Below are positions 1 to 64,000 of a stretch of DNA of 64,000 nucleotides, piece after piece. The stretch is from Brevundimonas sp. (GTDB taxonomy: Bacteria > Pseudomonadota > Alphaproteobacteria > Caulobacterales > Caulobacteraceae): positions 5,447 through 69,446 of the forward strand of contig NZ_JBALUS010000008.1 of NCBI RefSeq assembly GCF_036963785.1. The letters run 5' to 3'. A program made the translations under genes and the position numbers. Position 1 is the stretch's first letter, and each line of letters opens with the position of its first letter. The notes beneath the pieces are model-generated. The model saw only the letters and a program-made list of their open reading frames with translations. It made no database searches and was not told the origin of the DNA.

Positions 1-121
1 TGGGCTGCGGCGCGGAGTCGGGGGCCTCGGCCGGACTGAGGGCCGTCGGCGCGGCGTCCATCGACGCGCAAGCCCCGAGCGTCAGGAGCGCGACGAGCAG
101 CGGCAATGTGGTGGCGCGCAT
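1..121 (-). CDS. Lipoprotein, N-terminal part (runs off the window)
   Basis: Manual translation from the ATG at 121: MRATTLPLLVALLTLGACASMDAAP, with a lipobox LGAC. Confidence 0.6.
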   Translation of the reverse strand, partial: MRATTLPLLVALLTLGACASMDAAPTALSPAEAPDSAPQP

Positions 122-143
122 GATGTCCCCCGAGCCGTCAGGC

Positions 144-575
144 TCAATCCGCGCAGATTTCCGTGAAACGGCGCAGCTTTGCAAGGTGGGGACGCGAGAA
201 GGTGATCGTGCGGGTCTGGTCGCCGGCCACGACCTCCAGCGATCCGGTGGCGGTGAAATTGGCGATCGCCGGATGATCGGTGCGCAGGGTCAGGGAAAAG
301 GGGTCGGAGGCATCGCCGGCCGCCATCTGGGCCGTGCCGCTGGCATCGCCGGAGCGGAAACTGGCAAAGCCCGGCCGGGCAGGCAGGTCATAGAAGCTGA
401 CGACCACCCGGCCTGAGCCGGGGGCGCAGGCGAGGGTCGTGGTCAGGCGGTCGGTGTCGGGGATTTCGCGGGCCAGAACGGTCTCTCGCGCGTCCTCATA
501 GAGGGACCACACCCAGCCATCGGCCTGGGGCAGACCTGTATGCAGGGCCAGTATGGCAGCCAGCGTCATCATCAT
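144..575 (-). CDS. Secreted hypothetical protein, paralog of 607-1113
   Basis: Signal-like N-terminus; W...LA...D.L..L.C..G and C-terminal F...C pattern shared with the neighbour. Confidence 0.65.
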   Translation of the reverse strand: MMMTLAAILALHTGLPQADGWVWSLYEDARETVLAREIPDTDRLTTTLACAPGSGRVVVSFYDLPARPGFASFRSGDASGTAQMAAGDASDPFSLTLRTDHPAIANFTATGSLEVVAGDQTRTITFSRPHLAKLRRFTEICAD

Positions 576-606
576 GGGGTCCCTCTCCCGAACGGAGAAG
601 AGATGA

Positions 607-1113
607 TCAGGCCGGCGCCGTTCCGCAAGAGGCGAAGAAGGCCTTCACGGCTTCCTGATCGGCAGAGTCTGAGCCGATGGCGACCTCGCCCTGCTCACTG
701 ACGACGGTCATCTTGCCGGTCGCGGCCAGATCGGCCAGGGCCGCGTCGTGCCGATCGATCTCGGCTTCGTGCAGGATGCCGCCGGTCATGGGGTCCTTGT
801 AGGAGGTCTGGCCGGTGGCGGTTTCGGCCTCGGCGCGGACGGAGCCCAGGGTCGAGACCTTGTCCTCGCCCTCCGTGCACATCAGCATCAGCACCAGCTG
901 GTCGGAGTTGGCGACGCCATAGGCCAGTTTGGCGGTGTCACCCTCGGTGTGAAAATGCCAGTCCATGGCCGGCGCCGCAGGGGCGATCTCGACCGGGGTC
1001 TCGGCCACCAGCATGATCGGCGCCGCAGCGACGCCGTCTTCGGCGGTGTAGCTCTGGGCAGCGTGGGCGACCAGGCCCAGGGCGGCGACGGCGGGGATGA
1101 GAATCTTGAACAT
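607..1113 (-). CDS. Secreted hypothetical protein
   Basis: Signal peptide MFKILIPAVAALGLVAHAA; AGAGG SD; two Cys. Confidence 0.75.
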   Translation of the reverse strand: MFKILIPAVAALGLVAHAAQSYTAEDGVAAAPIMLVAETPVEIAPAAPAMDWHFHTEGDTAKLAYGVANSDQLVLMLMCTEGEDKVSTLGSVRAEAETATGQTSYKDPMTGGILHEAEIDRHDAALADLAATGKMTVVSEQGEVAIGSDSADQEAVKAFFASCGTAPA

Positions 1114-1179
1114 GCGAACACCTCTGTTGCGAGGGAAACGCGGTCCGCCGTTAACGGTTCACGGCCAAGCTTCAACCCC

Positions 1180-1194
1180 CGGCAGAAATTGCCG
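1180..1194. promoter_or_regulatory. ftr-like (FlbD enhancer) palindrome
   Basis: CGGCAGAAATTGCCG, same pattern as the sites at 4400 and 40675-40740. Confidence 0.45.
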
Positions 1195-1224
1195 GGGGCT
1201 GGCTGCGAGAGGGGCCGTGGGGGG

Positions 1225-1950
1225 TCAGAAGGGGCTGAAGCGCTCAACCAGCGACTGGGCGGCCGGGGTGGCCTGCATGCGGCTGATGTCGCCGCGGCCG
1301 CCGTAGGAGATGCGGGCCTCGGCGATCTGGGTGTGGTCGATGCTGTTGGCCGAAGAAATATCCTGCGGGCGAACGATCCCGGCGACAGTCAGCTCGCGCA
1401 CCTCGCGGTTGGTGCGGACCTCCTGACGGCCCTGGATGATCAGATTGCCGTTGGGCAGGACGTCGGTGACGACGGCGGCGATGGTCAGGCTGACCCGCTC
1501 GGAGCGGTTGACGCTGCCGGAGCCGGAGGCATTGGCCTGTCCCTGGACGCCGACCATATTCGCCGGGTCAAAGCCGCCGGGGAAGGCCTGGCCGATGCTG
1601 TTCTCCAGCCCGAAGAAGTTGGTGACGCCGCCCGAGGCGTCATTGGTGCGGGCGCGCTGGGTGGAGTTCTGGGTCTGGGCGCTGTCGTCGATGTCGATGC
1701 GGACGGTGACGATGTCACCGACATAGCGGGCGCGCTGGTCGCCGAAGAAGGTGCGGGCGCCCGTGCGCCACAGGCTGTTGGCGCTGGCCGGACGGGATTC
1801 GGGGGCCGGCAGATACTGCTGCTGCACCGGAACGAGGGCGGCCGGATAGCCGATCGGGGCCAGTTCAGGGCCGCGCACCGCCTCGACGGCGGTCGAGCAG
1901 GCGCCCAGCGACAGGGCAGAGAGGGCGGTGAGGGCAAGAACGATACGCAT
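1225..1950 (-). CDS. flgH: Flagellar L-ring protein
   Basis: Lipobox LGAC; SLW...FFGDQRARYVGDIVTV; IAEARISYGGRG. Confidence 0.97.
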   Translation of the reverse strand: MRIVLALTALSALSLGACSTAVEAVRGPELAPIGYPAALVPVQQQYLPAPESRPASANSLWRTGARTFFGDQRARYVGDIVTVRIDIDDSAQTQNSTQRARTNDASGGVTNFFGLENSIGQAFPGGFDPANMVGVQGQANASGSGSVNRSERVSLTIAAVVTDVLPNGNLIIQGRQEVRTNREVRELTVAGIVRPQDISSANSIDHTQIAEARISYGGRGDISRMQATPAAQSLVERFSPF

Positions 1951-1973
1951 GGGAATCCTCTCGGCGGGACGGA

Positions 1974-2732
1974 TCAGCGGGACTGGGCGCGGAAGGTACG
2001 GGCGGCGGGGCCGACCATGGCCTGACCGGGGGCGGTGGCGATGGCCTCGATGGTGCGGCCGGACTGCAGGTTCAGGATCGGCACGGGCTCGCCAATCGCG
2101 GCATCCCGAGTGGCCCGGCCGGTGATGGTCAGGGTCAGACCCTGATCGACATAGGCGACCTGGACCATGTCATTGCGGGCGATGACCTGGGGCTGGGCGA
2201 GGTCCCGGCCCAGCACGGGTGTGCCCGAGCGCAGGGCCCGACGCGCGGACAGGCCGATGACCTCCTCGGCATCCGCCGGGCCGCCGACGGGCGCGCGGTG
2301 GGCCTGAACCTCGGTCCAGGCGAGGTCCTCGGGGCGGATGATGTCGCCGGCGGCGAGGCTGCGGGTCCAGGTCAGGACCTCGACCGTCTCGCCCGGGCGG
2401 GCGGCGGCGGAGGTGGCGGAGGCGGCGGACGGGGCGGCGCTGCCCTGACGGACGACCACCCGGCGCAGGCCGCGCGGATTGGCCCAGACCAGACCGGCCT
2501 GATGGGCGCGCGACTGGACCATGCCGGCGTCGAGCACGACGGTCGGGCCGGCCCGGCGGGCGATGACGATGTCGGCGGCGGCGCCTGCGCCCTCGAACAG
2601 TTCGCCCAGCGTGACCTGACCGTCGTCGTCGACCGGATTGTCGCGCAGGGTGACGGGCGCCGTGGCCAGCGCCGCCGAGGCGGTAAAGGCCAGGCACAGG
2701 CCCAGCGCGAGGCGGCGGATCAGCCGGGCCAT
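1974..2732 (-). CDS. flgA: Flagellar P-ring formation chaperone
   Basis: SAF-like region and C-terminal G.A...AA.GE.V...NLQSGRTI; position in flgFGAH. Confidence 0.92.
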   Translation of the reverse strand: MARLIRRLALGLCLAFTASAALATAPVTLRDNPVDDDGQVTLGELFEGAGAAADIVIARRAGPTVVLDAGMVQSRAHQAGLVWANPRGLRRVVVRQGSAAPSAASATSAAARPGETVEVLTWTRSLAAGDIIRPEDLAWTEVQAHRAPVGGPADAEEVIGLSARRALRSGTPVLGRDLAQPQVIARNDMVQVAYVDQGLTLTITGRATRDAAIGEPVPILNLQSGRTIEAIATAPGQAMVGPAARTFRAQSR

Positions 2733-3520
2733 CAGCCCTTCACCTGGGCCGAGACCGACATCATTTCGTCGGCGGTCGAGATGACCTTGGAGTTCATTTC
2801 ATAGGCGCGCTGGGCGATGATCAGGGCGCTGATCTCGGAGACGGCGTCGACGTTCGAGGCCTCGGTATAGCCCTGCAGCAGCTGGCCGAAGCCAGGCTCA
2901 CCGGGGGCGCCCGGCGTGGCGGGGCCGGAGGCGGCGGTTTCAAGCAGCAGGTTGTCGCCGATGGCCTCGAGGCCCGCTTCGTTGAAGAAGGTGGCGATCT
3001 CGAGCTGGCCGACGACGGTCGGTTCGGTCTGGCCGGACTGGATGACCTGAACCTCGCCCGCCTTGGAGATGAAGACGTCGATGGCGTCCTGCGGGATGCT
3101 GATGGCGGGCTCGACCGCATAGCCGTCGTCGGTGACGACCTGGCCCTGGCCATTGACCGAGAAATTGCCGGCGCGGGTGTAGGCGGTCTCGCCCGACGGC
3201 AGGGTGATCTGGAAATAGCCCTTGCCGTCGATGGCCAGGTCCAGCCGGTTGCCGGTCTGGGTGGGGGTGCCCTGTTCGGTGATGCGATAGACGCTGCCGG
3301 CCTTCACACCGGCACCGATCTGGATGCCGGTCGGGACCACCGTGCCCTGGGCCGACGAGCTGCCGCCCATCCGCTCGACGTTCTGGTACAACAGGTCCTG
3401 GAACTCGGCCCGCTGACGCTTGAAGCCGACCGTGTTCATGTTGGCGATGTTGTTGGAGATGACCTCGACGTTCAGCTGCTGGGCTGACATGCCGGAGGCG
3501 GCGGTGCGTAGGGCTCTCAT
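2732..3520 (-). CDS. flgG: Flagellar distal rod protein
   Basis: ISNNIANMNTVGFK; YTRAGNF; EASNVDAVSE. Confidence 0.98.
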   Translation of the reverse strand: MRALRTAASGMSAQQLNVEVISNNIANMNTVGFKRQRAEFQDLLYQNVERMGGSSSAQGTVVPTGIQIGAGVKAGSVYRITEQGTPTQTGNRLDLAIDGKGYFQITLPSGETAYTRAGNFSVNGQGQVVTDDGYAVEPAISIPQDAIDVFISKAGEVQVIQSGQTEPTVVGQLEIATFFNEAGLEAIGDNLLLETAASGPATPGAPGEPGFGQLLQGYTEASNVDAVSEISALIIAQRAYEMNSKVISTADEMMSVSAQVKG

Positions 3521-3566
3521 GGGATTGCTCTCCTTGAGGGGGAAGGGGGAAGGGGACGGGTCGGCA

Positions 3567-4304
3567 TCAGCCCACGCGTCCCAGCCGCTCGACGGACTTG
3601 CGGCTCAGTTCGTTGCTCTGTTCGATCATTTTCGAGATGCGCTCATAGCTGCGGCTGATCTCGATGAGATTGGTGATTTCGAGGATAGGATTGACGTTGG
3701 ATCCCTCCAGCATCCCCTGATGGATGCGGGCGTCGGGGGCGTCCATCGGCTGGGCATTCGAGGTGTTGCGGTACAGGCCGTCACCGGCCTTTTCGAGCAC
3801 CGACAGGGTGTCGAAGCGAACGACCGTCAGCCGGCCGACGACCTGGCCGTCCTGGCTGATGGTGCCGTCTCCGGCCACCTGGGGGGCACCGCGCGCCGGA
3901 TCGAGCAGGATCTCACCGCCGTCGCCCAGCACCGGCAGTCCGGCGGCGGTGACCAGCAGGCCCTCGGGGCTGATGGTGAAGGCGCCGTCGCGGGTATAGG
4001 CCTCGGCGTCCCCGTCCTGGACGGTGAAGAAGGCGCCGTCGCCCTCGATGGCGAAGTCGAGAGTGCGACCGGTCTGGGACAGGGCGCCCTGGCCGTAGTC
4101 GCGGCCCACACCCCGGTCCAGAACGAAGCTGACGCCCGGGCGGACGGCGTCGTTGCGGGCGCCCTGGCCGATCTCGGTGCCGACCATCAGCTGCTCGACC
4201 TTGAAGCCGGTGGTGTTCGCATTGGCGATGTTGTTGGCCACGATGTCGAGCTCGCGGCGCAGCGTCATCTGGCGTGACAATCCGATGTAGGCGACGTTTT
4301 CCAA
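3567..4304 (-). CDS. flgF: Flagellar basal-body rod protein (TTG start)
   Basis: ANNIANANTTGFK; YTRDGAF; LEGSNVN; AAGGAG SD upstream of TTG at 4304. Confidence 0.96.
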   Translation of the reverse strand: MENVAYIGLSRQMTLRRELDIVANNIANANTTGFKVEQLMVGTEIGQGARNDAVRPGVSFVLDRGVGRDYGQGALSQTGRTLDFAIEGDGAFFTVQDGDAEAYTRDGAFTISPEGLLVTAAGLPVLGDGGEILLDPARGAPQVAGDGTISQDGQVVGRLTVVRFDTLSVLEKAGDGLYRNTSNAQPMDAPDARIHQGMLEGSNVNPILEITNLIEISRSYERISKMIEQSNELSRKSVERLGRVG

Positions 4305-4330
4305 GACGGAACTCCTTCGCTCCGACCGTC

Positions 4331-4345
4331 GCAAGCACCATGCCA
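4331..4345 (-). promoter_or_regulatory. Sigma-54 promoter of flgFGAH
   Basis: Minus strand TGGCATGGTGCTTGC = GG-N10-GC. Confidence 0.85.
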
Positions 4346-4399
4346 GTGAGGTTAATTCAGTAAAATCAAAGCACTGAGTTTTTGCTGCGACGCTTTGCC

Positions 4400-4414
4400 C
4401 GGCAGAAAATGCCG
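4400..4414. promoter_or_regulatory. ftr (FlbD) enhancer upstream of flgF
   Basis: CGGCAGAAAATGCCG about 60 bp upstream of the sigma-54 site, with an AT-rich IHF-like stretch between. Confidence 0.7.
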
Positions 4415-4477
4415 GTTCTAAACGCCCCGTTAACCAAAACCCGCTTCTTTGGGCCGGTCAGAGTGGGGCCATAGCGC

Positions 4478-5119
4478 ATGCTGAAATTTGGCAAGAAGAA
4501 GAAGGCCGAGGGGACCGACGTCGCCGTGGCCGAAGGCGCGGGCGGTGACGGTGAGGGCGAAGCGGCTCCCGCCAAGAAGAAGCTGCCGCTGCTGTTCATC
4601 ATCATTCCGGTGGCCCTGCTGGTGCTGGGGGGCGGAGGCGCGGGCGCCTTCTTCATGCTGTCGCCCAAACCCGCCACAGCCGAGGGCGCTGACGGGCATG
4701 AGGCGCCCAAGGATGACGGCCACGGCGAGAAGAAGCCCGACAAGGGCGGGGGTCACGGCGGCGGCGGCGGAGAGATGGACCCGGCGCTGGGCAAGATCAC
4801 CGAAGGGCCGGACGGGGTGACCTTCTACACCCTGCCCGACATGGTGGTGAACATTCAGACGGCCGACGGCCGGCCCGCCTATCTGAAGCTGCGGCTGACG
4901 CTGGAGCTGAAGGATGCCCATCTGGCCGACCAGCTGATGGCCGAGATGCCGCGTCTGCAGGACATGTTTCAGGGGTTCCTGCGCGAACTGCGCACCGAGG
5001 ACCTGAACGGCTCGGCCGGCAATTTCCAGCTGCGCGCGGAAATCCTTCGCCGGGTCAATCTGATCCTGGCGCCCGGCAAGGCTGAAGCCGTGCTGATCGA
5101 AGAAATGTTGGTGAACTAG
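4478..5119 (+). CDS. fliL: Flagellar basal body-associated protein
   Basis: Single TM segment; LPDMVVNI; FQGFLRELRTEDLNGSAG. Confidence 0.95.
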   Translation: MLKFGKKKKAEGTDVAVAEGAGGDGEGEAAPAKKKLPLLFIIIPVALLVLGGGGAGAFFMLSPKPATAEGADGHEAPKDDGHGEKKPDKGGGHGGGGGEMDPALGKITEGPDGVTFYTLPDMVVNIQTADGRPAYLKLRLTLELKDAHLADQLMAEMPRLQDMFQGFLRELRTEDLNGSAGNFQLRAEILRRVNLILAPGKAEAVLIEEMLVN

Positions 5120-5120
5120 G

Positions 5121-6188
5121 ATGAGCGAGGCCGCACTCGCCGATGCCGAGGACGATCCGTTCGGCGCTGACGACGGGGAGGGCCGTGCGGGCCTGATGCC
5201 CGAACGGGTGCTGAACCAGGAAGAGATCGACAGCCTGCTCGGCTTCGACATGGGCGGGGACGACGAGGAACGCTCTGGCATCCGGGCGATCATCAATTCG
5301 GCTCTGGTCAGCTATGAGCGCCTGCCGATGCTGGAGATCGTCTTTGACCGCCTGGTGCGGTTGATGACGACATCCCTCCGCAATTTCACCAGCGACAACG
5401 TCGAGGTCAGCCTCGACAACATCTCGTCGATCCGGTTCGGCGACTATCTGAACTCGATCCCGCTGCCGGCCATCCTGGCGGTATTCCGGGCCGAGGAGCT
5501 GGACAACTACGGCCTGCTGACGGTCGATTCCAACCTGATCTATTCCATCGTCGATGTGCTGCTGGGCGGTCGCCGCGGCACGGCGGCGCTCCGGATCGAG
5601 GGCCGGCCCTATACGACCATCGAACGGGTGCTGGTGCAGCGCATGGTCGAAGTGGTGCTGAACGATGCCCGGGCCGCCTTCGAGCCGCTGACGCCGGTGC
5701 ATTTCAACCTGGACCGTCTGGAGACCAATCCGCGCTTTGCCGCCATCGCGCGGCCGGCCAATGCGGCCATTCTGGTCAAGCTGCGCATCGACATGGAAGA
5801 CCGTGGCGGGCGTATCGAGCTGTTGCTGCCGTACGGGACGCTGGAACCGATCCGCAAGATGCTGCTGCAGCAGTTCATGGGGGAGAAGTTCGGCCGCGAC
5901 AATATCTGGGAAGGCCACCTGGCGACCGAGCTGTGGACCACCGACACCGAGGTTCGGGCCGTGCTGGACGAGCAGCAGGTGCCGCTGTCGCAGGTGCTGA
6001 ATCTGAAGGTCGGCGACACCCTGATGCTGAATGCCACGCCCAATTCCGAAATCTCGATCCGCAGCGGCACCATCCCGCTGACGACGGGGCGGATGGGGCG
6101 CAAGGGCCAGAATATCGCCGTGCGCGTCGAGGCACCGGTTCGGGTGGAGATCGCCGAGCGTCTGGCCAAACAAAAGGGTCTGTCATGA
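5121..6188 (+). CDS. fliM: Flagellar motor switch protein
   Basis: VLNQEEIDSLL; RLPMLEIVFDR; C-terminal SpoA-like domain. Confidence 0.97.
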   Translation: MSEAALADAEDDPFGADDGEGRAGLMPERVLNQEEIDSLLGFDMGGDDEERSGIRAIINSALVSYERLPMLEIVFDRLVRLMTTSLRNFTSDNVEVSLDNISSIRFGDYLNSIPLPAILAVFRAEELDNYGLLTVDSNLIYSIVDVLLGGRRGTAALRIEGRPYTTIERVLVQRMVEVVLNDARAAFEPLTPVHFNLDRLETNPRFAAIARPANAAILVKLRIDMEDRGGRIELLLPYGTLEPIRKMLLQQFMGEKFGRDNIWEGHLATELWTTDTEVRAVLDEQQVPLSQVLNLKVGDTLMLNATPNSEISIRSGTIPLTTGRMGRKGQNIAVRVEAPVRVEIAERLAKQKGLS

Positions 6189-6703
6189 TCGGAACGGTTC
6201 TGGATGCCATTCTGATGCTGCTGCTGGTCAGCGCCATCGCCTATGGCGTGCGGCTGGATCGTCGGCTGAAGGCGGTTCGCGAGGGACAGGCGGCGTTCGC
6301 CGGCGCGATTGCGGAGCTGAACAGCGCCGCGGGCCGGGCCGAGTCGGCGCTGAAGACCCTGCGCGAGGCGGGCCAGGAAACCGATCTGCTGCACGACCGC
6401 ATCGTCAAGGCGCGGGCCCTTAAGCAGGAACTGGAAGGCCTGCTGGCACGCGAGGGCCGGGAAGTCCGGGCGGCGGTTGCCGCAGCGCCTGCGCCCGAGC
6501 CGAAGCTGCGCATGGCCCCGGGGGCGGATCCGGCGACCGACCTTTACGGCAAGCTGGAGAGTCTGGCGGTGGCCCCCGATGTGCCCGGAGAAGCCGCCGA
6601 GCGGTTCGCCCCGGTGCTGCAGGCGCTGGCCGCTAACCACGCTGCGAAACAAAGCCTGAACCGCGCCCGCCGTAGTCTGGACGAAGACCTGTTTGCTGCC
6701 TGA
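6185..6703 (+). CDS. DUF6468-like flagellar-locus membrane protein
   Basis: ATGA overlap with the fliM stop; N-terminal TM then coiled coil (RLDRRLKAVR). Confidence 0.75.
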   Translation: MIGTVLDAILMLLLVSAIAYGVRLDRRLKAVREGQAAFAGAIAELNSAAGRAESALKTLREAGQETDLLHDRIVKARALKQELEGLLAREGREVRAAVAAAPAPEPKLRMAPGADPATDLYGKLESLAVAPDVPGEAAERFAPVLQALAANHAAKQSLNRARRSLDEDLFAA

Positions 6704-6734
6704 TCCCTCCTTTCGCGCTGTCTGAAAGCCCCTG

Positions 6735-7598
6735 ATGTCCAAGCTGCCCCGCCTGTTGCCTCTCGTTGCCATCGCCATCGGCGGGGTGATTGCCGTGCGC
6801 GCGGCCGGAACCGTGCCGGGCATGTTCCAGGGCGCCGTGGCCTGGGCCGAGGAAGCCGTGCCCGCCGAGGGCGCCGAGACGCCCAAGCCGCCGGTGGCGG
6901 GGGTCTGCACCCTGACCGACGAACAGCTGGCGGATCAGGCCGGAATTTCTCCGGCCGAGCTGCGAGTCATCCAGTCGCTGTCGGGACGGCGCGTTGAGCT
7001 GGACGCGCGCGAGGAGGAGATGGCGACCATGCTGCCGCTGCTGATCGCCGCCGAGCAGAAGATCGACGCCCGTATCGTCGAGCTGAACGCCGTCGAGGGC
7101 GAGGTCGAGGACATGCTGGGCCAGCTGGACGAAAAGGAGCAGGCCGAGGTCGACCGTCTGGTGCAGGTCTATTCCGCCATGCGCCCGCGCGATGCGGCGG
7201 CCGTCTTCGTCACCCTGGACGATGAGGTGCGCCTGCCGGTGGCGGCGGCCATGCGGCCCCGGGCGCTCGCCGCCATTCTGGCGCAGATGCCGCCGGCCGA
7301 GGCCCGCGAACTGACCGAGAAGCTGGCCGGAATGAACACCCGTCCGGATCTGGAAGCGCGAGCGGCGGCGGCCAGCCGGGGAACACCGGCACCGGCCGCA
7401 ACGACGCCTGCGGCCACACCCGCCGCGACGCCGGCCGCGCCGCGCGCACAGCCCGCCCGTCAACCCGCGCGCCAGACCCCGCGACAGACGCCGCCGACGC
7501 GTGAGACCCCGCCGCCTGCCGCGGAGACGCCAGCTTCCGAGCGTGCCGCCGCCGCCGAGACCCCGGCGCGCGGTCCGGCCCGCCAGACGGTGCAATAG
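6735..7598 (+). CDS. MotE-family flagellar protein
   Basis: RLVQVYSAMRPRDAAAVF...ILAQMPP; Pro/Ala-rich tail. Confidence 0.8.
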   Translation: MSKLPRLLPLVAIAIGGVIAVRAAGTVPGMFQGAVAWAEEAVPAEGAETPKPPVAGVCTLTDEQLADQAGISPAELRVIQSLSGRRVELDAREEEMATMLPLLIAAEQKIDARIVELNAVEGEVEDMLGQLDEKEQAEVDRLVQVYSAMRPRDAAAVFVTLDDEVRLPVAAAMRPRALAAILAQMPPAEARELTEKLAGMNTRPDLEARAAAASRGTPAPAATTPAATPAATPAAPRAQPARQPARQTPRQTPPTRETPPPAAETPASERAAAAETPARGPARQTVQ

Positions 7599-7673
7599 GC
7601 GCCACGCCACTTGCCTTGGCGGGCTGAGGCTCTAAGACGCGATCCTGTTTTTGTTTTCGCCCGAGGACCCCTC

Positions 7674-7916
7674 ATGTCCGATACCCCGCCCGATCGCCTG
7701 TGCGTCGATCCCGACAGCAAATTCCACGATGAGGCCGTGCTGGCGCGGGGCGTCGGCATCCGCTTCAAGGGCGAGGAAAAGACCAACGTCGAGGAATATT
7801 GCGTTTCGGAAGGCTGGGTGCGTCTGGCCGTCGGCAATCGCGTGGACCGGCGCGGCAAGGCCCTGACGGTCAAGCTGCAGGGGCCGGTCGAGCCCTATTT
7901 CCAAGACGTCGAATAG
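7674..7916 (+). CDS. DUF3297-family protein
   Basis: PPDRL...GVGIRFKGEEKTNVEEYCVSEGWVR; GAGG SD. Confidence 0.85.
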   Translation: MSDTPPDRLCVDPDSKFHDEAVLARGVGIRFKGEEKTNVEEYCVSEGWVRLAVGNRVDRRGKALTVKLQGPVEPYFQDVE

Positions 7917-7985
7917 CGCTCGGCCGATCGGGCTTTGCGCCCCGCCCGTGAGCCGCTAGGACTGCGGCTCCGGTATTCGGGGGAG

Positions 7986-9419
7986 ATGACGATGCGGCTT
8001 GCAGCAACAGCACTGGTGGCGACGCTGGGATTGATGGCGCTCGGAGTGTCGTCGGTCGCCACGGCCCAGACCGCCGAGGATATCCGAATTGCCGAACAGC
8101 TGCGCGATCGCGCCCTCGAGGGCAGCGGGGCGTTCGAGATCGTCGAGGAGCTGACCACCCGGTTCGGACCGCGTCCGGCGGGCTCGGCCTCGGAACAGGC
8201 GTCGGCGCAGTGGGGCGCCGAGCTGATGACCGGCATGGGCTTTGCCAATGTCGAGATCGAATCCTTCCCCCTGAAGCTGTGGGAACGGGGTGAGACCCGG
8301 GTGGAAATCCTGTCGCCCTTCCCCCAGGCGCTGGTGGCGACCGCGCTCGGCGGAACGATTTCCACGCCACCCGGCGGGATTGAAGCCGAGGCGGTGATCT
8401 TCGAGACCTATCAGGAGCTGCTGGACCAGCCCGAGGGCGCGCTGACCGGCAAGATTGTGGTGGTGTTGCAGGATACGGTGCCGGCCCAGGACGGGCGCGG
8501 CTATGGCACCAGCTCGCCTATCCGCGGACAGGGCCCGTTTGAGGCGGCGAAGCGCGGGGCGGTCGGCTATGTGCTGCGCTCGCTGGGCACCCACGACCAC
8601 CGCTTTGCCCATACGGGCGCGACGCGGGTCGGCGAGGGCCAGATCCCGGCCTTTGCCATCAGCCCGCCGGACGCCGACCAGCTGCGCCGGGCGCAACGCC
8701 TGACCGATGAGCCGATCCGCATGCGGCTGGTCTCGGGTGCCGGCTTTGTCGCCGACAGCCACTCGCAGAACGTCGTGGCCGAGGTCGTCGGCTGGGAGTT
8801 TCCCGATCAGGTGATCGTCATCGGCGGGCATCTGGACAGCTGGGACCTGGGCACCGGCGCGATCGACGACGGGGCGGGCATCGCCATCACCACGGCGGCG
8901 CTGAAGCTGATCGAGGATCTGCCGGTCCAGCCGCGCCGCACGATCCGCGTGGTCTGGTGGGGCTCGGAAGAGGTCAGCCAGCCGCCGCCCTCGCAGGGTC
9001 TGGCCGGGGCGCGCTTCTATGCCGACCGCCGGGCCGGAGAGCTGGAGATGCATGTCGCCGCCAGCGAAAGCGATTTCGGCGCGGACCGGATCTACAGCCT
9101 CGCCCTGCCGGCCGGCGCGGGTGACAGCGAGCTGCGCCGGGCCGCCATGCGGGTGCTGACGCCGCTGGGCATTCTGTTCGACGGGGCGCCGGCGACCGGC
9201 GGCGGACCCGATACCACCCCGCTGGTGCAGGCCGGCGTGCCCGCCTTTCGCCTGAACCAGCAAGGCATGGACTATTTCGACACCCACCACACGGCCGACG
9301 ATGTGCTGGACCGGATCGACCCGGAGGCGCTGGACCAGAACGTCGCCGCCTGGGCCGCCTTCCTGTGGCTGCTGGCCAACTCCGACATCGACTTCCGGGC
9401 CTTACGGGCGGCGCAATAG
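7986..9419 (+). CDS. Secreted M28/M20 aminopeptidase
   Basis: Signal peptide; GGHLDSWDLGTGAIDDGAG; GSEE; HHTADD. Confidence 0.92.
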   Translation: MTMRLAATALVATLGLMALGVSSVATAQTAEDIRIAEQLRDRALEGSGAFEIVEELTTRFGPRPAGSASEQASAQWGAELMTGMGFANVEIESFPLKLWERGETRVEILSPFPQALVATALGGTISTPPGGIEAEAVIFETYQELLDQPEGALTGKIVVVLQDTVPAQDGRGYGTSSPIRGQGPFEAAKRGAVGYVLRSLGTHDHRFAHTGATRVGEGQIPAFAISPPDADQLRRAQRLTDEPIRMRLVSGAGFVADSHSQNVVAEVVGWEFPDQVIVIGGHLDSWDLGTGAIDDGAGIAITTAALKLIEDLPVQPRRTIRVVWWGSEEVSQPPPSQGLAGARFYADRRAGELEMHVAASESDFGADRIYSLALPAGAGDSELRRAAMRVLTPLGILFDGAPATGGGPDTTPLVQAGVPAFRLNQQGMDYFDTHHTADDVLDRIDPEALDQNVAAWAAFLWLLANSDIDFRALRAAQ

Positions 9420-9427
9420 GCCCTCTG

Positions 9428-9512
9428 GCGAGCGTGGCGAAACTGGTAGACGCAAGGGACTTAAAATCCCTCGACTTCGGTCATGCGGGTTCGACCCCCG
9501 CCGCTCGCACCA
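9428..9512 (+). tRNA. tRNA-Leu(UAA)
   Basis: GCGAGCG/CGCTCGC acceptor stem, TGGTAGA D-loop, anticodon arm AGGGA-CTTAAAA-TCCCT, long variable arm, GGTTCGA, encoded CCA. Confidence 0.97.
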
Positions 9513-9519
9513 CTGCAGG

Positions 9520-9702
9520 CTAGCGCTTCTTGCCCAGCTCGGCGGCGATGTCCTTGATGTTGCGCCCGGCCTTGCGGTGGGCGGCGGTCAGCTGGTCACG
9601 GGTCACGCCCCAGCGCTTCATCCAGTGTTCCATGGCCTGACGCTCGGACAGGTCCAGCCGGTCCTTGTCGATGAAGCCGCGCTTGTCCTTGAGGCCCGCC
9701 AT
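9520..9702 (-). CDS. DUF3606-family small protein
   Basis: D.DRLDLSE..AMEHWMKRWGVTRDQL; GGAG SD. Confidence 0.75.
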   Translation of the reverse strand: MAGLKDKRGFIDKDRLDLSERQAMEHWMKRWGVTRDQLTAAHRKAGRNIKDIAAELGKKR

Positions 9703-9854
9703 GGTCGTCTCCGTTGCTGCGTGTGAGGTAGCGCGAAACGGGTCGCGGCGCGACCGCGGGGCGTAACTTCGTGTTTCGCGCAAAGAACCGCCCTTAACCC
9801 GACGCGCTTTCGTGGGCACAAGGGGGAAATCCCCTCCGTTCGCATGGATATTCG

Positions 9855-11291
9855 ATGAAGAGAGCCCGACACGCCCGGATCGTCGCGACCCTGGGACCGG
9901 CCAGCCGGTCGCCCGGCATGGTCAAGACCCTGGCCCAGGCCGGGGTCGATGTGTTCCGCCTGAACTTCAGCCACGGCTCGCACGACGACCATGCGGCGGC
10001 GCTGAAGGCGGTGCGCGGGGCCGAGATGGCGCTGAAACGGCCGCTGGGCGTGCTGGCGGACCTTCAGGGGCCCAAGTTGCGGCTGGGCCGGTTCCGGGAC
10101 GTCGAGATCGACATCAAGCCGGGTCACAAGATGCGCTTCGACCTGGACCCCGAGCCCGGCGACGAGACGCGGGTGCAGATGCCGCATCCGGAGATTTTCA
10201 AGGCCCTGCGCGAGGGCATGCTGCTGCTGCTGGACGACGGCCGGGTGCGGCTGCGCGTCGGCAAGCGGTCGGACGACTGGGCCGATGTGACGGTCGAGAG
10301 CGGCTCGAAACTGTCGGACCGCAAGGGCGTGGCCGTGCCGGAAGCGGTCATCCCCGTGTCGGCCCTGACGCCCAAGGACCGCGAGGACCTGGCCTTTGCG
10401 CTGCGGATCGGGGTGGACTGGGTGGCGCTGAGCTTTGTGCAGAAGGCCGAGGACATGGCCGAGCTGAAGCGGCTGGTGAACGGCAAGGCGGCCTGTCTGG
10501 CCAAGATCGAAAAGCCCCAGGCGCTGAACGAGTTGGAGGCCATCCTCGACTATTCCGACGGGGTGATGGTGGCGCGCGGGGACCTCGGCGTCGAGCTGGA
10601 CCCGGAAGAGGTGCCGGTCGCGCAAAAGGCCATCATCCGCGCCGCCCGCCATCGCGGCGTGCCGGTGATCGTGGCGACCCAGATGCTGGAATCGATGACG
10701 GGCGCCCCCGCCCCGACCCGGGCCGAGGCCACCGATGTCGCCAATGCCGTCTATGAGGGGGCCGATGCCCTGATGCTGTCGGCCGAGACGGCCTCGGGCG
10801 ACTATCCGGTCGAGGCGGTGACCATGATGAACCGCATCATGGAGCGGGTGGAGCGCGATCCGGTCTGGCCCAGCCTGATGGACGCCGAACATGCGGGCAT
10901 GGACGACATTGATGCCGATGCCCTGGTGGCCGCGGCGCGCAAGGCGGGCGAGGCGCAGTCGACCGCCTGTATCGTCGTGTTCACGACCCTGGGCGGCACC
11001 GCCCGGCGGATGGCGCGCGAGCGGCCCCTGCATACGGTGCTGGCCCTGACGCCCAATCCGGACACGGCCCGGCGGCTGGCGCTGGTCTGGGGGCTGGAGC
11101 CGCGGCTGGGCCGCCAGCCGGACTCGCTGGAACAGGTCACGGACGACGCCGTGAATGGCGCCATGGACTATGGTCTGGCCCAGCCGGGGCAGAGGATCCT
11201 GATCCTGGCCGGGACGCCCTTTGGCGCGCCGGGGGCTGCGAATCTGTTGCGACTGGCGCATGCTCCGTCGAAGATGAAACGGCGGAAGTGA
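9855..11291 (+). CDS. pyk: Pyruvate kinase
   Basis: IVATLGPAS; RLNFSHG; DLQGPKLR; MVARGDLG; ATQMLESM. Confidence 0.98.
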   Translation: MKRARHARIVATLGPASRSPGMVKTLAQAGVDVFRLNFSHGSHDDHAAALKAVRGAEMALKRPLGVLADLQGPKLRLGRFRDVEIDIKPGHKMRFDLDPEPGDETRVQMPHPEIFKALREGMLLLLDDGRVRLRVGKRSDDWADVTVESGSKLSDRKGVAVPEAVIPVSALTPKDREDLAFALRIGVDWVALSFVQKAEDMAELKRLVNGKAACLAKIEKPQALNELEAILDYSDGVMVARGDLGVELDPEEVPVAQKAIIRAARHRGVPVIVATQMLESMTGAPAPTRAEATDVANAVYEGADALMLSAETASGDYPVEAVTMMNRIMERVERDPVWPSLMDAEHAGMDDIDADALVAAARKAGEAQSTACIVVFTTLGGTARRMARERPLHTVLALTPNPDTARRLALVWGLEPRLGRQPDSLEQVTDDAVNGAMDYGLAQPGQRILILAGTPFGAPGAANLLRLAHAPSKMKRRK

Positions 11292-11429
11292 TCCTCCCCT
11301 GTGTAGCGTAGCGAAACGGGGGAGGGGGACCGCGCGCAGCGGGGTGGAGGGGGCGGACCCTGACACCGGTGCCTGTTGTCGCCCCCTCCACCACTCCGTG
11401 GTCCCCCTCCCCCGCGGGCGGGGGAGGAG
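11292..11429. repeat. REP/CIR-like palindromic intergenic element (CCTCCCC...GGGGAGG family)
   Basis: Nested inverted repeats GGTGGAGGGGGC/GCCCCCTCCACC with terminal CCTCCCCCGC/GCGGGGGAGG hairpins; related copy at 50724. Confidence 0.85.
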
Positions 11430-11437
11430 ATGAGTGC

Positions 11438-12475
11438 ATGATCAAATATATCGGCTCGAAGCGGGCTTTGCTGGGGCAGGTGACCTCGGCGATCGGCGCG
11501 CTGGCGGGGCCGGGGACGACCGTGTGCGATCTGTTTTCCGGGTCGGCGCGGGTGGGGCATGCGCTGAAGCGGGCGGGCTACCGCGTCTGGTCAAATGACC
11601 ACAATGCCTATGCCCATGTACTGGCCACCGCCTACGTGCAGGCGGACCGCGAGCGCTGGCTGGACCGGGCCGAGGCGGTGCTGGCCGAGCTGCGGACGCT
11701 GAAGCCGGAAGCGGGCTGGTTCACCCGGGCCTTCTGCGAGGATGCCCGCTATTTCCATCCGGACAACGGCGCGCGGATCGATGCCATGCGCGCGCGGATC
11801 GAGGCGCTGGATCTGGAGCCCGAACTGAAGGCCATCGTGCTGGTCAGCCTGATGGAGGCGGCCGACCGGGTCGATTCCACGGCGGGGGTGCAGATGGCCT
11901 ATATGAAGCGATGGGCCCCGCGCGCGCTCAAGCCCCTCGAACTGCGGATGCCCGATGTCCTGCCCTCGGTGGGGGGGCCGTGCCGGGCGACGCAGGCCGA
12001 TGCCGTCGAGATCGCGCCGGAGATCGAGGCCGATCTGGTCTATCTGGACCCGCCCTACAACCAGCATTCCTATCTGGGGAACTACCACTGCTGGGAGAGT
12101 CTGGTGCTGTGGGACAAGCCCGAGACCTATGGCATCGCCAACAAGCGGATCGATGTGAAGACGCGCAAAAGCGCCTTCAACAGCCGGCCGGGGATCGGGC
12201 CGGCGCTGGCGGCGGTGATCGAGGGGCTGAAGGCACCCAACCTGGTCGTGTCCTTCAACGACGAGGGCTATCTGGACCGGGAAGCTCTCACCGGGATGCT
12301 TTCGGGGCGCGGGCATGTGCAGGTGATCGAGATCGCCCACCCCCGCTATGTCGGCGCGCGCATCGGCATCCATAACCCGAAGGGCGAAAAGGTTGGCCAG
12401 ATCGGGCGGCTGAGGAACGTCGAGTATCTGTACGTCGTGACGCCCGAGCCGGTGGCCCTGCCGCACGCAGCTTGA
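11438..12475 (+). CDS. Orphan DNA adenine methyltransferase (D12/Dam-like)
   Basis: KYIGSKR, DLFSGS (SAM-binding motif), YLDPPY (catalytic motif). Confidence 0.9.
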   Translation: MIKYIGSKRALLGQVTSAIGALAGPGTTVCDLFSGSARVGHALKRAGYRVWSNDHNAYAHVLATAYVQADRERWLDRAEAVLAELRTLKPEAGWFTRAFCEDARYFHPDNGARIDAMRARIEALDLEPELKAIVLVSLMEAADRVDSTAGVQMAYMKRWAPRALKPLELRMPDVLPSVGGPCRATQADAVEIAPEIEADLVYLDPPYNQHSYLGNYHCWESLVLWDKPETYGIANKRIDVKTRKSAFNSRPGIGPALAAVIEGLKAPNLVVSFNDEGYLDREALTGMLSGRGHVQVIEIAHPRYVGARIGIHNPKGEKVGQIGRLRNVEYLYVVTPEPVALPHAA

Positions 12476-12505
12476 TCTGCGGGAACCGTCGGAGTTTGAT
12501 GCCGT

Positions 12506-12787
12506 TTGATCGCCATGGACGCGATCAGAGACATTCAGGCGGGCGAGATGGGCAGCGAGGCCAGATTTGCGGGCCGGGGTCTGGTCCGGTCAGAACGGGC
12601 GGTCGACGCCTTTCAGACCGTCGCCTGGCGTGCGCCCGAACCGCGCCGGGACCGGTTCACGGCAGCCAACGTCTCGGACCCTGCAGAGGCCGAGAGCGAA
12701 GAGATCCCGCACTGGATGATCCTGGTCGGCGGGGCATTGCTGGCGGCGTTGATGGGCGCCCTGATGGGCGGAGCCATGGCGCTCTAA
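12506..12787 (+). CDS. Small membrane-anchored hypothetical protein
   Basis: C-terminal TM segment PHWMILVGGALLAALMGALMGGAMAL; start uncertain. Confidence 0.65.
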   Translation: MIAMDAIRDIQAGEMGSEARFAGRGLVRSERAVDAFQTVAWRAPEPRRDRFTAANVSDPAEAESEEIPHWMILVGGALLAALMGALMGGAMAL

Positions 12788-12870
12788 GCTGGGCGCCCGA
12801 TCAGATCGGACGTTGTTTCGCGGCAGTGTTGCGCGATAGGTGCCATCTGAGATTTTGCCAGCCAGCGCTG

Positions 12871-12900
12871 TTGACCGATTTTTTCCCCCGCTGCTAGGGT
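12871..12900 (+). promoter_or_regulatory. Putative sigma-70 promoter of the peptide genes
   Basis: TTGACC-N16-GCTAGGGT, resembling the Caulobacter housekeeping consensus. Confidence 0.5.
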
Positions 12901-12931
12901 TCGGCAAGATCAACCTTAGCAGGAGCACGGC

Positions 12932-13069
12932 ATGTCCGAGAGCAAAGCCGAGACCCTTGATCCCAACGCCAAGATGGAATGGGAAGCACCCACACTTCAG
13001 CGTCTCGACGTTGAATGCGCTGAGAACTCCATCGGCATCAATGTCGATGGCTTTGATATCAGCAGCTAG
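12932..13069 (+). CDS. RiPP (lasso-like) precursor peptide 1, 45 aa
   Basis: AGGAG SD at 12921; MSESKAETLDPNAKMEWEAPTLQRLDVECAENSIGINVDGFDISS (absent from the ORF track). Confidence 0.75.
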   Translation: MSESKAETLDPNAKMEWEAPTLQRLDVECAENSIGINVDGFDISS

Positions 13070-13218
13070 GCAGACGCTCTGGCACAGAGCCGAAGCTGGG
13101 TGACAAGCATCCGCCATTGGATAACCTGGCCGGTGGCGAACTGAATGCGTGCTTGCCAAACCGACGACGGGTTCATACCTTCGCCGAAGCCAACACTGGC
13201 ACAGCCGAGAGCCATCAG

Positions 13219-13350
13219 ATGACTGAAGTTACGACCTTGGATCGGGAAGAAAATCTTCCGGAATGGACCGCTCCGGAACTTCAGCGTCTGGATGTCGACA
13301 GTGCAGAGGGTAATGCGGCCGCCTCGTTCGATGGTTCCGGATTTAGCTGA
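13219..13350 (+). CDS. RiPP (lasso-like) precursor peptide 2, 43 aa
   Basis: MTEVTTLDREENLPEWTAPELQRLDVDSAEGNAAASFDGSGFS; paralog of peptide 1. Confidence 0.75.
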   Translation: MTEVTTLDREENLPEWTAPELQRLDVDSAEGNAAASFDGSGFS

Positions 13351-13389
13351 TACGTCCCAAGCTTTGAAAGCTGTCCTCGTGTTGAGGAT

Positions 13390-14046
13390 TCACTTGACCA
13401 ACGATGGCATGCCCATCCTGCGGTGTTCCGTGCCGCCGGACTGCAGAAGGTAGCGGATCGGCGCGAACGAGCGCCGGTGCTGGGCGCAGGGGCCGAGGCG
13501 GTCCAGCGCCTGACGGTGTAGCGGCACGCCATATCCCTTGTGCCGGGCAAAGCCGTAGCCGGGGTGTTCGTCTTCCAGTTCGTGCATCAGCCGGTCGCGA
13601 GCCGTCTTGGCGAGGATCGAGGCCGCGGCGATCGAAGCGGATTTCGCATCGCCCTTGATGACCGCGACCGAGCGGCAGCCCACATCCAGCGCATGATTGC
13701 CGTCGATCAGGGCGAGAGCGGCACAGTGCGCCAGACCCTGTACCGCGCGACGCATGGCCAATTCGGTGGCGCGCAGGATGTTCAGGCGGTCGATCTCCTC
13801 GACCGTGGCAAAGGCGACTGACCAGCATACGGCCTGCGCCTTGATGTCGGCCTCGGCCTCATGGCGGGCGATCTCTGACAGAACCTTGGAGTCGTTCAGG
13901 CCGTCGGGCAGATGGTCGGGATCGAGGATGACGGCAGCGGCGCTGACCGGCCCGGCCCAGGGGCCACGACCGGCCTCGTCCACGCCGCAAACGAGGCCGT
14001 GGGCGGCCCATTCCCGTTCCAGCGTCAGATCGGGGCGGGGAAGCAT
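13390..14046 (-). CDS. rnhB: Ribonuclease HII
   Basis: GVDEAGRGPWAGPV; DSKVL; IKGDAKSASIAAASILAK; HKGYG. Confidence 0.97.
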   Translation of the reverse strand: MLPRPDLTLEREWAAHGLVCGVDEAGRGPWAGPVSAAAVILDPDHLPDGLNDSKVLSEIARHEAEADIKAQAVCWSVAFATVEEIDRLNILRATELAMRRAVQGLAHCAALALIDGNHALDVGCRSVAVIKGDAKSASIAAASILAKTARDRLMHELEDEHPGYGFARHKGYGVPLHRQALDRLGPCAQHRRSFAPIRYLLQSGGTEHRRMGMPSLVK

Positions 14047-14645
14047 CAGCCCTGACCTGACGACAGGGGGGCATGGCGATGGCAGGTCGCGACGTGATCA
14101 TTGACCATGCCGGTCGCCTGCATGAAGGCATAGACGATCACCGGACCACAGAATTTGAAGCCCTCGGCCTTGAGGGCCTTGGCCATGGCGACCGACTGCG
14201 GGGTCTGGGCGGGGACCTGGGCCATCGAGTGCCAATGGTTCTGGATGGGCTGCCCATCAACGAACGACCACAGCCAGTCCGACATGTCGCGGCCCTGCTC
14301 CTGGAGGTCCAGCCAGCGTCGGGCCCCGGAGATGGTGGCGTCGATCTTGGCGGCCGAGCGGACGATGCCGGCGTCGTTCAGCAGGCGCTGGCGGTCGGCT
14401 TCGTCATAGCGGGCGACCCTTTCCGGATCGAAATCGTCAAAGGCCGCGCGGAAGGCCTCGCGCTTCTTCAGGATGGTGATCCACGACAGGCCGGCCTGGA
14501 ACCCGTCCAGCACCAGCTTTTCCCACAGCGCGCGGGCGTCATGCTCTGGCACGCCCCATTCCTGGTCGTGATAGGCGACATAGAGGGGATCGGTGCCGCA
14601 CCAGCCACAGCGGCCGGTCGTGTCGGGCACGGGCGAGTCGGTCAT
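14046..14645 (-). CDS. tag: DNA-3-methyladenine glycosylase I
   Basis: RCGWC...YHDQEWGVP; FQAGLSWITILKKRE; GFKFCGP; VNDH. Confidence 0.95.
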   Translation of the reverse strand: MTDSPVPDTTGRCGWCGTDPLYVAYHDQEWGVPEHDARALWEKLVLDGFQAGLSWITILKKREAFRAAFDDFDPERVARYDEADRQRLLNDAGIVRSAAKIDATISGARRWLDLQEQGRDMSDWLWSFVDGQPIQNHWHSMAQVPAQTPQSVAMAKALKAEGFKFCGPVIVYAFMQATGMVNDHVATCHRHAPLSSGQG

Positions 14646-14732
14646 GGGTTCAGAATCGCCGGGCTGGTCGCCAGACGCAAGAGTCATGTCCCGTCAGACG
14701 CCGGGCCGGGTGCGATCTGGCAAGGGGGAACG

Positions 14733-15191
14733 GTGACCCGCTTGCCGTTCCTGATTGCGCTGATCGCTCTCGGCCTTGCCGCCGCGTTTGCGGGCGAGGC
14801 GCGGGCGCAGGACAGCAAGGCCTTTGTGCATCCGCCGGGCGTGGTCGGGGAACTGGGCCAGACCGATCCCGACGCCCTGATCGCCTCACAGCTGTGGCTG
14901 GCCGAGCTGTACGAGCGCGAGGGGCTGATCGATGCGGCCATCCAGACCTATGAGGCGGCGCTGCTGTCGATCCTGCAGTTTCGGGGGCAGGGGCATGTTT
15001 CCATGGCCGAGCCCATGGTGCGGGTGGCGCGCCTCACCGAGGATCCGGAGACGCGGGTGCGGTGGCTGGAATCCGCCCTGCGCATCCGCGAGGTCACCTG
15101 GGCGGCAGGAGACGGTCGCCTGACCGCGCTGCGGATGGAGCTGGCGTGGGCGGAGCAGGTGTCAGAAGTTCGCCGCCGCCCTCAGACCTGA
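14733..15191 (+). CDS. Secreted TPR-like hypothetical protein
   Basis: GTG start, signal peptide, helical repeats LAELYEREG...AIQTYEAAL. Confidence 0.6.
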   Translation: MTRLPFLIALIALGLAAAFAGEARAQDSKAFVHPPGVVGELGQTDPDALIASQLWLAELYEREGLIDAAIQTYEAALLSILQFRGQGHVSMAEPMVRVARLTEDPETRVRWLESALRIREVTWAAGDGRLTALRMELAWAEQVSEVRRRPQT

Positions 15192-15354
15192 TCCGAGGCG
15201 GGCGGGTCATTCCGGGGGCCGATCCTCTGGCCCAGTCAGAGCATGACGAGTCGACGCATCCGGTCCGGCTCAGGCCGCCGGCGGCGGTCAAGGGGGTGGA
15301 CAAGTACCCTCGGACGCGAAAAAACGATGGCTTCCATCAACGGAGGACATAACC

Positions 15355-15582
15355 ATGCGTATTGCCCTGATTACCGTCGCCGCCGCCGCTCTGGCCCTTG
15401 CCGCCTGCTCGCAGGAGACCGGTGACAATGCCGCCGAAACCGCAGACGCCGCCGGCGACGCCGTAGCCTCGGCCGCCGAAGACACTGCCGAGAACGCTGA
15501 CGCCGTGGCCGACAACACCGCTGCCGCCACCAATGAAGCGGCCGAGGACGTCGACGCCGCCGTCGAGACGCCCGCCGAGTAA
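15355..15582 (+). CDS. Small acidic Ala-rich lipoprotein
   Basis: GGAGG SD; lipobox LAAC; followed by a terminator. Confidence 0.8.
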   Translation: MRIALITVAAAALALAACSQETGDNAAETADAAGDAVASAAEDTAENADAVADNTAAATNEAAEDVDAAVETPAE

Positions 15583-15604
15583 TCGATCCTCGATCGATAA
15601 GGAG

Positions 15605-15636
15605 ACGCGCCCGGAGTTCGCTTCGGGCGCGTTTTT
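15605..15636 (+). terminator. Rho-independent terminator
   Basis: ACGCGCCCGGA/TTCGGGCGCGT stem followed by a T tract. Confidence 0.75.
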
Positions 15637-15640
15637 CGTT

Positions 15641-16432
15641 TCAGAGGCCCGTCCAGTCCGGCCGTCGGACCGTTACCGGCTTCGCCTCGACGGTCAGGTC
15701 CCCGTCAAGCCGGTCCAGACGGAGGAGGGCCATGACGCGGTGGCCCTGACCCGACAGGGTCTGGCCGGACCGGCGCTCACCGTTCAGGACTTCGCTGCCG
15801 AACGGGGGCAGGTCGCCCTCGACCTCCAGCGGCAGCATGCGATTGCGGATGGCGCCGCGCCGCTTCATTCGCGAAGTCGTCTCCTGACCGATGAAACAGC
15901 CCTTGGAGAAGTCGATGCCGTTCAGCAGGTCAAAGTTGGCCTCGATCGGATAGGTGGTGTCCTGACCGCCATCGCGGGCGGGGTCGGGGACGCCGAGCGT
16001 CAGACGGTGGTCGTGCCAGTCCGCGGCCTCGTCCGTCGGGGGGAGGGCCTCGCCGTAGTGCCGGTGACCGAGGGCGGCAAGGCGCGGGTCGGGGGTGCCG
16101 GGCGCGTCGGACGCGGCAGGCCACAGGACCTGGACCGTGCCGTCGACGGGCGTGATCGTGACCTGGGCGCGCAGGCGGTAGAGGCTGAGCCGCTGGATCA
16201 GGGCGTCCCGCCGGTCCGCATCGACATCCAGAAGGACCCCGTCGTCCTCGCCGAACAGGAACAGGTCGAACAGCAGACGCCCAGGCGGGGACAGCAGGGC
16301 GCCGAAGCGCAGCGCGCCCGGCTGGAGGGTCAGGACCTCCTGCGTCAGCAGGCCGTTGAGGAAGGCCCACGCATCCGGGCCGCTGACCCGGACGAGGGCG
16401 CGATCAGGGAGGGAGGCAATGCGGGCGGACAT
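15641..16432 (-). CDS. ygfZ: YgfZ/GcvT-like folate-binding Fe-S repair protein
   Basis: DFSKGCFIGQE signature. Confidence 0.92.
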   Translation of the reverse strand: MSARIASLPDRALVRVSGPDAWAFLNGLLTQEVLTLQPGALRFGALLSPPGRLLFDLFLFGEDDGVLLDVDADRRDALIQRLSLYRLRAQVTITPVDGTVQVLWPAASDAPGTPDPRLAALGHRHYGEALPPTDEAADWHDHRLTLGVPDPARDGGQDTTYPIEANFDLLNGIDFSKGCFIGQETTSRMKRRGAIRNRMLPLEVEGDLPPFGSEVLNGERRSGQTLSGQGHRVMALLRLDRLDGDLTVEAKPVTVRRPDWTGL

Positions 16433-16515
16433 GGTCCACAGATAGGGCGGCCATGGCGGCTTGGCGAGGGGGCGATGCCGCTGCCTGCCTGCGAGAATCC
16501 GTATACGGTAGGGTT

Positions 16516-17472
16516 ATGCCCTCGGCCTTTCCCGTCCTCTACATCGCTGAAGCCGACCCGGAGATGGCGGTGATGGGCTCGGGCGTGCTCGATCATCTGG
16601 CCGAAGCCCTGCCGCAGGCGCGTTTCACCGTGGTGGGATCGCCCGCCAGTGCGCCGCTGTTCGCCGGTGTGCCGCGGCTGGACCGGCTGGTGACATTGAA
16701 GGGCGAGGGACTGGCCGAGCTGACCGGTCTGTGGAACCAGGTGCGGGGCACGCACTGGGGCCTGGTCGTCGACATGCGCGGCACGAAATTGTCGGGCTGG
16801 CTGAGACGACAGAAGCGGGCGGTGCGTGGCGAGATGCCGGACGGTCTGCATGCCGTCGAGGCGGCCGCGCGGGTGCTGCAGCTGGACGAGGTGCCGACGC
16901 CGCGCCTGCACCCGACGCCCGACGACATCGAGGCCGCCGAGGCGCTGCTGGGGCCGGGCGAGGGGCCGCTGCTGGCCATCGGACCCGGCGCGGACTGGAT
17001 CGGGCGTCTGTGGCCGGCGGAACGCTATGCCAAGGTGGCCCAGGCCCTGCTGGGCGAGGGCGGGCCGCTGGCGGGCGGGCGGTTGCTGATTGTCGGCGGG
17101 CCGGGCGACCGGGATGCGGCCCACACCATCCGGCTGGTGGTGCGGCGCGAGCGGGTGATCGAGGCACAGGGCAAGCTGTCGCCGCTGGCCACGGTGGCAG
17201 CCCTGCAGCGGGCGGACTTCTATCTGGGCGGGGATTCGCTGTGGACCCAGCTGGCGGTGGCGGCGGCCGTGCCGGTGACGGCCCTGTTCGGCCCGTCGGA
17301 CGAGTCGCTGCGCGGCCCGTGGGGCGGACAGACCCTGAGGGGGCCGCGCAGCTTTGAGGAATTCCGTGTCATGGACCCCCGTTTCGACCAGGCGCTCCAG
17401 CATATGATGGACCTTCCGGCCGAGAGGGTGTTGAAAGCCTGCATGCGGCGCCTGACGACCGACGCCGCCTGA
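16516..17472 (+). CDS. Glycosyltransferase family 9 (heptosyltransferase-like)
   Basis: LAIGPGA...WPAERY; GGDS...LAVAAAVPVTALFGPS. Confidence 0.85.
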   Translation: MPSAFPVLYIAEADPEMAVMGSGVLDHLAEALPQARFTVVGSPASAPLFAGVPRLDRLVTLKGEGLAELTGLWNQVRGTHWGLVVDMRGTKLSGWLRRQKRAVRGEMPDGLHAVEAAARVLQLDEVPTPRLHPTPDDIEAAEALLGPGEGPLLAIGPGADWIGRLWPAERYAKVAQALLGEGGPLAGGRLLIVGGPGDRDAAHTIRLVVRRERVIEAQGKLSPLATVAALQRADFYLGGDSLWTQLAVAAAVPVTALFGPSDESLRGPWGGQTLRGPRSFEEFRVMDPRFDQALQHMMDLPAERVLKACMRRLTTDAA

Positions 17473-17494
17473 TCTGACCGGCAGGAGTATCGCC

Positions 17495-18826
17495 ATGGGC
17501 AACAGCTATGACCTGATCGTGCGCGGCGGCGAGGTCGCCAATCATGCGGGACGCGGGCCTGCCGATGTCGGTATCCGCGACGGCCGGATCGCCTTCATCG
17601 GGGACCTGTCGCAGGCCTCGGCCGGAGAGGTGGTCGACGCCGCAGGGCTGACCGTCCTGCCCGGCGTGATCGACACCCAGGTCCACTTCCGCGAGCCCGG
17701 TCTGGAATGGAAGGAAGACCTCGAGACCGGCAGTCGGGCGGCGGCGCTGGGCGGGGTGACCGCCGTCTTCGAAATGCCGAACACCGAGCCGACCACCACC
17801 GATGCTGATGCCATGGCGGACAAGCTGGCGCGGGCCCGGGACCGGATGTGGACGGACCACGCCTTCTACATCGGTGGCACGCACGAGAATGCGGCCTATC
17901 TGGATGAGCTGGAACGGTTGCCCGGGTGCTGCGGGGTCAAGGTCTTCATGGGCGCCTCGACCGGGACCCTGCTGGTCGCCGACGACGACGGGGTGCGCGA
18001 TATCCTCAAGCGGGTGAACCGCCGGGCGACGTTCCACTCCGAGGACGAGTACCGGCTGGCCGAGCGGCGCAGTCTGGCGCGGACCGGCGACTGGACCAGC
18101 CACCCGGAGGTCCGCGATGTCGAAAGCGCGATCCTCAGCACGCGGCGGCTGGTGGGACTGGCGCGGGAATGCGGGGCGCGCATCCATGTGCTGCATGTGA
18201 CCACCGCCGAGGAGATCGAATTCCTGGCGGGGGCCAAGGATGTGGCGACCGTCGAGGTCACGCCCCAGCATCTGACGCTGGACGGCGATGAGGCTTACGA
18301 GCGGCTCAAGGCGCTGGCCCAGATGAACCCGCCGATCCGCAACCGGCCGCACATCGAAGGCCTGTGGCGCGGCATCGCCCAGGGGGTCGTGGATGTGCTG
18401 GGCTCGGACCACGCCCCGCATACGCTGGAAGAAAAGGCCCGGCCCTATCCGGCGTCACCGTCGGGCATGCCGGGGGTGCAGACCCTGGTGCCGGTCATGC
18501 TGGACCATGTGGCGAAGGGGCGAATGACGCTGGAGCGGTTCATCGACCTGACCTCGGCCGGAGCGCAGCGCATCTTCAACATCGCCGGCAAGGGCCGCAT
18601 GGCCGAGGGCTATGACGCCGACCTGACGCTGGTCGACCTGAAGGCGAAGACCGTGCTGAAGCACGCCGACATGGCCACGCGCTCGGGCTGGACCCCGTTC
18701 GACGGCATGGAGGTCCAGGGCCTGCCGATGGCGACGATCGTGCGCGGCCGGGTGGTCATGCGCGACGGCGAGCTGCAGGGCAGCGCCCACGGCCGTCCGG
18801 TGCGCTTCCAGGAAACGCTGAGCTAG
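17495..18826 (+). CDS. pyrC: Dihydroorotase
   Basis: DTQVHFREPG; EMPNT; MNPPIR; GSDHAPH. Confidence 0.9.
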   Translation: MGNSYDLIVRGGEVANHAGRGPADVGIRDGRIAFIGDLSQASAGEVVDAAGLTVLPGVIDTQVHFREPGLEWKEDLETGSRAAALGGVTAVFEMPNTEPTTTDADAMADKLARARDRMWTDHAFYIGGTHENAAYLDELERLPGCCGVKVFMGASTGTLLVADDDGVRDILKRVNRRATFHSEDEYRLAERRSLARTGDWTSHPEVRDVESAILSTRRLVGLARECGARIHVLHVTTAEEIEFLAGAKDVATVEVTPQHLTLDGDEAYERLKALAQMNPPIRNRPHIEGLWRGIAQGVVDVLGSDHAPHTLEEKARPYPASPSGMPGVQTLVPVMLDHVAKGRMTLERFIDLTSAGAQRIFNIAGKGRMAEGYDADLTLVDLKAKTVLKHADMATRSGWTPFDGMEVQGLPMATIVRGRVVMRDGELQGSAHGRPVRFQETLS

Positions 18827-19234
18827 ATGGATCTCTTCGGCGAGGTGCAGGCGTGGATCTTGACCCACTTCCACCTCATCGCAGGGTTTCTGTTTCCGGC
18901 CATGGTCCTTTTGTGGATCTTGCCCGGGGTACTGGTTTCCATCATCGGCGATCAGCTACCTGACGCCGAGACGGGATACCGCAGCAGCGATGCCATTCCC
19001 TGCCTGCCACCTGCGCATCGCCGCTCATGGGCCTTTCTGTTCGGCAGGCGAGGCATGGAAGTTTCCGGGCCCACCGGGCGTTTTGTCATCCGGCTTATTC
19101 GGCTGCTTAGCGTTGTCGTGTACGGGACCCTGCTCATTCTCTTCGTCGCCTCCGCCACGGAGGGTTATGTCTTCGATCCCAACGCCGACATCCTGAAAAC
19201 GGACAGGCAGAGGAACGAGGCGCGAGGACAATAA
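18827..19234 (+). CDS. Hypothetical membrane protein, atypical composition
   Basis: ATG immediately after the pyrC stop; two hydrophobic segments; more AT-rich codons than its neighbours. Confidence 0.55.
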   Translation: MDLFGEVQAWILTHFHLIAGFLFPAMVLLWILPGVLVSIIGDQLPDAETGYRSSDAIPCLPPAHRRSWAFLFGRRGMEVSGPTGRFVIRLIRLLSVVVYGTLLILFVASATEGYVFDPNADILKTDRQRNEARGQ

Positions 19235-19249
19235 ATCGCACTCCCTGGG

Positions 19250-20185
19250 TTAGAGAGGCTCCAGGATGAACCCGGCGATGTCGGGGACGACCGGCGTGGC
19301 CAGCGGCAGGTCCGGATCGGCATAGGTGCGGATGTTGGCGGCCCGCTCGGCGGGGGCGACCTTGAGCACGTGATTGACGCCCTCCCAGACGACCAGGGTG
19401 GCGTCGGGCTGTGCGGCCTTCATCGCGTCGGAGTCGGTGGTGGTGACCTGGATGTCGGTAGTGCCCTGGGCGATCAGGACAGGGCCTTCATACGCCGCGA
19501 TCAGTTCGCGGGGATCGAGCGCCAGCCAGGACATGAGATAGGGCTGGACCGAGGGGCGGAAGAGCGCCTCCAGCCCCGGGATGGGCTCGACTTCGCGCCC
19601 GGCCTCGAGTTCGGCCAGCGCGGTGAAGGCCTGGGTCCGCATCGGCTCGGGCAGCTGCGGGCCCAGCTGTTCTTCGAGAATGATGCGGGCCGGGCGACCG
19701 GCACCGGACACCAGCACCAGACCACAGATGGCCGAGGTGTCGCGGTCGGTGGCGGCCAGGGCGACCAGCGCGCCTTCGCTGTGGCCGATCAGCCAGGCGC
19801 AGGACAGGCCCGCCTGCGCGGCAGCCTGTTCGGCCCAGCCGATGGCGTCATCGACCAGATGGGAGAAGCGCAGGTCCTGCTCGGCCATGCCGGTGAACAG
19901 GCTCTCGCCGACACCGCGCTTGTCATAGCGGACGGTGGCGATGCCCTGATCGGCCAGTCCCTCGGCCAGCAGGCGATAGGTGGACGACCGGATGCCCTGG
20001 GCGCTGTTGCCGTCGCGGTCAGTGGGGCCGGAGCCCGCGATGATGACGCCGACGGCGCGGGGGGCCTCAGCAGGGGCCAGCCAGGTGCCGTGCAGCGGGC
20101 CGGCGTCGGTCTGGAGGGTGACGGTGGTGCCGGGGTCCTGAACGGTCAGGGTGAGGGCGGCGGCGGCGATCAGGGCGGACAGCAT
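19250..20185 (-). CDS. Secreted alpha/beta hydrolase
   Basis: IAGSGPTDRDGN; RYDKRG; GHSEG nucleophile; GVNHVLK. Confidence 0.9.
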   Translation of the reverse strand: MLSALIAAAALTLTVQDPGTTVTLQTDAGPLHGTWLAPAEAPRAVGVIIAGSGPTDRDGNSAQGIRSSTYRLLAEGLADQGIATVRYDKRGVGESLFTGMAEQDLRFSHLVDDAIGWAEQAAAQAGLSCAWLIGHSEGALVALAATDRDTSAICGLVLVSGAGRPARIILEEQLGPQLPEPMRTQAFTALAELEAGREVEPIPGLEALFRPSVQPYLMSWLALDPRELIAAYEGPVLIAQGTTDIQVTTTDSDAMKAAQPDATLVVWEGVNHVLKVAPAERAANIRTYADPDLPLATPVVPDIAGFILEPL

Positions 20186-20213
20186 GGGGTGTCTCCGTCT
20201 TGAAGGAACAGGC

Positions 20214-20912
20214 TCAGAAGGGCTGGCGGTCGGGGTCGTTGCGCCAGACGCGCCAGCTTTCGACCGCTGCGAGGACAACGGCGCCCAGTACGGCCACGAC
20301 CACGGCGATGACGCCGAACGGCTGGGGCATGAAGGGTGCGCTCACCAGACCGAACAGGCCGATCAGGAATAGCAGGCGTCCGGCGAGGCGGTTGGAGCGC
20401 TCCCACGCCAGCTTGCTCTTGAAGGCCCAGGGCGTGCGCACCCCGACGACAGGGTTCGGCCCGACCCGGCCGAGGAAGGCCCCGGTCGCCATCATCAGGG
20501 CGCTGATGGCCGCCATGGGCGCGAGGGTGCCGATCGAGGTGGCGCCGGACAGGCTCAGCGCGGCAGCGAACAGGGAGGCTCCCGTAAGCGAGATCAGCGT
20601 CACCAGCTGGGCAAAGCGCAGGGCCCGGCTGCGGACGGGATCGCCGGCCTTGCGGGCAAAATGACCGAGACCACCACTGAGGGCGAGGGTGGCGAAACCG
20701 AGCGCGAGGATCAAGGCGCCGACGGTCTCGCGCCCGGCCCAGTCGTCGGCATCCCCGTGGACGTTGAAATGAATGGGCATCAGGCCGGTGGGGCCGGCGA
20801 AGAAGATCCACAGCCCGAGGCCCAGCAGGATGGCCGAGATGCCGAGAGTGGCCACATCGAGGGCCGAGGCGGGGGCGGATCGGCGGGTATCAGTCACGGT
20901 CCTTGTCTCCAT
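20214..20912 (-). CDS. SdpI-family immunity membrane protein
   Basis: MPIHFN..G.AD.W; PNPVVGVRTPW...AWERSNRLAG. Confidence 0.88.
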   Translation of the reverse strand: METRTVTDTRRSAPASALDVATLGISAILLGLGLWIFFAGPTGLMPIHFNVHGDADDWAGRETVGALILALGFATLALSGGLGHFARKAGDPVRSRALRFAQLVTLISLTGASLFAAALSLSGATSIGTLAPMAAISALMMATGAFLGRVGPNPVVGVRTPWAFKSKLAWERSNRLAGRLLFLIGLFGLVSAPFMPQPFGVIAVVVAVLGAVVLAAVESWRVWRNDPDRQPF

Positions 20913-21180
20913 CAGACGGGCTACGGGCCCCGGTGATCGACAGAAGGAAGGCCAGCGCTTCCTCCACGGCGGAAATGTCGAGGCGGTAGCGGATGGTGGT
21001 GCCGTCGCGCTCGGGGCTGACCAGCCCCGCCTCCTTCAGTGCATTCAGGTGGCCGGTGACGGTCGGCCAGGTCATGTCAAACGCCCCCGCGATGTCGCCC
21101 GACGCCATGGGACCTTTCCTCAGCATCTCGATGATCCGACGCCGCACGGGATGCGACAGGGCCTTGAACAGGGTGTTCAT
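20890..21180 (-). CDS. ArsR/SdpR-family autorepressor
   Basis: FKALSHPVRRRII...HLNALKEAGLV...G..IRYRL; overlaps the start of the sdpI-like gene. Confidence 0.92.
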   Translation of the reverse strand: MNTLFKALSHPVRRRIIEMLRKGPMASGDIAGAFDMTWPTVTGHLNALKEAGLVSPERDGTTIRYRLDISAVEEALAFLLSITGARSPSDGDKDRD

Positions 21181-21186
21181 GGGACT

Positions 21187-21211
21187 TTCCTAATTAGGAA
21201 AAGCCCTAAAT
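21187..21211. promoter_or_regulatory. Probable SdpR operator
   Basis: Perfect palindrome TTCCTAATTAGGAA plus an overlapping ATTTAGG...CCTAAT inverted repeat directly upstream of the ATG. Confidence 0.65.
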
Positions 21212-21228
21212 GCAAGGGTGAAGCATGT

Positions 21229-21354
21229 CGTCATCCTCGGACTTGATCCGAGGATCGGACCAGGTCGTCGTTTTCCTGTGACGCACAGAATGATTGGCCC
21301 CGCCGAACAGGGCGGAGGACTGCACCGATCCTCGGGTCAAGCCCGAGGATGACG
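21229..21354. repeat. REP-like element (GTCATCCTCGG...CCGAGGATGAC family)
   Basis: Two inverted self-palindromic arms: CGTCATCCTCGGACTTGATCCGAGGATC and GATCCTCGGGTCAAGCCCGAGGATGACG. Confidence 0.85.
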
Positions 21355-21361
21355 GGGGCTG

Positions 21362-21751
21362 TCAGATCGAGAAGCTGACGCCGCAGCCGCAGCTGGAGGC
21401 GGCGTTGGGATTGCGGATGACAAATTGGGCACCGGCGAGGTCGTCGACGAAATCGATCACGGAGCCGCTGAGGAAGGGCAGGGAGACGGGATCGACGAGG
21501 GCCGTGTGGTCGTCGTGGGTGATGCGGATGTCGTCGTCATCGGCGGATCCGACCAGGTCGAACCGGTACTGAAAGCCCGAGCATCCGCCGCCATCGACGG
21601 CAACCCGCAGCATCAGGGGCGTGCCCCTGGCCTCCGACAGGTGCCGCAGACGCGATGCGGCCGACGGGGACAGCGTCAGCCCATGGGCCGCGGCGCGGGC
21701 GCCGGCGTCGCCCGTGGCCTCGACCCGGAAGTCTGTGGATCGTTCGGTCAT
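21362..21751 (-). CDS. erpA: Fe-S cluster insertion protein (HesB/ErpA)
   Basis: GGGCSGFQY; [14 protein letters not shown]. Confidence 0.93.
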
Positions 21752-21785
21752 ACCGCCCTATATGAGGCCGCCACGGGCTACCGCA

Positions 21786-22994
21786 ATGCCTGTCACCCCA
21801 TCGGGATCAAGTCCGCTGACCGATCGTCGCCTCGCCCCCTATGCCCTGGATGCCGCAAACACGCTGGGACGGCGTGTGCCGGAGCCCGCCAGCCGGACGC
21901 GCACGGCCTTTGCCCGCGACCGCGACCGCATCATCCACTCGACCGCCTTTCGCCGGCTGAAGGAAAAAACCCAGGTGTTCGTGGCGCACGAGGGCGACCA
22001 CTATCGCACCCGCCTGACCCACAGTCTGGAAGTGGCGCAGATCGCCCGGTCGCTGGCCCATGCGTTGCGGCTGGACACCGATCTGGCCGAGGCCGTGGCG
22101 CTGGCGCATGACCTGGGCCACCCGCCGTTCGGCCATGCGGGCGAGGACGAGCTGCAGGCCTGTATGGAGCCGTGGGGAGGGTTCGATCACAACGTCCAGA
22201 CCTTTCGCGTCATCACCCGGCTGGAGGAGCGTTACCCGGATTTTCTGGGGCTGAACCTGAGCTGGGAGACGCTGGAAGCCGTCATCAAGCACAACGGCCC
22301 GGTCGACGGCATGCTGGATCGCCCGTCGTGGAAGCCGGTCGCGGAATTCTCGAAGGACTGGGACCTGAGGCTGGACAGCTTCGCCTCGCTGGAGGCCCAG
22401 GTCGCGGCCATCGCCGACGACATCGCCTACAACAACCACGACGTGGACGACGGGGTGCAGGCGGGGCTGTTCACCCTGGAGGACCTGATGGAGGTGCCGC
22501 TGATCGGGCCGATCCTGAAGGGCACGCGCGACGACTGGCCCGATCTGGATGCGCGCATGATCCGGCTGGAGGCCGTGCGGCGCATGATCGGGGCCATGAT
22601 CGAGGATGTGCTGGCCGAGACAGGGCGCCGGCTGAAGGCGGACGGGATCGGGACGGTCGAGGATGTGCGGAAGGCCCGGCGGATGCTGGTGGCCTTTTCG
22701 CCGGACATGCTGGCCGATCTGGGGGCGCTGCGGCGGTTCCTGTTCACGCGCATGTATCGCCACTATCGGGTCAATCGCACCCGCAGCCAGGCGCGGCGCA
22801 TCCTGTCGGAGATGTTCCAGTTGTTCCTGGCCGAGCCGGACATCCTGCCGCCGGAATGGGCCGAGCGGGCCTCCAGCGGCGATCCGGCCCGCCGGGCCCG
22901 GGCGGTCTGCGACTATATCGCCGGGATGACCGACCGCTATGCCATCGAGGAACACAGAAAGCTGTTCACACTCGATCTGGCGCTGGATCTGTGA
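21786..22994 (+). CDS. dgt: dGTP triphosphohydrolase
   Basis: [19 protein letters not shown]; [10 protein letters not shown]; [13 protein letters not shown]; [11 protein letters not shown]; start uncertain. Confidence 0.95.
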
Positions 22995-23072
22995 TTCGAA
23001 TGCAGGGACCGGGAGCGCTAGGATAGGCGCTCAGCCGCGCGATTCGCGGACGCATATGCATTGAGGCCCCTG

Positions 23073-23777
23073 ATGTCGCACGAAGACCCCCATCGCCAGG
23101 ATCCGGGCGCCGGTCGTGACCGGGGTGCCTATACGCCGCCGACCGACGAGGAGCTGCCGTTCCGCCGGGGCGGCGGCGGGTATGACGCGCGCCGCAGCGG
23201 CGTCGGCGGTCCGCCCGTCACGCTGATCATCAGCGCGGCCGTCTTGCTGCTGCTGATCATTGTCGTGGTCATCTATTACCGCGCCGGGGCCCGTGGGTCC
23301 GAGGACGCCCCGCCGGCCATCGGCACGCCCGTGGGCGAGCTCAAGGTCGAAGCCGCCGAGGATGCCCAGCCGGTCGATCCGGCCGCGGGCATCGACGTCT
23401 ATGACGACGCCGAGCCCATCGTCACCGCCCCGACCTATGTCCCGCCGCCCGAGGCGATCCAGCCTGATGCGCGCCCGGCCGAGGCGGCAACGCCGACTCC
23501 GGCCCGGCCTGCGGAACGTCCGACGGTGGCCGCGGGCGGCAATTCGGCGGTGCAGATCGGGGCCTTCTCGACGCCCGGGCTGGCGGACACCGAATACAGC
23601 CGGGTCGTCGGGCGTTACAGCCAGTACACCGAGGGTGCGGTGAAGCGGGTGCAGGAGGTGACCTCGTCCAGCGGATCGACCCTGTACCGGACCATGATCT
23701 CGGGCCTGAGCCGCGAGCAGGCGCAGGGGCTGTGCGATGCCATCAAGGCCTCGGGCGGCGACTGTATTGTGCGCTGA
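23073..23777 (+). CDS. ftsN: Bitopic SPOR-domain protein (FtsN-like)
   Basis: One TM segment, Pro-rich linker, C-terminal VQIGAFS...LCDAIKASGGDCIV; lies between dgt and nagZ. Confidence 0.7.
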   Translation: MSHEDPHRQDPGAGRDRGAYTPPTDEELPFRRGGGGYDARRSGVGGPPVTLIISAAVLLLLIIVVVIYYRAGARGSEDAPPAIGTPVGELKVEAAEDAQPVDPAAGIDVYDDAEPIVTAPTYVPPPEAIQPDARPAEAATPTPARPAERPTVAAGGNSAVQIGAFSTPGLADTEYSRVVGRYSQYTEGAVKRVQEVTSSSGSTLYRTMISGLSREQAQGLCDAIKASGGDCIVR

Positions 23778-23783
23778 GGCCCG

Positions 23784-24830
23784 GTGACGCGCGCCATCAT
23801 CCTGGGCTGTTCCGGCCCCCGTCTGACCGAGGCAGAGGCAGAGTTCTTTGCCGAGGCCCAGCCGTTCGGCTTCATCCTGTTCCGGCGGAATGTCGAAGAT
23901 CCCGAGCAGCTGGCTGAACTGGTGGCGGCGCTCAGGGGCTGTGTCGAGCACGAGGCGCCGGTCCTGATCGACCAGGAAGGCGGCCGGGTACAGCGGATGA
24001 TTCCGCCGCACTGGACCCGCTATCCGCCGGGCGCGGCCTATCTGAAGGCCAGCAATGATCTGGCGGGCGCGCGCGAGACGGCGCGGCTGGGGGCGCGACT
24101 GATGGCGCACGACCTGCACGCGGTGGGGATCGACGTCGACTGTCTGCCGGTGCTGGATGTGCCGGTGCCGGGCGCGCACGACATCATCGGTGACCGGGCC
24201 TATGCGGCCGACCCGGAGCAGGTCGCCGTGCTGGGACGGGCGGCGGCCGAGGGGCTGATGGCGGGCGGGGTCCTGCCGGTGATCAAGCATATCCCGGGGC
24301 ATGGCCGGGCACTGGCCGACAGCCACCACGACCTGCCGGTGGTCAATGCTGACCGGGCCCATCTGGAGGCCTGGGACTTCATGCCGTTCAGGGCCCTGTC
24401 CGATATGCCGATCGCGATGACGGCGCATGTCGTCTACGCGGCGCTGGATCCGGAAGAGCCCGCCACCACCTCGCGCATCGTGCTGGACATGGTCCGCGAC
24501 GAGCTGGGCTATCAGGGGCTGATCGTCTCGGACGACCTGTCGATGAAGGCGCTGAAAGGCGATCTGGAGCACCGCGCGACAAGCGCGCTGAAGGCAGGTT
24601 GCGATGTGGTTCTGCACTGCAACGGCGACATGGCCGAGATGCAGGCCGTGCTGGCGGGGTCCAAGAAGCTGAAGGGCAAGCGGCGGAAGCGCGCCGAGGC
24701 GGCGATGGCGCGGCGGGTGCGCCTGCCCGAGCCGCTGGATGTCATGGAAGGCCGCGCCCGGTTTGACCGGATGATGGCGCCCTGGCTGGAGGCCAAGGCC
24801 GGGCCGGATGTCGGGGAGGCGCAGGGGTGA
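23784..24830 (+). CDS. nagZ: Beta-N-acetylhexosaminidase
   Basis: LIDQEGGRVQR; KHIPGHG...DSH; SDDLSM. Confidence 0.95.
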   Translation: MTRAIILGCSGPRLTEAEAEFFAEAQPFGFILFRRNVEDPEQLAELVAALRGCVEHEAPVLIDQEGGRVQRMIPPHWTRYPPGAAYLKASNDLAGARETARLGARLMAHDLHAVGIDVDCLPVLDVPVPGAHDIIGDRAYAADPEQVAVLGRAAAEGLMAGGVLPVIKHIPGHGRALADSHHDLPVVNADRAHLEAWDFMPFRALSDMPIAMTAHVVYAALDPEEPATTSRIVLDMVRDELGYQGLIVSDDLSMKALKGDLEHRATSALKAGCDVVLHCNGDMAEMQAVLAGSKKLKGKRRKRAEAAMARRVRLPEPLDVMEGRARFDRMMAPWLEAKAGPDVGEAQG

Positions 24831-25666
24831 GCCGCACCTTCCAGCCGAACCTGAACTTTGCCGCGGTCGAGGCGGTCGAGCCGGAGGAGGCCTTTGTCGT
24901 CGATCTGGACGGCTATGAGGGGCCGCTGCATGTGCTGCTGGCGCTGGCGCGGAACCAGAAGGTCGACCTGCTGACCCTGTCGATCACGAAGCTGGCCGAA
25001 CAGTATCTGGCCTTCGTGCACGAGGCCCGGCGGCGGAACTTTGCCCTGGCGGCGGACTATCTCGTGATGGCGTCGTGGCTGGCCTATCTGAAGTCGCGCC
25101 TGCTGCTGCCGCGCACCGAGGCGACACCCGATGCCGAGATCCCGGCCGAGGAGATGGCGGCGGCGCTGGCGTTCCGCCTCCGCAAGCTGGAGGCGATGCG
25201 CACGGCGGGCGAAGCGCTGATGCGCCAACCGATCCTGAAGCGCGATGTCTTCACCCGGGGCGATCCCGAGGCCACGGTGATTGTGCCGTCCGACCAGATC
25301 GACGCCAGCCTGTACGAGTTGATGACCGCCTATGTCAGCCAGCGGCGGCGGGCCGAGCGGCGGGCCTATAATCCCGGCCTGCGGGTCGAGGCCTTTCCGC
25401 TGGAGGCGGCGCGCGACTGGCTGCGCGAGCGCCTGCCCCGCATGGAGGACTGGACCGCGCTGGAGGATGTGGCGCCGCAGGCCGAGGCGGCGGATGAGGC
25501 GGGCGAGCGCGAGGGCCCCAGCCCGGCCAGCTATGTCGCCTCGACGCTGTCGGCCAGTCTGGAACTGGTCAAGGAAGGGGCGCTGGATGTCACCCAGGCC
25601 GAGGCCTTTGCCGAGGTCTATCTGCGTCGCCGCGCGCACGGCCAGCCGCTGGAGCTGACGCCATGA
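24827..25666 (+). CDS. scpA: Segregation/condensation protein A
   Basis: YEGPLHVLLAL; AADYLVMASWLAYLKSRLLLP. Confidence 0.95.
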   Translation: MSRTFQPNLNFAAVEAVEPEEAFVVDLDGYEGPLHVLLALARNQKVDLLTLSITKLAEQYLAFVHEARRRNFALAADYLVMASWLAYLKSRLLLPRTEATPDAEIPAEEMAAALAFRLRKLEAMRTAGEALMRQPILKRDVFTRGDPEATVIVPSDQIDASLYELMTAYVSQRRRAERRAYNPGLRVEAFPLEAARDWLRERLPRMEDWTALEDVAPQAEAADEAGEREGPSPASYVASTLSASLELVKEGALDVTQAEAFAEVYLRRRAHGQPLELTP

Positions 25667-26355
25667 GCGAAGAGACCGAAGAAAAGAAGGGCCTGGCCTT
25701 CCGCCCCGACGACACCGAGATCGAACGCCGGGTCGAGGCGCTGCTGTTCGCGGCGGCGGGACCGCTGTCGGCGGCCGATATCGCCCGGCGCCTGCCCGAG
25801 GATGCCGATGTGGGCCGCGCCCTGTCGCGGCTGGTCGAGCGCTACCGCGACCGGGGCGTGACCCTGCAGGTGGTCGCCGATCGCTGGAGCTTCCGCACCG
25901 CGCCGGACCTCGGCTTTCTGATGACCGAGGAGCGCGAGGAGCCGCGCCGTCTGTCGAAAGCGGCGCTCGAGACCCTGGCCATCGTCGCCTATCACCAGCC
26001 GGTCACCCGGGCTGAGATCGAGAGCGTACGCGGCGTGTCCCTGTCGAAGGGCACGCTGGACCAGCTGCTGGAGATGGGCTTCGTGCGGCTGCGCGGACGG
26101 CGGCGCACGCCCGGCCGACCCGTCACCTATGGCACCGCTGACCGGTTCCTGGAGCATTTCGGCCTGGCCAGCCTGAGCGACATGCCGGGCGTGCGGGAGA
26201 TGAAGGCCGCGGGCCTGCTGGACATGTCGATGCCCAGCGGCTTTGAGGTACCGGACCCGGGGCGGGCCACGGACGGTGACGACGAACTGGACCTCCTGGA
26301 CCACGAGGACGCGCCCGAGTTTGCACAGGACTTTGTCGGCGAGCGCGACGGCTAG
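25663..26355 (+). CDS. scpB: Segregation/condensation protein B
   Basis: VEALLFAA; LSKAALETLAIVAYHQPVTRAEIESVRGV. Confidence 0.96.
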   Translation: MSEETEEKKGLAFRPDDTEIERRVEALLFAAAGPLSAADIARRLPEDADVGRALSRLVERYRDRGVTLQVVADRWSFRTAPDLGFLMTEEREEPRRLSKAALETLAIVAYHQPVTRAEIESVRGVSLSKGTLDQLLEMGFVRLRGRRRTPGRPVTYGTADRFLEHFGLASLSDMPGVREMKAAGLLDMSMPSGFEVPDPGRATDGDDELDLLDHEDAPEFAQDFVGERDG

Positions 26356-27272
26356 GCGGGCAAGCGAGTGACGCCGAGGATCCAGCCTTCCTCGGTCTCG
26401 ACCTGACGGATCAGGTCGTCGGAGGCGCCCTTGGGTGGGGCGAAGGCCGCGGCCAGTTCGCCGCGCTCATCCATATTGGCGAAGGCTTCGGCGGTGACGC
26501 GGACCTGGGCCTGGTCCTTGAACTCGCCTTCTTTCGGCTGGGCGTTGAACAGCGACGGCCAGACCTCGACGACAAGGGCGGACAGCGGTTCGAGGTCCGA
26601 GGCCTCCAGGGCGCGCCAGCCGGTGCCGAACGGCCAGACGGCGGCGGACGGATCCAGCTTCTTCAGCAGGCGGTTGACGGCAGCGATGCCGACCAGGGTC
26701 TGGCCGCCGACCGCGCCGGCGCCATGCATCTGCCAGACGCTTTTCGGCTGGAGGCGGCCCTCGCGAGCGGCACGTTCGGTGGCGCGGAACTCAGGGATGT
26801 CGGCGCCGGCGCCCTCGGGCGGCTTGGTCGCCGTCAGCCAGCGCTGGGTCTGTTTGGCGGGCGCCCCCCAGAACGGCCAGGCCTGATCGGTCATCAGCCG
26901 GTTCATCTTGGCCGCGACCTGATAGCGGTTGTTGGTGTTGTCGGCCTTGTCGACGACGTTCGCAGCAATGAAGTCCCACAGGCCACGCCAGCTGGTGTCC
27001 TTGAGGCCCAGCCGCTGGCCGGTGTCGACCGGATAGCCGAGGTTGAAGTCGAAGCCGACCAGCACCCGGTCGCCGCGTTTCCTGTGGTCAGCCAGCAGGG
27101 AGGCGATCAGGGCCTCGCCCTCGGCCCGCGAGGCGACATTGTGGGTCTCGGTGTAGAGGCGGAAGCGCACGTCGCGCTTGGCCACGCCGACCCACAGGGA
27201 CTGGTCGCCCAGCTTGCGCGTCTCGGCGGCGGTCCAGTCGGCGATCAGATAGGCGTCAAACAGGCGGGCCAC
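26352..27272 (-). CDS. Hypothetical protein, predicted RNase H-like fold
   Basis: Acidic motifs IADWTAA, VGFDFNLGYP, VEVWP, EEGWILG. Confidence 0.6.
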   Translation of the reverse strand: MARLFDAYLIADWTAAETRKLGDQSLWVGVAKRDVRFRLYTETHNVASRAEGEALIASLLADHRKRGDRVLVGFDFNLGYPVDTGQRLGLKDTSWRGLWDFIAANVVDKADNTNNRYQVAAKMNRLMTDQAWPFWGAPAKQTQRWLTATKPPEGAGADIPEFRATERAAREGRLQPKSVWQMHGAGAVGGQTLVGIAAVNRLLKKLDPSAAVWPFGTGWRALEASDLEPLSALVVEVWPSLFNAQPKEGEFKDQAQVRVTAEAFANMDERGELAAAFAPPKGASDDLIRQVETEEGWILGVTRLPA

Positions 27273-27372
27273 GGCGGGCGCTCCTCGGGGAAAGGCGAAA
27301 CAGGAATGGGCGGGCTTCTAGACCCGCAGGGACGGAACGCAAAGCCCAAAGGCGCGGTTCAGCCGCCGGGCT

Positions 27373-27888
27373 TTATGCGCGCAACAGGGCATCCAGATGC
27401 GACAGCCAGCGCCGCCCCAGCCGCAGGGCCTCGGACGGCGAGCCTTCGAGCGTGGGGGCCGTGGCGTTCCAGAGGTTCATCTCGAATTCGGGATAGCGGG
27501 CGTCCATGAACATCAGGCGCAGGACGACCAGTTCGGCCTCGGGGGCGAGGACGTCGAGAGCCTTGCGCGGCTCGCCGCGGCGCACCCGGGCGAGGACATG
27601 ACCGTCGACGATGATCTCCGCGCCCTCGATCTCCTCAAAGCCATAGACCAGGCCGTGGCCGCCCCGGGCCCAGAGGACGGCGATCTGGCCTTCGTCGAAG
27701 TCGAGCCCGGCGGCCTTGCCCTCGGCAGGCGAGAAGGCCTCGACTTCGGGGGCGACGCCGAGGGTCTTGAGCAGCGTGCGGCGCAGGCGGCGTTCGCTCT
27801 CCATCCACCAGGCGAGGGCCAGCATGAGGGTGGTCAGGGCCGCAGCGGCGAGGGCGACCAGCAGCAGGAACCGCACGGCCTCGCTCAC
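27373..27888 (-). CDS. Membrane-anchored hypothetical protein
   Basis: GTG start just after the xth stop; N-terminal TM segment. Confidence 0.7.
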   Translation of the reverse strand: MSEAVRFLLLVALAAAALTTLMLALAWWMESERRLRRTLLKTLGVAPEVEAFSPAEGKAAGLDFDEGQIAVLWARGGHGLVYGFEEIEGAEIIVDGHVLARVRRGEPRKALDVLAPEAELVVLRLMFMDARYPEFEMNLWNATAPTLEGSPSEALRLGRRWLSHLDALLRA

Positions 27889-27890
27889 CC

Positions 27891-28670
27891 TCAGTCCTCC
27901 AGCGTCACGACCACGGGCACGTGGTCACTGGGCTTGTCCATGTCGCGCGCCTGGCGGTGGGTCTGGACGGACCCGAAGCGATCGGCGGCCTGGGGCGACA
28001 GCAGGTGAAAGTCGATGCGGATGCCGTGGTCGCGCTGCCAGGCGCCGGCCTGATAGTCCCAGAAGGTATAGGTGCCATCGGGCTCGTGCCCCAGCTCATG
28101 GCTGTCCGACAGACCCAGATTGCACAGCGCCCGGAAGGCGGCGCGGCTTTCCGGCTGGAACAGGGCGTCGTCCACCCAGGCCTCGGGATTCCGCGCATCG
28201 TCAGGCGTCGGGATGACGTTGTAGTCGCCGCACAGGACGAAGGCTTCTTCCAGCGCCAGCAGGTCGCGCGCATGGGCGTTCAGGCGGTCGAACCAGCCGA
28301 GCTTGTAGGCGAATTTCTCGGTGCCGACCGGATTGCCGTTGGGCAGGTAGAGGCCGCCGACGCGAACGGGACGGGGGCCCTCGATGACCGCCTCGATATA
28401 GCGGGCCTGTTCATCTGACGGGTCGCCCGGCAGGCCCCTGCGGACATCCGAGATCGGCAGCTTCGACAGCAGGGCCACGCCGTTGTAGCTCTTCTGGCCG
28501 TGGGTCTCGACATTGTAGCCCAGCGACTCGAACGGCTCGCGCGGGAATTTCTCGTCCACGCATTTGATTTCCTGGAAGCAGGCCACGTCGGGCTGATGCT
28601 CTTCCAGCCAGGCGAGCACGGTCTCGAGGCGGGCGTTGACGGAGTTCACGTTCCAGGTGGCGATGCGCAT
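27891..28670 (-). CDS. xth: Exodeoxyribonuclease III
   Basis: MRIATWNVNS; QEIK; YLPNGN; GDYN; TFWDY; SDHVPV. Confidence 0.97.
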   Translation of the reverse strand: MRIATWNVNSVNARLETVLAWLEEHQPDVACFQEIKCVDEKFPREPFESLGYNVETHGQKSYNGVALLSKLPISDVRRGLPGDPSDEQARYIEAVIEGPRPVRVGGLYLPNGNPVGTEKFAYKLGWFDRLNAHARDLLALEEAFVLCGDYNVIPTPDDARNPEAWVDDALFQPESRAAFRALCNLGLSDSHELGHEPDGTYTFWDYQAGAWQRDHGIRIDFHLLSPQAADRFGSVQTHRQARDMDKPSDHVPVVVTLED

Positions 28671-28775
28671 GGGCGGGAAGCTAGTGCGATTTCCGGCGCG
28701 AGGCGAGGGCCACAAACGAAGAGGCCCGGAGCACCGAAAGACGCCCCGGGCCGGGATCGGAGTTGACCGTAGACC

Positions 28776-29750
28776 TTACTCGGCCGGCGCGGCTTCCGGC
28801 TCGGTCGAGGCGGGCACGGTCGTCAGCGAGCAGGGCTTGCTGAAGATCTGCACGGCGTCGACGCAGGAGTAGACCTGTTGGGTGGCACCTTCGTGGAAGC
28901 GGACGATGACGCCCTCACCCGTCGAGCATTTCAGCTCATAGAAGGCGCCGCGCTCGGGGTTGTCGCCCATCCACGACACGTCCTCGATGTTGCAGGCCGC
29001 AATCTCGGTGTTGGCCACCAGCTTGGGCCATTCCAGGCGGCTTTCCTCAGCCGTGGTCAGCTTGCAGGTGTCGGATGCGATCAGGGCATAGCGCCAGCAG
29101 GGCATGGCGCTCCAGCTTCCCGCCTCGGACTTTTCAAGACGGTAGCCGTCGGCGCCGGCACAGCCGAGTTCATAAACCCGGGTGTTCCAGGCAACGGCTT
29201 CGTCGGTCTGGCACGAGACGCCGGCCTGTTGGCCATAGGCGGTGATCACCTCAACGCGGTTCTGGTTGCCCGGCAGGGTGCACTGAAGGCCAGCGTCGGC
29301 TTCGGGATTCTCCTGCCGGAGCTGCCAGGCAAGGCTGGACTGCAGGACGCAGTCGGCCGCCGTCGGCGCGTCCGCCGTGGCCACCAGAATGTAGCCCGGG
29401 CCCGTGGCGCAGGCGATTTCATACAGTTTGGTCTCGTCCTCGCGCTGACCCAGCAAAGAGGATTCGGTGACCTGACAGGTCGGCACCGCGACAGCCGCGA
29501 CGGCGCTGGCATCGGCCATGACCTCTTCGGGCGACGGGCCCGTGCGCTGGCGACCCCGGCGACTCCACCGCTCACGGTCCTGACGTTGGCCGGCGACGCG
29601 GCCCTCAGTATTGGCCTGATCCTCAACCTCGCCGGGCGAACCGCCGCTCCGGACGTCTCCGCGACTGTCCTGGGCCAGGGTCGGGGTTGCGGTCAGAAAG
29701 GCGAGGGCGAGGGCCGATCCCGCGAGGGTGGCGATTTTGGCGTGGGACAC
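28776..29750 (-). CDS. Secreted Cys-rich repeat protein
   Basis: Signal peptide; three C...YE..C..G.G repeats. Confidence 0.75.
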   Translation of the reverse strand: MSHAKIATLAGSALALAFLTATPTLAQDSRGDVRSGGSPGEVEDQANTEGRVAGQRQDRERWSRRGRQRTGPSPEEVMADASAVAAVAVPTCQVTESSLLGQREDETKLYEIACATGPGYILVATADAPTAADCVLQSSLAWQLRQENPEADAGLQCTLPGNQNRVEVITAYGQQAGVSCQTDEAVAWNTRVYELGCAGADGYRLEKSEAGSWSAMPCWRYALIASDTCKLTTAEESRLEWPKLVANTEIAACNIEDVSWMGDNPERGAFYELKCSTGEGVIVRFHEGATQQVYSCVDAVQIFSKPCSLTTVPASTEPEAAPAE

Positions 29751-29860
29751 GGAGGAGGCTCCTGAAACAACTTGAACTCGTTCAATCCTTGGCGTGGTGA
29801 TGTGACAGGGTCAAGGCAAGAACAGGGCACCTACGCCGTCGGTGGACGCAGTCGCGTGAA

Positions 29861-31000
29861 TTGGTCTATCGAAGGTTTCGATTGGAGACGCACTTGGCCG
29901 ATGGTGTGATACGCGACGAGGGGGAAGGGGATACGGCCCGGGGGCTGACCTATCCGTTTGCGCGTGTGCCAGAGGCCGGCGAGGGCATCGAGGTCGCCCC
30001 GGGCGTGGTGTGGCTGCAGCTGCCGCTGCCGATGGCCCTGAACCACATCAATCTCTATGCAATCGACGACGGAGATGGCTGGACGCTGGTCGATACCGGC
30101 CTGTTCACCCCCGCTTCGGTCGAGATCTGGGAAGGCCTGTTGACCGGGGCCCTGCAGGGCCGACCGATCCGGCGCGTGATCTGCACCCACATGCACCCCG
30201 ACCACATCGGCATGGCAGGATGGCTGTGCGCGCGGTGCGGGGCCCCCTTGCTGATGTCGCGGCTGGAATATGTGACGGGACGGATGCTGGTCGCGGACAC
30301 AGGCCGACCGGCGCCGGAATCGGGGCGGCGCTTTTATCAGGCTGCGGGCTGGACCGAGGCGCAACTGGCCGGCTGGGGCCGTGACTATGGCTCGTTCGGG
30401 CGAGTGGTCAGTCCCATGCCCGATGCCTACCACCGCCTGAGCGAGGGCGATGTGCTGTCGATCGGCGGGGATGACTGGCAGGTTGTGGTCGGCCAGGGCC
30501 ACAGCCCGGAACATGTCTGTCTGTGGCGCAAGTCGGACGGCGTGTTTGTCGGCGGGGACCAGATCCTGCCGAAGATTTCCTCGAATGTGTCGGTGTGGCC
30601 GACCGAACCCCTGTCGGATCCGCTGGGGGACTGGATGACCTCGTTGGAGGATCTTCAGACGCGCCTGCCCGATGACCTCCTGGTCCTGCCTTCGCATGGG
30701 GCGCCGTTCCGGGGCGTGCAGACGCGGCTGGCGGCCCTGTTGCGAGGGCACGGCCAGGCGCTGGCGCGGCTAGAGCGGCGGATGGAGACCCCGATGCGGG
30801 CCGTCGACACCTTTGCCAGCCTGTTCGCCCGCCCGGTCGGGGATGGGCTGCGCGGCATGGCGACCGGCGAGGCGGTGGCACATCTGAACTATCTGGAACG
30901 TCAGGGCCGGGCGACCCGTGAGCGCGATGCCGAGGGCGTCGACTGGTGGCGGGCCACGGGCGCGCTGGTTTCAAAAGCGAATGACGACAACGGAGAATGA
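29861..31000 (+). CDS. MBL-fold metallo-hydrolase (true start probably near 29906)
   Basis: LVDTG; THMHPDHIG; GHSPEH; PSHG. Confidence 0.88.
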   Translation: MVYRRFRLETHLADGVIRDEGEGDTARGLTYPFARVPEAGEGIEVAPGVVWLQLPLPMALNHINLYAIDDGDGWTLVDTGLFTPASVEIWEGLLTGALQGRPIRRVICTHMHPDHIGMAGWLCARCGAPLLMSRLEYVTGRMLVADTGRPAPESGRRFYQAAGWTEAQLAGWGRDYGSFGRVVSPMPDAYHRLSEGDVLSIGGDDWQVVVGQGHSPEHVCLWRKSDGVFVGGDQILPKISSNVSVWPTEPLSDPLGDWMTSLEDLQTRLPDDLLVLPSHGAPFRGVQTRLAALLRGHGQALARLERRMETPMRAVDTFASLFARPVGDGLRGMATGEAVAHLNYLERQGRATRERDAEGVDWWRATGALVSKANDDNGE

Positions 31001-31770
31001 CGGTCGTGTCCGAGAGCATCCAAACAGACGTGTCCGACGGTGTCCTGACGGTGACGCTGGCCCGTCCGGAAAAGAAGAACGCCATCACCCAGGCCATGTA
31101 TGAGGCGCTGGCCGGGGCGACCGAACGCTGCCGGACCGATGACGGCATCCGGGTGATGTTGATCCGGGCCGAGGGCGACAGCTTTTCGGCGGGCAATGAC
31201 ATCGCCGACTTTATCGCCTTGGGGTCGCAGGCATCGTCGCCGTCGGACATGGCGGTGTTCCGCTTCCTGAAGGCGCTGGCCGATCTGGACAAACCGCTGG
31301 TCGCGGCGGTCAAGGGCCGGGCGGTGGGGATCGGCACCACCTTGCTGCTGCACTGTGACATGGTGGTTGTGGCCGAGGATGCCCTGCTGTCGGTGCCGTT
31401 CATAAATCTGGCCCTGGCGCCCGAGGCGGCGTCCAGCCTGCTGCTGCCCCGCGTGATCGGCCATCAGAGGGCTTTCGAGATGTTTGCGCTCGGCCAGCCG
31501 GTCGATGGTCGCACGGCCCTGGCCTGGGGGCTGGCCAATCGCGCCGTGGCCGCTGACGCCGTGGACGAGACGGCGCTGGACCTGGCCCGCCAGCTGGCGG
31601 CGCGGGCGCCCAATTCGATCCGCAAGACCAAGGCGCTGATGCGCGACGCCGAAGACATGTGGTCGCTGATGCAGCGCGAGGGCGCGGCCTTTGGCAGCCA
31701 GATGAAGAGCCCGGAGGCCATGGAGGCCTTCATGGCCTTTACGCAAAAGCGCGCCCCGAACTTCGGCTGA
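30997..31770 (+). CDS. Enoyl-CoA hydratase/isomerase
   Basis: FSAGNDI; AVGIGTTLLLHCD; PEAASSLLLP. Confidence 0.92.
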   Translation: MTVVSESIQTDVSDGVLTVTLARPEKKNAITQAMYEALAGATERCRTDDGIRVMLIRAEGDSFSAGNDIADFIALGSQASSPSDMAVFRFLKALADLDKPLVAAVKGRAVGIGTTLLLHCDMVVVAEDALLSVPFINLALAPEAASSLLLPRVIGHQRAFEMFALGQPVDGRTALAWGLANRAVAADAVDETALDLARQLAARAPNSIRKTKALMRDAEDMWSLMQREGAAFGSQMKSPEAMEAFMAFTQKRAPNFG

Positions 31771-31821
31771 CACAAATCGACGATTGCGTCGCAGGCCCGT
31801 GCCCTGTAGCAGCGCGCGCCT

Positions 31822-32334
31822 ATGGCCGAGCCCCGCACCCTGACCCCGGATGACGCGCCCCTTTCCGGGGTTGCGGTCGTGCGCGTGGAGCAGGCCGGAG
31901 ACGGCGAGACCATCGACCGGATCGTGCTGGAGGCCTTTGGCCCCGGCCGCTTCGCCAAGACGGCCGAGCGTCTGCGCGAGGGCGCCAGCATCGCGGTGGG
32001 CTTTGTCGCCTGTCTGGACGGACGCGTCGTCGGCAGTGTGCGGCTGTGGCGGATCCGGGTGGGCGAGACGCCCTGCCTGTTCCTGGGGCCCATCGCGGTG
32101 GAGCGGTCAGAGCGGAGCGAGGGGTTGGGCGCAGCGCTGGTGCAGGCCTGCATTGATCACGCCCGGACGACCGGCGCGGCGGGCATATTGTTGGTCGGGG
32201 ATGCGCCCTATTTCGGGCGGTTCGGCTTTGCCCGGATTGAGGGTGCCTCCCTGCCCGGGCCGGTCGATCCGGCGCGGCTGCTGTGGCTGCCGATGTTGGC
32301 CGAGACAGTCGCCGGTCCGGTGATGATCGGCTGA
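31822..32334 (+). CDS. GNAT N-acetyltransferase
   Basis: AFGPGRFAKTAERLREG; LGPIAV...GLG..L; YFGRFGF. Confidence 0.88.
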   Translation: MAEPRTLTPDDAPLSGVAVVRVEQAGDGETIDRIVLEAFGPGRFAKTAERLREGASIAVGFVACLDGRVVGSVRLWRIRVGETPCLFLGPIAVERSERSEGLGAALVQACIDHARTTGAAGILLVGDAPYFGRFGFARIEGASLPGPVDPARLLWLPMLAETVAGPVMIG

Positions 32335-32375
32335 AGCGACTTTGCGACCGGCGTCGCAGGTCCTAAGTCTGGGGG

Positions 32376-32951
32376 ATGACAGACAAGGACCCGACACGCA
32401 CGACACCTAAGGGACTGGACGGACTGGCGCAGCTGGCTGCCGAACAGGGCGGGCGCGGCCTGCCGCCTGTGCATCTGTGGCATCCCGAGCATTGCGGCGA
32501 CATCGACATCATCATTCAGGCCGACGGCCTCTGGATGCATGAGGGCACGCCGATCGGCCGGCCCGAACTGACGCGGCTGTTCTCGACCGTGCTGAGGAAG
32601 GACCCCGACGGCTATCACCTGGTCACGCCGGTCGAAAAGCTGAAGATCACGGTTGAGGACCTGCCGTTCCGGGCGATCACCCTCAAGGACGTCGAGGGGC
32701 ATCTGGTGTTCGACACGGACCAGGGCGACACCGTCATTGCCGGGCCGGAGCATCCGATCGTGGTCGAGACCGATCCGGCGACGCAGGAGCCGGCGCCACG
32801 CCTGCATGTTCGGGCCGATCTGTGGGCGCGGATCAGCCGGTCGCTGTTCTATGAACTGGTCGAGCGGGCCAGCCCGGTCGAGGGCCGCCTCTCGGTGCGG
32901 TCCGGCGAGGCAGTGTTTGCGCTGGGACCGGTCGGGGCAGGGGTCGAATGA
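32376..32951 (+). CDS. DUF1285-family protein
   Basis: LPPVHLWHP..CGDIDI.I..DG.W.HEGTPIGRP.L..LFSTVLR. Confidence 0.88.
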   Translation: MTDKDPTRTTPKGLDGLAQLAAEQGGRGLPPVHLWHPEHCGDIDIIIQADGLWMHEGTPIGRPELTRLFSTVLRKDPDGYHLVTPVEKLKITVEDLPFRAITLKDVEGHLVFDTDQGDTVIAGPEHPIVVETDPATQEPAPRLHVRADLWARISRSLFYELVERASPVEGRLSVRSGEAVFALGPVGAGVE

Positions 32952-33589
32952 CCGAGGCGGCCCGGCTGAAAGCCCGCCTGGTGCGCGCGCTGGACCCCGC
33001 TGACGGGGCCGGTGCCGAGGTGGCTGCGCGGTCTGACTTTGACCTGAATCCGGGGGCCGAGCGCCCGGCGCGCGAGCTGCGTCCGGCCGCGGTGCTGATC
33101 CTGGTCATTGCCGAGGGCGAGGGGCCGCGCGTTCTGATGACCCGGCGGTCGGACAGTCTGGCCAGCCACACCGGCCAGATCGCCTTTCCGGGCGGACGAC
33201 TGGACCCCGGCGAGACGACGGTCGAAGCGGCGCTCCGCGAGGCGCGCGAGGAAGTCGCGCTTTCGGTAGAGGGTATCGAGGTTCTGGGGCTGGGCGACCG
33301 CTACGAAACCGGAACCGGATTCCTGGTCACGCCGGTGGTCGCCTGGACGACGTCCGCGCCCGTGACCCGGCCCAATCCCGACGAGGTGGCCGAGGTGTTC
33401 GAAGTGCCGTGGGCCTTCCTGATGGACGCCGCCAACCACCGGCAGGATCACTATGAGCTGGAGGGGCAGCCCCGCCGCTATTTCTGGGCCATGCCCTATG
33501 GCGAGCGCTATATCTGGGGCGTGACGGCGGGCATTCTGCGGGCCCTGCACGACCGGCTGGATGGCGGGAAAGACGAGGCGGCGGCATGA
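32948..33589 (+). CDS. CoA pyrophosphatase (Nudix)
   Basis: H.GQIAFPGG; Nudix box AALREAREE; IWGVTAGIL. Confidence 0.92.
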   Translation: MTEAARLKARLVRALDPADGAGAEVAARSDFDLNPGAERPARELRPAAVLILVIAEGEGPRVLMTRRSDSLASHTGQIAFPGGRLDPGETTVEAALREAREEVALSVEGIEVLGLGDRYETGTGFLVTPVVAWTTSAPVTRPNPDEVAEVFEVPWAFLMDAANHRQDHYELEGQPRRYFWAMPYGERYIWGVTAGILRALHDRLDGGKDEAAA

Positions 33590-34806
33590 GCACGCCCTCG
33601 CTCGCCGATGCGCCGTGGCTGACGGCGGCAGCCACCCGCAAGGTCATGGCCGCGCTGGAAGCCGAAGGCGGGCCGGACGTGGCGCGCTTTGTCGGCGGTT
33701 GCGTGCGCAACAGCCTGATGGGGCGGCCGGTGGATGATGTGGACATCGCCTCGCGCCTGCAGCCGCAGTCGGTAATGGCGGCGCTGAAAACTGCCGGCCT
33801 GAAGGCGGTGCCGACGGGGCTGGACCACGGCACGGTGACCGCAGTGGCCGACAGGCAGCCGTTCGAGATCACCACCCTGCGGCGCGATGTGACGACCGAC
33901 GGGCGACGGGCTACGGTCGCCTTCACCACTGACTGGGCCGAGGACGCCGGGCGCCGGGATTTTCACATCAACGCCCTCTACACCGACGGCGAAGGACGGG
34001 TGTTCGACCCGACCGGGCACGGGCTGGCGGACATTGCGGCCCGGCGCGTGGCGTTTGTCGGGGATGCCGGACGCCGCATACGCGAGGACCGGCTGCGCAT
34101 CCTGCGCTTCTTCCGGTTTCATGCTTGGTACGGGGCAGGTGCCCCCGACGCGGACGGGCTGGCGGCCTGTGTCGAGGAAGCGGGCGGCCTCGGCGAACTG
34201 TCGGCTGAGCGGGTGTCGAAGGAGTTGCTGAAGCTGCTGGCCGCGCCGGACCCGGTGCCGACGGTGGAGGTGATGGCGCGCACGGGCATCCTCGCGCATC
34301 TGTTGCCCGAGGCCGGGACGCTGGAGGCGTTCCGGGCCATGGCGGCGGTGACCGATGATCCTCTGCTGCGCCTGTCGTCCCTGCTGCCGGGGTCGGCGGA
34401 GGCGCTGGATACTGCGGCGAGGGGCCTGCGCCTGTCCAACCGCGAGATGGCGCGTCTGCAGGCCCTGACCGGGCCCGTTCTGGATCTGGATGCGCTGGAG
34501 GACCGGCAGGTGCGGGCGCTGGTCTATCGTGAGGGCAAGCAGGCGGTGAAGGACCGTCTGGTCCGGGCGCTGGCGCAGAAGCCCGGGCGTCGGGGCCGCC
34601 ACGATGCGCTGACCGACCTGGTCCAGACATGGGCAGTGCCGCGTCTGCCGGTAGGCGGACGCGAGGTCGCGGCGCTGGGGGTGTCGCCCGGCCCGGAAAC
34701 CGGGGCTCTGCTGAAGGCCTTCGAGGCGTCCTGGATTGCGGACGATTTTCCCGCCACCGGCCATGTCGAGCGGCTGAAGGCCTTGAGGGATCAGCGCGAG
34801 GACTGA
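33586..34806 (+). CDS. cca: CCA tRNA nucleotidyltransferase
   Basis: FVGGCVRN; DVD; TTLRRD; RRDFHINAL; EDRLRILRFFRF. Confidence 0.93.
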   Translation: MSTPSLADAPWLTAAATRKVMAALEAEGGPDVARFVGGCVRNSLMGRPVDDVDIASRLQPQSVMAALKTAGLKAVPTGLDHGTVTAVADRQPFEITTLRRDVTTDGRRATVAFTTDWAEDAGRRDFHINALYTDGEGRVFDPTGHGLADIAARRVAFVGDAGRRIREDRLRILRFFRFHAWYGAGAPDADGLAACVEEAGGLGELSAERVSKELLKLLAAPDPVPTVEVMARTGILAHLLPEAGTLEAFRAMAAVTDDPLLRLSSLLPGSAEALDTAARGLRLSNREMARLQALTGPVLDLDALEDRQVRALVYREGKQAVKDRLVRALAQKPGRRGRHDALTDLVQTWAVPRLPVGGREVAALGVSPGPETGALLKAFEASWIADDFPATGHVERLKALRDQRED

Positions 34807-35768
34807 GACCGGGACAGGGTGATGCGGGTGACGAGGGGATAGTGATCCGAGCCTGTCCGCTTGCCGATCCGGCGCGAGAGGAAGACCAGTTCGTCGGACC
34901 GCCACTGGTGGTCGATGCCAATCCCCAGCCACGAAGGTAGCTCGGTCGGCCAGGTGCCGGGCCAGGCGCCGGCGGGCGTCAGGCCGGTCTGCGCCTTGAT
35001 CTGTCGGCCGATGCGGGCGCTGGAGACGGTGTTGAAGTCCCCCGCGACGAGGATGGGGTCGGTCACCCTCGCAAGACGATCGGCCAGCAGCTGAGCCTGA
35101 ATGATCTGGCCCCACTGATACTGGAAGGGCCAGGGTCGGGTCATATGCACACCGGCCAGATGCAGCGGGCCCAGCGGGGTGTCGGCCCGGGCGTGCAGGG
35201 CGGACAGCTGATCACGGGGCATGTCGACGGGCGACAAGGGGTAGCGGGCGGCGATGATGACGCTGCCCCTGCTGCCCGGCGGCACCACCGTTTCGGATGC
35301 GCGCTGGTAGGGGTAGTCGGCGAGAATGTCCTGCCGCGCGGCGAAGGCAGCGGGGCTGACCTCGATCAGGATGACGATGTCGGCGTTGGCATCGCGGATG
35401 CTGGCCGATATGGCTTCCACATCGCCGTTGTCGGCATTCAGGTTGGCCGAATAGACAGTCAGAACGGGCGCCGAGCGATCGGGCGCACCGCGCGCGGGCT
35501 CCGCCTGGGGCAGGACCGCGATCACACAGACCATCAGCCCCACGAGGGCGACCCCCATCAGCGGGGGGCGCTTCAGGAATGCGACCAGCACGGTGGCAAC
35601 CAGAGCGCCGATCAGGGCCGGCGCGGTGAACTGGGCCATGATGTCGACCCAGCGATGGCCGATGCCGCTGAAGTGCGCCACGGCCGGGATCAACCATGGC
35701 CCGACGAGCATCAGGCAGACCAGAACCGGCCAGACCGAAAGAAATATGGCCTTGAGTCTTGCCAACAT
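34791..35768 (-). CDS. Membrane-anchored endonuclease/exonuclease/phosphatase-family protein
   Basis: N-terminal TM segments; AGDFN; GIDH; GSDHYP. Confidence 0.88.
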   Translation of the reverse strand: MLARLKAIFLSVWPVLVCLMLVGPWLIPAVAHFSGIGHRWVDIMAQFTAPALIGALVATVLVAFLKRPPLMGVALVGLMVCVIAVLPQAEPARGAPDRSAPVLTVYSANLNADNGDVEAISASIRDANADIVILIEVSPAAFAARQDILADYPYQRASETVVPPGSRGSVIIAARYPLSPVDMPRDQLSALHARADTPLGPLHLAGVHMTRPWPFQYQWGQIIQAQLLADRLARVTDPILVAGDFNTVSSARIGRQIKAQTGLTPAGAWPGTWPTELPSWLGIGIDHQWRSDELVFLSRRIGKRTGSDHYPLVTRITLSRSQSSR

Positions 35769-35818
35769 GATGAACGTCGGTCTCCGTGGGGCGTTGGGGG
35801 AGCGGGCAGGAGGGCACC

Positions 35819-36277
35819 ATGGTCAAATCGGTCGCTGACGTCGAGAACGTCTGGCTCAGTGTTGAGCGCATCAAGAAGATTTCCGACCGGGTGATCGGGA
35901 TCGGACCCTTCGGCCTCGGGCTGGACGCGATCCTGACGTGGATCCCGGGTATCGGCACAATCTATACGGTCGGCGCGGGCGGCTGGCTGATCATTCTGGG
36001 TCTGCGGGTCAAGGCGGGGCCGGGAACACTGGCGCGGATGCTGGGCTATCTGGTGGTCGATACGGTGACGGGAACGGTGCCGATCGCGGGCGATGCCATT
36101 GACGCCCTGTTCCCGGGACACCTTCTGGCGGCCAAGGCGCTGCAGAAACACATCGAATCGACGCACTGGATCGAGATGTCGGAACGCGAGGCACGGGATC
36201 AGGGCGTCCATGACACCCATCGCGAGGAAATGAAGCAGGACCGCAAGCTGAAGCGGGTCATCTATCTGGGCGACTGA
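35819..36277 (+). CDS. DUF4112-family membrane protein
   Basis: FGLGLDAILTWIPGIG; G.VP..GD..D. Confidence 0.82.
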   Translation: MVKSVADVENVWLSVERIKKISDRVIGIGPFGLGLDAILTWIPGIGTIYTVGAGGWLIILGLRVKAGPGTLARMLGYLVVDTVTGTVPIAGDAIDALFPGHLLAAKALQKHIESTHWIEMSEREARDQGVHDTHREEMKQDRKLKRVIYLGD

Positions 36278-36357
36278 GACGGCTTTGCCGTCTGCAGGGA
36301 TTGACGAAACAGGCGACCCTCCGCCTATTGGCGCCCTTGGGGTCGGCAGGAGACCGG

Positions 36358-36915
36358 ATGACCGCTGTATTCGATCGTGATGCCCTGTCCGAAGCGCTCG
36401 GTCAGACCGGCCGGGGGGATCGTGCGGCGTTTCGCCGTGTGTATGAAGCGACCTCGGCGAAGCTGATGGGCGTGTGCCTGCGTATCTTGTCTGACCGGCA
36501 ACTGGCCGAGGACGTGATGCAGGAGATTTATCTGACCGTGTGGAACAAGGCCGCCAGTTTTGACCCCGGCCGCGCCAGCCCCATCACCTGGCTGGTGACG
36601 ATCGCGCGGAACCGGTCGATCGACCGGCTGCGCTCGGGGGCCATTGCGCGCAACAGCGTGCCGGTGGACGCGGCCTATGATCTGGCCGACGGGGCACCGT
36701 CGGCGCTCGATCACATCGAGCTGGCAGATGATGCCGGTCGCCTGGGCGTGTGCCTGGACGAGCTGGACGAAAAGGTCAGCCGGGTGATCCGCACGGCCTT
36801 TTTCGAGGGCGTCACCTATGAGGTTCTGGCCCAGCGCGAAGAGACGCCGCTCGGCACGATGAAAAGCTGGATTCGCAGGGGGCTGCTGAAACTGAGGAGC
36901 TGTCTGGAACAATGA
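36358..36915 (+). CDS. ECF sigma factor, SigK-like
   Basis: AEDVMQE..LTVW..A..FDP.R.SP.TWL.TIARNR.ID; GTMKSWIRRGL. Confidence 0.93.
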   Translation: MTAVFDRDALSEALGQTGRGDRAAFRRVYEATSAKLMGVCLRILSDRQLAEDVMQEIYLTVWNKAASFDPGRASPITWLVTIARNRSIDRLRSGAIARNSVPVDAAYDLADGAPSALDHIELADDAGRLGVCLDELDEKVSRVIRTAFFEGVTYEVLAQREETPLGTMKSWIRRGLLKLRSCLEQ

Positions 36916-37628
36916 CCGTTTCGGACCACGATGACCGCATCGCGCGGGCCGGCGAATATGCCCTTCGGGTATTGAGCCCGGCGGAAGAAGCCCAGGCGCG
37001 CGCCGATGCTGCGCGGGACCCGGCCTTTGGCGCCGAGGTCGACCGCTGGAACGACCAGTTGAGCCGGATGGCGGACGGGATCGCCCCGGTGCAGCCGTCG
37101 GCCAGCCTGTGGCCGCGTATCGTGGCGGCGACCGGCGGCGCCGCCAACGACAATGCCGTGACCTTCTGGCGGCGCTGGGCCATCGGCTCGACGGGTCTGC
37201 TGGCCGCCAGCCTGGCCGCCGTCGCCGTCATGATCGCCACGCCTGCGCCTGCGCCCGATCCGGCCACCACGCCGGTCGCCGGAGACATCACGCGGGTGGC
37301 CACCCTGAAGCTGGACAATGGCGCCACGGCCCTGACCCTGGCCTATGACAGCGTCACGGGTGAGCTGTATCTGGCGCCGACGCGGGAGATGGAAGGCGAT
37401 ACGCGCATTCCGCACCTGTGGCTGGTCCTGCCGGACGAGGGCGGTGTCCAGCTGGTCGGGGCCATCGATGGTCACGACACCTCGCGGCACAATCTTGAGG
37501 GTGTCATCGTCGGTCAGGCCACGCAGGCCATTGCGGTGGCCGTGTCCATGGAAGAGCCGGGCCACACGCCCAACCCCGATCACCCCGACGGGCCCGTGGT
37601 CGCCCAGGGCGAGTTCCAGCCGCTCTAG
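36912..37628 (+). CDS. Anti-sigma factor, RskA-like
   Basis: AGEYALRVL; single TM segment; C-terminal LWLV...AVSMEEPG. Confidence 0.88.
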   Translation: MTVSDHDDRIARAGEYALRVLSPAEEAQARADAARDPAFGAEVDRWNDQLSRMADGIAPVQPSASLWPRIVAATGGAANDNAVTFWRRWAIGSTGLLAASLAAVAVMIATPAPAPDPATTPVAGDITRVATLKLDNGATALTLAYDSVTGELYLAPTREMEGDTRIPHLWLVLPDEGGVQLVGAIDGHDTSRHNLEGVIVGQATQAIAVAVSMEEPGHTPNPDHPDGPVVAQGEFQPL

Positions 37629-37630
37629 AC

Positions 37631-37657
37631 TGCATCCGTTTCTGTCGGGTGGCCGTA
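37631..37657 (+). promoter_or_regulatory. Putative SigK-type ECF promoter
   Basis: TGCATCC-N16-CGTA, starting 3 bp after the anti-sigma stop. Confidence 0.5.
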
Positions 37658-37663
37658 GATACA

Positions 37664-37750
37664 GGTGACGACAGACGGGCAGGGCCTCCTTTGTTTGACT
37701 GTCGTCCAGCGGGGAGGCTCCCGTCCCTTCCATTGCCTCCCCGCTGTCCC
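37664..37750 (+). ncRNA. Candidate two-hairpin sRNA or structured leader
   Basis: Perfect 8-bp (37667-74/37699-706) and 12-bp (37707-18/37735-46) stems with CCUCCUU and CCCUUCC in the loops. Confidence 0.4.
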
Positions 37751-37884
37751 GGGACGGTCGAATGTGCGCGCTGCGCTCTGAATCCCTATCAAAAACAAGG
37801 CGCGAACCGGTTGGCGTAGCGATCTTCCCGACCGGGTCGCCAGGTTGATCACACTGTTTCCGAAGCATTTTCGGGAGAGTGGTG

Positions 37885-39276
37885 ATGAGCGATACGAGCG
37901 CACGGCTGGGCCTGCCCTATCTGGCGGCCGGGCAGATGCAGAAACATGTGACCCTGAACGAGGCCCTGACCCGGCTGGATGGTCTGGTGCAATGCTGCGT
38001 CACCAGCCGCAGTCTGGGGAGCCAGCCGGAGGCGCCCGCGAACGGCGCGCTCTACATCCTGCCGGACGGCGCGGAGGGGGCGGCGTGGTCGCTGCATCCG
38101 GCCGGCAGCCTGATGCGGGCGGAGGGCGGCGGCTGGACCCGCTTGACCGTTCCGGCGGGGCTGGTCTCGGTCATCGTGGACTCGGGCGAGATCGTCGTCT
38201 GGCACAAGGCCGACTGGCTGCCCCTGTCGGCTTTCCTCGACGACCTCCAGAACCTCGAGCGGCTGGGCGTCGGCGCCACGGCGGATGCGGCCAATCCCTT
38301 TCTGGCCAGGCTCAATTCGGCACTGTGGACCGCGCGGGAAACGGGTGACGGTGGCACGGGTGATCTGAGGCTGGTGCTGAACAAGACCGGTCCGTCGGCC
38401 GTGCTGTCACTGATCCTGCAGAGCGGCTGGTCGGGGCGGGCCGAACTGGGGCTGATCGGCGAGGATGCCTTTGGGCTGAAGGTCAGTGCCGACGGCTCGG
38501 CCTGGACCGAGGCGATGAAGGCCGATCCGTCGACGGGCCGGGTCAGATTTCCGCTTGGCGCCACGCGACGCGAGGCCACGCTTTTCACCGGGGAGGGAAG
38601 CTGGTCTCCGCCGGAATGGGCGCGATGGGTCGAGGCCACCGTCTTGGGGGCTGGCGGCGGTGGTGGCGCGGGCGACTGGGGCGCAAGCGGGACCGAAAGA
38701 CCAGGTGGCGGTGGCGGCGGTGGCGGTGGACTCAGCCACGCCGTCTGGGCCGTGGACAGCTTGCCGGGCGCGCTGGACCTGAGCGTGGGGGCGGGCGGTG
38801 CGCCCGGTGCGGACGGCGGTGTCACACGGATCCTGTCGGGCGGCGTGCAGTTGCTGGCGGCCGGAGGTGGTCGGGCGGGAGTGTCCGGGAGTGCCGGGGG
38901 TGAGGCAGGCGTCGCAGGCGACGGCCTGGGGCCAGGCATGACGGGCAGGGGAGGCGCCGGGGGCGGCCTGACCGCAGCGGATGGCGTCTCGGCGGCCGGG
39001 GACGGTGGCGCGGGGTCGATCCTGTTGCGACCCACAGAAGGCGGTGCGGGGGGAAGCGACGCCCCCGGCAGCTCGGGCGGATCTGTCGCCGAGCCGGTTC
39101 ACGGTCCAGCCGGGGGTGGCGGAGGCGGAGGCAGTGCCGCGCTGACCTCCGGCCATGCGGGCGGCGCAGGCGGTCTGTACGGCGCGGGCGGGGGTGGCGG
39201 TGGCGCCGGTGTCACGGCGGGCGGCACGGGCGGGGCCGGCGCCGATGGCCTGATCATCGTGGTGGCGGTCGGATGA
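37885..39276 (+). CDS. DUF2793 tail-fibre-like protein with a Gly-rich C-terminus
   Basis: RLGLPYLAAGQMQKHVTLNEAL..LD.LVQ; G.YI...A.GAW; LGVGATAD..NPF.ARLNSAL. Confidence 0.88.
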   Translation: MSDTSARLGLPYLAAGQMQKHVTLNEALTRLDGLVQCCVTSRSLGSQPEAPANGALYILPDGAEGAAWSLHPAGSLMRAEGGGWTRLTVPAGLVSVIVDSGEIVVWHKADWLPLSAFLDDLQNLERLGVGATADAANPFLARLNSALWTARETGDGGTGDLRLVLNKTGPSAVLSLILQSGWSGRAELGLIGEDAFGLKVSADGSAWTEAMKADPSTGRVRFPLGATRREATLFTGEGSWSPPEWARWVEATVLGAGGGGGAGDWGASGTERPGGGGGGGGGLSHAVWAVDSLPGALDLSVGAGGAPGADGGVTRILSGGVQLLAAGGGRAGVSGSAGGEAGVAGDGLGPGMTGRGGAGGGLTAADGVSAAGDGGAGSILLRPTEGGAGGSDAPGSSGGSVAEPVHGPAGGGGGGGSAALTSGHAGGAGGLYGAGGGGGGAGVTAGGTGGAGADGLIIVVAVG

Positions 39277-39437
39277 GCCGGCGCGTGAACGCCCGGGCGC
39301 CGCAGGATCGGGGCCTGCCCCTGCTGGATGCCGAGATGTGGGAGGCCCCGGCCCACCTGACGCTGGAAGACTGTCTGGACGAGATCGCCGCCGAGTTCGG
39401 GGGGCCGGACCGGCGGGACAGGGAGGACGAGCTTTGA
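39273..39437 (+). CDS. Small acidic hypothetical protein, 54 aa
   Basis: ATGA overlap with the DUF2793 stop; MSRRVNARAPQDRGLPLLDAEMWEAPAHLTLEDCLDEIAAEFGGPDRRDREDEL. Confidence 0.55.
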   Translation: MSRRVNARAPQDRGLPLLDAEMWEAPAHLTLEDCLDEIAAEFGGPDRRDREDEL

Positions 39438-39451
39438 GGGACACTGACCCG

Positions 39452-39709
39452 ATGAACCCACACGATGTGTCGCTGGCCGAAGGACGCTGGCTGTGGCGGC
39501 GACTGTTCGTCTTTATCACCAGTCTGGCGCTGTGGGCGCTGGTGCACCGTGCGGTCGAGCGCGCGCCGGCTGAAGCTCTGCCCGGCATCGTCGAACGTCT
39601 GCTGATGCTGATCGCCCTGATCACCGTGCTGTATCTGGTGGCGCCCACGGCCCAGCAACTGGTGGCGTTGAGCGTCCGTTTCCGGATCGGGGCGGGAGGG
39701 CGGCCATGA
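39452..39709 (+). CDS. Probable holin (two TM segments)
   Basis: 85 aa, two hydrophobic helices, directly upstream of and overlapping the endolysin. Confidence 0.6.
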   Translation: MNPHDVSLAEGRWLWRRLFVFITSLALWALVHRAVERAPAEALPGIVERLLMLIALITVLYLVAPTAQQLVALSVRFRIGAGGRP

Positions 39710-40092
39710 GCTATCGCTTTTCCGCCCGCTCGCGCCGCGCGCTTGAGGGCGTGCATCCGGATCTGGCCGCGGTGGCGGAGGCCGCCCTGGCGCTGTCGCC
39801 GGTCGATTTCATGGTGACCGAGGGCCTTCGGTCTCCGGCGCGGCAGGCCGCGCTGGTCAAGGCGGGGGCCAGTCGCACGCTCAACTCGCGCCATCTGACC
39901 GGGCACGCCGTTGATGTCGCAGCGGTCATCGACGGTCAGGCACGCTGGGACTGGCCCCTGTATCCGCGCATCGCCGCCGCCTTCAAACAGGCCGCGCGCG
40001 AGCGCGGGGTGAAGATCGTCTGGGGCGGCGACTGGCCGCGGCTGCGGGATGGCCCGCATTTCGAACTGGACCGGAAGGCCTATCCGGCATGA
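39706..40092 (+). CDS. M15-family peptidoglycan peptidase (endolysin)
   Basis: EGLRS..RQ; SRHLTGHAVD; WGGDW...DGPHFEL. Confidence 0.9.
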   Translation: MSYRFSARSRRALEGVHPDLAAVAEAALALSPVDFMVTEGLRSPARQAALVKAGASRTLNSRHLTGHAVDVAAVIDGQARWDWPLYPRIAAAFKQAARERGVKIVWGGDWPRLRDGPHFELDRKAYPA

Positions 40093-40499
40093 GGGAACTG
40101 CGATCCTGGACCTGGGTGGCGGGCGGTGTGGTCGCTGCGGTACTGGCGCTGGCGGCGGCCCACGGGTTGGGCCTGCGCTGGGACCCCTTTGACCTGCAGG
40201 GACGCAGGCTGGAGGCGGCCCGGTCCCGGGTAGCCCTGGCTGAGGCCGACGCCCACGCCCGTCGGGCCGAGCGGGACGGGGATCACACCGTCAGCCGCGA
40301 AGCCGCAGTCGTCCGTGACACCGAACTCGAGGTCGGGCGGGTGACCGCCACGGCCATCCAGCAAGCAAGAGAGGCCGATGATGCCGATACGCCGCTGGCG
40401 CCCGATCGGGTGCGCCGCCTTGATGATCATGACCGCGAGCTGTGCCGGCATGCGCCCGCCCTCTGCGCCGGAGCCGGTACGGCTGACCCTGCCGGTTGA
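40089..40499 (+). CDS. Rz-like inner-membrane spanin
   Basis: N-terminal TM segment plus coiled coil; follows the endolysin with an ATGA overlap. Confidence 0.65.
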   Translation: MRELRSWTWVAGGVVAAVLALAAAHGLGLRWDPFDLQGRRLEAARSRVALAEADAHARRAERDGDHTVSREAAVVRDTELEVGRVTATAIQQAREADDADTPLAPDRVRRLDDHDRELCRHAPALCAGAGTADPAG

Positions 40500-40692
40500 G
40501 GCGACGCGCCCGTGCCGGCTGGCGACGCTCGGCCCGTCGCCCACGATCGTGGATCTGGAAACCGCCTATATGGCGCGCGGGGAGGCGCTGGTGGCCTGTG
40601 ATGCAGCCCGTCGCCTGGCGGTGGCCACCCTGATGGCCGAGCGGGCTGCGCAGGCCATGGCCGCGAGGGCAAACCGGCAGAATTTGCCGTGA
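40378..40692 (+). CDS. Rz1-like outer-membrane spanin lipoprotein
   Basis: +1 frame, overlapping the Rz-like gene by 122 nt; lipobox-like MTAS-C; Pro-rich; L..CDA..R.. Confidence 0.65.
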   Translation: MMPIRRWRPIGCAALMIMTASCAGMRPPSAPEPVRLTLPVEATRPCRLATLGPSPTIVDLETAYMARGEALVACDAARRLAVATLMAERAAQAMAARANRQNLP

Positions 40693-40740
40693 ACCCGGCA
40701 GATTTTGCCGTTTTCGCTTGGCGCCCGGCAGAACCTGCCG
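40675..40740. promoter_or_regulatory. Three tandem ftr (FlbD) enhancers
   Basis: CGGCAGAATTTGCCG (40675), CGGCAGATTTTGCCG (40696), CGGCAGAACCTGCCG (40726). Confidence 0.75.
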
Positions 40741-40813
40741 GGCCAAAGGCGTGGTTAAGGCAACCTAACGCATAAAAAACAAGGACTTGAGTTTTGGCCC
40801 GCAAATGCGGCGG

Positions 40814-40829
40814 TGGCGCTGGTCTTGCT
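40814..40829 (+). promoter_or_regulatory. Sigma-54 promoter of flagellin
   Basis: TGGCGCTGGTCTTGCT = GG-N10-GC; IHF-like AAACAAGGACTTG upstream. Confidence 0.85.
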
Positions 40830-40901
40830 TGTCAGTGAACCGAGCAAAATGCTCCCGGCAGCCAAAACGGCGTCGGACACCTTGAAATAAGGACTATCGG
40901 T

Positions 40902-41735
40902 ATGCCGCTGAATAGCGTCAACACGAACACGGGCGCCATGATCGCCCTGCAGAACCTGCAATCCACCAATAACGAACTCTCCGTCGTCCAGTCGCGGATC
41001 AACACCGGCAAGAAGGTGTCGAACGCCAAGGACAACGGCGCCATCTGGGCTATCGCCCAGGGCCAGCGTTCGGAAATCGGTGCCCTGAACGCCGTCAAGG
41101 ACAGCCTGCAACGCGGCCAATCGGCCGTGGACGTCGGTATCGCTGCCGGCGAGTCGGTCTCCGAGCTGCTGATCCAGCTGAAGGAAAAGGCCCTGGCGGC
41201 CAGCGACACCTCGCTGACCACCTCGGCCCGCAAGGCCCTGAACGAGGACTTCAAGTCGATCCGTGACCAGGTCACGACCGTCGTCGCGAATGCCAAGTTC
41301 AACGGCGTCAACCTGCTGGACAACTCGACCGGCACCGCCGGCTTCAAGGCCCTGTCGAACGCCACGGGATCGACCATCAAGGTGGCGGGTGAAAACCTGT
41401 CGCTGGGTGGCACGAACGTGACCCTGGCCGCCACGGCGACCATCGGCACCGCCACTCTGGCCAACACCGCCCTGGCGACGATCAACACCTCGATCGACAA
41501 CGTCTCGTCGGCCCTGGCCCGCCTGGGCACGGGCGCCAACTCCCTCAGCACTCACCTCAAGTTCGTGAGCAAGCTGCAGGACAGCCTGGAAACCGGCGTG
41601 GGCAACCTGGTCGATGCCGACCTGGCCAAGGAAAGCGCCCGACTGCAAGCGCTGCAAACCAAGCAACAGCTGGGTGTGCAGGCTCTGTCGATCGCCAACT
41701 CCTCGACCTCCATCCTGCTCGGACTGTTCCGCTAA
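40902..41735 (+). CDS. Flagellin (Caulobacter Flj type)
   Basis: [15 protein letters not shown]; [20 protein letters not shown]. Confidence 0.97.
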
Positions 41736-41827
41736 GGAGCGATCTCAGGGGCGGGGGCGTTCGCGCCTCCGCCCCGTCGTCCGAGCCTTGAACCGAGGAC
41801 GTCGGCTCAGTCCCGACGCAGGGAGAC

Positions 41828-42109
41828 ATGGAAACACATGCGAAGATAGGACCCGTTACCGCTGTCGTTGCCCCCGCAGGTTCTGCCGCCGGGGGCGATT
41901 TCAACCAGTCCCGTGCCTCCCAGGAGGCAGACCGGGCAGCCCGCTACAAACTGGTCATCGAGCAAGGCGCCCGCCAAGGCGTCTTTATCTACAAGGTGCT
42001 CGACCGTGAGACCGGCGAAGTGGTGCGTCAGTTGCCCCGGGAAGAGGTGGTCCGGTTGAAGGATCAGAATGGCTATGCGGCCGGAGCGGTGATCAGCACC
42101 ACCGTCTGA
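41828..42109 (+). CDS. flaG: FlaG-like protein
   Basis: YKVLDRETGEVVRQLPREEV. Confidence 0.75.
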   Translation: METHAKIGPVTAVVAPAGSAAGGDFNQSRASQEADRAARYKLVIEQGARQGVFIYKVLDRETGEVVRQLPREEVVRLKDQNGYAAGAVISTTV

Positions 42110-42243
42110 AGGGTCAGCAGTTCAGTCATCAGGCCACGCAGGGGGTGCCCCGCGTGGTTAAACGTCGTGGTTATCGCGCGTTAACCATGTGCAAATGAAA
42201 TCATCCCTAGCCTGTCGTCACATCAGCGAGAGGCCCGATTCGG

Positions 42244-43077
42244 ATGACGAACAGCGTCCACACCAATACTTCAGCGGCGATCGCCCTGCAGAACCTGACC
42301 ACGACCAACAACAGGTTGAGCGATGTCCAGGGCCGGATCAGCACCGGGCTGAAGGTCCAGGGCGCCAAGGACAATGCCGCCATCTGGGCCATCGCCCAGG
42401 GGCAGCGCGCTGACATCGGTGCTCTCTCGGCCGTCAAGCAGAGCCTGGACCGCGCGACCTCGATCGCGGATGTCGCCCTCTCGGCCGGCGAGTCGGTCTC
42501 GGACCTGCTGAATCAGCTCAAGGAAAAGGTGGTTGCGGCCAAGGATGAGTCGCTCGGCACCCAGTCCCGCAAGCTGCTGGACGCGGACTTCAAGGCGCTG
42601 CTGCGCGCGCTCCAGTCGTCGGTTCAGAACGCCAGCTTCGACGGCGGCAACATCCTGAACGGCAGCCTGACGAACGGCATCAAATTCCTCGCCAATGCCG
42701 ATGCAAGCTCGTCGATCACCCTGTCCAGCAAGGATCTGAGCCTGAGCGGCTCGATCATCAGCCTGTCGCTGTCGGATTCCCTCCTGACCCTGACCGGGGC
42801 GACCAACGCCCTGTCGGCGCTGGACAGCTCGATCACAGCGCTGAACTCGGCGCTGGGTGAGATCGGGGCGCAGGCCAAGCAGATCGAGGCGCACAACATC
42901 TTTGTGACCAAGCTGGTCGATACGCTGGAATCCGGTGTCGGCAATCTGGTCGATGCCGATCTGGCCAAGGAAAGCGCCCGGCTTCAGGCCCTGCAGGTCC
43001 AGCAGCAACTGGGTGCCCAGGCGCTGTCGATTGCCAACCAGGCGCCCCAGGTCATCCTGTCGCTGTTCCGCAGCTAG
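42244..43077 (+). CDS. Flagellin, second and more divergent copy
   Basis: SVHTNTSAAIALQNL; [20 protein letters not shown]. Confidence 0.96.
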   Translation: MTNSVHTNTSAAIALQNLTTTNNRLSDVQGRISTGLKVQGAKDNAAIWAIAQGQRADIGALSAVKQSLDRATSIADVALSAGESVSDLLNQLKEKVVAAKDESLGTQSRKLLDADFKALLRALQSSVQNASFDGGNILNGSLTNGIKFLANADASSSITLSSKDLSLSGSIISLSLSDSLLTLTGATNALSALDSSITALNSALGEIGAQAKQIEAHNIFVTKLVDTLESGVGNLVDADLAKESARLQALQVQQQLGAQALSIANQAPQVILSLFRS

Positions 43078-43345
43078 GGCAGTCTGTCCCGCTGAAGGCG
43101 CCCGTCAGGGCAGGCCGGCGCGCCCGATCGAGATCGGGGCCGGCCGGCTCCGGCGCTCGGTTCGGCTGGCGAAGCCGTACAGGGACAGGAAGGAATACAG
43201 CAGCCTACTCAACGCAACCATGGACCTAAGCTCCATCGGGCCGTTTCAGCGAACGTGTCATTAACCCCTATGGCGATTCGCGGTTCCGTGGACGGACGTT
43301 AACGCTTCATTGCGACGCAGCCGTCAGGATGGCGGGGAGCGCGCC

Positions 43346-46069
43346 ATGATCGACAACAGCTATCTTCTCGGCCTGTTTGGAGGCACATCGACCTTCTCCT
43401 CCGGGGGACTGTCAGGCACGTCTTCGCTCGCCACAAAAAAGGCCCAGCCGACACCGCCGTGGTCCTCCAGTGCGGTGGTCCCCGAGCAGGAGGCGCTGGT
43501 GCGCTCCGCTCTCGGCGGCCGGCGTCTGATCAACGAGGACGCAGCCAAGCTGGATGTCGCATCGGCGTCCGACGATTATCGCCGCCTGTTCGCCCTCTAC
43601 CAGGGGCTGGAAAGCCTGAATGCCCTGGCCAACCGGGCCGGGGTCAAGGGCGTCAGCAGCACGGAGTTGTCCCTGATCACCAAGCGGTTCGATCAGGGAC
43701 TCAAGGAAATCACCAGCTACGTCGCCTCGGCGCCGCTCAACGATGTGCGGTTGGTCGCCGGCGTGACGGAGTCGATCAGCAAGACCAGCGCCGGTGTGCG
43801 CCGGGACTCGGCCATCTCGATCACCTCGCCGATCCATGAAGGCGACATCGCCAGCCCGGTGACGGCGTTCGAGGGTGACGTGGTCTTCGACATCAACGTC
43901 AAACGGTTGAACGAAACCCATACGGTTCGCATCGACCTGTCCGAGATGGGCGGGGCAGCGCGCACCCTGGGCTCCGTAACCGCCCACATCAACGACAAGC
44001 TTCAGGCCGCAGGGCTTGAGACGCGGATCGGCCGCGAGCGCCAGGCGGCGGAGGTGCGCACCCTGCAGGTCGGCGGTCGCACCGTGACCTTGCCGGCAGG
44101 CCCGGACCTGTGGTCGCTGGCCATCCGCGGCGTGTCGACCGAGGCTGTGTCCTTCTCGGCGCCGGCCCCTTCGGACGCCGTCTATGTGGTTCAGGGGACG
44201 GGCACGGCCGGCGCGCACGAGGTGCTGAAGTTTCAGGCCGATACCGCGACCGCCGCGACCGCCGCCAGCGCCCGCGTGGGCGAGACCCAATGGGTTGACG
44301 GACGCGTGTCCCAGACCCCGCTGCCCGAAGGCATCAAGACCGTCCGGGCCAGCGCAACCGGGCCGGACGGCGCCCTGTGGCTGGTGGCCGACATGGAGGA
44401 AGGCCCGGGCAATCTGCCGATCAAGGGCCAGTCCGACGTCGCCCTGATCAAGCTGGATTCTGCGGGCCGCGTAGTCAGCACCCGGGCGCTCGGGGCCGCC
44501 GATCAGGCTTCCGGATATGCGTTGGCAGTCGATGATGCGGGACGGGTCGCCGTCGCCGGCTCGGTCACGGGGGCCCTGATCCCCGGCAAGAGCGGCGATG
44601 TGGCCGGCGAGGTCGACAGCTTCGTCACCCTCTACGACGGCGACGGCGAGGAACTGTGGACCCAGCGGCGGGGCGCCCGCGCGGCGGACGAAGCCACGGG
44701 TGTAGCCTTCGGACCCGGCGGCCAGGTGATCGTCACAGGCCGTGCGAGATCGGCCATGCCGGGCGCCGCCGGGGTCGGTGGCTGGGACTCCTATGTTCAG
44801 ACCATCACCAGCAGCCAGCCCTATCCGACGGCGGCCTGGGACGCGAAGATCGACGGGACGCTCCAGTTCGGCACCACGGGCGATGATGCCGTGCAGGCGA
44901 CGGCCGTCAGCGGCGACAGCCTCTATACCGCCGGGGAAGAGGACGGCCGCCTGGTCGTGCGCCGCTTCCAGCTGACCGCAGGGGGCGAGCCGCAACTGCT
45001 GTCGACGCGCGACCTCGGCGCCATGAATGGCGAGGTCAAGGGACTGGAGATCGATCAGGGCCAGGTGATCGTCGCCGGAGTGACCCGCAACGCGACGCTG
45101 GACGTCGGCACCGTCAATCAGGCCCACAACGGCGGGCTGGATGCCTTCGTCGCGGTCCTGTCCGGGGATCTGACGGCCTCCGGGGCCGAGCGCCTGACCT
45201 ATATCGGCACCGAGAACGAGGATGCGGTCTCGCACGTCAAACTGCTGGACGGCAAGCTGTGGATGACGGGAACGTCGGCCCGCTCGGTGTCGGCCGAGGA
45301 TGACGACCCCGTGCAGGGCTATCTCAGCCGGGTCGACCCCCTGACCGGCACGGTCGAGTGGAGCCGCAGCTGGGCCGGCCAGAACGAACAGGCCGCCCCG
45401 CTGACCCTGGCGGTCGCCAGCGGCGGCAGCAGTGTGCTGGACCGGCTGGGCCTTCCGTCCGGAGAGATCGTCCAGAGCGAGTCGAAGAAGCTGGTCGATG
45501 CCACCGCGCTGCGTGTGGGCGACCGGTTCTCGGTCGTGCCGGCCTCGGGCGGACGGTCGGTCGCGGTGACCATTGATGCCCGCGATACCCTGCAGACCCT
45601 GGCCCGGAAGATCGAGATTGCGTCCGGATCCCGCCTCAAAGTCACCGTCGCCTCCGAGAGCGCCACGGCCGAGAATGCCCGCGAGGGGCTGAATTCAGTG
45701 CTGGCCGGGGTGCAGCGCCTGTCGATCATGGCGCGCGACGGGCGCGAGGGCGCGGTCCTGGTGTCCGGCGAACCGGGGCGGGATGCGCTGGCCGGGCTGG
45801 GCCTTTCCGCGGGCTTCATCGGACCGACGGCCACCGAGGATGGGCCCCGGACCTTCGGGCTGGACCTGCCGCAGGCGCTGAGCCTGTTGACCAAGGACGC
45901 CCGCACCGCGTCGGGCGAGCGCCTGCAGGCCGCCATGAAGTCGGTCCGGGACGCGTACCGGTCGCTGGCGCCGGCACCGGCCAGCAGCGCGACCTCGGGG
46001 GCGGTTCCAGCCTATCTGACGGCACAGCTGGCAAACTACCAGGCGGCGCTGGCGCGTCTGGGCGGCTGA
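43346..46069 (+). CDS. FlaEY-like large flagellar-locus protein with beta-propeller-like repeats
   Basis: MIDNSYLLGLF start; repeated G.....D...G..V...G.V motifs; downstream of the flagellins as in Caulobacter. Confidence 0.7.
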   Translation: MIDNSYLLGLFGGTSTFSSGGLSGTSSLATKKAQPTPPWSSSAVVPEQEALVRSALGGRRLINEDAAKLDVASASDDYRRLFALYQGLESLNALANRAGVKGVSSTELSLITKRFDQGLKEITSYVASAPLNDVRLVAGVTESISKTSAGVRRDSAISITSPIHEGDIASPVTAFEGDVVFDINVKRLNETHTVRIDLSEMGGAARTLGSVTAHINDKLQAAGLETRIGRERQAAEVRTLQVGGRTVTLPAGPDLWSLAIRGVSTEAVSFSAPAPSDAVYVVQGTGTAGAHEVLKFQADTATAATAASARVGETQWVDGRVSQTPLPEGIKTVRASATGPDGALWLVADMEEGPGNLPIKGQSDVALIKLDSAGRVVSTRALGAADQASGYALAVDDAGRVAVAGSVTGALIPGKSGDVAGEVDSFVTLYDGDGEELWTQRRGARAADEATGVAFGPGGQVIVTGRARSAMPGAAGVGGWDSYVQTITSSQPYPTAAWDAKIDGTLQFGTTGDDAVQATAVSGDSLYTAGEEDGRLVVRRFQLTAGGEPQLLSTRDLGAMNGEVKGLEIDQGQVIVAGVTRNATLDVGTVNQAHNGGLDAFVAVLSGDLTASGAERLTYIGTENEDAVSHVKLLDGKLWMTGTSARSVSAEDDDPVQGYLSRVDPLTGTVEWSRSWAGQNEQAAPLTLAVASGGSSVLDRLGLPSGEIVQSESKKLVDATALRVGDRFSVVPASGGRSVAVTIDARDTLQTLARKIEIASGSRLKVTVASESATAENAREGLNSVLAGVQRLSIMARDGREGAVLVSGEPGRDALAGLGLSAGFIGPTATEDGPRTFGLDLPQALSLLTKDARTASGERLQAAMKSVRDAYRSLAPAPASSATSGAVPAYLTAQLANYQAALARLGG

Positions 46070-46156
46070 GGGCCGGATCGGGCCAAAGGCGGTTGACGCC
46101 ACGGGGGCGGTCGGGGTTATTGGTCGCCTTCGCAAGTTCCTGTCGAGCCCCGCCGC

Positions 46157-46822
46157 ATGGCCACCCCTCCTGATAACCGTATCATCCTGGCGATCGGTGC
46201 CGGTCTGGCCGTGATCATGGCCATTGTGCTGGCGCTGATCTTCACGCGCGGCGGGGGTGACGAGGCGCCGGAAGGTCCCCGGGGCAACCTTCAGGTCGAT
46301 GTGGCCGAGCCGCAATCGCTGCAACCCACGCGTGAGCTGCGCTGCTTTGTCGAGGGACAGTTCGTGGGCATGCTGACGCTGGACCAGTGCGCCCAGCGGA
46401 ATGGTCTGGCGACCGAGGCCCTGGACGTGGGTCTGGACGAAACGGGCGCGCTGGTCGCGGCCCCGACTGCGTCGCTGGCGCCGCCGCCGACCCTGCCCCC
46501 TATCGAGGTCGAGGACGTTCCCCCGATCGTGGAGACGCCGGTCGAACGCGCCGAGGTCCCGTCCGGCCCGGTCGCGGCCTGTCTGCGCCACACGGGATCG
46601 GACTGGCGCTCGCTGTCCAGTTCCCTGGGTCGGGAGGCCTGTGTCCAGCTTCTGTATTCCGGCACCTGCGTGCGGCCCGGCGAGGCGCGCTACGGGCGGT
46701 GGGGTGACCTGACCCTGCGGCTTGTGCCCGGACGGGTGGAGCAGTCTTCGGACAACTCGAACTTCCGCACCTTGGCCGAGCAGGATCGCCGCACCTGCAC
46801 CTTCCCGGAGATGGGCGGATGA
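46157..46822 (+). CDS. Membrane-anchored hypothetical protein with four Cys
   Basis: N-terminal TM segment; TTGACG promoter upstream. Confidence 0.7.
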   Translation: MATPPDNRIILAIGAGLAVIMAIVLALIFTRGGGDEAPEGPRGNLQVDVAEPQSLQPTRELRCFVEGQFVGMLTLDQCAQRNGLATEALDVGLDETGALVAAPTASLAPPPTLPPIEVEDVPPIVETPVERAEVPSGPVAACLRHTGSDWRSLSSSLGREACVQLLYSGTCVRPGEARYGRWGDLTLRLVPGRVEQSSDNSNFRTLAEQDRRTCTFPEMGG

Positions 46823-47262
46823 GAGCAGTCCTTGCGGCGATGACCCTGGGCGCGGCGACGGTCGGTCTGGTGGCCTGCACCAATCAGTTTGAGGCGCCGT
46901 ATGACCCGGGGGTCTGCTACTATGTCGTGCCCGGCGAGACCGAGGGCGAGGATCCCAAGCTGAATGTCGTGGCGCGCGACCAGCCGCAGATTGAACTGTG
47001 CGCCGCGCGTCTCGAGGAGATGCGTGTCCGGTTCCTGCGCATGGGCGGCTCGAACCGCGAGATCATCGGGGCCTATCAGGGGCAGTTCATCTTCATCGAC
47101 CGCCAGGGCGTCAAATTCGGCAAGACCCTGACCGGGGCGCGCTTCTTCGCCCTGGCGCGGACCGGCGACGGGCGGCTGGCCGTTCCGGGCGCCATTGTGC
47201 GCGATGAGGAAGGTCGACCCGTGGCGGTGGCCGAAAATCCGCCGACGGCGCCCGCGCAATAA
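46819..47262 (+). CDS. Lipoprotein, hypothetical
   Basis: Lipobox LVAC; ATGA overlap with the previous gene. Confidence 0.75.
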   Translation: MRAVLAAMTLGAATVGLVACTNQFEAPYDPGVCYYVVPGETEGEDPKLNVVARDQPQIELCAARLEEMRVRFLRMGGSNREIIGAYQGQFIFIDRQGVKFGKTLTGARFFALARTGDGRLAVPGAIVRDEEGRPVAVAENPPTAPAQ

Positions 47263-47298
47263 TCCCGCGTGGCTTGACGCCGGACACCCGTTGGTCGA

Positions 47299-47313
47299 GA
47301 ACATTAACAGAAC
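47299..47313 (+). promoter_or_regulatory. Alphaproteobacterial LexA (SOS) box
   Basis: GAAC-ATTAACA-GAAC = GAAC-N7-GAAC upstream of ssb. Confidence 0.85.
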
Positions 47314-47352
47314 AAATGGCCCGCAAGAGGGTCTGAGAAACGGAGTTGGAAG

Positions 47353-47841
47353 ATGGCGGGCAGCGTCAACAAGGTCATTCTGATCGGCAATCTGGGCAAG
47401 GATCCCGAGATCCGCACCCTCAACAGCGGCGACCGGGTCTGCAATCTGCGGATCGCGACGTCCGAGTCCTGGCGCGACAAGACCTCCGGCGAGCGCAAGG
47501 AGAAGACCGAATGGCACCAGGTGGTCATCTTCAACGAGAACATCGTCAAGGTCTGCGAGAACTACCTGAAGAAGGGCTCGACCGTGTACATCGAGGGCTC
47601 GCTGTCGACGCGGAAGTATGAGCAGAACGGCGTCGAGAAATACACGACCGAGGTCGTGATCCAGCGCTTCAACGGCAATCTGACCATGCTGGGCGGTCGC
47701 GGTGACGGCGGCGGGTCGGGTGGGGGCGGCGGGGGCCGCGGGTCGGACGATGACTATGGCTCGGGCTTCTCCTCGGGTGGTCAGTCGCGGCCGTCGGGTC
47801 CGAAGGAGAACTACGACCTCAACGACGACATCCCCTTCTAG
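47353..47841 (+). CDS. ssb: Single-stranded DNA-binding protein
   Basis: [16 protein letters not shown]; EKTEWH; DDDIPF tail. Confidence 0.98.
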
Positions 47842-47913
47842 GTCACAGGCCCTGAAACCGTCCGTCACCGCTGTTGACGGGCGGACGGGGCGGAACTGTG
47901 CCAAGAGCGGCGC

Positions 47914-48822
47914 GTGACCCAGACCCGCCCCCTGATTCCCCACAATCTGAGCCTGCTGGAGATCGCGGCCATCGTCGCCGTGATCGTCATCTGGGGCGTG
48001 AACAACGCCGCCGCCAAGGTGGCGACCGACTCGCTGCCGCCGCTGATGACCGGCTCGGTGCGGTTCGCCCTGACGGCCCTGTGCCTGACCGCCTTCATCC
48101 GCCCGCCGTTCCCGAACTGGAAGAGCCTGCTGGTGATCGTGGGCGTGGGCGGGCCGCTGCACTACGGGCTGATCTATGTGGCCTTCTGGCTGGCGGATGA
48201 CGTCAGCCCGGTGTCGGTGGCGGCACAGCTGTGGATCCCGTTCACCGCCCTGTTCGCCTTCCTGTTGCTGGGCGAGCGGCTGAAGCGGCCGGCGCTTGCG
48301 GGGCTGGCGGTGGCCTTCGTCGGCGTGGTGTGGATGTCGGCCGACCCGCATGTGCTGCAGGACTGGGACGCTATCCTGGTCGGCATCGGCGCCGCCTCGG
48401 CGTGGGCCCTAACCACGGTGATCGCCCGGCGCACCACCTCGATCCCGCCGCTCAAGATGCAGGGCCTGCTGGCCATGGTGACCATGCCGGTGCTGGGCCT
48501 GGCCTCGCTGGCCTTTGAGCGGGACCAGATCGCCGCCGCGATGAGCGCCCCGCCGATCGCCTGGGCCGCCGTGCTGTGGGGCGGTCTGGCCTCGTCCGTC
48601 GTGGCCACCACGCTCGTCTTTTGGCTGGTCCAGCGGCGCGAGGCGGGGCGGGTGACGCCCTATCTGCTGGCGACGCCGGTGGTGTCGATCCTGATCGGCT
48701 GGGGCCTGATGGGCGATGTGCTGACCCCGCAGATCCTGATCGGCGCGGCCCTGACCATGGGCGGGGTGGCGGTCGTGGCGCTGGCCGAGCGCGGCCTGCG
48801 CGCCGGAGCTGCCAAGGCCTGA
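47914..48822 (+). CDS. DMT/EamA-family transporter
   Basis: About ten TM segments; IWGVNN; PFTALFAFLLLGERL. Confidence 0.9.
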   Translation: MTQTRPLIPHNLSLLEIAAIVAVIVIWGVNNAAAKVATDSLPPLMTGSVRFALTALCLTAFIRPPFPNWKSLLVIVGVGGPLHYGLIYVAFWLADDVSPVSVAAQLWIPFTALFAFLLLGERLKRPALAGLAVAFVGVVWMSADPHVLQDWDAILVGIGAASAWALTTVIARRTTSIPPLKMQGLLAMVTMPVLGLASLAFERDQIAAAMSAPPIAWAAVLWGGLASSVVATTLVFWLVQRREAGRVTPYLLATPVVSILIGWGLMGDVLTPQILIGAALTMGGVAVVALAERGLRAGAAKA

Positions 48823-48826
48823 ACCG

Positions 48827-50395
48827 TCAGGCCGGAACCACGCCCGGCCGGCCCGCTTCGACGGCGAAGGTGGCCCGGGTCGACAGCGTGCCCGACCGGT
48901 CCGAGACCTTGTCCAGCACCTTGAACTCGGTCTGCCAGCGCTCGGCCGTCACGTCGCAGACGGCATAGCCCCGCTGGGCGTTGTTGAACTTGAGGAAGGG
49001 GTTGTCCTCCAGATAGCGGCCGCCGTCGGCGCGCTGGTCGGTCCCGTCGCCCGAGGAGCTGATCGAGGTGGTGACGAACTCGCTGGCCACGGGCGCCCCG
49101 GACGGATCGCGGCCGTCGATGTGCAGGTCGCCGGCATAGTTCTGATGCTCGTCGCCGGTCAGGACCACGAGGTTGTCGATGCGCCGGTCGCGCACCCGCT
49201 CCAGCAGGCGCCGGCGCGGAATGGCATAGCCCGCCCAGGTGTCGAGGTTGTAGCCGAGCTCGGGCCCTTCCTTGCGGTCCAGATCCATGACCATGATCTG
49301 CTGGGCCAGCACCTTCCAGCGGGCCTGTGAACGGTCGAGGTTGCGGTACAGCCATTGCTCCTGGGCCTCTCCCAGCACCTGGGCCTGGCGGTCGGAAACC
49401 CCCGCGCAGGTGGTGGCCCAGCGGTCGTCGCAGGGCTGGTCCGAGCGGTACTGGCGGGTGTCGAGCAGGTTCAGGTCGAGCAGATTGCCCCAGCCGGCCT
49501 GGCGGTAAAGCTGCAGCGCCGAGCCTTTCGGGAAGGCTGAGCGGCGGACGGGCATATTCTCGTACCAGGCCTGCATGGCGGCCTGCTGGCGCAGCATGAA
49601 GACCTCGGGCGGGGTGCCGTCCTGGTCGATGGCCGCGACCCAGTTGTTGTCGATCTCGTGGTCGTCCCAGGTGCAGAACCAGGCGGTCGAGGCGTGGCTG
49701 GCCTGCAGGTCGGCGTCCATCTTGTACTGGGCGTAGCGGCGGCGGTAGTCGTCGAGGCTGTAGACCTCGCCGCCCAGATGCTGGCGGGGGTTCTCGAAGG
49801 TGCCGCCCGAGCCGTTGTAGAGGCGGCTGGCCCGGCCCTCATAGATGTAGTCGCCGTAGCAGTAGATGAAGTCGAACCGCTCGTCGGCGGCCTTGCGGTG
49901 GGCGGTATAGAAGCCCTGCTCATAGGCCTGACAGCCCAGCACGCCGAAACGGGCGCGGTCGACGGCGGCGCCCGCTGCGGGCGCGGTCACGGCGCGGCCG
50001 ATGGCGCTGCGCTCACGCCCGGCGACGAAGCGGTAGAAATAGCGGCGGCCGGGCTCCAGACCCTCGACCTCGACATGGACCGCGTGGCCCAGTTCGGGGT
50101 GGGCGAGGGCCTCGCCCGAGCGGACCGGGCTGGAAAAGCCGGTGTCGGTGGCGACCTCCCACTTCACCGGCACGGCGGCCGAGGGCATGCCGTGTCCGAT
50201 CTCGAGCGGATCGGGCGCCAGCCGCGTCCAGATGACGAAGCCGTCGGGCAGCGGATCGCCCGAGGCCACGCCCAGCTGGAACGGATAGTCGATGAAGACG
50301 GGGTCGGCGACGACCGCCCGCGCCCCCGACAGCGCCACGCCTCCCATGCCGAGGGACAGCATCATCTGACGACGGGACAGCGAGGGCAGGCGCAT
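48827..50395 (-). CDS. phoD: Alkaline phosphatase D (Tat-exported)
   Basis: SRRQMM Tat motif; GVASGDP; GDYIYE; TWDDHE; LDTRQYR. Confidence 0.92.
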   Translation of the reverse strand: MRLPSLSRRQMMLSLGMGGVALSGARAVVADPVFIDYPFQLGVASGDPLPDGFVIWTRLAPDPLEIGHGMPSAAVPVKWEVATDTGFSSPVRSGEALAHPELGHAVHVEVEGLEPGRRYFYRFVAGRERSAIGRAVTAPAAGAAVDRARFGVLGCQAYEQGFYTAHRKAADERFDFIYCYGDYIYEGRASRLYNGSGGTFENPRQHLGGEVYSLDDYRRRYAQYKMDADLQASHASTAWFCTWDDHEIDNNWVAAIDQDGTPPEVFMLRQQAAMQAWYENMPVRRSAFPKGSALQLYRQAGWGNLLDLNLLDTRQYRSDQPCDDRWATTCAGVSDRQAQVLGEAQEQWLYRNLDRSQARWKVLAQQIMVMDLDRKEGPELGYNLDTWAGYAIPRRRLLERVRDRRIDNLVVLTGDEHQNYAGDLHIDGRDPSGAPVASEFVTTSISSSGDGTDQRADGGRYLEDNPFLKFNNAQRGYAVCDVTAERWQTEFKVLDKVSDRSGTLSTRATFAVEAGRPGVVPA

Positions 50396-50481
50396 GAGAA
50401 GGGCTCCGGAAGGGCAGGGCGGTCAGGCTAGAGCCCGATTGTGACGGCTGATGCGGGGCAAGGGGAGGGGCAAGGCGGGAA

Positions 50482-50595
50482 TTCAGACGGTCGGATATGG
50501 GGAAAAGACCGTCTGAACCGTCTGAATGGTCTGGAATGAGTCCTCCCCCGAGGGGGAGGAATACACACCGTCTGAATAGTCTGAATGGTCTCAAT
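50482..50595. repeat. Array of 9-mer repeats (NNGTCTGAA) flanking a REP hairpin
   Basis: CCGTCTGAA at 50509, 50518 and 50568, inverted copy at 50482, degenerate copies at 50527, 50577 and 50586; TCCTCCCCC-GA-GGGGGAGGA at 50541-60. Confidence 0.7.
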
Positions 50596-50723
50596 CTCCT
50601 GCGGCGTGGCTTCGGCAACCGGACAGTATGGACGCGGCGGGGACCGGGGCGGGCAAAACGGTGCGGAACACGCAGGGGGCGTTGAAGGGGCTGGGGAAAT
50701 GGGGTGTGGGTGTCGCAATTGCT

Positions 50724-50859
50724 GTCTCCTCCCTATCGAAGATGGGGAGGTGGCGCGGCGGCAAAGCCGACGTGACGGAGGGGCTCTTGAGGGCGAGTGC
50801 GCAGTGAAGAACCCCTCCACCGCTCCGCGGTCCCCCTCCCCATAAAATGGGGAGGAGAC
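50724..50859. repeat. REP/CIR-like palindromic element
   Basis: Terminal inverted repeats GTCTCCTCCCTAT/ATGGGGAGGAGAC (12 of 13 match); internal GGAGGGG/CCCCTCC stem; same family as 11292. Confidence 0.85.
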
Positions 50860-50871
50860 GGGTCGAGCGCG

Positions 50872-51222
50872 TTACTGCCCCGCCTGCCATTCGCGGAGCT
50901 CGGCGAGCTTGGTGGTGTGGGTGTCGAGGGTGGCTTGAGCGATGCGGCGGAGGTCCGGGTCCTGCGACTGGTCCAACACCTGGCGGGCGGTGGCAATGGC
51001 CGCTTCGTGGTCGGCGATCAGGGCCGAGGCGAGGGCCGGTTCGGCAGAGGGCGCGACGGGGGCCGGGGCCGGGGCCTGGCGCTGCTGCTCCTCGGTGGTC
51101 TTGAGGGCCGCCGCGTGTCGTTCGGCTGAGGCGTCGCGCAGGGCCTGCTGGACCGGGTCGCCGCCGCCGTCGCAGGCGGCGAGGGCAAGGGCAAGGACCG
51201 AAACGGCGACCATCCGGGACAT
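50872..51222 (-). CDS. Lipoprotein, DUF305-like helical domain
   Basis: Lipobox LAAC; IADHEAAIATA...DPDLRRIAQ. Confidence 0.65.
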   Translation of the reverse strand: MSRMVAVSVLALALAACDGGGDPVQQALRDASAERHAAALKTTEEQQRQAPAPAPVAPSAEPALASALIADHEAAIATARQVLDQSQDPDLRRIAQATLDTHTTKLAELREWQAGQ

Positions 51223-51251
51223 CACGGGGCGGCGGCGACAGGGGGACACGC

Positions 51252-51611
51252 TCATTCGCTATCCTCTCCGAATATGACCAATGAAACCGGACCAGTGGTG
51301 CCCTCCGCGTGTTCGGGCAGTAGATCGCCCAGTGCCGCGTAGAAGGCGGAGAACTCCGGATAGTCGAGCTCGGGACGCATCTGCACACAGACGTCAACTT
51401 CGCCCTCGCGGCCCCAGGCGTGCTCGGTGACCGAAACTACCCGCGGATCGGACCCCAGAAAATCGGCAACGCGACTGCGGGTCTGCTGGTCGATGCCACA
51501 GCATTTGCTGGCGAAGCGAACCACGAGCGTGCATCGGCCATGGCTATCAAGCGCATTCATGGGAGCGGAGCTGCAGGCCGCCAGCAGCATTGCCAGGGCC
51601 AGTATCCGCAT
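51252..51611 (-). CDS. Small lipoprotein, hypothetical
   Basis: Lipobox LAAC; VVRFASKCCGID; starts 4 bp after the purL stop. Confidence 0.6.
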   Translation of the reverse strand: MRILALAMLLAACSSAPMNALDSHGRCTLVVRFASKCCGIDQQTRSRVADFLGSDPRVVSVTEHAWGREGEVDVCVQMRPELDYPEFSAFYAALGDLLPEHAEGTTGPVSLVIFGEDSE

Positions 51612-51615
51612 CGGA

Positions 51616-53811
51616 CTATCCTTGGATCCAGTTGGGCATCCAGCCTTCGTGCATTTCACGCAGGTGGTCGAGCGGAATGCGGAACAGGTCGCCGGACATG
51701 AAGTCGCGGCCTTTGGCGCGGCCGACGACCGAGGCGTGCAGGCCGGCGGCCTGGGCGTCGGCGATCAGGGTCGAGGGATCGGCGACGGCGACCAGATAGC
51801 GGGCCTGATCCTCGGCAAACAGCAGGACATGGGCGTGTTCGGGCGAGGTGGCATCCAGCTCGATGCCGCAGTCGGAGGCCAGGGCGATGTCGGCGGCCGC
51901 GCCGATCAGGCCACCATCGCTGAGGTCGTGGACGCAGGTCAGGGCCCCGGCCTCGATCCGCTCGCGCACGAAGTCGCCGGTCTTCTTCTCCAGTGCCAGA
52001 TCGACGGGCGGCGGGGCGCCGTCCTCGCGGCCCAGCACTTCGCGGAGATAGAGGGAGGCGCCCAGCTCGCCACGGGTCTCGCCGATCAGGACCAGGGTCT
52101 CGCCCTCGGTCATGCCGCCAAAGCCGACGGTGACGTCGTAGTTGGGCAGCAGGCCGACCGCGCCGACGGTCGGGGTCGGCGGAATGGCGACGCCATTGGT
52201 CTCGTTATAGAGGCTGACATTGCCGCTCACGACCGGGAAGTCGAGCACGCGGCAGGCCTCGGCCATGCCGTCGATGGCGCGCACGATCTGGCCCATGATC
52301 TCGGGCCGCTGCGGATTGCCGAAATTGAGGTTGTCGGTGATGGCGATGGGGCGCGAGCCCACGGCGGTCAGGTTGCGCCAGGCCTCGGCCACGCACTGCT
52401 TGCCGCCCTCATAGGGGTCGTTCTGGACATAGCGGGGGGTGCAGTCGCTGGTCACCGCCAGCCCCTTGTCCGTGCCGTGCACGCGGACCACGCCGGCGTC
52501 GGCGCCGGTGGCCGAGTCGTGCAGGGTGTCGGCCATGACGTGGCGGTCGTACTGCTCCCACAGCCAGCGCTTGGACGCCATGTCGGGGCAGCAGACCACA
52601 TTCAGCACGGCGTCGGGCCAGCTGTCGGGCGCGGGCACATCCTTGGGATCGATCCGGGGGTGCAGTTCGGGCTGGACCCAGGGCCGGTCATAGAGGGGGG
52701 CGTCGTCGAACAGGGGCGCCAGCGGCACATCGCAGACGACCTTGCCGTGATGGTTCAGAACCAGACGGCCGGTGTCGGTCGTGCGGCCGATGACGGCGGC
52801 ATCCAGGCCCCACTTCTTGAAGATGCGATAGCCGTCTTCCTCGCGGCCCGGCTTGAGCACGGCCAGCATGCGTTCCTGGCTTTCGGACAGCATCATCTCA
52901 TAGGCGGTCATGCCCGTTTCGCGCTGGGGCACGGCGTCCATGTCCAGCTCGATGCCGACGCCCCCCTTGCCGGCCATCTCGACCGAGGAGGAGGTCAGGC
53001 CGGCCGCGCCCATGTCCTGGATGGCGGCGACCGCGCCCGAGGCCATCAGCTCGAGCGTCGCCTCGATCAGCAGTTTTTCGGCAAAGGGGTCGCCGACCTG
53101 GACGGTGGGGCGCTTCGATTCCGACTCGTCGTCGAACTCGGCCGAGGACATGGTGGCGCCATGGATGCCGTCGCGACCGGTCTTTGAGCCGAAATAGACG
53201 ACCGACAGGCCGGGTCCGGGGGCGGCGGAGTAGAAGATGCTGTCGGCCTTCGCCAGGCCCACGCACATGGCGTTGACCAGGATGTTGCCGTTGTAGCCCC
53301 GGTGGAAATTGGTCTCGCCGGCCACGGTCGGCACGCCGACGCAGTTGCCATAGCCGCCGATACCCGAGACGACGCCCGACACCAGACGGCGGGTCTTTTC
53401 ATGCTCCGGGTCGCCGAAGCGCAGGGCGTTCAGCAGGGCCACGGGCCGGGCGCCCATGGTGAAGACGTCGCGCATGATGCCGCCCACGCCCGTCGCCGCG
53501 CCCTGATAGGGCTCGATGAAGCTGGGGTGGTTATGGCTCTCCATCTTGAAGATGCAGGCGTCGCCGTCGTCGATGTCGATGACGCCCGCGTTCTCGCCCG
53601 GGCCGCAGATGACCCGCGGGCCCTTGGTCGGGAATTTGCCGAGGTGGATCTTCGACGACTTGTACGAGCAGTGCTCGGACCACATGACCGAGAAGACGCC
53701 CAGTTCGACGTCATTGGGCTCTCGTCCCAGACGGTCGAGGACGACCTGATACTCGGCGGGGGACAGGCCGTATTCGGCGGCCAGTTCGGCCATGGATTTC
53801 GGTGCGCTCAT
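51616..53811 (-). CDS. purL: Phosphoribosylformylglycinamidine synthase subunit L
   Basis: [11 protein letters not shown]; ESHNHPS; QDMGAAGL; HDLSDGG. Confidence 0.98.
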
Positions 53812-53844
53812 GGCTGGCGCTTCTAGCGAGGTTCGCTGCCGGAG

Positions 53845-54669
53845 TCAGCCTTGCGGATCGGTCGGCTGCGTATTTCTGACGGGCTGGAGGCGGAAGCTGA
53901 GGATGATGGCCCCCACCAGCACGGCGACGGCTGCGGTCAGGGCCACATAGGCCAGCAGGGCATTGCGCGGTTGCTCGGCCACGAACACGGCCAGCAGGCC
54001 CCAGGCGATGGGCAGGGCGTAGGCGATCTGGCGCAGGCGGGCGGTGACGACCAGCCCCGCCAGAGCCACCAGTCCGACCGCCAGAATGGCCCAGGAGGTC
54101 GGCGGCAGGATGTCGGGCAGGGCGTCGTTGCCTGTGACCACGGTCAGCAGATTGACCGGGGCGGCAATCGTCAGCCAGCCGGCCAGCAGCATCAGCGGCC
54201 AGGCGGTCAGCCACAGTTCGGCATCCTTGCGCCCGAGCGCGCGGATCTGGCGCGCCTTGAGCAGCAGGGGGATCAGGATCACCAGCAGGGAGCCGAAGAT
54301 CAGGATAATGGTGGTGATCTCGGCATCCAGGGCGGCGGCCACGACCCACCAGCCGATGCCCAGCAGCGCGCCGACCGCGGGCCAGCCCAGCGCCTCGGTC
54401 AACGGGCGGTCGCGCCCCTGCGGCAGCAGCTGGAACACCGCATGGGCGAACAGGCCCAGATAGATGAGACCCCAGATGGCGAAGGCGTAGCTGGCGACCT
54501 TCAGCGTCTCGTCGCTGTCGGCCGAGAACTCGGCCGGGCTCTGGCCCCAGCCGATGGCCGTCTGGGAATAGCCGATGGCGATGGCGAAGATCACCGCCGA
54601 AAGCAGGATCAGGCGGCGGATGAGTGCGGTCGAGAGGGCGTCGGGCGTTTGCATGACGGCATTACGCAC
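53845..54669 (-). CDS. TspO-like Trp-rich integral membrane protein
   Basis: About eight TM segments; YAFAIWGLIY; AGWLTIA. Confidence 0.7.
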   Translation of the reverse strand: MRNAVMQTPDALSTALIRRLILLSAVIFAIAIGYSQTAIGWGQSPAEFSADSDETLKVASYAFAIWGLIYLGLFAHAVFQLLPQGRDRPLTEALGWPAVGALLGIGWWVVAAALDAEITTIILIFGSLLVILIPLLLKARQIRALGRKDAELWLTAWPLMLLAGWLTIAAPVNLLTVVTGNDALPDILPPTSWAILAVGLVALAGLVVTARLRQIAYALPIAWGLLAVFVAEQPRNALLAYVALTAAVAVLVGAIILSFRLQPVRNTQPTDPQG

Positions 54670-54684
54670 CGGAATGGCAAAGGT

Positions 54685-55833
54685 TCAATGACGAGGGGTC
54701 CGTCCCGGGCCCGGGGCGGCGTCGGGTGCGAGCAAAAGGGCGACCAACTCGCCCTGTCGATGGGTGCCGGTCTTGGCGTAGATCGCCTGCATCTGGGACC
54801 GGACCGTCGCGCGGCTGACGCCCCGGTCGGCGGCGATGCCAGTGAGGGAAAGTCCATTGACCAGGCCGGCGGCGATGGCGCTTTCGGCGCCGGTCAGCCC
54901 ATACCGCGTCTGCATCATCTGCAGGGGATCCGCCGCGGCCCGGGTGGGCAGGGCGATGACGAGAACCGCAGGCCCCTGACCGAGTGCGCTCCGTTCCAGA
55001 GGGAGCGACTGGACATCGAACTCGCGCGCGGCCCGACCGTCGATCGCGCGCAGGCAGATTGGAGGTGCCGGTGAAGGCAAGCCCTGCTTCGCGGCGGAAA
55101 GCGCCGTGGCCAGGCGATGATCGAGCACGGGCTGGTCGATCTTGCAGGCGGCCTTGAGGCGTCCGTACCGGGCGGTCAGCAGGGACCCGTCCGCGATCAG
55201 GGCCTGCCCGGCCGCAGACAGGCCGACAATCCGTCCCTCGCCATCCAGAAGAAAGGCTGCGGCCTTCACGGTTTCGAACGCCTGCAGGGTTGCCGCCATC
55301 CGTGCCTCGGCGAGGACGGCCGCCAGCCGGACCGCCGTCTGAAGGGACGGAACAAGCTCGGCCATCGCCCGGAAGGCCGCGGCGTCGAACGGGCCCTGCT
55401 TGCGGCTGCGGGTGACCGAGGCGCGGACCAGCCTCCCGTCGCGGCGGCCCAGAACGGTCTGACAGTTGAACGGAAAGTCGTTCGGCTCGAACATTTCGGC
55501 GTAGATCGGATGCCGGGCGCGGGTTTCGGCATCGACATAGTCCTGATCGGCAATCAGGGCGCCTGTCGCCGCGCGCCGCCCGATCCGGACGCGGGGATTG
55601 ACCACGGGATTGGCCAGCCCGAAGGCCTCGATGTCCCCGATGAAGGTTTCCGGCGCATTGGTCAGCCGGTGGACGGCGATCTCGCCGTCCGCATTCAGGG
55701 CGATGAGTTGTCCGGAGCGGCCCCCGCAGGCATCAGCGACCGCCTGCAAGGCCCGATCCCAGTCGCAGTCTCCGAGTGCGGCCTCCAGAAGGAGCGCCCC
55801 GGCCACCACCGTCGGACGTACTGGATCGGACAC
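54685..55833 (-). CDS. LuxR-type HTH regulator with N-terminal sensory (GAF/PAS-like) region
   Basis: YGLTGAE..IA..L..G.SL..IA..RGVSRATVRSQM..IY.KTG..RQ.ELV. Confidence 0.9.
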   Translation of the reverse strand: MSDPVRPTVVAGALLLEAALGDCDWDRALQAVADACGGRSGQLIALNADGEIAVHRLTNAPETFIGDIEAFGLANPVVNPRVRIGRRAATGALIADQDYVDAETRARHPIYAEMFEPNDFPFNCQTVLGRRDGRLVRASVTRSRKQGPFDAAAFRAMAELVPSLQTAVRLAAVLAEARMAATLQAFETVKAAAFLLDGEGRIVGLSAAGQALIADGSLLTARYGRLKAACKIDQPVLDHRLATALSAAKQGLPSPAPPICLRAIDGRAAREFDVQSLPLERSALGQGPAVLVIALPTRAAADPLQMMQTRYGLTGAESAIAAGLVNGLSLTGIAADRGVSRATVRSQMQAIYAKTGTHRQGELVALLLAPDAAPGPGRTPRH

Positions 55834-55965
55834 GCGCGCAGGCCTCCTTCAAGTCTCATATACCGCTGGTTGGGCAGGGCGGCCACTCCCGTCATGCATT
55901 TGGATGATGCGCAGCCGGGCTCCCGGTGCTGCTGTAGCGACAGTCAACACGATGGGGAAAAGCTC

Positions 55966-56841
55966 ATGAGACCGTCGACACTCCTCATGACGAGCTTTGG
56001 CGCGATGCTCACGCTGGCCACGCCGGTGCTGGCCCAAGAGACCCAATGGTTCGAGATCAGAACCGCCAATGACTGCCTGTTCTACCGCGACTACCTGGTG
56101 CCGGGGCAGACGTTCGCATGGAGTGGTTCCTGTGCTCCGGGCGCACCGATTTCCGGCGCTGGCGTTCTGGAAAGCCGAACTGCGCCGGATGCTGACGGGT
56201 TCTTCATTCTGGAACGAGAGCGTGGAACCATGCAGGGGGGATATTGGCACGGACCCGTGTCGATCAGCCGTTTTGAGTCCTTGGGAGGCGAGTCCTGGCC
56301 AGCGGGCGAACGTCAGTCGCAATACAATATGGGATGTCCGGTCACGATGCAGGCCTGCACTCCCGGCGTGGTCATGGCCGCGGCGGATGCAGAAGAGATA
56401 GCGTCCGACAACGGCCCCGTGCCGAACCGGCTCACCAATGATTCCGAGCCCGGTCCCGATGGAATTGAATCCGCGAATCCGCCGGAGTCTGGCATGCCGG
56501 TGGCCTTCCTGCACCCGCACACGGGACGGCCGTGTGTGACCCTGACCAGGGTCGAGGCGCGCAACGAAAGCAATGAGCGCCGGCACCGGGTCGTGCATGT
56601 CCTGCACTTCCAGAACATCTGCGACGCGACCTTTTCCATCTCCGCACGCCGCATCGCGCTGGGTGAGCAGACGAACGACCCCGATGGCATCAGCGGCAAT
56701 GGAATAGACCCGGCGCCGTCGGAAGCGACGGTCGTTCGAATCACCTGCATCGAGGAGGGCGAGCGCAATGCGTGCCTCGGCTTTTCCGAATGGTGGGTCC
56801 GGGGAGGCGGACAGAGAACCGACGCCTTTCCGGTTGGGTGA
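55966..56841 (+). CDS. Secreted Cys-rich two-domain protein A
   Basis: Signal peptide ending VLA-Q; WSGSC..G...G.G.LE domain. Confidence 0.7.
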   Translation: MRPSTLLMTSFGAMLTLATPVLAQETQWFEIRTANDCLFYRDYLVPGQTFAWSGSCAPGAPISGAGVLESRTAPDADGFFILERERGTMQGGYWHGPVSISRFESLGGESWPAGERQSQYNMGCPVTMQACTPGVVMAAADAEEIASDNGPVPNRLTNDSEPGPDGIESANPPESGMPVAFLHPHTGRPCVTLTRVEARNESNERRHRVVHVLHFQNICDATFSISARRIALGEQTNDPDGISGNGIDPAPSEATVVRITCIEEGERNACLGFSEWWVRGGGQRTDAFPVG

Positions 56842-56877
56842 TTTCGCAACTCAGCGAATCCATGAGCGGAGCATGAA

Positions 56878-57717
56878 ATGCCCAGAATAATTCTCGCAGC
56901 AGCCGTCGCGACAGGGGTCTTGGTCTGCGTCGATCCTGCCATGGCCCAGACCGGTCGCTGGAACGACATCACCACGACTTCGGGGTGTGGGGTTTCCGAG
57001 TTCCGCAACTCGGCTGCACCGCCCGTGGCGATCTGGAGCGGAGCCTGCCAGGGAGGGCGGGCGCAGGGCCGGGGCACCCTGGAACAGCGATCAGCGACCG
57101 AAAGCGACGGTTCCTATGGCGCCAGCCGCTCCACCGGAGAGATGGTCGACGGCTATTTCAACGGGCCCGTTGAGTACGAGGACTATTGGGCGGCGGGAGG
57201 TCGACGGCCTTCTGGCGTGGCCCGCCGGACGCATCGCTACACGATGGGGTGTGAGGCGGGCTGGGGCGATGACTGCACGCCCCGCCGGCGCGAGACAACG
57301 GCCAGCGTGGACGCTGGAACCGGCCCTTCCCCGTACGGCGGGACAGCCAACCGTGTCGGATCGTCGAATCCGCCGGGGTTTGGTCAGGCCTCGGGTGCGT
57401 CTGAAATCGACACCAGTAGCCACAACCAGTGCGTCCAGCCTGTCTATCCGCAGGGAGGGGCGGCACCCTACTTCACGAACAGCTGCGGTTATGGGGTCCG
57501 CATCGCCTACTGCGTTCTCCATCCGACGCCGGGGAACAGCAGCCGGGTGAATGACTGCCAGACACGCAGGCCTGCCGTGGATCTGATCGGTGCAGGCCAG
57601 CGCCAGGTCGCGCTCATTTCGGGGGACATGGTCTATTGGGTGGCGTGTCGCGCACCGGCCTTGCCGCAGGATTTGCGCTTCCAGCTGGGGGTCGGTCTGA
57701 GCGCCCGATGCGGATGA
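56878..57717 (+). CDS. Secreted Cys-rich two-domain protein B (paralog of A)
   Basis: Signal peptide ending AMA-Q; WSGAC.GG...G.G.LE; Y.MGC. Confidence 0.75.
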   Translation: MPRIILAAAVATGVLVCVDPAMAQTGRWNDITTTSGCGVSEFRNSAAPPVAIWSGACQGGRAQGRGTLEQRSATESDGSYGASRSTGEMVDGYFNGPVEYEDYWAAGGRRPSGVARRTHRYTMGCEAGWGDDCTPRRRETTASVDAGTGPSPYGGTANRVGSSNPPGFGQASGASEIDTSSHNQCVQPVYPQGGAAPYFTNSCGYGVRIAYCVLHPTPGNSSRVNDCQTRRPAVDLIGAGQRQVALISGDMVYWVACRAPALPQDLRFQLGVGLSARCG

Positions 57718-57756
57718 CGCCCGGGAGGCGATGATCCGTCGGGGGGAGACGAGCCC

Positions 57757-58419
57757 TCAGGCCGCGTCCAGAACGCTGCGGAACAGGGTGGCGCCGTCGG
57801 CGGAGCCCAGTTCGGCCTCGAAGGCGCGGTCGGGGTGGGGCATCATGCCCAGCACATTGCCGCGGGCGTTCTGGATGCCCGCGATCGAATTCACAGAGCC
57901 GTTCGGGTTGTCGACATAGCGGAAGACGACCTGGCCCTCGCCCTCGATGCGCGCCAGGGTCTCGGCGTCGGCGAAGAAGTTTCCGTCGCCATTGCCCTGG
58001 GTCATGATGACCTCGGACTGGTCCTGATAGCCGGCCGTGAAGCGGGTTTTGGGGTTGGCGATCTCGAGCGAGATCGGCTTGCAGACGTATTTCAGCCCGG
58101 CGTTCTTCAACAGGGCGCCGGGCAGCATGCCGGCCTCGCACAGAATCTGGAAGCCGTTGCAGATGCCGACCACGGCCACGCCGTCGTCGGCGGCCTTCTT
58201 CACCGCCTGCATGATCGGGGACTGGGCCGCCATGGCCCCGCAGCGCAGATAGTCGCCGTAGGAGAATCCGCCGGGCAGGACGATCAGGTCGAGGCCTTCG
58301 GGCAGGGTGGTGTCCTGATGCCAGACCATGTCGACGTGCGCGCCGGTCGATCGCTCGACGGCGACCTTGCAGTCACGATCACAGTTGGACCCGGGGAAGA
58401 CGATGACGGCTGCGCTCAT
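57757..58419 (-). CDS. purQ: FGAM synthase glutaminase subunit
   Basis: FPGSNCDRD; [11 protein letters not shown]; GICNGFQ; GMMPHP. Confidence 0.97.
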
Positions 58420-58452
58420 GGCGCGGGCCTCTAGCAGGGTTCGCGGGGTTTG

Positions 58453-59100
58453 TCAGGACGCTGGCGACGCATCGCCGTAGTTGTAGCGATGCCGGATCAG
58501 AATGGCGCCGTCATCGTCCTGTTCCGCATAGGTGTACATCTCGACGTCCTGGTAGAAGGGGCTGCCCCGTGTCGTGTTCACCCAGGTCCTGGCGCGCACG
58601 ATGAAATCCTCGGGGTTCGGGCCGGTTTTCTCGGCCCCGGTGGTCGTGCCACCTTCCCAGCCGCGGGTCATGGCGAGGGCTTCCTGACGCGTCACGCCGG
58701 GATCGTGCACCGCGCAGACCAGTCCGGATGTGTGATCGACCCCGGCGACGCCATAGACGTAGCGCGTGCCGGGTCCCAGCTCGCCGATCCAGGCGGTCGT
58801 GCGGCGGCCCAGATGGTCGAGGGCCACCCACTGCTCGCGGACGACCTCTGCGTCGCGGACGCCATGCGGGCGGCGGGGTTCGCCGTCGTCCGGGGTGGCG
58901 CCGAGCGCCTTCGCGGCCGTGTCGAACGCCTCCCAGGTGAACCCCTCGTTCGGGCACAGCAGGGCGAACTGGCTGGCAAAGTTGACCGCCGCCTTCGTGT
59001 TGGGATCGACCGGTTCAGGGGGCTCGCGCCCGCAGGCACCGAGGGCCAGCAGGGTCCCCACGATGAATACAGTTGTGCCCTTGTGGCGCGATCGCTCCAT
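58453..59100 (-). CDS. Lipoprotein, hypothetical
   Basis: Lipobox LGAC after a hydrophobic stretch. Confidence 0.6.
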   Translation of the reverse strand: MERSRHKGTTVFIVGTLLALGACGREPPEPVDPNTKAAVNFASQFALLCPNEGFTWEAFDTAAKALGATPDDGEPRRPHGVRDAEVVREQWVALDHLGRRTTAWIGELGPGTRYVYGVAGVDHTSGLVCAVHDPGVTRQEALAMTRGWEGGTTTGAEKTGPNPEDFIVRARTWVNTTRGSPFYQDVEMYTYAEQDDDGAILIRHRYNYGDASPAS

Positions 59101-59230
59101 GTCGGTCCCCTTTTCCTGATGAAGGAAGCGTAGCAGCCGCCCATCGAAATTCCAGTGTACGGTATCTGACATTGGGTGTGTGGCAGGGCCGATGGATTGA
59201 CCGCCGGGGCGGCGCGCGCATCATGGCGCC

Positions 59231-59644
59231 ATGATCCGTACGATCGCCACTGCAGCGCTGGTTCTGGCCGGCGGCGCCTTTGTCCTCACCTGGCTGGAGG
59301 TGCAGAAGGCCACGCGCGTGATCGCGCCCGATGTCTACGTCGCCATCGTTGCGGCGCTGTTCGCCGTCGGCGGGATCTGGCTGGGGTGGAAGACTGCGAC
59401 GCGTCGGCACGGGCCCGATTTCATCCGCAACGAGGCGGCCGTTCGATCACTGGGTCTGACCGGGCAGGAGATGCGGGTGCTGGCGGAGCTGGCGTCCGGA
59501 CGTGCGAACAAGGACATCGCCCGCGCGCTCGGCCTGTCGCCCAATACGGTGAAGACTCATCTGGCCCATCTGTTCGCCAAGCTGGAGGCGGGCACGCGGA
59601 CCGAGGCGGTGGGGCGGGCGCGCGACCTCAGCCTGATCCCCTGA
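59231..59644 (+). CDS. Membrane-anchored LuxR-type HTH regulator
   Basis: Two N-terminal TM segments; LTGQEMRVL..LASG.ANKDIA..L.LSPNTVKTH. Confidence 0.9.
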   Translation: MIRTIATAALVLAGGAFVLTWLEVQKATRVIAPDVYVAIVAALFAVGGIWLGWKTATRRHGPDFIRNEAAVRSLGLTGQEMRVLAELASGRANKDIARALGLSPNTVKTHLAHLFAKLEAGTRTEAVGRARDLSLIP

Positions 59645-59645
59645 G

Positions 59646-59679
59646 CGGGTGAAACGGTCGAATTCACCCGTTCGGGTGA
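59646..59679. promoter_or_regulatory. Probable operator of the DUF4199 gene
   Basis: Perfect palindrome TCACCCG-TT-CGGGTGA (59664-79) plus an extra CGGGTGA half-site at 59646. Confidence 0.55.
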
Positions 59680-59735
59680 TAGGCGCCGGCCCGATCCCGG
59701 CGCAGGGTTGGGCTGACATCAGCGGGGAGGCCGTC

Positions 59736-60269
59736 ATGGCGCGCATCATCTTCATCTACGGGCTGGTTGCCGGCCTGATCATCATCGCCGGGATCATCGG
59801 CACGGTCGCGCTTGCGGGCGACCAGCCGCATGGCAATGTCTGGCTGGGCTATCTGATCATGCTGCTGGGCATGTCGGCGGTGTTCATGGGGGTGAAGCGC
59901 TACCGCGACCATGAGCGCGGCGGAGTGATCCGCTTCCTGCCGGCGCTGGGCGTGGGTCTGGCGATCGCCCTGCTGGCCTCGCTGGCCTATGTGCTGGTCT
60001 GGGAGATCTATCTGGCGGCGACCGACTATGCCTTCATGGACCAGTACATCACCGCCACCCTGGAAGCGCGCCGCGCCGAGGGGCTGTCAGGGGAGGCCTA
60101 TCGCCAGCTGGAGGCCAGCTATCGCGAGATGGCCGTGGCCTACCAGTCCCCCCTCTATCGCCTGCCGATGACTTTTGCGGAGATATTTCCGGTCGGACTG
60201 CTGGTGTCGATCGTCAGCGCCATCCTGCTGCGCAACAGCCGCTTCCTGCCGGCGCGGGCGCGGGCATGA
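59736..60269 (+). CDS. DUF4199-family membrane protein
   Basis: GYLIMLL..S.VF.GVKRYRD...GG.I.F; GGGGAGG SD. Confidence 0.82.
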   Translation: MARIIFIYGLVAGLIIIAGIIGTVALAGDQPHGNVWLGYLIMLLGMSAVFMGVKRYRDHERGGVIRFLPALGVGLAIALLASLAYVLVWEIYLAATDYAFMDQYITATLEARRAEGLSGEAYRQLEASYREMAVAYQSPLYRLPMTFAEIFPVGLLVSIVSAILLRNSRFLPARARA

Positions 60270-60272
60270 ACC

Positions 60273-60737
60273 TCAGCCAACGTTCTCGTAGGTCGCCGTG
60301 ATCGACGCCTTGGCGAGCGTGTGGAAATGCAGGTTGAAGCCGTATTTGGCGCCGGAGTCCTCGGGCGTGACCTCCAGACGGTCCGTGTCGACGGCGAAGA
60401 CGGTGAAGATATAGCGGTGCGGGCCGTGGCCGGGGGGCGGGGCAGCGCCACCATAGCCCGGCTCACCGAAATCGGTGCGGCCCTCGACCGCCCCGGAGGG
60501 CAGGGGACCGCCGGCGGCGATCTCGGTCACATCGGCGGGGATGTTGGCGACCGTCCAGTGCCAGAAGCCCGAGCCGGTCGGGGCATCGGGATCGAAGACG
60601 GTGATGGCGTAGGACTTTGTGCCCTCCGGCGCGCCGGACCACTTCAGATGCGGCGAGGTGTTGCCCTTCGCCTGGACCTGGGCGTCGGGCAGGATTCCGC
60701 CGTCGGTGATGTCCGTGGAGGTAAGGGTGAAGGTCAT
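60273..60737 (-). CDS. YbhB/YbcL (PEBP) protein
   Basis: DPDAPTGSGFWHW; GAAPPPGHGPHRY. Confidence 0.93.
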   Translation of the reverse strand: MTFTLTSTDITDGGILPDAQVQAKGNTSPHLKWSGAPEGTKSYAITVFDPDAPTGSGFWHWTVANIPADVTEIAAGGPLPSGAVEGRTDFGEPGYGGAAPPPGHGPHRYIFTVFAVDTDRLEVTPEDSGAKYGFNLHFHTLAKASITATYENVG

Positions 60738-60820
60738 GGCGTTGCTCCTGTTCCTCTTGCGTCTGTCCCTGAGGAATGCGTGGCGCGCGCGGATGTTCTC
60801 GACCCGGGGTTCGCGACGGC

Positions 60821-61186
60821 TCAGATCAGCCGATTGACCCAGATGACGAGAAAGGCACCGACGCCCGCCCCCAGAAACGCGAGGGCGAGCCCGTTGACGG
60901 CCCGGACGTAGCGCGGCGCGGGCTGGAGGGCGTAGCGCGCCTTCACGATCGTGCTGATGCAGCTGATCGACAGAAAGCCGCTGATGGCCAGCGATGCGAT
61001 GATCACCAGCAGGGTGGCCGGCGGAGGGGCCTCGTCAGCCGTCCCGGTAACGGTCAGCACGCCCCCGAGGACCAGCAGACACAAGGTCAGCAGATATTTG
61101 GACAGGTCATACAGCAGCAGATCGGGACTGTGCGCAGGATCGACCGGCGCAAGGGTCGGCGACGTCGCCTCGTCTTCGATGTGCAT
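60821..61186 (-). CDS. Small membrane protein with three TM segments
   Basis: GGAGG SD immediately after the purS stop. Confidence 0.65.
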   Translation of the reverse strand: MHIEDEATSPTLAPVDPAHSPDLLLYDLSKYLLTLCLLVLGGVLTVTGTADEAPPPATLLVIIASLAISGFLSISCISTIVKARYALQPAPRYVRAVNGLALAFLGAGVGAFLVIWVNRLI

Positions 61187-61198
61187 GACCCGACCTCC

Positions 61199-61432
61199 CT
61201 AATCGACCTCGATACGGTAGCTCTCGATGACCGTGTTGGCGAGCAGGGTGTCGCACATCTTCTTGACCTCGGCCTCGACGTCGTCACCGGCGTAGTCGAA
61301 CTGGATCAGCTTGCCGACGCGGGCCTCGCTGACGCCGGTCCAGCCCAGACCATTGAGGGCGCCCTCGACGGCCTTGCCCTGCACGTCCAGCACGCCGGGT
61401 TTGAGGAAGATGTGAACCTTGACCTTGGCCAT
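61199..61432 (-). CDS. purS: FGAM synthase subunit S
   Basis: VHIFLKPGVLDVQGKAV; LLANTVIESY. Confidence 0.95.
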   Translation of the reverse strand: MAKVKVHIFLKPGVLDVQGKAVEGALNGLGWTGVSEARVGKLIQFDYAGDDVEAEVKKMCDTLLANTVIESYRIEVD

Positions 61433-62190
61433 CAGTGCAGTCCCCCCTGAATCACGGTCGGCATATCCTTCATGATGCCGAGGCGGCGGGCCACCTCGGT
61501 ATAGCTTTCGATGACATTTCCCAGGTCGCGGCGGAAGCGGTCCTTGTCCAGCTTTTCGCCGGTGGTGGAATCCCACAGGCGGCAGCTGTCGGGGCTGATC
61601 TCGTCCGCGAGGATGACGCGGCTGAAGTCGTTTTCCCAGACACGGCCGAACTCGATCTTGAAGTCGATCAAGGTGATGCCGACCGCGCCGAACATGCCCG
61701 ACAGATAGTCGTTGACCCGCACGGTCATGGCCAGGATGTCGTCCAGCTCCTGGGTGGTGGCCCAGTTGAAGGCGGTGATGTGCTCTTCGGTGACCATGGG
61801 GTCGTTGAGCTCATCCTTCTTGTAGTAGAATTCGATGATCGAGCGGGGCAGGGGGGTGCCCTCCTCGATGCCGAGGCGCTGGCTCATCGAGCCGGCCACG
61901 ACGTTGCGGCACACGACCTCGAGCGGGATGATCTCGACCTCGCGGATCAGCTGCTCGCGCAGGTTCAGCCGCTTGATGAAGTGGTTGGTCACGCCGATGC
62001 CGTTCAGGCGCGACATGACGAATTCGCTGATGCGGTTGTTGAGGACGCCCTTGCCCTCAAGCTGGGCCTTTTTCTCGCCGTTGAAGGCGGTGGCGTCGTC
62101 CTTGAAATACTGGATCAGGGTGCCGGGCTCGGGCCCCTCGTAGAGGATCTTGGCCTTGCCTTCATAGAGCTTCTTGCGCTTGGCGTTCAT
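61432..62190 (-). CDS. purC: SAICAR synthase
   Basis: LYEGKAK; KDDATAFNG; IDFKIEFG; [13 protein letters not shown]. Confidence 0.97.
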
Positions 62191-62472
62191 GTGCATTCCG
62201 AAGGCCGGATCACCGGCGGGACGAAGGAACTCGCGGGCTGGAATCGCCGTTCGGGCCGGGAATATCCGGGGCGAAAGACTGAGGGCAAGGCCAGGCCGTT
62301 GAGGGGGAAGGGATGGTGGCCCTCCTTAGCGGAAGCCGGGCCGGGTGACAAACCTTGGGCGGGTGCCAATCCTGCCTCCTGCGACAACGACTTTTGTTGC
62401 GTTCGGTCACGGGCGGGGTATAGACCGCCCTGCGCGCCAACACGGGGCCCGCGACAGGAGCATTTGACGCCC

Positions 62473-62796
62473 ATGACCACCTTCGACGATCGGGAAAAAG
62501 GGTTCGAGTCCAAATACGCCCTCGATCAGGAGCAGGAGTTCAAGGTCATGGCCCGGCGCAACAAGCTGCTGGGTCTCTGGGCCGCTGAAAAGATGGGCCT
62601 GTCCGCCGAAAGCGCCGAACAGTATGCCGCCGCCGTGGTCCGCGCCGACTTCGAACAGCCGGGCGAGGAGGACGTGTTCCGCAAGATCGCCGGTGACTTC
62701 AAGGGCGCTGGCCTGACCGCCTCGGAAGGCGAGATCCGCAGCAAGATGGACGAACTGTCCTCCATCGCCCGCGACCAGGTCCGAAACGACGTCTGA
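62473..62796 (+). CDS. DUF1476-family protein
   Basis: MTTFDDREKGFESKYALDQE; ARRNKLLGLWAA; AGGAG SD. Confidence 0.9.
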   Translation: MTTFDDREKGFESKYALDQEQEFKVMARRNKLLGLWAAEKMGLSAESAEQYAAAVVRADFEQPGEEDVFRKIAGDFKGAGLTASEGEIRSKMDELSSIARDQVRNDV

Positions 62797-62826
62797 TCGT
62801 CGTCGCATTCCAGATTCAGATACGAC

Positions 62827-62863
62827 AATGGCCGCGCCCGTGAGGACGCGGCCATTTCGTTTT
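62827..62863 (+). terminator. Rho-independent terminator
   Basis: AATGGCCGCG/CGCGGCCATT stem followed by TCGTTTT. Confidence 0.75.
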
Positions 62864-62938
62864 GGGTGACTTCATGGATCACCCGGTTCGGTCCCGCGCG
62901 ACGAAGGATGAGGCCGCGCGGGAACGAAGGTCGCTCGA

Positions 62939-63525
62939 TCAGTTCGGCATGACCACGGTGTCGATGGCGTGGATGATGCCGTTCGAGGCGGCGACGTCGG
63001 CCATCACCACTTTCGAGGTGTTGCCGGCTTCGTCCGTCAGGGTGACGGTGCCGTCAACGACGGTGGCGGTCAGGGTGCCGCCCTGCACGGTCGTCAGGGT
63101 AGCCGAACCGCCGCCCGCGTCGATCTGCTGGGTCAGGGCCGCAGCATCCACCCGGCCCGGAACCACGTGATAGGTCAGGATGCCGGTAAGGGCGTCACGC
63201 TGGTCGGGCTGCATCAGGCCGTTACGCGTCTCGGCCGGGATTTTCTCGAAGGCGGCGTTGGTCGGGGCGAAGACGGTGAAGGGGCCTGCACCGTTCAGGG
63301 TATCCACCAGCTCGGCCGACTGGACGGCGCTGACCAGGGTCGAGAAGTCGGGGTTCCCTGGGCGACGGCGACAACGGTGCCGTCAGCAGCAGGGGCCATG
63401 GTGTCGGTCGCGGCCGGTTCCATGGCGTCGGTGGCGGGGGCTTCCGGCTCGCTGTTGCAGGCGGCCAGGCCGAGGATGGCGACGGCCGATACGGCAGTCA
63501 TGACGCGGATGCGGGTAAATTTCAT
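62939..63525 (-). pseudogene. Fasciclin (FAS1) lipoprotein with a 1-nt frameshift near 63357
   Basis: Lipobox LAAC frame reads to AQG; the next frame gives NPDFSTLVSAVQSAELVDTLNGAGPFTVFAPTNAAF...HAIDTV. Confidence 0.8.
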
Positions 63526-63571
63526 TTTTGCTTCTCCTGAGACGAACCGCACAGGGCGGCAGTCAGGGAGA

Positions 63572-63596
63572 TACTGTTGAGACCCGAAAAGGATGC
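63572..63596 (-). promoter_or_regulatory. Putative SigK-type ECF promoter of the fasciclin gene
   Basis: GCATCC-N15-AGTA; shares GCATCC.TTTC with the site at 37631. Confidence 0.45.
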
Positions 63597-63641
63597 GTCG
63601 GTCAGAAATGGGGTGACCGGATCACATGTCCGCGACCGGCC

Positions 63642-64000
63642 TTAGCTGTTCCCGAAAACACGTGCGAAAACAGTGTCCACGTGCTTGGTGTGGTAGCCGA
63701 TGTCGAACAGGGCCTCGAGCTCTGCCTGCGACAGGATGACCCGGTCGTCGGCCTTCAGGAAGTCGAGGAAGCGGCCCTCGCCGCGCCAGACCTTCATGGC
63801 GTTCTCCTGAACCGCGGCATAGGCGTCCTCGCGCGACACGCCGGCCTGGGTGAGGGCCAGCATGACCCGCTGCGAATGGACGAGGCCGCCCAGCAGGTTG
63901 AGGTTCTTTTCCATATTGGCCGGATAGACGTTCAGTCGCTCGACCACGCCGGCCAGCCGGTGCAGGGCAAAGTCGAGGTGGATGGTGGCGTCCGGGCCGA
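63642..64000 (-). CDS. purB: Adenylosuccinate lyase, C-terminal part
   Basis: LDFALHRL..VVERL.VYPANM; SQRVMLALTQAG.SREDAY. Confidence 0.93.
   Translation of the reverse strand, partial: GPDATIHLDFALHRLAGVVERLNVYPANMEKNLNLLGGLVHSQRVMLALTQAGVSREDAYAAVQENAMKVWRGEGRFLDFLKADDRVILSQAELEALFDIGYHTKHVDTVFARVFGNS

Follow-up and report, generated by a model that had tools for sequence, protein, structure and literature searches.

The window, i.e. the 64-kb stretch of DNA (64,000 nucleotides) analysed here, belongs to contig C8 of a Brevundimonas genome of 2.97 Mb and 67% GC (G000). Flanked by housekeeping genes, it contains two small ORFs on the plus strand, which the original prediction had described as 45- and 43-aa frames with a common leader motif. 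Both frames are indeed intact and their translations agree with this description: precursor gene 1 (ORF1; 12932..13069, +) starts with the ATG at 12932 and encodes 45 aa plus stop, and precursor gene 2 (ORF2; 13219..13350, +) starts with the ATG at 13219 and encodes 43 aa plus stop. Upstream lie a gene for a D12-class adenine methyltransferase (11369-12475) and a conserved 93-aa ORF (12506-12787, +) with a Gly/Ala/Leu-rich hydrophobic C-terminus. Downstream, the convergent rnhB gene encoding RNase HII (13390-14046, -) is followed by a gene for 3-methyladenine glycosylase (14046-14687, -). The 93-aa ORF matches no Pfam or NCBIfam family; since relatives without the peptides possess it as well, it is not regarded as part of the peptide system.

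The two peptides have in common TLD near the N-terminus and, further on, E-W-x-A-P-x-L-Q-R-L-D-V-x-x-A-E. The inferred leaders, both with A-E as last residues, comprise 31 aa in ORF1 (12932-13024, +) and 30 aa in ORF2 (13219-13308, +), and the inferred cores are NSIGINVDGFDISS (13025-13066, +) and GNAAASFDGSGFS (13309-13347, +), respectively. With 13-14 aa the cores are short, and both exhibit the claimed Asp-Gly at positions 8 and 9 as well as the final Ser. The aromatic-x-x-Pro-x-Leu motif for binding of the RRE is present as W-E-A-P-T-L in the ORF1 leader and W-T-A-P-E-L in that of ORF2, and Asp8 provides each core with an acidic residue within positions 7-9, where lasso rings are closed. 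In alignments of ORF1, ORF2 and all close relatives, the penultimate leader position is occupied by Ala rather than Thr. The predicted neutral monoisotopic masses of the cyclised cores, as calculated, are 1418.668 Da for ORF1 and 1168.478 Da for ORF2, which a single phosphate would raise to 1498.634 Da and 1248.445 Da; for a cut one residue earlier, between Ala and Glu, the predicted values are 1547.710 Da and 1297.521 Da.

ORF1 is preceded by the predicted Shine-Dalgarno sequence AGGAG (12921-12925, +), located 6 nt 5' of the ATG as read from the sequence. The sigma-70-like promoter claimed for this gene was not confirmed, as a stringent consensus scan of positions 12700-13500 detected no promoter; TTGACC and TAGGGT, separated by 18 nt (~12873-12905, +; read from the sequence), form at best a putative weak promoter-like site. 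Comparison of the regions upstream of the orphan precursors, the in-cluster precursors and the kinase gene revealed no convincing shared 10-mer (≤1 mismatch). The ORFs had also been called unannotated, which is correct in that no name is given to them, but public gene callers do call both as "hypothetical protein", and public collections include a called protein identical to ORF1 (P0009).

When the whole genome was searched by tblastn, ORF1 matched ORF2 at E=2e-5, so that their similarity exceeds chance. A profile of the family yielded E-values of ~1e-17 to 1e-22 per genome, including 7e-19 for ORF1 and 4e-17 for ORF2. In NCBIfam, the sole match of both ORFs was NF033524 (paeninodin family lasso peptide; E 0.0014 and 0.033), with scores of 18.3 and 13.9 bits that derive from the leader motif only and stay under the curated cut-off of 27 bits. 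In-cluster relatives also remain under this cut-off, reaching 12-13 bits or giving no match. A Pfam search of the two peptides returned nothing meaningful.

Lasso-type clusters and paralogs elsewhere in the genome

According to the original prediction, the 64 kb contain no cyclase, peptidase, RRE or kinase gene. Models for the cyclase, PqqD and B2, together with tblastn searches using the proteins of the cluster on contig C9 including its kinase, produced matches on contigs C1, C2, C4 and C9 and none on C8, and tblastn detected no paralog of any C9 enzyme on C8. Thus, this claim stands. The proposed genome-wide search for cyclase, B2, PqqD/B1 and HPr-like kinase genes located all of them on C9. 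In the whole genome, PqqD-domain genes are confined to three sites within the lasso-type clusters, two of them on C4 and the third on C9.

C9 harbors a complete kinase-type (paeninodin/pseudomycoidin-like) lasso cluster, which extends from ~36.6 to 44.9 kb on a single strand. The gene order is HPr-kinase-like K, PqqD/B1, a 51-aa precursor, Asn-synthetase-like cyclase, ABC transporter, NTP_transf_5 (PsmN-like N), B2 and P450. The transglutaminase-like B2 scores 75.6 bits with the NCBIfam model lasso_biosyn_B2 (cut-off 33), and lasso cyclase is the best NCBIfam family for the cyclase. The in-cluster precursor possesses the leader W-R-A-P-S-L-L-R-L-D-A-E-C-A-S and the core SNPTAGVDATGSAS. This leader is identical to that of ORF1 at 10 of 15 positions and to that of ORF2 at 8 of 15, every invariant one included; the divergence of the ORF1 and ORF2 leaders from it is about as large as that observed among the in-cluster leaders of four C9-type clusters.

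The second lasso-type cluster, on C4, is heavily tailored (~7215-15739 of L004, G000:C4:394000-413000). Its cyclase gene is flanked by two PqqD genes, and the tailoring genes encode a RiPP radical-SAM C-methyltransferase, a 2OG-Fe oxygenase, an Stf0 sulfotransferase, a methyltransferase and a kinase-like protein; kinase-like genes with PF07475/TIGR04352-type matches are thus found in both clusters. The in-cluster precursor (L004:13174-13317, -) carries the core GISYRPTDGISNL(S/T/TP) after A-A-E. A far greater distance separates the leaders in the window from the C4-type leader, W-V-K-P-E-I-V-S-F-L-P-A-K-A-A-E. Because the window leaders are close to the C9 leader and far from the C4-type one, the C9 enzymes appear to be the likelier partner of ORF1 and ORF2. 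In the host genome, no B2 peptidase gene is present in cis at the C4 cluster. Further Transglut_core3 (B2-like) domains were observed at G000:C1:164356-164706 and G000:C2:259209-259520, in frames of 284 and 296 aa away from any lasso cluster; these genes might provide the peptidase that the C4 cluster lacks, or they may have no connection with it. As a side observation, the core GISYRPTDGISNL(S/T/TP) is near-invariant and follows an invariant A-A-E in ~60 sequences from Sphingomonas and Brevundimonas, and the searchable literature contains no report of this conserved C4-type core.

A six-frame motif scan identified a third orphan precursor on contig C2 (L006:9155-9292, +; G000:C2:95154-95291) with the core AGAAGTTDSGILS. 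It sits between genes for an FAD oxidoreductase and a TonB protein and is followed at its 3' side by a GC-rich terminator-like hairpin with a T-run. Hence, the host genome has five paralogs, three of them unclustered (ORF1, ORF2 and the C2 orphan) and two within the C9 and C4 clusters. Their alignment reveals invariant W17, P20, L25, A30 (position -2) and D39 (core position 8), and all five have cores of 13-14 aa with Ser at the end. ORF1 and ORF2 are therefore homologous to precursors inside complete lasso clusters, and they keep every position that is invariant in the family, i.e. Trp, Pro, Leu, Ala(-2), the acidic residue at core position 8 and the C-terminal Ser. Addition of relatives to the alignment leaves W, P, L and A unchanged throughout, and Asp8 gives way to Glu in a single case.

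The leader search suggested by the original prediction, carried out here across genome and genus, thus found paralogs, some of them inside lasso clusters. The family profile matches 8 of 276 genomes of the genus and the C9 cyclase query matches 9, among which are all 8 peptide-carrying genomes. The genomes are mutually related and, hence, this co-occurrence does not amount to a formal statistical test; among the 276 there is nonetheless no genome with the peptides that lacks a cyclase homolog. No ortholog of ORF1 was detected in any genome searched. In genomes G131 and G229, its closest relative is an in-cluster precursor, whose leader ends with L-Q-R-L-D-V-G-Q-A-E and whose core starts with Asn like that of ORF1. 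For the C2 orphan, a syntenic ortholog exists in G109, and public data contain several near variants. G457, a complete genome consisting of a single contig (L063, L065 and L066 on C1), possesses three tandem in-cluster precursors and five unclustered ones, the orphans forming two tandem groups at ~100 kb from its clusters. These members exhibit the A-E junction (once A-G) and Asp8 (once Asp7), and the first residues of their cores include F, V and N. Orphan precursors thus recur across several genomes. In public protein data, 78 homologs were found, all from Brevundimonas and Sphingomonas, and every named one is a "hypothetical protein"; a search seeded with the 4-sequence family alignment matched only two Brevundimonas loci.

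These data bear on the idea that the two frames are open by chance or code for small proteins that have nothing to do with RiPPs, or, in a variant of it, that they represent a new RRE-dependent RiPP class with unknown enzymes. It would fit that no biosynthetic gene lies within 64 kb and that no curated family threshold is reached. However, the profile links both ORFs to in-cluster lasso precursors at E ~1e-17 to 1e-22, the family is confined to genomes with a cyclase homolog among the 276 searched, the PqqD-domain genes of the host reside only in the C9 and C4 lasso-type clusters, and an Rfam search of positions 12400-13600 found no RNA family. We regard this explanation as largely refuted and very improbable. 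The new class, which the original prediction had offered as an alternative, is not needed.

The precursor cassette between the 93-aa ORF and rnhB

Both peptide genes lie in a GC-poor stretch of 664 bp (12790..13453), with 56.5% GC as compared to 67.3% for the genome. Their GC3 values are 0.64 (ORF1) and 0.49 (ORF2) versus ~0.8 in other precursor genes, and their codon usage is atypical. In the closest relatives, G001, G131 and G229, whose flanks are 85-91% identical, the site comprises 25 bp instead of the 664 bp in the window. In G209 (89% flank identity), 297 bp are present at the site and contain a single ORF2 homolog (L036:1284-1424:-) with the core TAAAVNFEGSGFAS, which has Glu8. A third variant (P0017), likewise with Glu8, is encoded on JGI metagenome contigs that show the same gene order. 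In G209 as well as on the JGI contigs, the homologous gene is located among the D12-class methyltransferase gene, the ~90-aa ORF and rnhB, with one precursor gene each at the site that holds two in the window. From these variants it follows that a precursor cassette repeatedly occupies the site between the ~90-aa ORF and rnhB. The peptide genes have diverged far beyond their flanks, and together with the low GC content this points to import or exchange as the origin of the cassette rather than simple vertical descent. A mobile element was also considered and rejected, as neither a transposase nor a clear target-site duplication flanks the 664-bp stretch, the boundaries of which are fuzzy. The last ~21 codons of rnhB (13390-13453, -) come from the inserted cassette DNA: following the common ...F-A-P-I-R, the 3' end of the gene is wholly unlike the last 9 codons of the relatives.

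RiPP precursor families usually combine a conserved leader with a variable core. Accordingly composed values were obtained when pN and pS were compared: for the leaders, pN was 0.21 and pS 0.89 between ORF2 and its G209 homolog, 0.19 and 0.74 between ORF1 and ORF2, and 0.18 and 0.56 between the C9 in-cluster precursor and its ortholog in G109. The cores are more variable than the leaders, with pN of 0.39-0.54 for the pairs ORF2/G209 and ORF1/ORF2. Judged by these substitution patterns, the leaders are under purifying selection, as in the in-cluster genes.

Could the two genes nonetheless be non-functional passengers, i.e. recently imported or duplicated copies that are unexpressed or unprocessed and bound to decay? 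The atypical codon usage and the GC-poor stretch, which is absent from the closest relatives, fit a recent import and leave room for poor expression. Low GC3 (0.49-0.64), the failure of the 12700-13500 scan to find a clear promoter and the lack of an ORF1 ortholog in the genomes searched would likewise agree with passengers. However, both frames are intact and retain all invariant residues of the family, and ORF1 has a good AGGAG ribosome-binding site. Moreover, two other lineages carry ORF2 homologs at the corresponding site, with a leader pN well under pS and a conservative change of Asp8 to Glu8, and orphans recur in several genomes, always in company of a cyclase homolog. We therefore consider this explanation unlikely.

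Cleavage register and predicted product

By comparison of the sequences, a cut after Ala-Glu is possible, which would place Ala at -2 and Trp at -15 and would allow a ring between residue 1 and Asp8. In this A-E| register, an invariant residue falls where lasso leaders carry the conserved Thr. G457 additionally encodes a canonical in-cluster precursor (L064 8975-9160, -), in which Thr is found exactly 13 residues past Trp and is followed by Ala and G1...D8; the column of this Thr is that of Ala(-2) in the ORF1/ORF2 family. The ~60 C4-type relatives have the invariant A-A-E followed by Gly1, with Asp exactly seven residues later. With the cut at A-E|, the residues at core position 1 range widely (N, G, A, S, L, T, V, F), a spread not usually seen among lasso cyclase substrates. 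In the A|E register, position 1 would be Glu in nearly all members, the exceptions being Ser and Gly. A motif-to-cleavage spacing of -17/-14/-12 (PMC10368454) was rejected for the family, because it would leave ORF2 with an Asp only at core position 6.

The same enzymes might also yield a product that is not a lasso, either an unthreaded branched-cyclic (lariat) peptide or, following a cut at A|E, a nine-membered Glu1-Asp9 ring. Merely 5-6 residues extend beyond Asp8, and the shortest lasso peptides with an 8-residue ring have, to our knowledge, tails of 7 residues. Unusual variability at position 1 under A-E|, as opposed to almost constant Glu under A|E, argues in the same direction, and pseudomycoidin is reported to be unthreaded when unmodified (PMC6993621). 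However, only the A-E| register provides a conserved residue at -2, which matches Thr(-2) of the canonical precursor from the same genus, and the C4-type relatives exhibit an invariant Gly right after A-A-E with Asp exactly 7 residues on. In addition, C9 carries a pair of K and N genes predicted to be able to supply a bulky C-terminal plug. A non-lasso product is thus possible, albeit somewhat unlikely in our estimate.

The reading that we favor, with a probability of roughly two-thirds, is that ORF1 and ORF2 are intact orphan precursors of a kinase-associated lasso family of Brevundimonas and Sphingomonas, on which the C9 enzymes would act in trans, giving rise to lasso or lariat peptides that are very short and carry a phosphorylated C-terminus. 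Since the complete maturation cluster is on another contig, the peptides are probably processed in trans. This is also the best-supported part of the original prediction, which had envisaged trans-matured, possibly phosphorylated minimal lasso-type precursors with Ala instead of Thr(-2): the C9 cluster supplies kinase, B1, C, D, N and B2, its own precursor shows the same leader type, Ala(-2), Asp8 and final Ser, and within the genus the peptides were detected solely in genomes that have a cyclase homolog.

By analogy with paeninodin, SyanA, BsfA and pseudomycoidin (PMC5067487, PMC9266682, PMC10368454, PMC6993621), the following sequence of events can be proposed for these orphan precursors. 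The peptides would be translated from their own locus, and the W..P.L leader would be bound by the B1 protein of C9. Aided by B1, the kinase would phosphorylate the C-terminal Ser of the precursor, to which the PsmN-like N might add a further bulky group. Cleavage after Ala-Glu by B2 would remove the leader, upon which the cyclase would join the new N-terminus to Asp8, generating an 8-residue ring with a tail of 5-6 residues for export by the ABC transporter. In this manner, a single enzyme set could serve dispersed precursors with variable cores, in the host genome one in-cluster precursor and three orphans. The ring would be followed by no more than 5-6 residues, which makes a classical side-chain plug doubtful and may not suffice for a stable threaded fold. 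Given so short a tail, the role of lower plug may fall to the modified C-terminal Ser, as speculated for pseudomycoidin; alternatively, the product may be a lariat without threading. In its most far-reaching form, a lineage of alphaproteobacterial lasso systems would keep a dispersed precursor library outside the cluster, from which the shortest lasso peptides yet (8-residue ring, 5-6 residue tail) would arise, with threading secured by enzymatic addition of phosphate or a glycosyl moiety to the C-terminal Ser rather than by bulky side chains, and with Ala-Glu cleavage replacing the Thr(-2) rule; we deem this combination rather unlikely.

Relation to known systems

Kinase-type lasso clusters of proteobacteria form a described clade (PMC5067487), and kinases of the paeninodin type phosphorylate the C-terminal Ser of precursors (PMC9266682). 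Like paeninodin (PadeA) and the products of the kinase-type clusters (PadeK, ThcoK, SyanK), ORF1 and ORF2 have a leader with aromatic-x-x-P-x-L and then L-D-V, an acidic ring-closing residue at core positions 7-9 and a C-terminal Ser as presumed kinase target (PMC9266682), and the C9 cluster shares with this clade split B1/B2, C, D and an HPr-kinase-like K (PMC5067487). In contrast to the Thr(-2) of the paeninodin type, they possess Ala(-2) and a conserved Glu(-1), and they further differ by cores of 13-14 aa, an HMM score under the cut-off and the lack of any adjoining biosynthetic gene. The score below the NF033524 cut-off and the missing Thr(-2) weaken the claim that the two peptides belong to the paeninodin family, but not the claim that they work alike. 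The paeninodin core comprises 23 aa; the exact leader numbering assumed here for paeninodin is based on the NF033524 match. Lasso precursor genes are further defined by adjoining B (B1/B2) and C genes. At ORF1 and ORF2 there are none; such sets adjoin the paralogs on C9 (complete) and C4 (without B2).

Similar to C9, the psm cluster of Bacillus pseudomycoides, which specifies pseudomycoidin, contains a kinase gene and a PsmN-like NTP_transf_5 gene. Modifications by PsmK and PsmN, yielding a bulky phospho-/glyco-modified C-terminal Ser, are proposed in PMC6993621 to hold the short tail and lock it in the ring. Pseudomycoidin differs in that it originates from another phylum and has a clustered precursor, and the modification chemistry in the present case is predicted. 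BsfA from Bradymonas sediminis is likewise kinase-associated, has a non-Thr penultimate residue and forms a Gly1-Asp8 ring, demonstrating that B1/B2 pairs can use another residue at -2 (PMC10368454). Unlike in ORF1 and ORF2, this residue is Ile, not Ala, the motif spans -17 to -12 rather than -15 to -10, Ser3 and not the C-terminus is phosphorylated, the core has 21 aa and the precursor is clustered. Whereas Ile(-2) has been validated (PMC10368454), precursors with Ile, Val or Ala at -2 have been predicted bioinformatically (PMC10368454, citing Kretsch et al. 2023). The Ala-Glu junction was thus correctly described as non-canonical in the original prediction, but Ala(-2) is not new.

Several precursors for one enzyme set are known from other systems. 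In the prochlorosins, class II lanthipeptides made by ProcM from dispersed ProcA genes, leaders are conserved and cores hypervariable, and some of the genes lie far from the single enzyme and are processed in trans. The family described here exhibits the same organisation, with a conserved leader, variable cores and genes far from the enzymes (three unclustered genes among five paralogs in the host, and five beside three in-cluster genes in G457), and trans processing is predicted; this is an analogy only, as RiPP class, enzymes and leader family are different. Caulosegnins and caulonodins, which have Thr(-2) and cores of ~17-20 aa, derive from Caulobacterales. There, one B/C set serves several precursors with divergent cores, and position 1 can be non-Gly (PMC13352647; PMC7549694). 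Unlike in the case of ORF1 and ORF2, all of these precursors reside in the cluster, the B protein is fused, an isopeptidase is present and a kinase is absent.

The searchable literature holds no report of lasso precursor genes scattered outside a cluster, nor of an Ala-Glu family or of 13-14 aa cores on an 8-residue ring. With Ala(-2) already predicted, the newer points are the unclustered lasso precursors and the cores of 13-14 aa, which amount to a modest twist on a known system and not to a new class. In genome mining, lasso precursors are sought beside B and C genes, and Thr(-2) together with a Gly start usually counts towards the score. Such rules miss this family, whose members are named "hypothetical protein", fail the curated model, have Ala-Glu before short cores and lie in part dispersed over the chromosome. 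Should maturation of the orphans occur in trans, a cluster would have several products and counts based on clusters would understate lasso diversity. The very short tails also constitute a natural test of C-terminal phospho-/glyco-modification as a lasso plug.

Follow-up and report, generated by a model that had tools for sequence, protein, structure and literature searches.

A syntenic tail-fibre and lysis operon of Brevundimonas, probably the detached attachment-and-release module of its GTA

Gene transfer agents (GTAs) leave the cell by routes that differ from model to model: in Rhodobacter capsulatus through a holin and an endolysin, in Caulobacter crescentus through the immunity-like LypABC. 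The GTA "genome" of R. capsulatus is spread over several loci, with the fibre gene rcc00171 (DUF2793, glycine-rich) lying away from the head-tail cluster and the particles released by a classical holin-endolysin pair, rcc00555/rcc00556 (endolysin/holin), whose place on the chromosome is syntenic (PMC5026251). In C. crescentus, holin and endolysin are both absent; lysis is brought about by the CARD-NLR-like LypABC and leaves ghost cells behind, and lypABC is missing from most Caulobacter species (PMC13236601). Most relatives of C. crescentus are without LypABC. Lysis genes also serve secretion: type 10 secretion systems (T10SS), such as ChiWXYZ of Serratia marcescens and the lysis cassette of Yersinia entomophaga, release large cytoplasmic assemblies from specialised cells. 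Here we analyze an operon of Brevundimonas sp. that offers a concrete candidate release route for the Brevundimonas GTA, as it joins what appears to be a full holin-endolysin-spanin set to a fibre gene. No published description of the operon was found in the literature searched.

The operon spans positions 37885-40692 on the + strand of a 64,000-nt stretch of contig C8 (hereafter, the window). A first-pass annotation had placed here a tail fibre with DUF2793 and Gly-rich domains, a small ORF, a two-TM holin, an M15 endolysin and overlapping Rz/Rz1 spanins, and every one of these genes was found, on that strand and at those coordinates. With the flanking regulatory elements, the features are:

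37844..37890, +, leader hairpin that takes both the Shine-Dalgarno sequence (GGAG, 37874-37877) and the start codon (ATG 37885) into base pairs; the core stem is 37857-37880
37885..39276, +, tail fibre with an N-terminal DUF2793 baseplate-docking domain and a C-terminal glycine-rich domain
39273..39437, +, small acidic ORF, 54 aa, with an ATGA overlap with the fibre stop; GC3 0.89
39452..39709, +, holin candidate, 85 aa, with two hydrophobic, predicted TM segments; directly upstream of the endolysin, its stop overlapping the endolysin start
39706..40092, +, endolysin, an M15C zinc L-Ala-D-Glu endopeptidase (Peptidase_M15_4, E 1.7e-11; phrog_465 endolysin, E 1.4e-60)
40089..40499, +, i-spanin (Rz-like) with an N-terminal TM segment, a charged helical periplasmic part and a conserved C-terminal Cys
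40378..40692, +, o-spanin (Rz1-like), a lipoprotein read in the +1 frame, with a 122-nt overlap with Rz (phrog_456, E 0.003)
40675..40720, +, strong intrinsic terminator, made of a 15-bp stem (8 GC pairs) that covers the o-spanin stop codon and a T-run after it

The operon structure and, with the exception of the holin, the identities of the genes are established by these data. The claim that the operon has host-like GC needs correcting: its GC content is 72-73%, compared with a window mean of about 68%, an excess due to Gly codons.

The longest ORF of the fibre begins at GTG 37879, and it is ATG 37885 that aligns with the orthologues. Pfam recognizes DUF2793 (E 7e-21, 74.3 bits, cutoff 27) and Gly_rich_2 (E 4.6e-6) in the product, which also matches phrog_25093 (PHROG, E 4e-32) and is encoded by the only DUF2793 gene of the genome. 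Fibre residues 10-119 match the roseophage R4C fibre (PDB 8gtc chain S, E 1.6e-11), which was solved bound to the megatron (g15) of an RcGTA-like baseplate (PMC10276861). The only phage homologues of the fibre adjoin GTA-like g15 genes, the phage fibre gene lying directly 3' of the g15 homologue. Sequenced phages with a DUF2793 fibre match are siphophages only, several of them with a GTA-like g15 beside the fibre, and no contractile-tailed phage is among them. Judged by its DUF2793 domain, the homology of its N-domain to the R4C fibre and the phage gene order, the protein is a fibre of the RcGTA rcc00171 type.

Among solved structures, the endolysin matches ChiX (PDB 5opz, E 1.7e-42) and the T5 endolysin (2mxz, E 4.5e-20). 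Of 93 distinct orthologues, at least 95% retain the SRHLTGHAxD and DGPHFEL motifs; with its His/Asp/His motifs conserved, the catalytic site is intact by sequence. In species without the M15 enzyme, the slot is filled by another peptidoglycan-acting ORF with PG_binding and Tlde1 domains, a replacement which argues that selection acts on lysis itself. Among Caulobacteraceae outside Brevundimonas, the M15 endolysin occurs in GTA-less genera only, which counts against a tie to the GTA. In the sister genera g8 and g26, it stands in a different context with no fibre, and B. diminuta SCAU 5 carries a second M15 endolysin copy about 8 kb from a sheath gene.

Downstream, the Rz/Rz1 genes encode a predicted inner-membrane type II protein and, in an overlapping frame, a predicted outer-membrane lipoprotein, the make-up of a two-component spanin in the overlapped rather than the embedded arrangement. 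The WDP and hDreLC motifs of the i-spanin are conserved in 67 orthologues; its sole family match, phrog_214 (E 0.07), is too weak to count as evidence. The o-spanin has a signal peptide with a lipobox Cys, kept in at least 95% of 71 orthologues and followed by a Pro-rich stretch. The annotation had spoken of a complete lysis cassette, and for the endolysin and the spanin pair this stands. The holin is a different matter: the position, size and topology of the 85-aa protein suggest that it acts as one, but it has no Pfam match, neither it nor any of 31 orthologues matched a PHROG family, and all public homologues retrieved by a profile search are "hypothetical proteins" from Brevundimonas. The protein is present in 99 of 101 loci, with E10, W13, R16, R17 and a Y61-L62-x-A64-P65 motif invariant. 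The small acidic ORF is weakly conserved (89% identity in B. halotolerans; recognisable in 30/101 loci) and has no family match in Pfam or PHROG; it may possibly be a fibre chaperone or a lysis regulator.

The leader hairpin has a minimum free energy of -18.9 kcal/mol (z -3.3 versus 200 shuffles). Of 63 distinct Brevundimonas leaders folded one by one, 60 have the Shine-Dalgarno sequence in the 3' arm of a stem, and the sequences of these stems are highly varied; RNAalifold gave no structure when run on a MAFFT alignment, as the stems were misaligned. Comparable hairpins hiding the Shine-Dalgarno sequence lie upstream of detached fibre genes in other GTA-bearing Caulobacteraceae genera, including a Caulobacter-like genus, and the CAGACTGAT box of the leader is also found upstream of the detached fibre gene in genus g5. 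No Rfam family matched within 37400-41000. The conserved hairpin may gate translation, and thus offers a handle on how a lethal operon could be timed.

When the sequence upstream of the fibre was scored with a position-weight matrix derived from nine promoters of GTA clusters, the similarity was weak and consistent in position only in part: 29% of leaders exceeded the 95th percentile of background, and the best matches cluster at -60 to -43, in two registers. This similarity is too weak for an operator shared by the GTA cluster and the operon to be claimed. CtrA boxes were also considered and set aside, a TTAA-N7-TTAA-like site being present in only 2 of 63 leaders.

Conservation and dN/dS across the genus had been proposed as a check by the first-pass annotation. 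The fibre is present in 114 and the endolysin in 107 of 121 Brevundimonas species genomes, so that the operon is near-universal, and it is single-copy. Of 20 species loci examined, 19 have it at one and the same place on the chromosome; in the twentieth, the fibre and lysis genes are 84 kb apart. Values of dN/dS are 0.04-0.5 over the operon, reaching 0.7 for the overlapping o-spanin; they are 0.04-0.3 for the fibre, holin candidate and endolysin at dS of 0.1-1.1 (0.04-0.20 for the endolysin), and the dS of the operon is comparable to that of flanking genes. No stops were found within HSPs of these three genes in about 100 loci. The operon is thus syntenic genus-wide and under purifying selection.

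The surroundings are likewise as described by the annotation, with no capsid, terminase, integrase or att site near: housekeeping genes fill 30-54 kb, the entire 102-kb contig has no integrase, no att-like or other flanking repeats were found around the operon, and the sole tRNA of the contig is 28 kb away. The marks of an integrated prophage or its remnant (an integrase, att repeats, a border tRNA, sporadic strain-level occurrence) are all absent from the operon. The core proposal of a domesticated satellite locus, as opposed to a decaying prophage, is therefore well supported by one-site synteny, near-universal single-copy occurrence, purifying selection and uninterrupted frames.

A search of the genome for a GTA, also suggested at the outset, located one RcGTA-like head-tail cluster, complete-looking from TerL to g15, at C4:261.9-278.1 kb. 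Its g12-g15 tail module (C4:272.6-278.1 kb) includes DUF2460 (E 4.6e-80) and a g15 of 1252 aa, and neither a fibre nor a hydrolase gene lies downstream of g15 in this cluster. A pair of genes for GafY-like (DnaA domain IV) and GafZ-like (DUF6456, E 1e-41) proteins is found at C4:239-240 kb. Neither strain-specific occurrence nor lack of a GTA cluster, which the annotation had named as telling against its proposal, was seen: the operon is genus-wide and the cluster is present.

Comparative data link the fibre and the hydrolase to the GTA cluster. In a class-wide sample of Alphaproteobacteria, the fibre follows g15 in 14 of 20 genomes (directly in 13), and a peptidoglycan hydrolase lies within about 3 kb after the fibre in five of seven cis loci tested, with one additional weak match. 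Hence, fibre and lysis genes are the usual end of GTA-like clusters. In Brevundimonas, the module is separated from g15: in the genome studied here it is on another contig, and in complete genomes the distance ranges from 74 kb to over 1 Mb. Within Caulobacteraceae, the 12 genera with a strong g12 match are the genera with DUF2793, and 11 genera are without both; the exceptions are g11 (7/10 genomes), g6 and g22, which have a weak or sporadic g12 match and no fibre. According to a published analysis, DUF2793 and the GTA genes co-evolve (PMC10883770), and the C. crescentus fibre homologue CCNA_02456 is induced by GafYZ (PMC9632790). We conclude that the operon is probably the detached 3'-terminal attachment-and-release module of the Brevundimonas GTA. 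Of the options offered by the annotation, the GTA is favored by comparative evidence and a tailocin is rejected (the sole contractile-tail element is sporadic, in 10/121 species); free-standing programmed lysis keeps some probability, given that several species have lost the GTA cluster and still have the operon.

It counts against the GTA reading that the operon is not lost along with the GTA. Among ten high-quality genomes without g12, nine keep the fibre and seven the M15 endolysin. Five g12-less genomes were examined further: in four, nothing but remnants of the cluster is left, and their internal deletions differ; in the fifth (G106), capsid, g12 and g15 have left no trace. The operon is intact in all four g12-less genomes whose locus was read (G045, G050, G074 and G081); in G106, fibre and endolysin are on separate contigs. 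Brevundimonas sp. BR2-1 and sp. DC300-4 are among the species with a deleted head-tail cluster that have kept the operon, and dN/dS stays low in species pairs whose clusters lack TerL or more. Four species without TerL in the cluster carry a TerL homologue elsewhere (50-57% identity), next to which neither a g1-like start nor a further GTA gene is found. The converse case is also seen: G114 has an apparently complete cluster and no fibre. Retention of the operon after GTA deletion provides a natural experiment on whether GTA-derived lysis modules gain an independent life.

These genomes bear directly on the strongest alternative, that of a GTA-independent, domesticated lysis system of the T10SS type (as ChiWXYZ), by which a subpopulation would release the fibre-like protein or cell contents such as DNA, the GTA link being historical only. 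The operon is intact and under purifying selection where the cluster is deleted or TerL-less, and a similar detached module of fibre and M15 endolysin is present in an unrelated alphaproteobacterial genome without g12. Gene order (holin, endopeptidase, i-spanin, o-spanin) matches chiWXYZ, and ChiX is the best solved relative of the endolysin. The last point loses much of its force, however: M15C is a common phage endolysin family, matched by 1282 phage records, so similarity to ChiX says little. The N-domain of the fibre is of the baseplate-docking type, which is not known to have a free-standing role, at the genus level the fibre distribution follows the GTA, and the GTA deletions, no two of them alike, could have arisen recently. 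We therefore regard this alternative as unlikely, though it is the one to be taken most seriously. Slightly less likely still is a broader version, in which the operon would now be an autonomous, genus-wide programmed-lysis or T10SS-like release system, with hairpin-gated translation, selected even after loss of the head-tail cluster and releasing fibre, DNA or other contents for a population-level benefit.

It is highly improbable that the operon is the lysis and fibre module of another phage-like element, whether a tailocin or the P2-like myovirus element on contig C2. The latter does have P2-like sheath, tube, tape-measure, baseplate, capsid, terminase and portal genes (about 516-548 kb), and the second endolysin copy of B. 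diminuta SCAU 5 lies near a sheath gene. But the sheath was found in no more than 10 of 121 species genomes, and the closest relative does not have it, while the operon is near-universal, and among sequenced phages DUF2793 fibres match those of siphophages and of no contractile-tailed phage. A tailocin release locus, which should go together with a headless tail cluster, was rejected: the sole contractile-tail element has head genes. A functionless cryptic prophage remnant, not yet decayed, is scarcely credible, for although all parts are of phage origin and modules have been exchanged in the endolysin slot, the operon lacks an integrase, att repeats and an adjacent tRNA, and its fixed site, open frames and low dN/dS of fibre, holin candidate and endolysin are not those of a relic.

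If the operon is the detached GTA module, its action can be outlined as follows. Once the GTA programme is switched on, presumably by the GafYZ-type activators, the operon would be transcribed, so that it would be co-regulated with the GTA. The leader hairpin, which hides the ribosome-binding site and start codon, would have to open, and the overlapping stop and start codons would couple translation of the downstream genes. Fibre trimers may attach to the g15 megatron, which is encoded in the head-tail cluster on another contig, with their DUF2793 N-domain docking on its fibre-binding domain. The two-TM holin would then permeabilize the inner membrane, the M15 L-Ala-D-Glu endopeptidase would cut peptidoglycan, and Rz/Rz1 would fuse the inner and outer membranes, so that the cell would lyse and particles be released.

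The Brevundimonas locus resembles that of R. capsulatus in having a detached DUF2793 Gly-rich fibre and a predicted holin and endolysin at a syntenic site. In R. capsulatus, however, these are two separate loci, whereas in Brevundimonas the fibre gene and the lysis genes are united in a single operon with coupled translation, which also has spanins and whose endolysin is an M15 L-Ala-D-Glu peptidase. The Brevundimonas fibre locus is syntenic genus-wide, whereas the synteny of rcc00171 is limited to close relatives. C. crescentus belongs to the same family and likewise has a head-tail cluster, homologous to that of Brevundimonas, an activator split into GafY and GafZ, and a DUF2793 fibre gene that is detached and preceded by a hairpin pairing the Shine-Dalgarno sequence (PMC9632790); it differs in that only Brevundimonas has a canonical set of putative holin, endolysin and spanins joined to the fibre gene.

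The RcGTA-like cluster ends of other Alphaproteobacteria and of phages RcRhea, vB_PmaS-R3 and R4C have the order g15, fibre, cell-wall hydrolase, with or without small membrane proteins. From these sequences, this order is likely the ancestral arrangement behind the Brevundimonas module, though hydrolase families differ: Hydrolase_2, M15_3 or SLT in those ends, M15_4 in Brevundimonas. With T10SS, the operon shares the character of a domesticated chromosomal holin/endopeptidase/spanin operon outside a prophage, as well as a ChiX-related enzyme. The cargo differs, T10SS releasing chitinases or toxins, whereas that of the Brevundimonas operon would be GTA particles or the fibre, the only candidate cargo linked to it. 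As a candidate route of GTA release, the operon shows a third arrangement within one bacterial family.

Six tightly packed ORFs occupy the + strand of the window between 37.8 and 40.7 kb, directly behind a pair of sigma/anti-sigma factor genes:

36301–37628, genes for an ECF sigma factor and an RskA-type anti-sigma factor, directly upstream of the operon
Tail fibre, first ORF, ATG at 37885, + strand; DUF2793 (E = 7e-21) and a C-terminal glycine-rich domain (Gly_rich_2, E = 4.6e-6)
Small ORF, after the fibre, its ATG overlapping the fibre stop, + strand; 54 aa, acidic
Holin candidate, 3′ of the small ORF, + strand; 85 aa, two hydrophobic segments
Endolysin, after the holin candidate, + strand; 128-aa M15 peptidase (phrog_465 "endolysin", E = 1.4e-60)
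i-spanin (Rz), after the endolysin, + strand; 136 aa, membrane anchor at the N terminus
o-spanin (Rz1), +1 frame, 122-nt overlap with the i-spanin gene, + strand; 104-aa lipoprotein

In PHROG, the fibre matches structural and tail families of phages. The holin candidate matched no Pfam or PHROG family, and 31 orthologues likewise gave no PHROG match. ATGA overlaps join holin to endolysin and endolysin to Rz, and a terminator (15-bp stem plus T-run) spans the last stop codon of the operon. The leader RNA can form a structure (−18.9 kcal/mol, z −3.3) in which both the GGAG ribosome-binding site and the start codon (ATG at 37885) are base-paired. The surrounding genes are ordinary chromosomal ones, with two flagellin genes downstream and CCA-adding enzyme, NUDIX, SSB, PhoD, and PurL genes farther out. 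No integrase was found on the entire 102-kb contig, nor any att-like repeats flanking the operon; the nearest tRNA, the sole one found, is 28 kb away. The holin assignment apart, these data confirm the first-pass annotation, which had described a fibre-plus-lysis operon with no prophage around it.

About half of the species have the ECF/RskA pair immediately 5′ of the operon; the others lack it there. The flagellin array (window 40902–43077; loci L015–L034) differs by species, with 2 to 6 tandem paralogues. It is followed by a gene for a 919-aa protein (43310–46069) with no Pfam match and 50–92% identity in all species examined, and then by 221-aa and 147-aa ORFs, also unmatched.

The nearest related locus is that of B. 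halotolerans MCS24, whose endolysin is 95% identical. We surveyed 121 species-level Brevundimonas genomes, 96 of them of high quality. The M15 endolysin was present in 107 of the 121 (88 of the 96) and the DUF2793 fibre, nearly always as a single copy, in 114 (94 of the 96). Many draft assemblies are broken within the GGC-rich C terminus of the fibre, which explains why the endolysin is so frequently located some 500 bp in from the start of a contig. Gene order was identical in 19 of 20 loci, each from a different species: EEP nuclease, DUF4112, sometimes ECF/RskA, then fibre, holin, endolysin, Rz/Rz1, and flagellins. Between species, identities of the operon proteins were similar to those of flanking housekeeping genes. 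Across ~100 loci, no stop codons were found in fibre, holin, or endolysin HSPs. Conserved residues include the lipobox Cys of Rz1 and, in the endolysin, the His/Asp/His motifs of the catalytic site. Pairwise dN/dS was 0.04–0.20 for the endolysin, 0.09–0.30 for the holin candidate, 0.13–0.33 for the fibre N-domain, 0.16–0.48 for Rz, and 0.16–0.71 for Rz1, and dS of the operon was close to that of flanking genes. The low dN/dS and flank-like dS exclude a decaying or recently acquired prophage. With its constant site, the operon is thus real and domesticated, as had been proposed.

Five species without the M15 enzyme (G024, G052, G085, G094, G105; loci L058–L062) all had the fibre at the same locus, and in most of them holin, spanin, and flagellin genes could still be recognised in its surroundings. 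The endolysin slot was read in detail in one of them, G105 (L058:7486–8115), where a 209-aa ORF between holin and Rz encodes a Tlde1 domain and, by a weak match, PG_binding_1. Tlde1 has an L,D-transpeptidase fold, an unusual enzyme type at this position. We read this ORF as a non-orthologous replacement of the endolysin and hence as a sign of selection on lysis itself. Recognisable spanins were absent in two species (G044, G100) and the fibre in one (G114); in another, a rearrangement has separated fibre and lysis genes by 84 kb, both parts being retained.

The first-pass annotation had linked the operon to a gene transfer agent (GTA), and one GTA cluster was indeed found in the source genome (G000). 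Its contig C4 holds the sole HK97-type capsid gene and the sole DUF2460 (GTA tail gene g12) of the genome, in a cluster that runs from a small-terminase-like start through TerL, portal, protease, and capsid up to the 1252-aa "megatron" g15. A DnaJ-like gene follows g15 directly, leaving neither a fibre nor a hydrolase gene in cis. The promoter block of the cluster (G000:C4:261700–261800; L038–L053) consists of CGCCTGAGGACGCTGGTC and then a CTATGGTT-like −10. This conserved block ends only ~10 nt 5′ of the first ATG, which suggests that the first gene may be leaderless or nearly so. Twenty-two kilobases upstream of the cluster, divergent from a gene for a CtrA-like OmpR-family response regulator, lies a pair of genes with overlapping stop and start codons (L160; G000:C4:238332–241517). 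They encode a GafY-like protein (118 aa, DnaA domain IV) and a GafZ-like protein (238 aa) with DUF6456 (E = 1.1e-41), which we take to be the C-terminal domain of GafA. Homology of GafY to DnaA domain IV has been described (PMC9632790).

Several observations tie the fibre to GTAs. The tail fibre of RcGTA, Rcc00171, is a glycine-rich DUF2793 protein encoded apart from the cluster (PMC5026251), and its family co-evolves with GTA genes (PMC10883770). In its N-domain, the window fibre is similar to the roseophage R4C fibre (PDB 8gtc chain S, E = 1.6e-11), three trimers of which sit on the megatron fibre-binding domain in an RcGTA-like baseplate (PMC10276861). Phage homologues came only from alphaproteobacterial siphophages, where the gene lies directly 3′ of the g15 homologue. 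Among Caulobacteraceae genera, strong g12 matches and DUF2793 coincide: 12 genera have both, 11 have neither, and three (g6, g11, g22) have only weak or sporadic g12 matches and no fibre; since relatives are not independent samples, this is a pattern rather than a statistic.

In a class-wide sample of 20 DUF2793-bearing genomes, the fibre followed g15 in 14, directly in 13. Five of seven such loci tested carry a peptidoglycan hydrolase (Hydrolase_2, Peptidase_M15_3, or SLT) within ~3 kb after the fibre, often accompanied by small membrane proteins, and a sixth has a weak hydrolase match. At the 3′ side, such clusters hence usually end in fibre plus hydrolase, and the Brevundimonas operon resembles an end of this kind that has become detached. 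A detached fibre also occurs in another alphaproteobacterial family, in a genome without a g12 match (G387, L187:8935–11904). Behind it lie, in order, a 97-aa ORF and genes for a membrane protein, an M15 endolysin (39% identity), and a further small membrane protein, which makes this locus a second, independent stand-alone fibre-plus-lysis module.

In genus g17 the fibre adjoins the same DUF4112/EEP genes, with no lysis genes behind it, so the fibre site predates Brevundimonas. Hairpins pairing the SD precede detached fibre genes in several Caulobacteraceae genera, one of them Caulobacter-like (g5: L065, L075, L076; g27: L071, L072; g17: L069; g14: L073). The g5 stem is at least 16 bp (about −40 kcal/mol) and is preceded by the same CAGACTGAT box as in Brevundimonas. 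The C. crescentus fibre homologue is strongly induced by GafYZ (PMC9632790). Given this induction and the common hairpin and site, the Brevundimonas lysis genes stand behind what looks like a GTA-regulon fibre leader. We consider it fairly likely that the operon is a detached module that serves the Brevundimonas GTA in attachment and release.

The operon is also found where the GTA is eroded, which is at odds with a strict dependence on the GTA. The g12 gene was present in 102 of the 121 genomes; ten high-quality genomes lack it, of which nine retain the fibre and seven the M15 endolysin. Five g12-less genomes were examined closely. Their GTA remnants are a capsid fused to the final 340 residues of g15 (G045), a truncated portal fused to the final 240 (G074), the C-terminal 500 residues of g15 (G050), fragments only (G081), and no trace (G106). 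The operon is intact in the first four, and in G106 fibre and endolysin are present on separate contigs. Low dN/dS persists where both species' clusters are incomplete (for example, endolysin 0.04, G065 versus G074). Either the GTA genes were lost only recently, or the operon is of use in its own right.

In the 16 species compared (L038–L053), the GTA cluster follows a conserved hybrid histidine kinase and is eroding in several lineages. Internal deletions differ among four remnant clusters, the g15 C terminus being the part that tends to survive. TerL is absent from 4 of the 16; these species have TerL homologues elsewhere, without other GTA genes alongside.

The main rival to a GTA release module is a GTA-independent, T10SS-like role, which we regard as unlikely. 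It is suggested by the best solved relative of the endolysin, the Serratia chitinase T10SS endopeptidase ChiX (E = 1.7e-42), and by a lysis gene order that is that of chiWXYZ, but the ChiX-type family is very common in phages (1282 records). Contig C2 of the source genome carries a P2-like myovirus element (~516–548 kb; L161, L162) that comprises sheath, tube, 1050-aa tape measure, 859-aa fibre, baseplate, capsid, terminase, and portal genes and has no tyrosine integrase gene in its vicinity. The sheath of this element is present in just 10 of the 121 species and is missing from the nearest relative, which contradicts the tailocin release also proposed at first, and we reject the operon as a tailocin or P2-like module. 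In B. diminuta SCAU 5, a further copy of the M15 endolysin (77% identity with that of the window) lies ~8 kb from the sheath gene. Synteny and selection rule out a functionless remnant.

We found no paper on a Brevundimonas GTA release module. A distribution of GTA genes over several loci is already known from R. capsulatus, where the fibre is detached and holin and endolysin share a syntenic locus (PMC5026251). In contrast, C. crescentus, which like Brevundimonas belongs to Caulobacteraceae, lacks both holin and endolysin and lyses via LypABC, which is absent from most Caulobacter species (PMC13236601). New here are a single operon that unites the fibre with a complete holin (candidate)-endolysin-spanin set, the fixation of this operon at the same site across the whole genus, the conserved leader hiding the SD, and its outlasting of the GTA cluster. 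The operon bears, in a directly testable way, on how GTAs leave cells in Caulobacterales.
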